A stretch of DNA of 32,036 bases. Origin: a virus. Taxonomy: Duplodnaviria > Caudoviricetes. Each line of letters begins with the position of its first letter. Within the stretch, counting starts at the first letter, position 1. Below are positions 1 to 32,036 of this stretch, piece after piece. Location: positions 1 through 32,036 of the IMG/VR virus record IMGVR_UViG_3300025314_000066, one strand, 5' to 3'. Below the pieces are notes generated by a model. The model was not told where the DNA came from and searched no databases. It worked only from the letters and a program-made list of their open reading frames with translations. The translations under genes and the position numbers were made by a program.

Positions 1-100
1 TGTGCATCGTGTGGTGTGGTGTGGTGGTGGTGTGCCTGTGGGGAGGGGCCTGCCTTACCTACCGGGGTGGATTCGTGCGTGGGTGAGTGTGAATGTATGG
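1..100. repeat. GT-rich low-complexity tract (gtggt/gtg reiterations)
   Basis: tgtggtgtggtgtggtggtggtgtg at about 10-34 and continued G/T skew; no credible ORF. Confidence 0.6.
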
Positions 101-506
101 ATGGGACCCACCCAAACATGCAGGAAAGTCACAGGAATTCTGGGGATTCGCCTCTCGTCATCCTTGCTCGTTCCCGTCGTGTCCCTGTCCTGAGTGCCGG
201 TAGGAAACAACCCCCGGACCCCTCGTTCTCCCCCGAGTTTGGGGGAATCCTGAGGGTAAGGGTTGCTGCGGCAAGGGTAACGGCTAGCGCCGTTGCTACA
301 CTGCGTTCCGCATAGGAAGGGATAACCCCACCCCCTATAGTCCCCCTCCCCGTGATGGGTGAGTGGGTTTCGTGTTGAACACGATACGGCTCTCCGGTCC
401 GTACCAAGAGCCTGTTGGCTCCGCAAGTCCCCCGGTGGTAGTGTGCTCCCTGGCCGTTATGCGCGGCTCAGATCAATGCGTGTCTGCTGTCTTCGGTTGT
501 CCTTGC

Positions 507-515
507 AGTTTATCA
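507..515 (-). promoter_or_regulatory. Putative extended -10 promoter (TGaTAAACT)
   Basis: Minus strand reads GGTGATAAACT, matching TGnTAnnnT; lies just downstream of three operator-like boxes. Confidence 0.4.
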
Positions 516-537
516 CCGAGTTCGCAGGAAAGGAACA

Positions 538-603
538 TTGTGATTTACGTCACGATCTTTATCTTGTGATTTCTTTCACAATGTATTGTGATTTTCTGCA
601 CAA
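538..603. promoter_or_regulatory. Three tandem palindromic operator-like boxes, TGTGA-N6-TCACA (CRP-family or Rex-like)
   Basis: TGTGA-tttacg-TCACG (539-554), TGTGA-tttctt-TCACA (565-580, perfect) and TGTGA-ttttct-GCACA (587-602), in an AT-rich island. Confidence 0.7.
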
Positions 604-613
604 TGTTTATGAA

Positions 614-736
614 TGGGGCAGTGGGCGAGGATTTGCACCCCGCATGGTGTGGACATACCGGGTGCGACCCGACCTTCATTGACGTATCTCACCACACCCT
701 TACGGGATTCGCGTCTACCTATTCCGCCACCACTGC
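614..736 (-). ncRNA. Atypical 123-nt tRNA-like RNA (Leu-type D arm, expanded non-canonical centre, encoded CCA)
   Basis: Minus strand: GCAGTGG-TG-GCG GAATAGGTAGA CGC-G-[66 nt]-GCGGGG TGCAAAT CCTCGC-CCACTGC-C-CCA. Perfect 7-bp acceptor stem, D arm, T-type arm and CCA; no canonical anticodon stem. Confidence 0.8.
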
Positions 737-744
737 TGGTTACC

Positions 745-750
745 AGTATA
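745..750 (-). promoter_or_regulatory. Putative -10 box (TATACT) for the tRNA-like RNA
   Basis: TATACT ends 8 nt upstream of G1 of the tRNA-like RNA. Confidence 0.5.
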
Positions 751-756
751 GGGCAC

Positions 757-790
757 AAAAAAGGGAGCCCCGCCAATGAGAGGGCTCCCT
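757..790 (-). terminator. Rho-independent terminator
   Basis: Minus strand: AGGGAGCCC-loop-GGGCTCCCT running into a T6 tract. Confidence 0.85.
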
Positions 791-872
791 GTAAATCAGG
801 ATGGATGGTAGAGGCAAAAGTGCTATGAGATTGACCAGCCATCCTTGCAGTGGCGGAAGGTATAACGCCACA
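757..872 (-). ncRNA. Candidate ~115-nt small RNA
   Basis: Between a perfect extended -10 (878-886) and the terminator. Hairpins GTGGCG/CGCCAC and AGGATGG-C-TGGT/ACCA-T-CCATCCT; no credible ORF. Confidence 0.6.
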
Positions 873-877
873 TACAG

Positions 878-886
878 ATTATAGCA
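878..886 (-). promoter_or_regulatory. Extended -10 promoter TGcTATAAT
   Basis: Perfect TGnTATAAT consensus 3 nt downstream of the stop of the HExxH gene. Confidence 0.75.
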
Positions 887-889
887 CCA

Positions 890-1330
890 CTACGGTGTCG
901 TTTCCCGTTCCAGCCACTCAGCGGGTGTTGGCAGGAGTCGTCCCCAGTCGTAGGCAATGCCGTCGATGCAGTATTCCATTGCCGATGTTGTCGCTGCCCA
1001 CGTTGGCGCAAACATGATGACCCCAATCAGGGATTCAAGTTCAGATAACGGGTCGCGCACCGGCGCAAAGTGGCAGTGGAGGAGTTCGTGGACGCAGATA
1101 TGCCGGAACTTTTCTTCATCCCAGGACGGCCAGTCGGAACGTAGCCGGATGGTGGCTGATTTACGTCCTTCTTCTGGAGTACATGTGCCGCCAACGACTT
1201 CACTGTGTCCTTCGTCTTGTGGCGTTGAATGGCCATGGTACAGGAACCAATCGCGGAGCCCCATTTGGTCGGCAAGGAAACGGAGATAGGGGCCAATATA
1301 GTCACGGTCGCCGTCAAATATCTCACTCAT
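890..1330 (-). CDS. Hypothetical protein with HExxH zinc-metallopeptidase motif
   Basis: ICVHELLHCH motif; start at 1330 preferred because GGAGA precedes ATG (MSEIFDG). Confidence 0.7.
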   Translation of the reverse strand: MSEIFDGDRDYIGPYLRFLADQMGLRDWFLYHGHSTPQDEGHSEVVGGTCTPEEGRKSATIRLRSDWPSWDEEKFRHICVHELLHCHFAPVRDPLSELESLIGVIMFAPTWAATTSAMEYCIDGIAYDWGRLLPTPAEWLERETTP

Positions 1331-1351
1331 GCTGTTCTCCATTGGTAGATA

Positions 1352-1433
1352 GCAGAAACCCCTGCTCCCGGAAACTGGGAACAGGGGCTAAAAGTGTAGG
1401 AGGGGAAGGCAACCACGCAAAGCTCCCTCCTGC
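1352..1433 (-). ncRNA. Candidate ~80-nt small RNA or attenuator leader
   Basis: TATAAT at 1439-1444 (minus), then hairpin AGGAGGG/CCCTCCT, linker ACACTTTTA and a terminator hairpin. Confidence 0.45.
1354..1387 (-). terminator. Rho-independent terminator
   Basis: CCCCTGTTCCC-loop-GGGAGCAGGGG followed by TTTCT; the G-U pair supports the minus strand. Confidence 0.65.
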
Positions 1434-1439
1434 TGGTGA

Positions 1440-1676
1440 TTATACATCATCCCGTTTGTGGATCGTAAGCAGTTGGCCGAGCGTGCCTTCCATCAAGTGG
1501 CGCTCGATTTCGTCAATGTCCGCCCTGGCATATGTCGCTGACTTCCCGGTGATAGCGCTGTAGTAACAGAAGGTGATGGTCCCATCAACGCTATGCGACC
1601 CCATGATTAGGTGGCCTTCCGGGATGGCATCGCTTGGCGTGATTTCGAGTGGCCCAAACTCGGTGTTGATTCTCAT
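1440..1676 (-). CDS. Hypothetical phage protein (78 aa, MRINTEFG...)
   Basis: ATGA overlap with the upstream stop at 1673-1675; purine-rich RBS. Confidence 0.65.
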   Translation of the reverse strand: MRINTEFGPLEITPSDAIPEGHLIMGSHSVDGTITFCYYSAITGKSATYARADIDEIERHLMEGTLGQLLTIHKRDDV

Positions 1677-1975
1677 GGCTTCTTCCCCTTCTTCTTCTCG
1701 TATGCTTCCCGTTCCTCGACCTCTTTGATGACATCGCGCCACTTATCGGTCTCCTTTTCGTAGATTTCCTGGAACGCGGTCGCTTCCGGGTCGTCCTCGG
1801 TGATGATTTCATGGGCGTCGAAGGGGATTTCCACGTCAACACCTGGCATATCCATCATGTACCCGATGTAATCGTGCATCGGGTGACCACATTGCCGCCC
1901 CCTGCCGAGGTCAGGCACCGGATTATGCCCGAAGATGAGCACATGTTCTTTCCGGTAGGCGTCTTTATCGGTCAT
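1673..1975 (-). CDS. Hypothetical phage protein (acidic, Lys-rich tail)
   Basis: ATGA overlap with the upstream gene; realistic composition. Confidence 0.7.
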   Translation of the reverse strand: MTDKDAYRKEHVLIFGHNPVPDLGRGRQCGHPMHDYIGYMMDMPGVDVEIPFDAHEIITEDDPEATAFQEIYEKETDKWRDVIKEVEEREAYEKKKGKKP

Positions 1976-2433
1976 CCCCACCCCATTTCCTTGATTGTGT
2001 TGTGGAAGATAGGTTTCAGGTCGTCACTGTACCCAAAGCGGTCCTGGTTTATCTCAATGGATTTGGCTATGTCCCCGTTTTCATGCCGCTCCGTAGCCGC
2101 TTTCCAGTCGCAAAGCATTTCCACGACATCAAGCAAGGACATCCCCCGGATGCCGTTATCGTAATGCTCAGGATGGTGGCTGTTTGCAGCGTAATGGTGG
2201 TCAAGCGCCACTTTCATTTCGGACAACTGTGCCTTGTACTCGTCACTGCCATAGGTGAGTTCTTTCAGCCGTGGCGTTACCCTGTCAAAAACCTCCTTCT
2301 CTGGTGATTGCAACTTACTCGCGTCGTGAACAGATGCCCGGAACTCCAGTTCACTTTCAACCTCACCCAACAGGTCGCTTACCCGCTTGATATGGGCAAT
2401 GGTGTCCGCTGTGCTGTCGTACGTATCACTCAT
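1972..2433 (-). CDS. DUF5662-like HD-type protein
   Basis: H...HDASK...HHYxxNxHHPEHY...EMLCDW pattern; strong RBS AAGGAGG. Confidence 0.75.
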   Translation of the reverse strand: MSDTYDSTADTIAHIKRVSDLLGEVESELEFRASVHDASKLQSPEKEVFDRVTPRLKELTYGSDEYKAQLSEMKVALDHHYAANSHHPEHYDNGIRGMSLLDVVEMLCDWKAATERHENGDIAKSIEINQDRFGYSDDLKPIFHNTIKEMGWG

Positions 2434-2477
2434 AGTGTATCCTCCTTATAGATCAGTGTAGCATGGGAGGTGTCACG
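2434..2477. promoter_or_regulatory. Divergent promoter region
   Basis: Minus strand TGcTACACT (2456-2464) before AAGGAGG; plus strand TAGCAT before GGAGG. Separates leftward and rightward operons. Confidence 0.5.
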
Positions 2478-2723
2478 GTGTACTCAGCAGAGGATTTGGC
2501 GGATTTGGCGGGGGTCCCTGTCCGCACGGTGCGGTATTACCTGCGCCGGGGGGTGCTCTCGAAGCCATTGCCGCAGGGAGGGCGTTATGGTGGCGATCAG
2601 TACAAGCGGTTCACGGGTGAACACCTGCAACAACTTCGGGAAGTGCAGGCCATCCTGGACCGGAACATGACGCTTGACGACATCCGGGACCATTTGCACC
2701 CGGTGGAGGACGATGATGAGTGA
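2478..2723 (+). CDS. MerR-type helix-turn-helix DNA-binding protein
   Basis: YSAEDLADLAGVPVRTVRYYLRRGVL...RFTGEHLQQL...MTLDDIRD is a MerR wHTH signature; GGAGG precedes GTG 2478. Confidence 0.8.
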   Translation: MYSAEDLADLAGVPVRTVRYYLRRGVLSKPLPQGGRYGGDQYKRFTGEHLQQLREVQAILDRNMTLDDIRDHLHPVEDDDE

Positions 2724-2880
2724 GATTTTCTTCTGGATCGTGGGACTGTTCTCGGTGCCCGCGTTCTTGTTCCTGGTTACGCAGTCAAGCCATCGACGGG
2801 AACAGGTGCATGGCAAAGAGAAGTACTACTACAACCACAAACGCGGTACGTATATGCGCACAGATGGCAGTGATCGGTAA
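2716..2880 (+). CDS. Small membrane protein
   Basis: N-terminal hydrophobic helix IFFWIVGLFSVPAFLFLV; RBS GGAGGA. Confidence 0.6.
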   Translation: MSEIFFWIVGLFSVPAFLFLVTQSSHRREQVHGKEKYYYNHKRGTYMRTDGSDR

Positions 2881-2890
2881 GGAGGCAGCC

Positions 2891-3118
2891 ATGAACGCAC
2901 GCGAACAGATAGCAGAAGTTGTATGGGTATCGCAAACCAGTATAGAAGCACCGATAAAAGTCACTGATCGGATTATCGCCATTGTGCGCGAGGCATTGCT
3001 GAGCAAGTCTGCAATAACGCTGGCTGACGATATTGAGTACGAGATTGCAGCGGAGAGAGGTATGTATGAGATGACTTTGCCTACCGTGATAGATCGTGTG
3101 CTCGGTAGCGACCGATGA
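2891..3118 (+). CDS. Hypothetical phage protein (75 aa)
   Basis: AAGGAGG precedes ATG 2891; stop overlaps the terminase start (ATGA). Confidence 0.7.
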   Translation: MNAREQIAEVVWVSQTSIEAPIKVTDRIIAIVREALLSKSAITLADDIEYEIAAERGMYEMTLPTVIDRVLGSDR

Positions 3119-4947
3119 GTAGCGCCATTGCCAAGACAGGCCGGTTCTCCCCTGGTCCCCAATCACCGTTCCTTGTGGAACAGCAAACGATCCCTGCCCT
3201 TGGCGCATTGGTGCCGGAACTGGCGATTGTGCCACAGGACGCCGACGAGTGGAAACTGTGGCGCACACGGGTCAAGGCGTACAGGGAACTGCGTAGGCGG
3301 CAGTGTGAGGACAACCGCAAGGAACAGAAGATCGAAATGGACCGCTGCAAGGATGATCCGGCGTATTGGATCATCATGTACACGGCCATCTTCGAGCCCC
3401 GGAGTATTGATGGCAACCCGCCTGCATGGTATCCGTGGATTCTGTTCCCGTTTCAGGTCGGCATGATCCGCTGGATTCAGGCCACGATGGAGGAGACTGA
3501 AGGCGGACGCGGCGATGGCGTGGTCGAGAAGTCCCGCGATATGGGCGCAAGCTGGATATTCTGCGCGTATATCTCATGGGCATTTCTCTATCAGGATGTG
3601 TTTGTGGCCGGGATTATCAGTCGCAACGCGGACCAGGTGGACAAGACCAACTCATCGGATACCCTGTTCTTCAAGATCAAGGCGCTGCTGGGGCTGGTAC
3701 TGAGTGTGCCTGCCGGGTTGCGTCTGCCCGAATGGATGAAGCCGAAAGGATTGAATAATGATTCCTCTACACTCCGTACAATCGCTCATCCAACAAAACA
3801 ATGCAGCATACTTGGGGAAACCTCCACGTCACTCGCAGGTGTTGGTGGCCGCGCAACTATGCGAGTTAATGATGAGGCAGCTCGGTTTGAGAACTTCGAT
3901 GCAGCGTGGGCAAATCAGGCAGCGACGACAACTCATAGATTTGCGCTTTCCTCTGCCGACCTCAAATCCCCCGGCTTCCGTGAACTTGCCGAACTGGGCC
4001 GTGCGGGACTGGCTAACCCGTATGCGAAAGCCCCCAGTTACCTGAGACTGGACTGGTGGGTGCATCCCTTCCATACCGAGGAGTGGTTCGAGAATGAGAA
4101 AGCCCGGGCAATCAACGACTTGCACTCCTTCGAGCGCGAGTATGAAATCTCTTATGAAGCTGGCCGTGGGGAGGTGGTATACCCACGAATACAGGATGTC
4201 CAACTTGGCCATTACCCATTCGATCCGAACCTCGGAACGTTGTATTGCACCATCGACCCCGGAACAAGTGACCCTGCGGCGATCATCTGGATTCAGGACG
4301 ATCCCAAAGCCAACCGATACCGAATAGTCGATGCCTTCGAGGGCGTCGGTGGTGAGGATACGCACTTCATCGCAAGTGTCCTGACGGGCGTGTATGTCTC
4401 GGGTATCGGCGGCTACAAGTACCATCAGTACCCGGATATTGCCCGGATTATGGACTGGACGGGGAACTTGCAGGTGCCCGTGGTGTACGTGGGCGACCCG
4501 TATGGCAACCACCGTGGCGGTGACGGCAAGAAGTCCTTTTATGAAGGGCTCCGGGACGATAGCGAGAAACTGACCGGCGGTGCCAATGTGATCTATGTGA
4601 AGGCCCCAACCTCGATTGAGGTGCCTGGCATCACCACCAAGGACACACGTAACCATCTCCGGCGCAAGGTGGCGCTGAACAAGATTCTCGGCAAACTGGA
4701 CTTCAACGATACCAAGGGTGCAGCATCCGTGCTGACCGCATTGAAGGAATCCAAGTACCCGGCCCGCAAAGAAGGCCGCACGTATAGCTCGGAAATCCTG
4801 GAGCCTGCCCATGACAAGTACAGCCACCGCAGGACCGCAATGGAGTTCTTCGCGGTGAATGTGGAGCCGTTGCAGGGCTCCGGTGGCGGGATGCAACGTG
4901 CCGTGCCGCCGATCCGCCGAACAATGGGTGGCCGCACGAGAAGGTGA
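3115..4947 (+). CDS. terL: Terminase large subunit
   Basis: Q motif (LFPFQ), Walker A VVEKSRDMGASW, Walker B VNDEAA, nuclease motif TIDPGTSDP, GDP, and PAHDKYSH. Confidence 0.92.
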   Translation: MSSAIAKTGRFSPGPQSPFLVEQQTIPALGALVPELAIVPQDADEWKLWRTRVKAYRELRRRQCEDNRKEQKIEMDRCKDDPAYWIIMYTAIFEPRSIDGNPPAWYPWILFPFQVGMIRWIQATMEETEGGRGDGVVEKSRDMGASWIFCAYISWAFLYQDVFVAGIISRNADQVDKTNSSDTLFFKIKALLGLVLSVPAGLRLPEWMKPKGLNNDSSTLRTIAHPTKQCSILGETSTSLAGVGGRATMRVNDEAARFENFDAAWANQAATTTHRFALSSADLKSPGFRELAELGRAGLANPYAKAPSYLRLDWWVHPFHTEEWFENEKARAINDLHSFEREYEISYEAGRGEVVYPRIQDVQLGHYPFDPNLGTLYCTIDPGTSDPAAIIWIQDDPKANRYRIVDAFEGVGGEDTHFIASVLTGVYVSGIGGYKYHQYPDIARIMDWTGNLQVPVVYVGDPYGNHRGGDGKKSFYEGLRDDSEKLTGGANVIYVKAPTSIEVPGITTKDTRNHLRRKVALNKILGKLDFNDTKGAASVLTALKESKYPARKEGRTYSSEILEPAHDKYSHRRTAMEFFAVNVEPLQGSGGGMQRAVPPIRRTMGGRTRR

Positions 4948-4953
4948 TATACT
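4945..4953 (+). promoter_or_regulatory. Extended -10 promoter TGaTATACT overlapping the terL stop
   Basis: TGnTATACT about 10 nt upstream of the structured RNA. Confidence 0.55.
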
Positions 4954-4959
4954 GCTATT

Positions 4960-5064
4960 ACAGGGCGGCGTTGTTCGATGACAACGAGACTTCAGGTTGA
5001 ACTCCTGATCGGCGCCGCTCACAGAAACGCTGCGGACCTTGAAGCCCGTGGCGTTTCTGTTTGT
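4960..5064 (+). ncRNA. Candidate structured RNA with tRNA minihelix-like fold
   Basis: GGGCGGCGTTG (4963-4973) pairs with CGGCGCCGCTC (5010-5020); adjacent 5-bp stem with 7-nt loop TCAGG-TTGAACT-CCTGA (4992-5008). Confidence 0.55.
5021..5064 (+). terminator. Rho-independent terminator
   Basis: ACAGAAACGCTGCGG/CCGTGGCGTTTCTGT 15-bp stem with G-U pairs valid on +, followed by TTGT. Confidence 0.75.
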
Positions 5065-5128
5065 CTGGCAGTTCCGGTGTTAGCATCATCGCGATAATCA
5101 TGGTAATGCGTCAGCGCTGGAGTTGCAT

Positions 5129-7267
5129 ATGGTTTTTCCGCTACAACAAGGTCCCCCGCCCATGATGCCACAGCCAGCGGCTATGGCATCGCCTATGGCA
5201 CTTATGCCCCCCGAGGGTGTCCAACCGCCGCTTCCCCTGCAAATGGGTGGCGGCATGGATATTATGGGGATGCTTGCCGATCCCGAAGTGATGATGGCGC
5301 TTATCAAGTTGATGGAGCAGGAATCGGAACTCCAGAACGGTCCGCGCTACAAGAAGTGGTACAACCGCGAGGATTACCAGAAGCCTGAGTTGCAGGATAT
5401 TATCTCTGCCGCCCAGCGCGACAAGTCCCTTCACAAGATGCTGATCGAGCGTATCCGCATGGAGCGCAAAATCCTCAACCTGCAAGTCGTCGGCACCTTC
5501 GAGGGCTTTGAGCCCGATGCCGAAGTCACATTCCAGGACCCGTCGCTTGTCCACGATTACAACCTTGCCGTGAACCTTGTCGCCACCTGCGACATCAACT
5601 TCGATGCGCGGGCAACCCGGTTGAGTAATGCCGAGATTGCCGAGAAGAAGGAACAGTTTGCCCACGCCTTCCGCGACAAGTGGGAGCGCAGGCACTCCCG
5701 TTCGTTTGGTACTGATCTCAAATATGATGAGGTCAAAACCGCAATGGGCACCGGGCACCTGTGCGCCCGACTGAGCCTGGACTTCAACGCGGAGTCCACG
5801 GAAATCCCCATCAATGCCGACCTGTTGGATGTGACTACCTGTTTCCCCACATGGGACGGCGACAAGGGCCTTGCCACGATGCGTCGCGTGTATTCGCAGA
5901 CAGTCGGACAGGTTGTCGCGCTCTATGGCGGATTCAAGAAGGGCATCAAGAAAGACCTGTTGCAGGACAAAAAGGTCACCAACGCGGACGGTCGTGAACG
6001 CGACCGCAACATGAACGACCAGGTAGAGGTGATCGAGCATTGGGACCGGCGCTGGTACACGGTATCGGTGGACGGTATCGAAGCAGTGAACGCGGAACAT
6101 CGCTTCGGCTTTGTCCCGTATGTGTACCTGGTATCACCGTATGGCGATCCCGGCATACTCAGTCTTCATGCGTTGGGTGCCCATACGGGTGCATCTGCGA
6201 CGATTGAGGAAGAGATTGCCTTCAAGGGGTTGTCGCATATCTGGGCGATGCGTAAGGCACACGAGCAAAAAGAGGCCATTATTGGCCGCATGTTCACCGA
6301 ACTCAAAAAGACGAACAACCCGCCACAGACCTTTGAGCAGGACGATCACACGTATGGTGATGCCCCGCAGATGAGTGAAGCCGAAGGCGCGATAAACCTG
6401 CTGCGTGCCGGCCATGAGCGCCGTGTCGCTGGCCCTGACAAGCCGGGGTTGTCGCTGGTTGGCCCGATTATGGGCGTGACCAATGAAGCCGCGATGCGCG
6501 GCATGATGCCTGCTGCATCCTATGGGCTCACCTCCAATGCGAATGAATCTGGCACGGCGATTGATGGGTTGTCTGAGGCGGGACGGGATAAGATCGCGCC
6601 GTGGTTGAGCATGATGCAGGTCTATGACCGTGAGTGCGCGGAAATGGCGATGCAACTCACCGCCGACTGGGGGCATTTGCTCGGTACGGATGGACAACGT
6701 GGCGAGTTTGAGATTGGCATGGCCCAACCAACCGAAGGCCGTGAGGGCATCGTCAAGATCACCCACATGGAACTCCGTGAGGCAGGCCCGAATATCCGTA
6801 GCAAGCGCACATCTATCAAGATGTCAGCCCTTGCCTCGTATGCCAATACCGTGATGCAACTCAAAAGCGGTGGCCTGATCCTGACCGAGGAAGCGTTGGA
6901 GATGCGCGGCGTGCAGGACCCACAGGCGTATGCCCGCAAGTTGCGTATTCAGGAACTCAAAGAGGACCCGGAATACAAGAAGATCGAGGTCATGCGGTTA
7001 CTGGAGGAGGAAGGCGACTTTGCCGCTGTCTCCATTTACCGCGAGATGATGGCGAAACAGAACGCGCCGCCGCCACCGGGTATGGGTGGAAGTATGCCGT
7101 CAGGCTTACCCCCGGGTGCTCCGGGTGGCCCCGGCACTATGGGCGGGAATCCTGGTGGGCCGAGTGGCCCACAAATGGCACCGCAAATGAATGGTTCGCT
7201 GGGGATGCCAGCAAGTTTGCCCGGTCCCCCGCCACTTATGGACGGGATACCATCGGGCGCACGATAA
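5129..7267 (+). CDS. Portal protein (podovirus-like) with Pro/Met/Gly-rich termini
   Basis: Directly follows terL; about 710 aa; VIEHWD and HRFGFVPYV motifs; GGAG precedes ATG 5129; TGtTAGCAT -10 at 5078-5086. Confidence 0.8.
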   Translation: MVFPLQQGPPPMMPQPAAMASPMALMPPEGVQPPLPLQMGGGMDIMGMLADPEVMMALIKLMEQESELQNGPRYKKWYNREDYQKPELQDIISAAQRDKSLHKMLIERIRMERKILNLQVVGTFEGFEPDAEVTFQDPSLVHDYNLAVNLVATCDINFDARATRLSNAEIAEKKEQFAHAFRDKWERRHSRSFGTDLKYDEVKTAMGTGHLCARLSLDFNAESTEIPINADLLDVTTCFPTWDGDKGLATMRRVYSQTVGQVVALYGGFKKGIKKDLLQDKKVTNADGRERDRNMNDQVEVIEHWDRRWYTVSVDGIEAVNAEHRFGFVPYVYLVSPYGDPGILSLHALGAHTGASATIEEEIAFKGLSHIWAMRKAHEQKEAIIGRMFTELKKTNNPPQTFEQDDHTYGDAPQMSEAEGAINLLRAGHERRVAGPDKPGLSLVGPIMGVTNEAAMRGMMPAASYGLTSNANESGTAIDGLSEAGRDKIAPWLSMMQVYDRECAEMAMQLTADWGHLLGTDGQRGEFEIGMAQPTEGREGIVKITHMELREAGPNIRSKRTSIKMSALASYANTVMQLKSGGLILTEEALEMRGVQDPQAYARKLRIQELKEDPEYKKIEVMRLLEEEGDFAAVSIYREMMAKQNAPPPPGMGGSMPSGLPPGAPGGPGTMGGNPGGPSGPQMAPQMNGSLGMPASLPGPPPLMDGIPSGAR

Positions 7268-7332
7268 CAGCGATGGTGTGACGATAAAACGCACACTACA
7301 GTCAACAGCGTTGAGCGCATAAGGAGAGCAAC

Positions 7333-8079
7333 ATGGCAGGATATATCGACGAACGAACAGGTCAGGTTGTTGGCCCCACGGGGCAGCCTGTATTCACAAA
7401 CACAGTAGCCCCAATCGCCCCTTCTACCGGATCGGTCAATCCCGCGTATACCGCGCCGGGGACATCCGGTGGTGACGGGTTTGCCGGTGGAACTGGCTGG
7501 GCCGGGAAGCAGGGCTATACCCCGGAGATGCTGGAAAGCATCTACCAAAACCCGTGGTTCCTGTTGCAGGACGTATTCAAGGGTATCGAAACCAGTAGCC
7601 CCGGCTATGCAGCGATGCGCGACTTTGGCGCTGACCCGTTGTCCTTGTTCTCCATGATGGAGGGTGCTGGTCGTTTGACCGCGAACGACAAGGGCGGCGC
7701 GGCCAATACCTTCGCCAACTTCCTCCAGAACCTCTACTCGCAACTCGGTACGCCGGGTGGCAAGGCATTGAGTTCCGGCGAACTGTTGAACAACATCTTC
7801 GGCCAGGGCGAGTTCGGCGCGGATTCCAAGACTGACCTTGGCGCATTGCTCGGACAGGGCGATGCCAGTACACAGATTCGCACCCTGTTCAACCTGCTTC
7901 GTGACGTTGCCGGGGCCGGGATGAATCCGCTTGCCGCAAGTGCCTACATGGGCTCTGTGCAGCAGGCCGGTGACGAATACGGTAACCAGATGCTCCGAAC
8001 GGGCGCAGGCAGTACGCAGAATCCGGTTGAGTTCATGCGCGAGAAGTACCCGTGGCTCACAGGGCAGGCCCCACGATAG
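7333..8079 (+). CDS. Putative internal virion/ejection protein (Gly/Ala-rich)
   Basis: RBS AAGGAG; position and composition. Confidence 0.6.
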   Translation: MAGYIDERTGQVVGPTGQPVFTNTVAPIAPSTGSVNPAYTAPGTSGGDGFAGGTGWAGKQGYTPEMLESIYQNPWFLLQDVFKGIETSSPGYAAMRDFGADPLSLFSMMEGAGRLTANDKGGAANTFANFLQNLYSQLGTPGGKALSSGELLNNIFGQGEFGADSKTDLGALLGQGDASTQIRTLFNLLRDVAGAGMNPLAASAYMGSVQQAGDEYGNQMLRTGAGSTQNPVEFMREKYPWLTGQAPR

Positions 8080-8088
8080 GAGATTGGC

Positions 8089-8505
8089 ATGGTTGACTGG
8101 AATAAGCCGTTTACATCGACATCGGTTCCGGCTGCCACCGCTCCGTCTAACGTGTTCTTCGATCCGAACTCCACGTATGGCGCGGTCAAGAGTTGGAACA
8201 CCACCCCGCTTGCCGGACAGATTCGGGAACAGGCCCCACAGTTGGCCTACTCGCAGTACGGCCAGCAGCAGGGCATCGCGGATAACGATAGCGCCTTCTC
8301 CCGGTGGTTCTACCAGCAGTACCCACGGTTCCAACGCGGGTATGGGCAGGCGACCCTGGAGAATCCGCTGATTACGATGGACCAGTTTATGAAAACCCTG
8401 CCGTCACTGGCAGCATTGCAGGCGCAGTTCCAGCAACTCTCCGCTGGACAGCGCGGCGAGAACAATGCGCAATTCGCGCCGGTCGCCCGATGGCTCGGCA
8501 GGTGA
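8089..8505 (+). CDS. Putative virion protein (Gln-rich)
   Basis: RBS AGGAG; operon context. Confidence 0.6.
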   Translation: MVDWNKPFTSTSVPAATAPSNVFFDPNSTYGAVKSWNTTPLAGQIREQAPQLAYSQYGQQQGIADNDSAFSRWFYQQYPRFQRGYGQATLENPLITMDQFMKTLPSLAALQAQFQQLSAGQRGENNAQFAPVARWLGR

Positions 8506-8510
8506 ACTAG

Positions 8511-10511
8511 GTGGACCGTAGAGCATATAACGCTGATCTTTCTGTAGATTGGCAGGATTTACCCGGAGCGTCCCCCATTGCTGATGGGGGACTTTCCTCA
8601 TGGACGAGCAAGTTCTCGGCTCCCGTATCAAGTAACTGGGCAAGTACCACCCCAACGCCATACGACTACACGATGGGGAGCGGCTCCGGGAATCCCCTGA
8701 TTAATGACTTCGGCGCGTCGTTCGGTAACTACTCGGCCAGCTTCGATCCGATGAACGCCTACTCCAGTCGCCTGATCGGTGGCCGGATCGACAAGTATTA
8801 CAAGGACACGCCGTCTGAGTGGCAATCGTTTGAGGAGCAACTTGCCGCTGGCCCGTCCGGTGGTGGTGGTAACGTTAGCAAGAATCCAGGGTTTGCCAGT
8901 GGCAACTTCAACAAGGACCCGGCTGTATTCGGGGAGATTGAGGCTGCTGCCGCCAAGTATGGTATCCCCGCGAACCTGTTGAAGTCGATGATCGCACGGG
9001 AATCAACCGGCGATTGGGAACGGGATGGGAATCGCACGCCAGAGGTTCGCCCCGGTGACCGTATCCTCCCGTATGTCGGTATCTTTGAGAGTACCGCGAA
9101 ATCATGGGGCTATGACTTCAATGCCATGATCGGCAACCGGGCCTTGCAGATTGACGCAATGGCGAACGGCTTGCGGCAAATCTACAGCCGCCCCGGTGTG
9201 GGCGACAAGTACGGGTGGGACGGGGTTATTGCCACCTATTACTCGGGCAACCCTGACCAAACCTATACGCCCCCCGATAGCCTCGTTCACGGCACCACAT
9301 CCATGTATGTCTCACAGGTCAACGGCATGTGGCAACAGGAGGATGCGTGGACACAGGCTAACGGTGGTGTTGTTGGCAGTCGCATGGGTGTATCGCTCGG
9401 CAGTCCACAGGACCCGAACTGGCAGCCCGTGAACCAGTGGGACAGCCTTGTTGCCACCGCTGCATCCAGGTACGGCGTGCCGCCAAACCTTGTGAAGTCG
9501 ATCATCCGGCTTGAATCGGGCGGCGTGCCCACGGCACAGCATGGCGCGAGTGGCGCAACCGGGCTCATGCAAATCATGCCGGATATCTGGAACGGCGGTA
9601 ACGCAGAACAGTTGTTCGACCCGGCCTATAACATCGACCTCGGCACCAAAATCCTGAAATCGAACTACGACCAGCACGGCTCGTGGGAAATGGCTGCGCG
9701 TGCGTATCTCGGGTTGGTAGGCGCTGACGCCAACGGCACCACCAATGAGATGTACTGGAACCAAATCAACGGGTACTGGAAGGAACTGGACGGGAGTACG
9801 GGTGGCGGCACAACTGGCCCCGCAGGTGGCGATGTCCTGCCATTGAGTTCTATCTGGGGGAATATGCCCGGCGTGAGTGTGACGCAAGGGAACCTGGAGG
9901 CGAACGATTGGGTGCTCAACCATACGAGTGTGGAGTATGGCGGGCGGCAACTGAGCGGGCGCGGCATGTATGACTATGCGTATGAACAGTTCGGGCAACT
10001 GGGGCATCCGGGCGTTGATTACGGCATGGAATATGGAACCAAAATCTATACCCCGGTCGGCGGCACGGTGATCGCTGCCGGTGGCACCGGGTTCTACGGC
10101 GATGACAATGGGGGCATTGGCGAAATCCGGGTTCGGATGGATAACGGCCATGAGTTGATCTTCGGCCATATGGGATCGGGCACGGTACAGGTGGGCCAGC
10201 GTATCAACGCGGGGAGTCTTGTTGGCACATCCGGCACGGCAGGTTCAGGGCCACACTTGCACCTTGAATACCGGGTGCCCAACCCGCAAACGCCTTCCGG
10301 CTGGATGAGCGCGGACCCGGCAACCCTGACCACGGGGGGCGTGTTGGCCGGTGGTCTTTCATCCCTGAGCGGGCAAATAAGTGGACGGCCAATGCCAACC
10401 AGTTATCAAGATATGATTATCGCCATCATGCGAGGTGATACAGTTCAAAGCAACAATGTGTCCAGTGGCAACGCATGGAACGACTGGCTTGTGGCAAACA
10501 TGTTCCGGTAA
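8511..10511 (+). CDS. Virion-associated peptidoglycan hydrolase: two SLT lytic-transglycosylase domains + M23 peptidase
   Basis: AAKYGIPANLLKSMIARES; ASRYGVPPNLVKSIIRLES...GATGLMQIMP...DPAYNIDLG; M23 motifs HPGVD, FGHM and GPHLHLE. Confidence 0.88.
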   Translation: MDRRAYNADLSVDWQDLPGASPIADGGLSSWTSKFSAPVSSNWASTTPTPYDYTMGSGSGNPLINDFGASFGNYSASFDPMNAYSSRLIGGRIDKYYKDTPSEWQSFEEQLAAGPSGGGGNVSKNPGFASGNFNKDPAVFGEIEAAAAKYGIPANLLKSMIARESTGDWERDGNRTPEVRPGDRILPYVGIFESTAKSWGYDFNAMIGNRALQIDAMANGLRQIYSRPGVGDKYGWDGVIATYYSGNPDQTYTPPDSLVHGTTSMYVSQVNGMWQQEDAWTQANGGVVGSRMGVSLGSPQDPNWQPVNQWDSLVATAASRYGVPPNLVKSIIRLESGGVPTAQHGASGATGLMQIMPDIWNGGNAEQLFDPAYNIDLGTKILKSNYDQHGSWEMAARAYLGLVGADANGTTNEMYWNQINGYWKELDGSTGGGTTGPAGGDVLPLSSIWGNMPGVSVTQGNLEANDWVLNHTSVEYGGRQLSGRGMYDYAYEQFGQLGHPGVDYGMEYGTKIYTPVGGTVIAAGGTGFYGDDNGGIGEIRVRMDNGHELIFGHMGSGTVQVGQRINAGSLVGTSGTAGSGPHLHLEYRVPNPQTPSGWMSADPATLTTGGVLAGGLSSLSGQISGRPMPTSYQDMIIAIMRGDTVQSNNVSSGNAWNDWLVANMFR

Positions 10512-10523
10512 AGGGGATAAGGA

Positions 10524-13500
10524 ATGGTATCTGATTTCGAGAGATTCCTTGAAGGACTTACATCGTCAATGGGCCTACCGGGTGCGCCCACAGCGCCACC
10601 GCCTATCCGTACCCAACGGCCAGAGCCACTGCCGTATTCCAACGCAACACCACAACAGCAACAGGCCATTCAGCAGGCATCCGCAGGATTGCCGCCCGAC
10701 CTGGTAGCGCAGATCGCGCAACTTGCGGCTGCACCTGCCGCACAGCAGATGCCATCCCCGGCGATCAACCCGAACCTTATGGCATCGACCACAATGCCGA
10801 TGGGCTATCAGCAGCCTGCCCGTGATACTGCCCCGGTGCAAGCGCCGCAACCGAAGCCAACCGATAACCCCTACGCTGCGAAGGATGGCGAGGGCTACGT
10901 GTTTGTGGCCTACGATACCGGCACAGAGGAAGGCGAAGTCACGGTTGCCGTGCCTGAGCGGTATGTGCCAACCCTTCCGGCTGGAACGCGGGTTATCAGT
11001 GAAGTGATCCCGGCATCCCGGCGTGACGATATGGCCGCGAACAACGACTTGCTTGAACAGCAGTCGGATACGGTCAAGAATGGCATTGTCCCGCCGAAGC
11101 AGGTTGCCGTTGCCAAGAATCCTGAAATCCTGGTTGTTGAAGATCGGCAAGGCAATATCTCCACGATCTATGCAACCGAGGAAGTCCCGCAGGGGTCCAA
11201 GGTTATCCGTCGCGGTGGCGGTGAGCAATCCGGGGAGAAAATGGTTGCCACGGGTAGCCCAACCGTCGTCGGTGAAATGACTGATGAACAGGCTGCCGCA
11301 AACCGGGCACAGAACACCGCAACGGTGGACGCCGAGGGCAACATTGTTGAGCCCGATAAGGAAGTGCGGGTACTGTCGATTGCCGAACTACGTGCCATTG
11401 ATACGCCTGAGACAACCGAGATGGCTGACCGGCTGGAGCAGAGCGGGTTGACTGAGTACCGCGATGATACCGCGTATATCCAGGACCCGGAAACCGGGCG
11501 ACTGACGGCAATGCCAATGGACGAATACCTGGCACAGTCAGAGGATGCCAACGCACCGTTGCCTGCGATGACAACCAATATCATCCGTGATGAGCACGGC
11601 ATGCATACGGAAGCGAACGAACTGGAAGCGCAGGGCATCTATGTGATCCCTGACGGCAAGATGGCCGTCAAGCGCAATGGGACGTGGACGATTGTTACCG
11701 CACAAGAGAATCCCGCGAATGTCGATGATGTTGTCTACGGCGGCGTGAGCAAGCCGCTGGAAGATAAGCGCATTATCGGCAGTGGTGGTGACTTTATCGA
11801 GGGCATGAAGGACCTTGGCGGTGGCGTGCTTCCTGCCTTGGCTGCATTGGACAAGCCGCGCCGATGGACCAATGAGCAAATGGGCAGCATCTTGTATGAG
11901 CAGGCGTCCGGCAATGATGTGAACCTCCCCGGATGGGACCCGTTGACCTCATTTGTCCTCGGTGCCCCCGGGTCAGACTTGAAGCCGGGGAAAACAAAAC
12001 TCACGTCGGAGGAAGGTTCGATTGGGGAGTGGGCGAAAGCCAACCCTGATAAGGTGATTGACCTGTATGAGAATGGGTATGACGCGAATGATGATGGGGT
12101 TGTGGACTTCACGGGCGGCGAAGCGGTCTTTGAATACTGGGTAGGCCAACAGAATATGCTCACCCGTGTCGTGGGCGAAATCGCGGGCGATCCACTGAAT
12201 ATCGCTGCCGGTGGTGGTGGCTTGCTCCGACGTGGTGCTACCAAGGTCGCGGGGGAAGCCGCAACAACCAGCATTGGCCGCAACCTGCTTTCTCGCGGCA
12301 TGAATACCACAGGACGGTTGCTGCAACTGCCTGACGAACTGATGGATGCGGCCCTGTCCCGGACGGCGCGGGGTACGTATAACACTCTCACGACAGAGGG
12401 TGTGCGGACAGGGCTTGCCGATAAACTGGCAACTGCCCGCATTACTGGCAAGCTGTTCCGGGACACCGACCAGGTTGCCATGACAAAATCGCAGCAAGAC
12501 GTAGACCGCTCCGTGTCCACCCTTGCTGACCAGCAGGCGCTGACCCGTCCGATGGATAACCCGCCGCCAACGACCGGCACCGTGCCACCTCCAACTGCGC
12601 CTGATGTGCCACCTGCGCCACGAACGCCGGATGCTCCTGCATCGGGGCAACCGCCAACCGTCGTGTCCTCGGTGGATACGCCGCCAATCCCGCGTGAGGT
12701 GATCGAGACATTGCCGCCCGCGCAACGTGCCCTGTATGAGAACTGGGATCAGCAGTCACTTGATATTGGTGGTGAATCCCCGTTCTCGTATCGTGAGGAT
12801 GGGTTGCCGGACGCGCCGAACTGGGGTATTGCGACACCGCGTACCGATGAAGATGGGCGTGCTGTCCTTGAGCTTCTGGAGGAAGATGATTACGCACGCC
12901 GGATTGTGGATGAAACGTATGTTGCAGTTGGCAAGGACCTCCCGGATCGGTGGAAGTTCTTTGCGGACCTGCACGATCCGAAGGCCCGCCGATTCGATGC
13001 CAAGGAAGAGGAACTAAAAGCCCGGAGTATCGGCCAGAAACAAGCCCGTGGCGGGAAGTTTGACTACCCGCACAAGGCGCTGTCTGCGGTCAATGAAGCC
13101 CGGTACATCATTGATGACTTGATCCCTGACTTCAAGCAGGCGTTCCCGGATCGGGAGATTCCCGCGTACCGCTTCAAGAACAAGGCCAAGACCGCAACGC
13201 TGGATAGCACCGAGAACGATGACCTGTTGCTGGAAACCTTCATCTTTGGCGATGCGGATGTATCTGATGCTGCACGCCGGACGTTGGGCACCCGGGCTTT
13301 CAACCGGGAAGATGCCCACCTTGCCGCGCTTATCCGTACAGCAGGCGAGTATCGCACCCGATACCTGGACCGGCTTGCAGGCCGTGTGCCTGAACCGCGT
13401 GCCGCTGCACCGACGCCAACCATTTCGACAGAGCCATTGCCCACCCCGCGTCAGGCTGCCCCGGTAGAGCCGGAAGGCATCATGGATGCCCCGATTGTGG

Positions 13501-16500
13501 AGCCTGAGCCGGTGCGTCGTGGTGTAGGGCAGGAGCAGCAGGGGGACTTGCGCGTTCCGACAGAAAGGGAAACGGCCGAGGCGCGTAAGCAGTGGAACAC
13601 AGAGAACAATCGCCTACGCGCATTAATGAAAGAAAATAATGTTAAGCCGGAGTGGGTGAGCGCCTACGCGCAGCGTAAAGGGCATGCCAGTGCGGCAGGT
13701 CTTACGCTGGATGAGCTCACGTACCTGAAAAACAAGTTGCGGACAGACGCGGCAGGAACGAAGGAAATGCTGGAAGCTTTCTTTGAGGCCAGCGCACCGA
13801 AGGGTGTTGCTGGGATTGAGAGCATGGCCCCTGCCGATATTCGCACCACATGGGGCATGAAGAAACGGGACCTGCAAAAGAATCTCGGTATCGACAAGTC
13901 ACTCCAGCCACGGTCGAAACCGTTTGATGAGGAACATGTGCGCGGCATTGTGGATAACTATGTCGGCGAACGCATGGACCCGATCCTTCTCAAACGCGGC
14001 AAGGATGGCAATGCCTACGTTGTTGCAGGCCACAACCGGCTAGAGGCAGCGCGTCGGCTGAACGTGGATGTGCCAGTCAGATATACGGACGCGAGTGGCG
14101 ATGATCTTCTGCGGCTTTCCCGTGAAACCAACATGCAGAACCTTGGCATGTCGAACGCGAACATCGCGGAGGATGTGCGCCGAATGGTGGACGAGGGAAA
14201 GTCGTTTGAGGAGATTGGCCGTGCGTTGAAATTGTCCCCGGACGGCATTGCCAAAACTCCGGCGACAATGGCTGAACGGTACTACAACTACTCGTTCCTG
14301 AATCCTGACAGCAACCTTGCCCGGTTGACTGACCAGGGCATCTTGCCGATGGAAATCTCCGCCAACGCTGGTCGGGGTATCCGCAATGGTGCGCTGGATC
14401 AGGCAGAGGTTCAGGCACTTGCGTTCCGGGTATCTGATAACCGGCTCAACCCCAAGAAGTTTGATGACATTCTCCGGCGTGCAATCAAGCGTTCCGAGGA
14501 AGGCAAGTCTCAGCAGATGGGCGGCATGTTTGAGGGGATGAATGTCAGTGACAACCTCAAAGCCGCCGAGGATGAAGTGGACGACCTGTGGCGGCAATGG
14601 ACGAAAACCCATGACGATCTTCGCCTTGCCAACGATTCCCCGGTACGGAGCCGCACAGAGATAGCCCGACTGGAAGCAGAACGGGCGCGTCTTGCCGATG
14701 AACTGGACATCCCTGATGCCAAGATAGGGATGCGCAACCCCACGCCGGAAGGGTATCTCAGCCGGGATTACCAGGTTGATGAGGGGGCTGCGGCTGCAAC
14801 TCGTACTGCACCAGAGTTCGATAATTCAGGGCCGCTTGTTGATGAGATGCTAGATGAGGATGGCAACCCCATTATCTCGGCAGCACAACGGATGCGCGAT
14901 AGTGGTGCAAGCCCATTGTTTAGCCAGCGACAAACACCGGAAACCCGGTGGGCACCACGGGCGGTCAACCAGCGTGGGCCAACCACAGCGGCAGTGGCCG
15001 TGTATGGGCACCCGATGGGGCAATGGGAGTTCCCCAGCCTGAACCTTGATAGCATCAGCAGCCGGGTGAACAAGAAGGTTGCCAACCCGTTCTACAAGGG
15101 CGAATCCGAGTTCCTGTCTCCCCGTGCAAATACGCAGCGGCCATCGGCACAATCCCGTGATGCTGATTACTGGGCGGATACATCGCGCGCACCTGAATCG
15201 GAAGTGCGGATTGTCCGTGGGCGCGTCGTTACCGAGAACGATTGGGATGCGCACATCCTCAGCCAGCGGTTTGACGATGGTGAGCAAATCCTGGATCGGT
15301 GGTCACGTCTTGCCGACGAATATGAAGGCCGTGGGTTGACCGCAGAACAGGCCGATGTTCGCGCTGCCGATCAGGTGATGGCGGACTGGGGCGAACAGGT
15401 TATCAAGGATTACGACGCCAAGCACGGCACCTCGTACCATGAAAAGTACGTGGAGGAATACGAGCGCGTCACCACCACCGGCAAGAAAGAGGACCGGCTG
15501 GAAGGAACGCACGCGCAAATCGTGGCAACCCAGCGGGCGATTGGCGGCACCAACAAGGCCACCACGATCTACGATGACTACCTTGGCATCATGCGCGAGA
15601 TGACGCTGTATAACGTGTTGTCTGGCCCGCGCTACATCATGACGCAGTTGATCGGTAACACGATTACCGCGATGATTACCGGGAACTTCGGAATCATCCC
15701 CCGCGCGATTGGTGAGTACAAGTCTTCGTACCAGCAGATGAGCGGTGTCAATAACGACTGGGTGATGAAGATGCTCGGCGGTATTGGCGATGGTGAACTC
15801 TCTGAGCGGACGTTGCGCAAGGGTATCCGTGAACTCGAAGGTGAGCCCCGGATGATCCTGTTCGACGGGACTGACCGGATGATGCGGGAATGGAACATCG
15901 GCACCGAGCGTGGCGACATCTTCAACGTCGTGCGTGATGAGGTCACCGAAGTCGGTGCGCCAACGAAGCTCCACAACCTGCGCCTTGGCAGCATGCAAAT
16001 CGGCAAGCGGGTCGATGGGGTGTTTGCCAACCGCGCGGTGCGTGATATGGCGAACGCATGGGACTTGTCCTACCGCAAGGCGATGTATGGTCACATGCTG
16101 CAACAGAACAATGCCGGTGCCCGGATTCACATGCGCAACCGCATGATGGAAACCATGCCATCGTCCTTGCCCACCAGCGAGTTCAACCGCATGTGGGATG
16201 AGATCCCGGACTTCTTCGGCAGTGATCGTATCCGCCAGGTATTCGGGGAAGTGGATGCGAAGTGGGCTGACCGCATGGCGCGTGACTGGCAGAGCGCGAT
16301 CCGCAAGATGGATATGGATGCCCGTGACAAGACCTACAAACTGTTCTTCTCCGGGTATGAGCGCAACGCGGATAAGGCGCTACGCCGGGTGTTCTTCTTC
16401 CACTACTGGATGAGCCGTGCCACGCCACTGTACACAGAGGCATTGATGCGCAATCCGGGCGTGATGAACGCGTATGTGAAGATGCTGGCTGAAATCAAGG

Positions 16501-18218
16501 AACAGGAGGAGGAAGGGCGGTTCGGCCCTGCGGTCAACGGCTTCCTCAACTTCTTGTCCACCCCGTTCGGGTTCAACATCTTCATCCGGCCTGATGCCTT
16601 CCTGCAAACCGTGTTTGCGCTGGACGACGGTTCGGACTTTGCCCCCGAGGGCGAGACATTCCTGGGGACATTGATGCGCAAGTCGCCATTGATGATTAAC
16701 CCGTTGATTGATTCCGCCGCGAACCTGCTTGGTATTCAGGGGGATACCTTCGCACCGGACCCGCTGATGCTGGGGCAGTGGAGCAACCTTTCCACCAACG
16801 GCACGAACTTCGTGAAGTCTCACATGGGCGATGAGGTAGGCTCCCCGACCCGCAACAGCTATAGCGATCTGTTGGCATGGGTGCGAGAAAAGACCTCCGG
16901 CTATGTCGGGTTGCCAAAGATCGAGATGACGGATTCAACCCAGTATGCCCGACGTGATGTCAACTACTTCATCATGGAAGTGGCTGAGGAACGCGGCCTT
17001 GACCCGATGGGCGTTGAGGCAATGGCGGCAATGGACGATCCCGAGAGTTCGCTGTACAAGGAAGCCTTCAACCGCTACTCCGAGATGAAGTTGTGGGAAC
17101 ACGGGCTACGGTTCTTCCCGATTACGGCCCCGCTGTACCCGAAGGTGCGGCAGGAGCGTGGGGATGAAACCCGCTACATCATCAACAGCGCAGAGCCGGG
17201 AAGCAGTGAGCGCGAGGAAGCCATGAACCAGCGGGCTATCGCGCAAACGTCTGACCCGGAAGCGCGGACGCTTGCCTTGCAGCAAAAGGAATACACATCG
17301 CTTGGCAAGCCGGATGAACGCGATGCGTACAGTACCTACAACGGTATCCAGTACGGCGGCTTGAAGGAGCCGGTGGTGATCGACGGGGTGGCTGTTGACG
17401 ACTGGGTGCTGTTCGGCATGACGGAGGACGAACGCAAAACGGCTGCCGATGCGTGGGCTGAACAAACCGGCAATACTGACAAGGTTGAATCCGTGCGGGA
17501 ACTCCGCAAGGAATACCGCGAATCGCACCCTGAATATGCCGCGTATGTCGATTGGCGCGGGCAGGTATCCGACCACGAAGGTGGAGCGATTGAGTATTGG
17601 GCCGACCTTGCCGAGGGCAACCCCAACGCTGAACGGTATCTCTCCAATGTTGAGGAGGGGGAGCCCGGCGACGTCGAAATGAACCTGACCAGCGTGACTG
17701 CATACATGCAGTACATGGGTATCCGTCCAACCATCTACGACCCCAACCCGATTAGCACCAACAACGGGCAGGGGCAACCCTACAACCCGGCTGGTGCTAG
17801 CGATAGCAATGGGGAATGGGGTAGCGGATCGTCTACCACGATTGAAGAGGACCTGGTTGCATACGACGAGGAGATGACGGCATGGAATGCGAAGTACGGC
17901 GACCTGCGGAACATGACGCCACCGATGCGGGACGCGACGATGCAGATTGCCCGCGATAACGGCGACGAGATGCCATACCTTTCGGCCAAGGCAAAGGACT
18001 ACATGAAGTGGGTAGACGCGCAGACCCCTGGCACCGATACCAGTATCCCCGCGTATGAGAAGTGGAAGGAAGGGCAGGATGCCGACGTAGAGAAGAAGCC
18101 CGGCGATCAGTCCCCCGAGGATAGGGAGAAGGCCAAACGTAAGGAGAGTTCATACGCACCGACTCAACCTCAGTATGCAGGCGGTATCAATGAACTTCTA
18201 TCTCTGTTGCAGTTCTAG
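10524..18218 (+). CDS. Giant (2564 aa) ejection/polyvalent-type protein with internal ParB-like domain
   Basis: LQPR...DPILL...YVVAGHNRLEAARRL at about 13900-14150; helical C-terminal region (LFF...LRRVFFFHYW) resembling podophage large internal proteins. Confidence 0.75.
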   Translation: MVSDFERFLEGLTSSMGLPGAPTAPPPIRTQRPEPLPYSNATPQQQQAIQQASAGLPPDLVAQIAQLAAAPAAQQMPSPAINPNLMASTTMPMGYQQPARDTAPVQAPQPKPTDNPYAAKDGEGYVFVAYDTGTEEGEVTVAVPERYVPTLPAGTRVISEVIPASRRDDMAANNDLLEQQSDTVKNGIVPPKQVAVAKNPEILVVEDRQGNISTIYATEEVPQGSKVIRRGGGEQSGEKMVATGSPTVVGEMTDEQAAANRAQNTATVDAEGNIVEPDKEVRVLSIAELRAIDTPETTEMADRLEQSGLTEYRDDTAYIQDPETGRLTAMPMDEYLAQSEDANAPLPAMTTNIIRDEHGMHTEANELEAQGIYVIPDGKMAVKRNGTWTIVTAQENPANVDDVVYGGVSKPLEDKRIIGSGGDFIEGMKDLGGGVLPALAALDKPRRWTNEQMGSILYEQASGNDVNLPGWDPLTSFVLGAPGSDLKPGKTKLTSEEGSIGEWAKANPDKVIDLYENGYDANDDGVVDFTGGEAVFEYWVGQQNMLTRVVGEIAGDPLNIAAGGGGLLRRGATKVAGEAATTSIGRNLLSRGMNTTGRLLQLPDELMDAALSRTARGTYNTLTTEGVRTGLADKLATARITGKLFRDTDQVAMTKSQQDVDRSVSTLADQQALTRPMDNPPPTTGTVPPPTAPDVPPAPRTPDAPASGQPPTVVSSVDTPPIPREVIETLPPAQRALYENWDQQSLDIGGESPFSYREDGLPDAPNWGIATPRTDEDGRAVLELLEEDDYARRIVDETYVAVGKDLPDRWKFFADLHDPKARRFDAKEEELKARSIGQKQARGGKFDYPHKALSAVNEARYIIDDLIPDFKQAFPDREIPAYRFKNKAKTATLDSTENDDLLLETFIFGDADVSDAARRTLGTRAFNREDAHLAALIRTAGEYRTRYLDRLAGRVPEPRAAAPTPTISTEPLPTPRQAAPVEPEGIMDAPIVEPEPVRRGVGQEQQGDLRVPTERETAEARKQWNTENNRLRALMKENNVKPEWVSAYAQRKGHASAAGLTLDELTYLKNKLRTDAAGTKEMLEAFFEASAPKGVAGIESMAPADIRTTWGMKKRDLQKNLGIDKSLQPRSKPFDEEHVRGIVDNYVGERMDPILLKRGKDGNAYVVAGHNRLEAARRLNVDVPVRYTDASGDDLLRLSRETNMQNLGMSNANIAEDVRRMVDEGKSFEEIGRALKLSPDGIAKTPATMAERYYNYSFLNPDSNLARLTDQGILPMEISANAGRGIRNGALDQAEVQALAFRVSDNRLNPKKFDDILRRAIKRSEEGKSQQMGGMFEGMNVSDNLKAAEDEVDDLWRQWTKTHDDLRLANDSPVRSRTEIARLEAERARLADELDIPDAKIGMRNPTPEGYLSRDYQVDEGAAAATRTAPEFDNSGPLVDEMLDEDGNPIISAAQRMRDSGASPLFSQRQTPETRWAPRAVNQRGPTTAAVAVYGHPMGQWEFPSLNLDSISSRVNKKVANPFYKGESEFLSPRANTQRPSAQSRDADYWADTSRAPESEVRIVRGRVVTENDWDAHILSQRFDDGEQILDRWSRLADEYEGRGLTAEQADVRAADQVMADWGEQVIKDYDAKHGTSYHEKYVEEYERVTTTGKKEDRLEGTHAQIVATQRAIGGTNKATTIYDDYLGIMREMTLYNVLSGPRYIMTQLIGNTITAMITGNFGIIPRAIGEYKSSYQQMSGVNNDWVMKMLGGIGDGELSERTLRKGIRELEGEPRMILFDGTDRMMREWNIGTERGDIFNVVRDEVTEVGAPTKLHNLRLGSMQIGKRVDGVFANRAVRDMANAWDLSYRKAMYGHMLQQNNAGARIHMRNRMMETMPSSLPTSEFNRMWDEIPDFFGSDRIRQVFGEVDAKWADRMARDWQSAIRKMDMDARDKTYKLFFSGYERNADKALRRVFFFHYWMSRATPLYTEALMRNPGVMNAYVKMLAEIKEQEEEGRFGPAVNGFLNFLSTPFGFNIFIRPDAFLQTVFALDDGSDFAPEGETFLGTLMRKSPLMINPLIDSAANLLGIQGDTFAPDPLMLGQWSNLSTNGTNFVKSHMGDEVGSPTRNSYSDLLAWVREKTSGYVGLPKIEMTDSTQYARRDVNYFIMEVAEERGLDPMGVEAMAAMDDPESSLYKEAFNRYSEMKLWEHGLRFFPITAPLYPKVRQERGDETRYIINSAEPGSSEREEAMNQRAIAQTSDPEARTLALQQKEYTSLGKPDERDAYSTYNGIQYGGLKEPVVIDGVAVDDWVLFGMTEDERKTAADAWAEQTGNTDKVESVRELRKEYRESHPEYAAYVDWRGQVSDHEGGAIEYWADLAEGNPNAERYLSNVEEGEPGDVEMNLTSVTAYMQYMGIRPTIYDPNPISTNNGQGQPYNPAGASDSNGEWGSGSSTTIEEDLVAYDEEMTAWNAKYGDLRNMTPPMRDATMQIARDNGDEMPYLSAKAKDYMKWVDAQTPGTDTSIPAYEKWKEGQDADVEKKPGDQSPEDREKAKRKESSYAPTQPQYAGGINELLSLLQF

Positions 18219-18271
18219 TGTCAGTATGAAACGTACTCTAGTGATATGGCGGAAAACGCCAAGGAGGAAAG

Positions 18272-19039
18272 ATGGAACGTAACCAGTACGAGCAGAATCC
18301 CAACGCCCCGGTTCCCGCGTCAGCCGATAGCCCGCAGCCTGTTTACAACGAGGTAAACCAGGGTGGTCAGGGATATGCGCCTGGTGCCGCAGCCGAGCCG
18401 ATTCAGGAAGAGCCCGTTGATTACGCTGCCAGAGCGCAAGCGCTTGAAGCAGAGAAGCAGCGCATTGAACAAGAGAACGCGCAAATGCAGGCCACGTTGC
18501 AGAACGTCCGAATGTGGGCAGAGCAGCAGGCCGCTCAACAGGAGCAGCAACAGCGTCAGGCGCAGATTCAAAGCCGAGAGCAAGAGATTCTTAACCGCGC
18601 CGATACGATGCCGAGCGACGACGCCCGGAAGTACATCGCAGAGGAAATGCGGAAACTGCGAGATGAGGATGCTAACCAGTATCGAAATCAACTGGAGCAA
18701 ACAAAACGTACGCTTGCCCGTCCGTTGTACATCGACAACCTTGTGAAGTCGCATGGGCTTTCCGATGAGGATCGTCAAACACTTCTCGGGCTCGAAAACC
18801 CGGATGATGCAGCGCGTATGGCTCCCTACCTCAAAGCGCAGAAGCAACAGTATTCCACACTCCAACAGCAAATTGACCAACTTTCTCGATCCCAACAGGC
18901 GCAGCAGCTGCAAGGTACTGGCGTCGGGCTCGTGGGTGGGGTAAACGGGCCGACAGGCAACGTGGCGCTTCCAACAAACCCTGATGAAAAGGCCGCGTAT
19001 GTCTACGCGCAGTTGAAGTCGGGCACCTACAGAGGATAA
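18272..19039 (+). CDS. Capsid scaffolding protein
   Basis: Gln/Glu coiled-coil protein immediately before the major capsid gene; RBS AAGGAGG. Confidence 0.7.
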   Translation: MERNQYEQNPNAPVPASADSPQPVYNEVNQGGQGYAPGAAAEPIQEEPVDYAARAQALEAEKQRIEQENAQMQATLQNVRMWAEQQAAQQEQQQRQAQIQSREQEILNRADTMPSDDARKYIAEEMRKLRDEDANQYRNQLEQTKRTLARPLYIDNLVKSHGLSDEDRQTLLGLENPDDAARMAPYLKAQKQQYSTLQQQIDQLSRSQQAQQLQGTGVGLVGGVNGPTGNVALPTNPDEKAAYVYAQLKSGTYRG

Positions 19040-19043
19040 CGAC

Positions 19044-20273
19044 ATGGCTGTAACCACACTGAGGGCGGCACAAACGTCCTACCCCACCACGTTTGATGGT
19101 GGTACGTCTGACCAGTTCTCCGGCAATGGCCTGGGCATTGGCCCGTTCATGGACGCGATTGAGCGACAGGATACCAAAATCCTGAACTCCATGAAAAAGG
19201 GCAAGGCCGGTAACCAGCGCAAGGAACGAACGGGTATGCACGGGGTAACCCCTCGTGGCTCCAAGGTTGGGTCTGCGGTTCTTGCCGCCGATACCACCGT
19301 GAATCTTCCTGCCGGGCATGGTGTCCGATTTCAGCAGGGCCACGTACTCCAGGTGACCGCCGCTGCCAGTGGAGCAACCGAGATTATGTGGGTCAACGCT
19401 GATCCGGCTACCGGCTCCCTGTCCGTGAAACGGGCGCAGGCTGGCACCACTGCCATTGGCTTCGCTGCCAATGACACGATCCGCATTATCGGTATCGCAA
19501 TGCCACAACTCTCCGATTACCCCCTCGCGCCTGTCTCCCGTGGCCGGATGTTCCACAACTTCTATCAGGAGTTCAGCAAGCATCTGACCATCTCGAACCA
19601 GGCTGATCAGGAACCAAGCATTGAGTTCCCGCAGGGTGGCCTTCTTGCGAAGGACATGGTGAAGCTCGGTAAAGAGTTGAAGATGGACCTTGAACAGGCG
19701 TTCATCAATGGTCGCCGCCAAGAGGGTACTCCTGACCCGAGCAACCCGATTCCGGCCATGACTGGTGGCTTGATCCAGTTCGCGGAACTCTCCGGTAACG
19801 TGTTCAACGTGGGTGGCGCTGCCGTCCTGCTGAGCATCGACGTTATCAATGAGGCGCTGATTACGCTTGACGAGTCGATTGGTGACAATCGCGGGGCCAA
19901 GATGTTGATGAGCCACCGCACCAAGCAAATCTTCAATCGGCTGAAGTACCCATCGGACTACAATCGTGGCACCGATGGCACCAATGTTGACCTGCGCTGG
20001 AACACCGTGGAGACTGACTTCGGGCGACTGGAGTTTGAGTCTGAGTACGGTATCCCGGACGGCCTTATCATCCTGTTCGACCCGAGCGAGATGGAGTACG
20101 CACCATTTGTCGGTGAGGATTGGCACGAGAAGGACGTACCGACCAAGGGTAACTACAAGTGGCGCGGCGTTTCCGGCACCTACACCTTCCGACCAGGTGC
20201 AGTTCCGGGCTATGCGCTCATCAACAACTTCAACACGACCCTGAGTGCATATCCGGCATGGGGCACACCGTAG
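19044..20273 (+). CDS. Major capsid protein (DUF5309/SU10-like)
   Basis: NFYQEFSKHLTIS, ELKMDLEQAFINGRR, MTGGLIQF and VETDFGRL motifs; position after the scaffold. Confidence 0.85.
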   Translation: MAVTTLRAAQTSYPTTFDGGTSDQFSGNGLGIGPFMDAIERQDTKILNSMKKGKAGNQRKERTGMHGVTPRGSKVGSAVLAADTTVNLPAGHGVRFQQGHVLQVTAAASGATEIMWVNADPATGSLSVKRAQAGTTAIGFAANDTIRIIGIAMPQLSDYPLAPVSRGRMFHNFYQEFSKHLTISNQADQEPSIEFPQGGLLAKDMVKLGKELKMDLEQAFINGRRQEGTPDPSNPIPAMTGGLIQFAELSGNVFNVGGAAVLLSIDVINEALITLDESIGDNRGAKMLMSHRTKQIFNRLKYPSDYNRGTDGTNVDLRWNTVETDFGRLEFESEYGIPDGLIILFDPSEMEYAPFVGEDWHEKDVPTKGNYKWRGVSGTYTFRPGAVPGYALINNFNTTLSAYPAWGTP

Positions 20274-20303
20274 CGCATAGCTTCGTAGCATAGGAGTACC
20301 ATC

Positions 20304-20519
20304 ATGGCTGTACTGAGTAAAGAACTGATCGGTGGGCGCGAAACCAAGGAAGCCGTCGTGTATAGCGCCGGTAACCTCGACACTTCTTTCGCAGAAGTGG
20401 CATGGTCCAGCACCACAGAGCACGGCACCCGGACCGTGACCCTCGATAAGGCGGTTGCCGCGAACCAGGCTGACCGCGACGTGATTGATGCCCGCGTGGA
20501 CGCTGCGGCGGACGTATAG
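20304..20519 (+). CDS. Small virion protein (possible capsid accessory)
   Basis: RBS AGGAG; lies between the capsid gene and a terminator. Confidence 0.6.
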   Translation: MAVLSKELIGGRETKEAVVYSAGNLDTSFAEVAWSSTTEHGTRTVTLDKAVAANQADRDVIDARVDAAADV

Positions 20520-20528
20520 GCATCTATG

Positions 20529-20565
20529 GAAAGGGGTGGTGGTTCTGCCACTGCCCCTTCTTTGT
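20529..20565 (+). terminator. Rho-independent terminator after capsid genes
   Basis: AAGGGGTGGTGG/CCACTGCCCCTT stem followed by CTTTGT. Confidence 0.75.
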
Positions 20566-20576
20566 AAGGAGCGAAC

Positions 20577-21035
20577 ATGGGACGAAACGCAAGCACAACC
20601 ACCCTCACGTCTGTTGAAAACATGGACCTTGCCAGTCTTGCTGAGGCAGAGTTGGAGGACATCTACAAGGGTGCCCCTGATCGGTTCAGCGATGCCGGTG
20701 ATCCTTCCCCGGTAATCGAGCATGTAGACGTTGAGAACGCACCTGATGTAGATGCGGTGGACGACCTGATTCTGCTGGTGAATATCAAACACACCGAGGA
20801 GAAGGTGTTCCTGACGGACGATAGTGGCAAGCGTTGGTCTGGCGATACGGCGCAGTTCACCAATGGTCGCCTGATTACGGATCGTGATACCGCGAACAAG
20901 GTCCTTGCCGCTGCCCCGCATGTGTATGAGGAGCCCAAGACTGGCGAGTGGTTCACCCACGATGAGAGTGGCTTCCGCACCCGTAACCATACCAAGTGGC
21001 AGCAGTACGTCCAGATGTGGGCGGATAACAGGTAA
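20577..21035 (+). CDS. Hypothetical acidic phage protein
   Basis: RBS AAGGAG; stop overlaps the next start (TAATG). Confidence 0.7.
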   Translation: MGRNASTTTLTSVENMDLASLAEAELEDIYKGAPDRFSDAGDPSPVIEHVDVENAPDVDAVDDLILLVNIKHTEEKVFLTDDSGKRWSGDTAQFTNGRLITDRDTANKVLAAAPHVYEEPKTGEWFTHDESGFRTRNHTKWQQYVQMWADNR

Positions 21036-22852
21036 TGGCTAGTCGCGTTGGCAGTGACCCCATTACCAAGGAATCTATCGGGCTTGGCAATGTTGATAAC
21101 ACTGCCGACGTAGACAAGCCGATTAGTGCAGAACAACAAACGGCGCTCTCCCGCGTTGACCCCGGCACTACGGGGGCAGCGGGCGAGTATATGACGCTCG
21201 GTATTGGTGGCGTCCCCGCATGGATGGGCGAGGCCACGGTAAACGTGCTGCATCCCCGCTTCAGCGTGCCTGCCAGTGGCGATACCACGGCGGCGCTGCA
21301 AGCCATTATCACCGCCAACCCTGGCCAGACGATTGTATTCCCTCCCCATACCTACGACTTCACAACGCTCAACATCCCCGACGCGGATACGCATATCGTT
21401 CTGATGGCGGGCGCGGTGCTGAACAAGACCACATCATTCACTGACGGCATTGTTGTCACGGGAGCCAATGTCACAATCAGCGGCCCCGGCAGGATTCAAT
21501 GCCCGGCAGCGTGGAACGCGGTCAATACCGCCTGGACGTATGCCGTTGTGCATGTGAAGGGCGATGGATTCACGGCGGACGGTGTGCGGTTTATCAATGT
21601 CCCCAAGGTTTGCATCGGCATCCGCGATGTGAACGACGCGCAGGTGCTTGGCTGCCGCATCAATGGCAATATCCCGCAGTCGTACTACACCGGCACGGAA
21701 ACCGGGCACTTCGCTATCTGCTACGACCCACCTGCGACTGAGCCGAATGGCAACGTCGTTGTCACTGGCAATCTGATCAGATCGTGTGTGCAGGGTTTTA
21801 TCGAGGGCAACTTCGGTACTGGCACGGTGTCGCTCGGCATCACGATCAGTGGCAATACCTTTGAGCGTTGCCGGGATCATGGCATCTATCTCAGCAACGC
21901 TCTCGGCACCCTCATCAGTGGCAATAACTTCTCGCGCTGCCGTGTTCCGGTCGCCGCCACCGGAGACTTCCATGTGGTTGACGGCAATACGATGTACACC
22001 GATACCACGGATGCGCTGCATGACGTGACTGGTATCAGCCTGCGCAACGCCAACGGCTGTGTCGTTTCCCATAACACCATCAAGGGTGTGTCACTGGCGA
22101 GCGGCACGGTTATCTCGATTACACGCCTGACGACTTCCGGCCCGATCAATAACAACATTGTTGAAGGCAATACGATCATCTGTTCGGGTGGCGCGGGGCG
22201 GGGTATTTCCGTTGGCCCGTCCAGCCTGGCAACAGAGATGTCCGGCAATATCATCCGGGGCAACATCGTCAAGGTGCCGGTTGTCGCCAACTTCGGGATC
22301 ATCTCCCTAACGGCGTCGGCAACAGTTCGTGGCACGCACAACGAGGTGAGCGGTAACACCATCACCTATATCAACGCCACCAACTCCTACGGTATCCACC
22401 TGAACTACCAGGACCATGCCATTGTCCGCGAGAACCTTATCAAGTGGGAAGTGGACGCGGCGTCGGCAACAGTCATTGACGGTGTGCGTATGGTGGATTC
22501 CATCGACTGTGTGATTGAGAGCAACAGGCAAGTGGTCACGCCTGCATGGGGCACGAACATCACTATTCGTGGCCACCACGAATCCGGTACATCCGACTAC
22601 AACTACGTTGCCAACAATGTCTATCTCTATGACCTGACCAAGCTGACCGGGGCAACACCGTTGCTCATGCTCGGCGCGAACTCCATCCGCGACAACAACC
22701 GCACAGCCCGCGCGTGGCCGTCACATGAGACAGGAGCGGGTGCACCAAGTGCTGCGCGTCCGAACGGCTCAACCTACCGGCGTACCGACGGGGTAAGCAC
22801 TACTGACAACCTGTATATCCGCAGAAGCGGGGCGTGGGTAGGTATCGCCTAG
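21035..22852 (+). CDS. Tailspike with right-handed parallel beta-helix (pectate-lyase-like)
   Basis: N-terminal IGLGNVDNTADVDKPIS tail-fibre motif; DTTAALQ...VFPP..Y entry motif; many ISGN/VEGN/IRGN repeats. Confidence 0.85.
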   Translation: MASRVGSDPITKESIGLGNVDNTADVDKPISAEQQTALSRVDPGTTGAAGEYMTLGIGGVPAWMGEATVNVLHPRFSVPASGDTTAALQAIITANPGQTIVFPPHTYDFTTLNIPDADTHIVLMAGAVLNKTTSFTDGIVVTGANVTISGPGRIQCPAAWNAVNTAWTYAVVHVKGDGFTADGVRFINVPKVCIGIRDVNDAQVLGCRINGNIPQSYYTGTETGHFAICYDPPATEPNGNVVVTGNLIRSCVQGFIEGNFGTGTVSLGITISGNTFERCRDHGIYLSNALGTLISGNNFSRCRVPVAATGDFHVVDGNTMYTDTTDALHDVTGISLRNANGCVVSHNTIKGVSLASGTVISITRLTTSGPINNNIVEGNTIICSGGAGRGISVGPSSLATEMSGNIIRGNIVKVPVVANFGIISLTASATVRGTHNEVSGNTITYINATNSYGIHLNYQDHAIVRENLIKWEVDAASATVIDGVRMVDSIDCVIESNRQVVTPAWGTNITIRGHHESGTSDYNYVANNVYLYDLTKLTGATPLLMLGANSIRDNNRTARAWPSHETGAGAPSAARPNGSTYRRTDGVSTTDNLYIRRSGAWVGIA

Positions 22853-22868
22853 CGGCGGGGAGAGTATC

Positions 22869-24002
22869 ATGGCTATTCGAGGCATCATAGGCGAAACACT
22901 GCGAACCAGCATCAATCACTTTGATGCCTCTGGCAACGCGATCCTTGGCGCAACCTTCACTGTTCTTACCGCCAATCGACCGGACGACACGGTGTTCCCG
23001 GTATCGTTCCGGGAGATTGGCGGCGGCACGTATGAAGCGTCGGTTGTCACCACGGTTTACGATGTGACCGGCGAATGGTTCCTGCTGGTTCAGGCCGACA
23101 ACGGGTTCCGGTACGAGGAAACCTTTGACATCATCGGGTATCCGCTGAGCCAGGAAATCGTCCCGGCCCCGGTGTATCCGCAACTTGGCCCCAGCCGGTC
23201 TGAATTACGGCGTGCAGTGGCTGAATCCCTTGGCGACCTCACGACAGTGACGGCAACCGCGACCGGCACCGAGGCGATGATTGTCGATAACGTGAACCTC
23301 GCACAGGAAGTCAACGCCTTCAAGGGGATGCAGGTTATCTGTATCTCGTCGGCGTCGGCGCAGAACGTGGGGCATATTGGCACGGTGATGAGCAACAACC
23401 CGACAAATCGTTCGATCATGATTGAGCCGCCGTTGCCTGCGTTATCTGTCCCCGGCGATACCTATGAGATGTACAACTACCGGGGTAACGGCTGGAAGGT
23501 AGATCAGTACAACCGGGCTATAAACCAGGCGATTGCGCGGGCCGGTGATGAACACGCGCCGCTGCCTTACGATGTGACGATTGACCATGATGCTGAATAC
23601 CTGTCGATCCCGGCTGAGTTCTCCCACTTCTCGGGGGTGCAGGCGATTGATCGGTACGGCAAACGCAAGGAAGTCCCGGCCAAGAACCTGCACTTGTCAC
23701 GCGGCACCCGCGAGTTCTCCCTGAGTGGCAACTATTCCTACTCGGGCCGTGGATATTCCACCTTGCGCATCATCGGGTCACGCCGTCCTGACCAGTTGCT
23801 ATCAGACGATATGCGCACACACATTCCCTTTGACTGGGTGGTGCATGAGGCGGCAGCGATCCTGTTGCAGCATGACGTAAGCATGGGCATTACCCAAGGC
23901 GAGCGTGACCGGATGCTGGCAATGGAGCGGCAAGGCGCGGATGGCAGGCGAAGTATGGTAATCCGGTCTTTCCCACCAGGAACAGTCAAGCTGCCAAGTT
24001 AG
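22869..24002 (+). CDS. Putative head-tail adaptor / tail tubular protein A with N-terminal beta-rich extension
   Basis: SELRRAV...YNRAINQAIAR...YLSIPAEF pattern; precedes a nozzle-sized gene. Confidence 0.55.
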   Translation: MAIRGIIGETLRTSINHFDASGNAILGATFTVLTANRPDDTVFPVSFREIGGGTYEASVVTTVYDVTGEWFLLVQADNGFRYEETFDIIGYPLSQEIVPAPVYPQLGPSRSELRRAVAESLGDLTTVTATATGTEAMIVDNVNLAQEVNAFKGMQVICISSASAQNVGHIGTVMSNNPTNRSIMIEPPLPALSVPGDTYEMYNYRGNGWKVDQYNRAINQAIARAGDEHAPLPYDVTIDHDAEYLSIPAEFSHFSGVQAIDRYGKRKEVPAKNLHLSRGTREFSLSGNYSYSGRGYSTLRIIGSRRPDQLLSDDMRTHIPFDWVVHEAAAILLQHDVSMGITQGERDRMLAMERQGADGRRSMVIRSFPPGTVKLPS

Positions 24003-24011
24003 GGGTAACGC

Positions 24012-25949
24012 ATGAAGCACGTCCAGGCAAACAACAATACCGTTCGGCTGGATGGCATCGACCTTCCGGTTGAGGGCGACGTGCGTCCGAACAATCTTGC
24101 ACGGTTGATGGGCAAGGTCACGTTTGGCGATTACTCGCAGGATTCTGACCCGCTGCAAAGCGTGGCAATCTGGTCATCGTTTACGGGCGGTATCGGCAAT
24201 GAAACCTTGAAAGAGGGTGTTGATGACGAAACGTACTGGACGGGCACACTCGAAACACGCTATCCGGGAATGGTTACGCTACCTGCGCTTACGCACACAT
24301 TCCCCGCACCGTCTGGTGACGTATCGAGAGCCTATCCACTGGAGGACTATCCGGCTCGGGCACCGTCACTATGGTGCGCGTTTAGCACGACACTCGCGAG
24401 GTGGAACGACACAACCCGCGTCTTTACGTCAATCGGGACACTGGCAGCAGAGCCCACGAACAAGGCCGTAGAGTACAACAATCTCTTGTGGATACCCCTT
24501 GGCCTTGGCGGGTATGCCACGGTCAACGATCTTGGCACGATCACCCCGTATACCGATCTGAACATCATTGCCTTTGTGGTATGGGATAACAAGATCGTGG
24601 CGCTCACCTATGAGGGTGTGCTGCGGATCAAGTATCTGGCAACGGCGTGGGAAGTGGCTGACCCGAACCTTGCCCTTCCATCCGGGCATGTGCCCCGCAA
24701 CCTTGTGGTGTTCATGGACCAGCGGCAGGACCCGACGATTCACATCATCACCAATCGAGATGTGTGGGCGTATGACCGGGGACTTGCACGGCTGGTGCGA
24801 ACACATTTGCAGTTCCCCCGGCACCCGGATCAGGGCTTGGCATCGACCGTATGGCGTGGCGAATCCATGTACGTCAGTGTTGGCCTCGGTATCCACGGGT
24901 ACAACGGCGGCATCATCACATCAATGGGGCCGGACGGACGGCACGGGCTACCGGCTGATCTGCGTGGCCGCGTGGTTGATTTGGAGCCAGAGTATAACGG
25001 GCTGATTGCCGTGATCGAGGGGGCGCAGGTCGTAGTCAGCGAGGGGCAAGAGTTCTACCATGTGCGCCGTCAGTACCAGGACGATATGACGGGATTCCCC
25101 ACGGTGAACGCACGGTCCACTATCCTGCGCTTTACCGGATATGGCTGGCATCCTGTCTGGACAAGCCCGGATGTAAGCGGGTTACCCACATGGGCACATG
25201 TATCGGAAGCAGATGGTGAGTACCGGCTGTGGTGGGGCTATGCTGGCGAGATGTACTATCAGGACTTGCCCGTGACGTTCCACAATCCCAAGGCAGGGAT
25301 GCAGGTCGGGGTTGCTGACTTTGCCCCACGCGGGTCGCTGACGACCGGATGGTTTGACGCGGATATGATCGCGTTCTACAAGTTGAACGGCCACTGCGAA
25401 ATCAATACCGAAGATGTGTTCAGCGACGGCACGCCTACGGGCGAAATCAGTTTGTTCTACCAGAGCGATACTGATCCGGGCTGGCACCTGATGGGCAAGA
25501 TGGACCGGATTGGGCGGGCAATATTCCCGTTCAACCTGATTGAGACTGAGGGCGATGCGACATTCAGCGCCGGATTGCTGACACGGCGTATCCGGTTCCG
25601 TCTGGACTTTGCCAGTGACAACCCCAAGTATTCCCCGGTGATGCGTTCCTTCCTTGTGAAGTTCATCAAGATACCGCTGTCCACTATCACGTGGACGTTT
25701 GAGGTGGACTTGAAGAAGGTGTCGTTTATGGGCATGGGCGTCAACGACATTGCCAACCATCTCGACGACCTCGCTCACAGTACCGAGTTGTGCGAGTTCA
25801 TCCACCGTGACCGGCATTACCGTGTCCGGGTGGCGCAAGTATCCGGCTCGGAAAAGACAGGCGTAGACCCGCGTTCTGTGAAACAGCTTTCGATTGTCGA
25901 AATGGTGCTCCCCGCGAATGAGTTGAGGGAGCCGCCAAGTGGACCGTGA
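24012..25949 (+). CDS. Putative tail nozzle / tail tubular protein B (beta-propeller-like)
   Basis: 645 aa, beta-rich with W/Y-D repeats; C-terminal RRIRFRL motif; synteny. Confidence 0.6.
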   Translation: MKHVQANNNTVRLDGIDLPVEGDVRPNNLARLMGKVTFGDYSQDSDPLQSVAIWSSFTGGIGNETLKEGVDDETYWTGTLETRYPGMVTLPALTHTFPAPSGDVSRAYPLEDYPARAPSLWCAFSTTLARWNDTTRVFTSIGTLAAEPTNKAVEYNNLLWIPLGLGGYATVNDLGTITPYTDLNIIAFVVWDNKIVALTYEGVLRIKYLATAWEVADPNLALPSGHVPRNLVVFMDQRQDPTIHIITNRDVWAYDRGLARLVRTHLQFPRHPDQGLASTVWRGESMYVSVGLGIHGYNGGIITSMGPDGRHGLPADLRGRVVDLEPEYNGLIAVIEGAQVVVSEGQEFYHVRRQYQDDMTGFPTVNARSTILRFTGYGWHPVWTSPDVSGLPTWAHVSEADGEYRLWWGYAGEMYYQDLPVTFHNPKAGMQVGVADFAPRGSLTTGWFDADMIAFYKLNGHCEINTEDVFSDGTPTGEISLFYQSDTDPGWHLMGKMDRIGRAIFPFNLIETEGDATFSAGLLTRRIRFRLDFASDNPKYSPVMRSFLVKFIKIPLSTITWTFEVDLKKVSFMGMGVNDIANHLDDLAHSTELCEFIHRDRHYRVRVAQVSGSEKTGVDPRSVKQLSIVEMVLPANELREPPSGP

Positions 25950-26541
25950 ACGCACCAATAGGGACCTGTATAGGCCACCGCGATTACGCACACCACCTGC
26001 CCTTCCTACGGGTCCCCGCATGTACCGGGAGCCAAAGGATAAGGGTTACAAGGGTCCGACCAGTGAGCCGCCACCGGGGTTTGTGCGTGGCACCACGAGC
26101 AAGACAGAGTGGCAAATATTTCATGCCATGAGCAAAGTCATGGGCTACCCGCAAGACCCACGACAACCACCTTTCATCGGCATGCCCGGCATGTGGACAT
26201 ATCAAAAAGCATGGGACGAGGGGCGAAGGATGGTAGGGGGAAGCGTGGTCGATTTCCTTGTGTATTCAGGAAGTCGATCTAACATGGATATTGCCTTCCG
26301 GGTCGTTACCGAGCATTGGCATTTGTACGCCGGGATAGATCAGCAAGCCCACGATGCATTGCAGCGCGAGCGGCTATCTATGTACATGAGAGTGGTCGAT
26401 TTGTATGATTACAATTTTGCTTTCGACCCAACGAATCAAGCGGCGATTATCCTTATCAAACGGGCATTGAACGGCGAGGTTGAGCCGAATCCAGCAAACG
26501 ACGGCACTACCATGAGAGTGACAAGGGCTGCATACAAGTAG
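25939..26541 (+). CDS. Protein with DUF559/Vsr-like nuclease fold (degenerate motif)
   Basis: SKTEWQIF...YQ...VVDFLV...IAFRVVTEHWH...AHDALQRERL...RVVDL. Confidence 0.55.
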   Translation: MDRERTNRDLYRPPRLRTPPALPTGPRMYREPKDKGYKGPTSEPPPGFVRGTTSKTEWQIFHAMSKVMGYPQDPRQPPFIGMPGMWTYQKAWDEGRRMVGGSVVDFLVYSGSRSNMDIAFRVVTEHWHLYAGIDQQAHDALQRERLSMYMRVVDLYDYNFAFDPTNQAAIILIKRALNGEVEPNPANDGTTMRVTRAAYK

Positions 26542-27120
26542 TCAATCATCGGGGAATGATATGTGCTTCCAGTTTCTGCCACTTGTAATCATCCAGATCG
26601 CATTGCGGCTTACCCCGAACTCGGCGGCGAGGCTTGCGAGTGTGGTATCCCGCTGTTCGTATCGTCGTAGAATCTCACGAACATCGTCCTCAGTCAATCT
26701 ACTATGGCTATTGCCCTCACCGCTGAACTTGCGCGGTGGTTCTACGGGCTGGTCGCGTTTCTGTGGAAGCATTGGCCCGCGCCTGCCCATGTCTATCGTG
26801 TCGTTCATGTTGTCTTTGGGAGTGCCAGCGTATAAGTGTGCAGGATTGCAGCACATGGGATTGCCGCACTTGTGGAGTGCGTGCAGGCTATCTATGTGGA
26901 CACCAAGAGAAAGGATGAGGGCAACCCTATGGGCGTAAACATGAATCGTCGATTGGTCGCCGCATTGTTCAAGCCAATGCATCTTCCCATATCCGTACTT
27001 GTGGCAACTCATTGTCCACGGCCAGCAGGCATCAGGTCCGCCCGACTGATCTACACGCGACCAGAACTTGTCTACTTGTTCTTGAGTGAAATGGTGGGGG
27101 CGAGTACACTGAGGGTGCAT
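26542..27120 (-). CDS. HNH homing endonuclease with C-terminal HTH-like DNA-binding domain
   Basis: FWSRVD..G...CWPW, YAHRVA, LHKCGNPMCCNPAHL..GT..DN; SRLTEDDVREI...LAAEFGVS; RBS GGAG. Confidence 0.9.
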   Translation of the reverse strand: MHPQCTRPHHFTQEQVDKFWSRVDQSGGPDACWPWTMSCHKYGYGKMHWLEQCGDQSTIHVYAHRVALILSLGVHIDSLHALHKCGNPMCCNPAHLYAGTPKDNMNDTIDMGRRGPMLPQKRDQPVEPPRKFSGEGNSHSRLTEDDVREILRRYEQRDTTLASLAAEFGVSRNAIWMITSGRNWKHISFPDD

Positions 27121-27152
27121 AGCGTTACTCCAGTCTATAAACGTTGTGCCGC

Positions 27153-27198
27153 GCCTCCGGTCACTGCTATGACGCGGGGGCTTTCTCGTATTCTATCA
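27153..27198 (-). promoter_or_regulatory. HNH promoter (TGaTAGAAT) and leader hairpin
   Basis: Extended -10 at 27190-27198; hairpin GCCCCCG-C-GTCAT-AGCA-GTGAC-CGGAGGC at 27153-27181. Confidence 0.55.
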
Positions 27199-27265
27199 GA
27201 TGGACAAATGACAGTAGCGGTGTCGCTGTGAACGCGACAATAGAAACAAAGGACGGTGAGATACC

Positions 27266-28471
27266 ATGCTAATCAGGGGATATATCAGACGGGTAGACGA
27301 TGGGTCCGCTGTTCCTGACGGGACAGAGGTAGCGATTCGCCGCCATGTTGATGATTCGCTCATCTCTACTGCTGTCACTGTTGGCGGCATGTATGAACTC
27401 GTGCTGAACGGATCGCCGGGTCCGTATTATATCCGGGCGGCGATTGCCGATGAAGTGCATATCTCATCGTCCAAGGTCGTTGGCATGTCTGGCCCGCTGG
27501 ACGTGGGCAACCTGCCGTTGTACTTTCGGGGTCTGTGGAGTGACGGCTATATCGCCGGTTTCCTGAATGAATCCAGTGTGTATTCGAGCGGCGCGGGTAT
27601 GGCTGTGCTTGTGCGCTCAGGCGTGCATCTCGTCAAGGGCGTACTGTACGACCAACCGGGGGAGGAATCGCTGACGATTGATGCCCCGGATACCCAACCC
27701 CGGATTGATACCGTCGTTATTGAAGTGATGGTGCCGGGGAGTGGTCCCGATGTTGAGGGGCGAACACGGCTGGTGGTCAAGAAGGGCACGCCTGCTGCAT
27801 CCCCGGTTGCGCCATCGCTGACACAAACGACTGGTGGCATCTGGGAACACCCGCTTGCCAACATCACAGTTGATCCCGGCGTGTCCTCGATTGCATCCAA
27901 CAAGGTTGCAGACGTGCGTGTGCCCGCGAACGTGCAAATCAGCAACGGGTATATCGACACAGACATGATCGCTGATGGCGCGGTCAATATCGCCAAGATC
28001 ACCACGGGAACACTTGATGCCCGGTACTACACTGAGGCCGAAGTAGACCTCCTGCTTTCACAGCGCAGGCCGAAATCCGACCGGGGAACCTATGCGGCGA
28101 ACCAGACGGTTTCAACAGCAGGGACACGGCAGCCCACACAAGACGGGGTTACGGTGGGCGACCTTGGTTTCTCCGGGTTGCTCCCAAGTACCCAGTACAC
28201 CGTTGAAGTCTCGGTTGCGATGAGGATCACGGGTGGCCCCACGACCAGCCTGGCGCTTGGGTACAGCGTCATCGGGGCAAGCACCTCGGGAGCAAGTACC
28301 GACCTGATCCCGGTGCCAGATAATGCGAACTACCTGACATGGACATGGAATCATGTCAATACATCATCCCCCGGTGGCGCGATTACCGTTCGCCCGATGA
28401 CGACCTGGGGCGTGGGCACCTACACGGTGACATGGGTAAGCATTTCCGCGAGACTGGACCTGACCGCATGA
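27266..28471 (+). CDS. Tail fibre / minor tail protein
   Basis: PRIDTVV...KKGTPAASPVAPSLTQ...WEHPLANITV module; IADGAV..AKI motif; Thr-rich C-terminus. Confidence 0.7.
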   Translation: MLIRGYIRRVDDGSAVPDGTEVAIRRHVDDSLISTAVTVGGMYELVLNGSPGPYYIRAAIADEVHISSSKVVGMSGPLDVGNLPLYFRGLWSDGYIAGFLNESSVYSSGAGMAVLVRSGVHLVKGVLYDQPGEESLTIDAPDTQPRIDTVVIEVMVPGSGPDVEGRTRLVVKKGTPAASPVAPSLTQTTGGIWEHPLANITVDPGVSSIASNKVADVRVPANVQISNGYIDTDMIADGAVNIAKITTGTLDARYYTEAEVDLLLSQRRPKSDRGTYAANQTVSTAGTRQPTQDGVTVGDLGFSGLLPSTQYTVEVSVAMRITGGPTTSLALGYSVIGASTSGASTDLIPVPDNANYLTWTWNHVNTSSPGGAITVRPMTTWGVGTYTVTWVSISARLDLTA

Positions 28472-28671
28472 GTGAAGTGACCCGTTCCAATCCATTTGCA
28501 ACGGTGATTGATACCCGCCCCGGTGAAGTCCGGGTTCGGCTGGGTGATGGGGCTACCCTGCCGCGCTGGTATCCATCTGTCTTTGCAACCACCCCGATTG
28601 ATACCGTGGGATTCATGATTCGCCTAAACCAGGAGGACATGTTGTTCATCCCGCAAGGAATGACGATATAG
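28468..28671 (+). CDS. Hypothetical protein (67 aa)
   Basis: ATGA overlap with the tail-fibre stop. Confidence 0.6.
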   Translation: MSEVTRSNPFATVIDTRPGEVRVRLGDGATLPRWYPSVFATTPIDTVGFMIRLNQEDMLFIPQGMTI

Positions 28672-28761
28672 CAGGGGAGGGGGCATGAATGAATGTACCG
28701 CGCAACAACATAACAGCACGGCCTCATCTGTACTTGGTGCCGAAGCAAGGGCGGGGTGGTG

Positions 28762-28980
28762 ATGGACGGGAACAGCATAGCCCTACTCATAACCGCGATA
28801 GGCGGGCCGACCACTATCGGGATTCTCTACAAGTGGGCCAAGGCGCAAGGCAGGGCAGAAGCACTCCAGGAACAGTCGGCGGCTACGATCAAAGCGAAGG
28901 ACCAGGAGATAGCCGAACTGAACGTGGAGAATACACGTCTTTGGGAACTGCTGACACGCCCACCGGGGGCGAACCAATGA
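28762..28980 (+). CDS. Small membrane protein with coiled coil (lysis cassette)
   Basis: SIALLITAIGGPTTIGILY hydrophobic segment followed by heptads. Confidence 0.65.
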   Translation: MDGNSIALLITAIGGPTTIGILYKWAKAQGRAEALQEQSAATIKAKDQEIAELNVENTRLWELLTRPPGANQ

Positions 28981-29183
28981 GCGGTATGATGAATAAACTG
29001 CACGACATATGGTGCATCCTGACGCATCGGTGCCGACCGCACATGCAAGAGGACCAGTTCATGCAATACCTCAAAGAGGAGGAACAGGCTGCGCTTGATT
29101 CGGCCACCCGTATTCGTGAGCGCCGTCAACACGCGATGGTGGCAACGCTGCGCCACCAACGGGGGCAAGGGGGCTCGGTATGA
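28977..29183 (+). CDS. Hypothetical protein (68 aa)
   Basis: ATGA overlaps at both ends. Confidence 0.6.
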   Translation: MSGMMNKLHDIWCILTHRCRPHMQEDQFMQYLKEEEQAALDSATRIRERRQHAMVATLRHQRGQGGSV

Positions 29184-29812
29184 GTGAAGATGTTTTCCAA
29201 CTGATAGTCGTGTGGACGTTGTTTCTCACCACCATCGCACAATCTGCGGTCCATGGAAAAACCTGGTGGGCACTAAGGCCACAGGCGAAAGAGGATCGGC
29301 TTGCTACAACCCTGTTGCAGCGCGAGGGGGCGCTTGCTATGAAGGGCTTTGCGCGTGCCACTTTCGAGTTCGTGCTGGTCTGGCTAGTTGCCCGGGACAG
29401 GATGCCATTCAACGAAACAGCCCGCGAGATTATCTATGTGGTAACGGCGGCGCTTGCCATCTACGCGGTATGGCGTGGGTACAGGTTTATCGTCGCACTC
29501 CGGGCAGAGAACTGGGGACGGCCTGTTGAAACCAAGGATGCCCGTGATTTGCGGCAACAGGAAACACAGGACAAGTTGGACGAAACGGCGCTCGTGCTTG
29601 CAGAGACAAGTAGAATCAATGCAACCCGTGGCCGTCATATTAGTCTCAAAGGAATGGAGTTGGACAAACGTGTTATCAGGCTATCGCATCGGCAGCGTGC
29701 GCACGACAAGGAAGGAGCAGATCAGGCGGCGGTAGGCGTGCTGCAAGATGCAACCGATGTACGGCAAGGCGAACGTGAGGACGCGTTGGACTTACGGGAC
29801 AAGGAGGAATAG
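29180..29812 (+). CDS. Membrane protein (about 3 TM helices + charged tail), holin candidate
   Basis: Three hydrophobic segments; immediately precedes the endolysin. Confidence 0.6.
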   Translation: MSEDVFQLIVVWTLFLTTIAQSAVHGKTWWALRPQAKEDRLATTLLQREGALAMKGFARATFEFVLVWLVARDRMPFNETAREIIYVVTAALAIYAVWRGYRFIVALRAENWGRPVETKDARDLRQQETQDKLDETALVLAETSRINATRGRHISLKGMELDKRVIRLSHRQRAHDKEGADQAAVGVLQDATDVRQGEREDALDLRDKEE

Positions 29813-29814
29813 TC

Positions 29815-30651
29815 ATGGCACTTAAGACTTACACATTCGTTGGGTTGGCGAAACCCGTGTACCTGCCAGATGACATCTTGGTAGAAATCAAGATCATCCC
29901 CGCTGGCAACACCAACGTGCGTAGCAATACGAAACGTGCTGCCAGTGATGTGAAGTTTGTCACCCGTCACGAGACAGCGAACTTCAATGCCGGTGCCGAT
30001 GCGGATATGCACTATCGCTACCTGATGAGCAACCCCGATCCAGCAGCGGGATACAACACGGTCAGTGACGACAACAAGGTTATCCAACTCACGCCGTACG
30101 ATGAGGATACCTGGGCTGCGGGCACCTACACGGGGAACCACACCAGCGATCATCACGAATTGTGCGTAGATGCTGGAACGGATCATGCCAAGGCTCGTCG
30201 CATTGCTGCCGCCGTGGATGCCGGGGTGCTTCAATCCCGTGGGCTCACCCCGCAGGCTGGTTTGCTCCAGCATAACTACTGGACGGGCAAGAACTGCCCG
30301 TTGCTGATGAGGGCCAACAATAACGAAATCTGGAACTACTCGTACTACCCGATGGTCAAGAAGTTCCATGCAGACATCGTTGCCCATGTGAGCGGCGGCA
30401 TCGCTCCGACCCCTACCAAGCAGCGGACATTCACCACGCGGTTCGAGTTGTTGCTGCGGACATCGCCGGGTTTCTGGGACTACGCCAACAACAAGAGCAA
30501 CGTCGTTCGCACACTCCCATCTGGCACCAAGGGCACGATTGTATCCGGGCCGAAGGAGGTGGAGGGTATCGCGTGGTATGACATCAGTATCCCCGGTATC
30601 GGGACTGGCTGGGTGCAGGATGAGGTGCTTCACACGTTGACGATTGCGTAG
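29815..30651 (+). CDS. Endolysin: N-acetylmuramoyl-L-alanine amidase (Amidase_2) + SH3-like cell-wall binding domain
   Basis: HETAN, TWAAG...GN, ELC, QHNYWTGKNCP; C-terminal LRTSPG...WYDI...TGWV. Confidence 0.88.
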   Translation: MALKTYTFVGLAKPVYLPDDILVEIKIIPAGNTNVRSNTKRAASDVKFVTRHETANFNAGADADMHYRYLMSNPDPAAGYNTVSDDNKVIQLTPYDEDTWAAGTYTGNHTSDHHELCVDAGTDHAKARRIAAAVDAGVLQSRGLTPQAGLLQHNYWTGKNCPLLMRANNNEIWNYSYYPMVKKFHADIVAHVSGGIAPTPTKQRTFTTRFELLLRTSPGFWDYANNKSNVVRTLPSGTKGTIVSGPKEVEGIAWYDISIPGIGTGWVQDEVLHTLTIA

Positions 30652-30764
30652 GAGGTGATCGGGCACTACGTTGTGATAACGTTGTACTTGCCTATCTTCC
30701 GCCGCCCTATGCGGGTGTTGCGAACATGGGGCACCGTGCAGTCGTGAACCAAGGAGAATCCATC

Positions 30765-30860
30765 ATGGACAGACAAGACCCATTGAGCCTGTTGATTTAC
30801 GTTGTCGTGTTGATTGTGATTATCGTGGTGCTGTTCCGAGTCCTCGGGATCGCGCTGTAA
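30765..30860 (+). CDS. 31-aa single-TM peptide (not in the ORF track)
   Basis: AAGGAG RBS; MDRQDPLSLLIYVVVLIVIIVVLFRVLGIAL. Confidence 0.7.
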   Translation: MDRQDPLSLLIYVVVLIVIIVVLFRVLGIAL

Positions 30861-30871
30861 GGAGAAATGTC

Positions 30872-31168
30872 ATGGCACGAAAGAATGACCCGTGGGCAAA
30901 GCCCTCAAAACCCACGCCTGCCGGTAAATCATCTGCTGGCCGTGGTGTTGTGTCGGGGCCAGGCACGTTGAAGGCGGTAGGGAAGTCTCCCTTTGCATCG
31001 ACGAATCCGGGGCAATCAAGTCGGCCCGTAAAGGCAGCGCCCGCGCAGCCACGCTCGTTCCCCGGTGAACCTGGACCGAACTTCACGCCGAAACAATTGG
31101 AGCAACTTCGGAATATTGCAGGGGTTATGTATGGCCAAAAGCCTACGGCCAAGCGAAGGGGACAGTGA
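30872..31168 (+). CDS. Basic Pro/Lys/Gly-rich low-complexity protein
   Basis: AAGGAG RBS; very few acidic residues. Confidence 0.65.
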   Translation: MARKNDPWAKPSKPTPAGKSSAGRGVVSGPGTLKAVGKSPFASTNPGQSSRPVKAAPAQPRSFPGEPGPNFTPKQLEQLRNIAGVMYGQKPTAKRRGQ

Positions 31169-31491
31169 TGCAAAAAGAACCTCTTGCGATTATCGGTACG
31201 ATTGGCTCACTGATTGGTGCGTTCATTGTGCTGATGCAATCGTTCGGTATCCCGGTAACAGACGAGCAGTTGAACGCAATCCAGGACTTCGTGACCATTG
31301 CCGCGCCTATCCTGATTATGCTCATCGGTCGGCAGTTCGTATTCAGCCCGAACACCACTGAGGCCCTGACTGACAAGGCGTATGATGCAGGGCTACCACC
31401 AACACAGCCACAGCCTGACTTGCCATCCCCACCGGCTGACAATGATCCGGCTGCGCATCCCGACAGTCCGTTCATCAACCGACTAGGTTAG
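31168..31491 (+). CDS. Two-TM holin-like protein
   Basis: KEPLAIIG...SFGIPVTDEQ..AI...LIGRQFV layout; TGATG overlap. Confidence 0.65.
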   Translation: MQKEPLAIIGTIGSLIGAFIVLMQSFGIPVTDEQLNAIQDFVTIAAPILIMLIGRQFVFSPNTTEALTDKAYDAGLPPTQPQPDLPSPPADNDPAAHPDSPFINRLG

Positions 31492-31500
31492 GAGAACATC

Positions 31501-31836
31501 ATGGCAACAATCAACCTCGACAGGCGCTCGGATGCGCCTATCGTTATCAATGCGGCGGCGGCGGTAACGCCTGTGCCGGACGCGAACTCCGATGTGTACC
31601 TGGTTGCAGATAGCACGGCCACCATGTACCTGTCCTACACGGGCACCCCTACGGGCACGATCCGTGTATGGCTCACCGATGGAACGGACTGGTATGAAGG
31701 GGCATCGCACGCCTTCGATAGTGCGGACGGCAAGAGCGCGGTATCAATCGCGGTCCCTTCACGTGGGTTCACCTTGCAGGTGGAAACATTCACCGGGCTC
31801 ACCAGCAGTGTGACTGCCAAAGTCTCTAACAAGTAG
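31501..31836 (+). CDS. Hypothetical beta-rich protein
   Basis: AGGAG RBS; last gene before the terminator. Confidence 0.7.
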   Translation: MATINLDRRSDAPIVINAAAAVTPVPDANSDVYLVADSTATMYLSYTGTPTGTIRVWLTDGTDWYEGASHAFDSADGKSAVSIAVPSRGFTLQVETFTGLTSSVTAKVSNK

Positions 31837-31840
31837 ACAC

Positions 31841-31874
31841 AAGAAAGCCGGGGCTCAACACCCCGGCTTCTCTG
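31841..31874. terminator. Likely bidirectional terminator between convergent genes
   Basis: AAGCCGGGG-ctcaaca-CCCCGGCTT flanked by A-rich and T-rich tracts. Confidence 0.75.
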
Positions 31875-31880
31875 TGCGTG

Positions 31881-32036
31881 CTACTCAGTGGGCGCGTCGG
31901 GGGCTGGTTCCTCAGCGGGAGCATCGGCCTTGGGTTCCTCATACTTGCCGATGTCGCCCTCCTTGACGATGCTGGTGGTGCCGTCATCGAAACGGAATCG
32001 CACGCCCTCATCATAGGTGCCCAACACTTCGTCAAG
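31881..32036 (-). CDS. 3' end of a convergent hypothetical gene (partial)
   Basis: Open frame LDEVLGTYDEGVRFRFDDG...APTE* ending in TAG at 31881-31883. Confidence 0.6.
   Translation of the reverse strand, partial: LDEVLGTYDEGVRFRFDDGTTSIVKEGDIGKYEEPKADAPAEEPAPDAPTE

What the first reader, a model, noticed from the sequence alone, without database searches (positions are those of the whole stretch)
614..736. 123-nt tRNA-like RNA with intact elbow and CCA but a 66-nt structured domain replacing the anticodon/variable arms
Seen: perfect acceptor GCAGTGG/CCACTGC, discriminator C, encoded CCA, a Leu-type D arm, and a 6-bp T stem (13 bp acceptor+T) with loop TGCAAAT. Counting from the D arm, positions 34-36 read TAA, but position 33 is G and the anticodon stem does not pair. 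The centre folds separately: GGTGTGG/CCACACC (698-692 with 652-646), ATAC/GTAT and CGGGT-CGC-ACCCG. A TATACT box lies just upstream. Known: LeuRS uses A73, so C73 argues against leucylation. Inference: a tRNA scaffold carrying a cargo domain, such as a decoy for tRNA-targeting defence enzymes or a processed regulatory RNA, rather than random decay.
Basis: partly seen in the sequence, partly recalled or inferred. Interest (0 to 1): 0.85.

Follow-up and report, generated by a model that had tools for sequence, protein, structure and literature searches.

The report
Phage tRNA shell with swappable cargo
This phage gene keeps the core of a leucine transfer RNA but has no decoding arm, and it belongs to a large, apparently uncatalogued phage family whose middle part differs between otherwise identical copies, so it likely serves as a stable carrier for small folded RNA domains that would bind host proteins during infection.

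Summary
Observation confirmed on the minus strand (736 to 614) of a 49.5-kb phage: 7-bp acceptor, C73, CCA, Leu-type D arm, 6-bp T stem with a TGCAAAT loop, 66-nt centre; no ARAGORN or Rfam hit. It is not an orphan. The same 7/6 shell occurs in roughly a thousand IMG/VR stretches, 84 GTDB stretches (mostly Bacillota) and, unannotated, in phi3T, phiJL-1, LP65 and B025. Acceptor, D and T stems covary; discriminator and CCA are not conserved. The centre runs 8-199 nt, and identical shells carry unrelated centres. Some members also carry 27-118-nt inserts in the T or D loop, so 'intact elbow' is not the conserved feature. Splicing to a normal tRNA, decay and leucylation are not supported. The window's centre resembles a Lactobacillaceae-prophage subfamily with covarying stems. 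Best reading: a non-decoding tRNA-derived carrier for exchangeable domains; the protein-sponge function is inferred (0.4). Closest known: T5 RNA1. Expression of this copy was not tested. The scan noted this family before on other DNA (e1-3600223).

The parts
614..736 (-). 123-nt tRNA-Leu-derived non-coding RNA gene (7/6 shell, G55), single copy and the only tRNA-shaped gene in the phage
   Evidence: no RF00005 hit and one D-arm match in the 49,539-bp record
730..736 (-). acceptor stem 5' strand
711..727 (-). Leu-type D arm (G10-C25, C11-G24, G12-C23, G13.A22; A14, A15, G18, G19)
   Evidence: sequence; compensatory changes in 88 T-arm-anchored relatives
699..710 (-). 12-nt linker where the anticodon arm should be; part of it can alternatively pair with the T-stem 5' strand
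646..698 (-). long arm in the variable-arm position: 7-bp closing stem 698-692/652-646, 4-bp helix 687-684/658-655, bulge, apical hairpin
   Evidence: similar to Lactobacillaceae-prophage centres (0 of 300 family-wise shuffles as good)
657..673 (-). apical hairpin, 5-bp stem with 7-nt loop; stem covaries in the subfamily; loop may pair back on 692-689 (4-bp pseudoknot, suggestive only)
644..645 (-). A47-U48 junction; U48 is predicted to form the Leu-type A15-U48 Levitt pair
   Evidence: T at 48 in 69 of 69 D-arm-anchored members; identity role from PMC9976931
625..643 (-). T arm with 6-bp stem and TGCAAAT loop (G55)
614..624 (-). acceptor 3' strand (624-618), discriminator C (617), encoded CCA (616-614)
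745..750 (-). -10-like TATACT box 8 nt before G1; no good -35 box; consensus match only
   Evidence: not reported by the promoter scan
757..789 (-). intrinsic-terminator-like hairpin with six T, separating the RNA gene from upstream transcription
   Evidence: sequence and folds; loop too long for the scan
846..874 (-). stretch antisense to the RNA's acceptor 5' strand and D arm, just behind an extended -10 (886-878); candidate antisense RNA or leader, suggestive only

Best explanation
The element is a phage gene with a leucine-tRNA-type core and no anticodon arm, a member of a widespread phage family with a 7-bp acceptor, 6-bp T stem and G55, which is likely transcribed and matured into a stable uncharged RNA and likely works as a carrier presenting an exchangeable folded domain that would bind and sequester a host protein. 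Shown by sequence and comparison: the shell, its covariation, the free discriminator and absent CCA, the variable centre, the extra insertion sites, the phage location. Inferred: transcription from the TATACT box (almost leaderless here) or from late transcripts in relatives; end maturation by host RNase P and RNase Z or exonucleases; exclusion from translation. Weakest step: the target is a host defence or tRNA-handling protein, and trading centres is how phages change target.
For: Family: 130 distinct TG-loop cores, 128 with a 6-bp T stem, acceptor 7 of 7 paired in 106 with many pair types. In a sample picked only by the D arm, 69 of 111 close with the 6-bp TGC arm and 9 of 111 with an ordinary 5-bp arm; centres 8-199 nt, CCA 2 of 69. 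D stem covaries in a sample picked only by the T arm (C11-G24 73, U-A 13 of 88). Same shell, unrelated centres: L002/L004/L010/L015, phi3T versus BUCT082, L413/L392/L305. Same centre, different shells: L010/L036, phi3T versus lytic Goe3. Centre stems covary in the window's subfamily (3 of 5 and 4 of 7 pairs with double changes). Inserts in T loop (11 of 72) and D loop (8 of 95). C73 and loss of G18:U55 each impair leucylation (PMC9976931); a TGC T loop marks non-proteogenic staphylococcal tRNA-Gly (PMC7826273). This copy stands between a terminator and a long non-coding stretch on the strand opposite the late genes, which favours action in trans. In SPbeta-like phages it alternates with another ncRNA (skipping-rope) in one slot. 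Septu and retron-Eco7 cut the variable arm of a class II tRNA, and a decoy role for phage tRNA was proposed (PMC13096335).
Against: No expression, end-mapping or binding data for this copy; RNA-library contigs for a relative show presence only. A member with an 8-nt centre exists (L371), so cargo is dispensable. Centres are only weakly structured overall (mean z -0.6; closing stem in 45 of 121 versus 20 expected). No partner protein recurs (Ro60 0 of 5, DUF3800 0 of 5, RtcB 1 of 5 genomes). Exchange of centres could be a by-product of recombination between the conserved D and T motifs. This copy has a competing fold that removes the T stem. The shell's invariance is partly circular in the pattern-picked sets.
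Confidence: 0.4

Rival explanations
1. The core itself is the active part: an uncharged tRNA look-alike that soaks up enzymes reading the D stem and acceptor/T helix (defence nucleases, tRNA-modifying toxins, processing enzymes); the centre is tolerated filler that only has to fold.
For: Cargo-free (8 nt) and 23-nt members; weak centre structure; a 58-nt anticodon-less tRNA look-alike upstream in Lactobacillaceae prophages.
Against: Long inserts at the elbow make a poor mimic; centres are kept at about 81% between SPbeta-like and Herelleviridae phages and covary.
Confidence: 0.2
2. A cis-acting processing or leader element: host RNase P and RNase Z cut at the tRNA-like fold to process or stabilise the long late transcript.
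For: 17 of 75 nearest upstream ORFs hit transcription-activator PHROGs 36/248 and 10 of 75 downstream ORFs are HNH or terminase; neighbours mostly on the same strand (72 and 65 of 89); CCA absent in most members.
Against: The window's copy faces away from the terminase genes, follows a terminator, has encoded CCA and no confident gene within about 900 nt downstream; large conserved centres are not needed for a cut signal.
Confidence: 0.18
3. The centre is an antisense guide against phage or host RNA.
For: High variability and exchange; stable-RNA scaffold.
Against: Longest match of the centre in 38.9 kb of its own phage is 11 nt versus 10.9 in shuffles; most of the centre is self-paired. The host genome is unknown and was not searched.
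Confidence: 0.08
4. An intron-containing tRNA precursor whose inserts are cut out.
For: T-loop inserts are present or absent at one exact position in the same shell (L305 versus L413/L392); phage tRNA introns are reported for Lak phages (PMC6784885).
Against: No single deletion restores an anticodon arm in this copy; 3 of 121 versus 1.2 expected in the family. RNA-library contigs of a relative keep the centre (3 runs, one study); the one skipping joint also occurs in a run of unrecorded library type, with two other borders, as expected from paralogues. No RtcB in this phage.
Confidence: 0.06
5. A decayed tRNA-Leu pseudogene or integration remnant.
For: No anticodon arm; this copy has a competing fold.
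Against: Both halves kept with compensatory changes across hundreds of loci and a fixed non-canonical 7/6 geometry.
Confidence: 0.04

Closest known systems
Phage T5 RNA1 (AY543070 30501-30644, annotated 'tRNA-like stable RNA with unknown functions')
   Same: Leu-type D arm, long centre instead of a normal anticodon arm, T arm and acceptor, phage-borne, function unknown.
   Different: [quoted passage not shown] T5 RNA1 resembles the sister 'TT' class (7/5, mostly A73).
Phage T4 rnaC/rnaD and T5 RNA2
   Same: Stable phage RNAs in tRNA clusters; rnaC and RNA2 end in a T arm.
   Different: No Leu-type D arm, 5-bp T stem with TTCGAAT.
Bacterial tRNA-Leu
   Same: U8, A14, A15-U48, G18G19, G13.A22, two unpaired bases before the T stem.
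   Different: No anticodon arm, C73 (family free), G55, 13-bp rather than 12-bp acceptor/T helix.
Non-proteogenic tRNA-Gly of staphylococci (PMC7826273)
   Same: TGC triplet in the T loop, linked there to exclusion from translation.
   Different: Those are charged class I tRNAs with anticodons serving Fem transferases.
tRNA-Sec and allo-tRNAs (PMC5389517, PMC7609411)
   Same: Non-7/5 acceptor branch; 13 bp in tRNA-Sec; long variable arm.
   Different: 8/5, 9/4, 8/4 or 9/3 with an anticodon arm; 7/6 was not found in the passages searched.
tmRNA tRNA-like domain and Y RNA YrlA (PMC4201824)
   Same: tRNA top half carrying a non-tRNA domain.
   Different: No G3.U70, a real D stem, no tmRNA call; ends at the acceptor (not loop-closed as in YrlA) and no Ro60 gene.
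skipping-rope, drum and DUF3800 motifs (PMC5737381)
   Same: Small phage-associated ncRNAs of unknown function; skipping-rope occupies the same slot in SPbeta, drum lies beside one member.
   Different: Unrelated sequence and fold; no Rfam match over any member scanned; no DUF3800 gene in 5 genomes.

Membership tests
tRNA-Leu | 5-bp anticodon stem with 7-nt loop after the D arm | tested here: not met
tRNA-Leu | A73 discriminator | tested here: not met
   C at 617; family A38/T16/G8/C7 of 69
tRNA-Leu | G18:U55 and 7/5 helix | tested here: not met
   G55 and 7/6
tRNA-Leu | Leu-type D arm and A15-U48 | tested here: met
tRNA-Leu | leucylation | not testable with these tools
   predicted negative from PMC9976931
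Intron-containing tRNA (Lak type, archaeal, group I) | removal of one segment restores a cloverleaf | tested here: not met
   0 solutions for this copy; 3 of 121 versus 1.2 in shuffles
Intron-containing tRNA (Lak type, archaeal, group I) | spliced form in RNA data | tested here: inconclusive
   contigs only, on relative L256
tmRNA | G3.U70, no D stem, tag reading frame | tested here: not met
   A3-U70, D stem present, no ARAGORN or Rfam call
tRNA-Sec / allo-tRNA | 8/5, 9/4, 8/4 or 9/3 branch plus anticodon arm | tested here: not met
   7/6 in 128 of 130; 13-bp total is shared with tRNA-Sec
Y RNA (YrlA) | Ro60 gene nearby and loop-closed acceptor stem | tested here: not met
   TROVE 0 of 5 genomes; open acceptor end
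T5 RNA1-type tRNA-like stable RNA | Leu-type D arm, T arm and acceptor around a long non-anticodon centre | tested here: met
T5 RNA1-type tRNA-like stable RNA | 5-bp T stem with TTC loop | tested here: not met
T5 RNA1-type tRNA-like stable RNA | accumulates as a stable RNA in infection | not tested
skipping-rope / drum / DUF3800 motifs | Rfam model match and DUF3800 gene nearby | tested here: not met
7/6 G55 phage family defined here | Leu-type D arm, U48, 6-bp T stem, TGCAAAT loop, 7-bp acceptor, variable centre | tested here: met
   the window's element (L044) meets all

The most novel reading that the evidence does not exclude
A distinct class of phage RNA: a natural modular tRNA scaffold with three independent docking sites (D loop, anticodon/variable region, T loop) into which structured RNA effector cassettes are plugged and traded between temperate and lytic phages, acting as an RNA-based counter-defence or host-takeover system.
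Probability: 0.25. Interest if true: 0.9.

Novelty: new variant of a known kind. Interest (0 to 1): 0.7.

Why it matters
tRNA-like stable RNAs of T4 and T5 are still annotated as function unknown. This finding places a similar design in an abundant family with a sharp signature (7/6 helix, G55) that ARAGORN and Rfam miss, and in tractable phages: phi3T and BUCT082 carry it while SPbeta has another ncRNA in the same slot, which gives ready natural comparisons in Bacillus subtilis. A 7/6 acceptor branch and long inserts at the elbow are outside the tRNA variants in the reviews checked. If the centres are effectors, phages have their own version of the laboratory tRNA-scaffold trick (recalled, no call) and a new RNA route to host manipulation.

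Tried and rejected
ARAGORN and Rfam on the window: nothing. Rfam on 20+20+20+15 loci of relatives: no hit over a member. Intron removal: no support. Anticodon-like hairpin at the arm tip: 16 of 121 versus 4.5 in base shuffles, but 5 come from one subfamily and 105 lack it, so not defining. Linker-to-loop pseudoknot as a family rule: 18 versus 13.8 of 146 clusters at 5 bp or more, rejected; within the subfamily it stays suggestive (43 of 44 cells paired, one double change). Antisense target of the centre in its own phage: none (the duplex-energy version timed out). Dedicated partner protein: none. Close relatives of the window's own centre: only the same phage and the Lactobacillaceae subfamily in IMG/VR and metagenomes. 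Identity with skipping-rope, suggested by a GenBank label: rejected, different RNA. Host: not determined; capsid and endolysin relatives are distant and mostly from Gram-positive phages. Constrained-fold energy and D-arm end had an off-by-one; one search is the corrected run. Read-depth differences are contig depths and were not used. Ten paper searches and term look-ups in five surveys found no description of the family.

Full report
Setting. The window is a phage contig: terminase large subunit at 3115-4947, SU10-type capsid at 19044-20273, amidase endolysin at 29815-30651. The same phage is in IMG/VR as a 49,539-bp record rated complete. It has no tRNA gene and one copy of the element. The host is unknown; the endolysin's nearest cultured relatives are mostly Bacillus phages at about 30-39% identity, which suggests a Gram-positive-type host (inference).

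Observation. ARAGORN and Rfam return nothing. Two corrections: position 55 is G, so the canonical G18:U55 contact is absent, and the computed minimum-energy fold pairs the linker after the D arm with the T-stem 5' strand, 6.4 kcal/mol below the tRNA-like fold. That gap is matched by only one other of 121 members; 94 of 121 form the T stem with probability above 0.5.

A family, not an orphan. A pattern made of a Leu-type D arm, a 50-80-nt gap and a T loop gave 120 IMG/VR stretches from 6 of 64 parts of the collection, about 1,600 estimated, 109 distinct. They fall into two classes. The TT class (TTC loop) is 7/5 in 58 of 64 and has A73 in 46 of 56 well-paired members. The TG class (TGC loop), which holds the window's copy, has a 6-bp T stem in 128 of 130 and a fully paired 7-bp acceptor in 106; 9 poorly paired or 5-bp rows were dropped before the 121-member counts. 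To avoid circularity I drew two half-anchored samples. Picked by the D arm only (about 1,600 estimated): of 111 distinct hits 69 close with the 6-bp TGC arm, 2 with a 6-bp TTC arm, 9 with a 5-bp arm (8 of ordinary tRNA length) and 31 were not closed by my rule, many of them loop variants or insert carriers; centres run 8-199 nt, the discriminator is A38/T16/G8/C7, CCA is encoded in 2 of 69, and position 48 is T in 69 of 69. Picked by the T arm only (about 970 estimated): 98 of 114 have an acceptor partner, and among 88 with a plain D loop the D stem covaries (C11-G24 73, U-A 13; G10-C25 72, A-U 3, C-G 3). So roughly a thousand or more IMG/VR stretches belong to the family (estimate; stretches, not species). 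GTDB gave 84 stretches; by my reading about 67 of the 80 titles shown are Bacillota. Cultured phages carry it without annotation: phiJL-1, phi3T, BUCT082, B025, LP65, with gaps of 60, 86, 89, 141 and 168 nt between the motifs. No Rfam family covers a member in 75 loci scanned.

Modularity. Identical shells carry unrelated centres (L002, L004, L010, L015; phi3T versus BUCT082 with matching flanks), and one centre type sits in different shells (L010 and L036; phi3T and the lytic phage Goe3 at about 81%). The 121 centres fall into 89 clusters. Two further sites take inserts: the T loop between G55 and C56 in 11 of 72 (one of 1 nt, ten of 27-71 nt, six sharing a basal stem that covaries in L560) and the D loop between G18 and G19 in 8 of 95 (65-118 nt). 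L305 has a 47-nt T insert in the same shell as L413 and L392, which lack it. These inserts protrude at the elbow, so a free canonical elbow is unlikely to be what is selected (inference). One member has only 8 nt in the centre (L371). The window's copy has neither loop insert.

The window's centre. It is a 12-nt linker followed by a long arm that closes on A47-U48, the variable-arm position; this arrangement is predicted in 45 of 121 members versus 20 in shuffles, while overall centre stability is weak (mean z -0.6). Its best relatives are Lactobacillaceae-prophage centres (global score 37; 0 of 300 family-wise shuffles as high; alignment). In an 11-sequence alignment (10 hand-picked subfamily members plus the window) the closing stem and apical hairpin have double changes at 3 of 5 and 4 of 7 pairs; the window's own closing stem is in a different register from the subfamily's. 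A 4-bp pairing of the apical loop back onto 692-689 holds in 43 of 44 cells with one double change, the window's, but is not a family rule. No intermediate relatives were found.

Not a spliced or charged tRNA. No single deletion restores an anticodon arm here, and 3 of 121 versus 1.2 in shuffles for the family. For relative L256, contigs from three RNA-library runs of one study span the gene with the centre intact; a joint skipping the centre appears in one metatranscriptome and in a run of unrecorded type, with two other borders and unknown letters between, as expected from paralogues with other centres. These are contigs and do not prove transcription. E. coli LeuRS tolerates loss of the anticodon and variable arms but not C73 or disrupted D/T contacts (PMC9976931, passages); TGC in the T loop marks staphylococcal non-proteogenic tRNA-Gly (PMC7826273, passages).

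Context. Of 89 members with 1-kb flanks, 25 have a tRNA within 1 kb, all on the same strand. For the first 75 of those 89, 17 nearest upstream ORFs hit transcription-activator PHROGs 36/248 (ArpU/RinA type is my recalled label; one record names DUF1492) and 10 downstream ORFs are HNH or terminase. In SPbeta, SPR and Goe14 the slot behind yonN holds a skipping-rope-like RNA instead (annotated in Goe14, 31.3 bits, below the cut-off). No partner protein recurs. The window's copy differs: it faces away from the terminase, follows a terminator-like hairpin (789-757) and a TATACT box, and has encoded CCA, which fits a stand-alone, nearly leaderless transcript (inference). Behind an extended -10 at 886-878, bases 874-846 are antisense to the 5' shell (-33.6 kcal/mol, strongest of 182 members, but only 7th of 7,744 windows in the phage, so about 0.02-0.03 for lying this near; it pairs equally with ordinary Leu D arms).

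Mechanism. I commit to a non-decoding tRNA-derived carrier: the core is likely matured and stabilised by host tRNA-processing enzymes and presents an exchangeable domain that would sequester a host protein, most plausibly in defence. Variable-arm-cutting defences exist and a decoy role for phage tRNA was proposed (PMC13096335, passages). The anatomy is shown (about 0.9); maturation to a stable RNA is inferred (about 0.6); the whole mechanism is 0.4. Rivals are a core-only decoy (0.2), a cis processing signal (0.18), antisense guide (0.08), intron (0.06) and decay (0.04).

Relation to what is known. It works like T5 RNA1, a tRNA-like stable RNA of unknown function, but fails its 5-bp/TTC T arm; T4 rnaC/rnaD lack the D arm. 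It is not tRNA-Leu, tmRNA, tRNA-Sec, allo-tRNA, YrlA or a Lak-type intron tRNA. Ten full-text searches (listings seen) found no description. Papers seen as passages: PMC5389517 (also abstract), PMC6784885 (plus a motif search of 3 supplements, no hit), PMC4201824, PMC2965217, PMC11109978, PMC5737381, PMC7162821, PMC8632094, PMC7609411, PMC10690425 (6 supplements searched, no hit; files 1, 2 and 4 not searchable, and these may hold a candidate motif for this family). Subscription journals and the old T4/T5 papers are outside the library. Earlier scan notes described similar RNAs, one of them apparently this family.

Verdict. Real, conserved, apparently uncatalogued; new variant of the phage tRNA-like stable RNAs; interest 0.7.

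Noticed in passing
window 537-610: Three tandem operator-like boxes (TGTGA-N6-TCACA type, resembling CRP sites by recall) directly downstream of the RNA gene; none elsewhere in the window. A weak plus-strand promoter match at 575-604 points into the gene.
   Followed up: partly
window 752-886 (-): Extended -10 box, then a stretch antisense to the RNA's 5' shell, then the terminator: candidate 120-nt antisense RNA or read-through leader; modest significance and it would pair with ordinary tRNA-Leu D arms too.
   Followed up: partly
window 890-1342 (-): Upstream 150-aa ORF with an HExxH-like motif (read by eye from the sequence) and no Pfam or PHROG hit.
   Followed up: no
window 1-60 and L122 6870-6930: GT/G-rich simple repeats in the non-coding stretch left of the RNA gene, possibly near the packaging or replication site.
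   Followed up: no
window 10524-18218 (+): 2,564-aa ORF in the virion module with a ParB-like stretch at residues 1119-1245 and no other family hit.
   Followed up: no
L256 about 1688-1746 (-); also L004 1740-1797, L193 3245-3302, L221 2866-2925: A roughly 58-nt tRNA look-alike with no anticodon arm just upstream of the family member in Lactobacillaceae prophages.
   Followed up: no
L330, L337, L360, L372, L375, L414, L560, L614: T-loop inserts share a conserved, covarying basal stem and internal loop; possibly a motif of its own.
   Followed up: partly
L619-L621 versus L300, L302: SPbeta-like phages alternate between a skipping-rope-like RNA and this family in the slot behind yonN; DUF3800-VIII RNAs lie about 1.2 kb further on in phi3T and BUCT082 although no DUF3800 gene was found in phi3T.
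   Followed up: partly
L040, L053, L086, L192, L194, L329, L336, L385, L531: Several centres contain a second T-loop-like hairpin, as T5 RNA2 does.
   Followed up: no
L001-L120, TT class: A sister class (7/5, A73 in 46 of 56, long centres) keeps the Leu identity elements and might be chargeable; often mis-called by ARAGORN as intron-containing tRNA.
   Followed up: partly
L022 2222-2327: A drum RNA lies about 120 nt downstream of a member; that phage also encodes RtcB.
   Followed up: no
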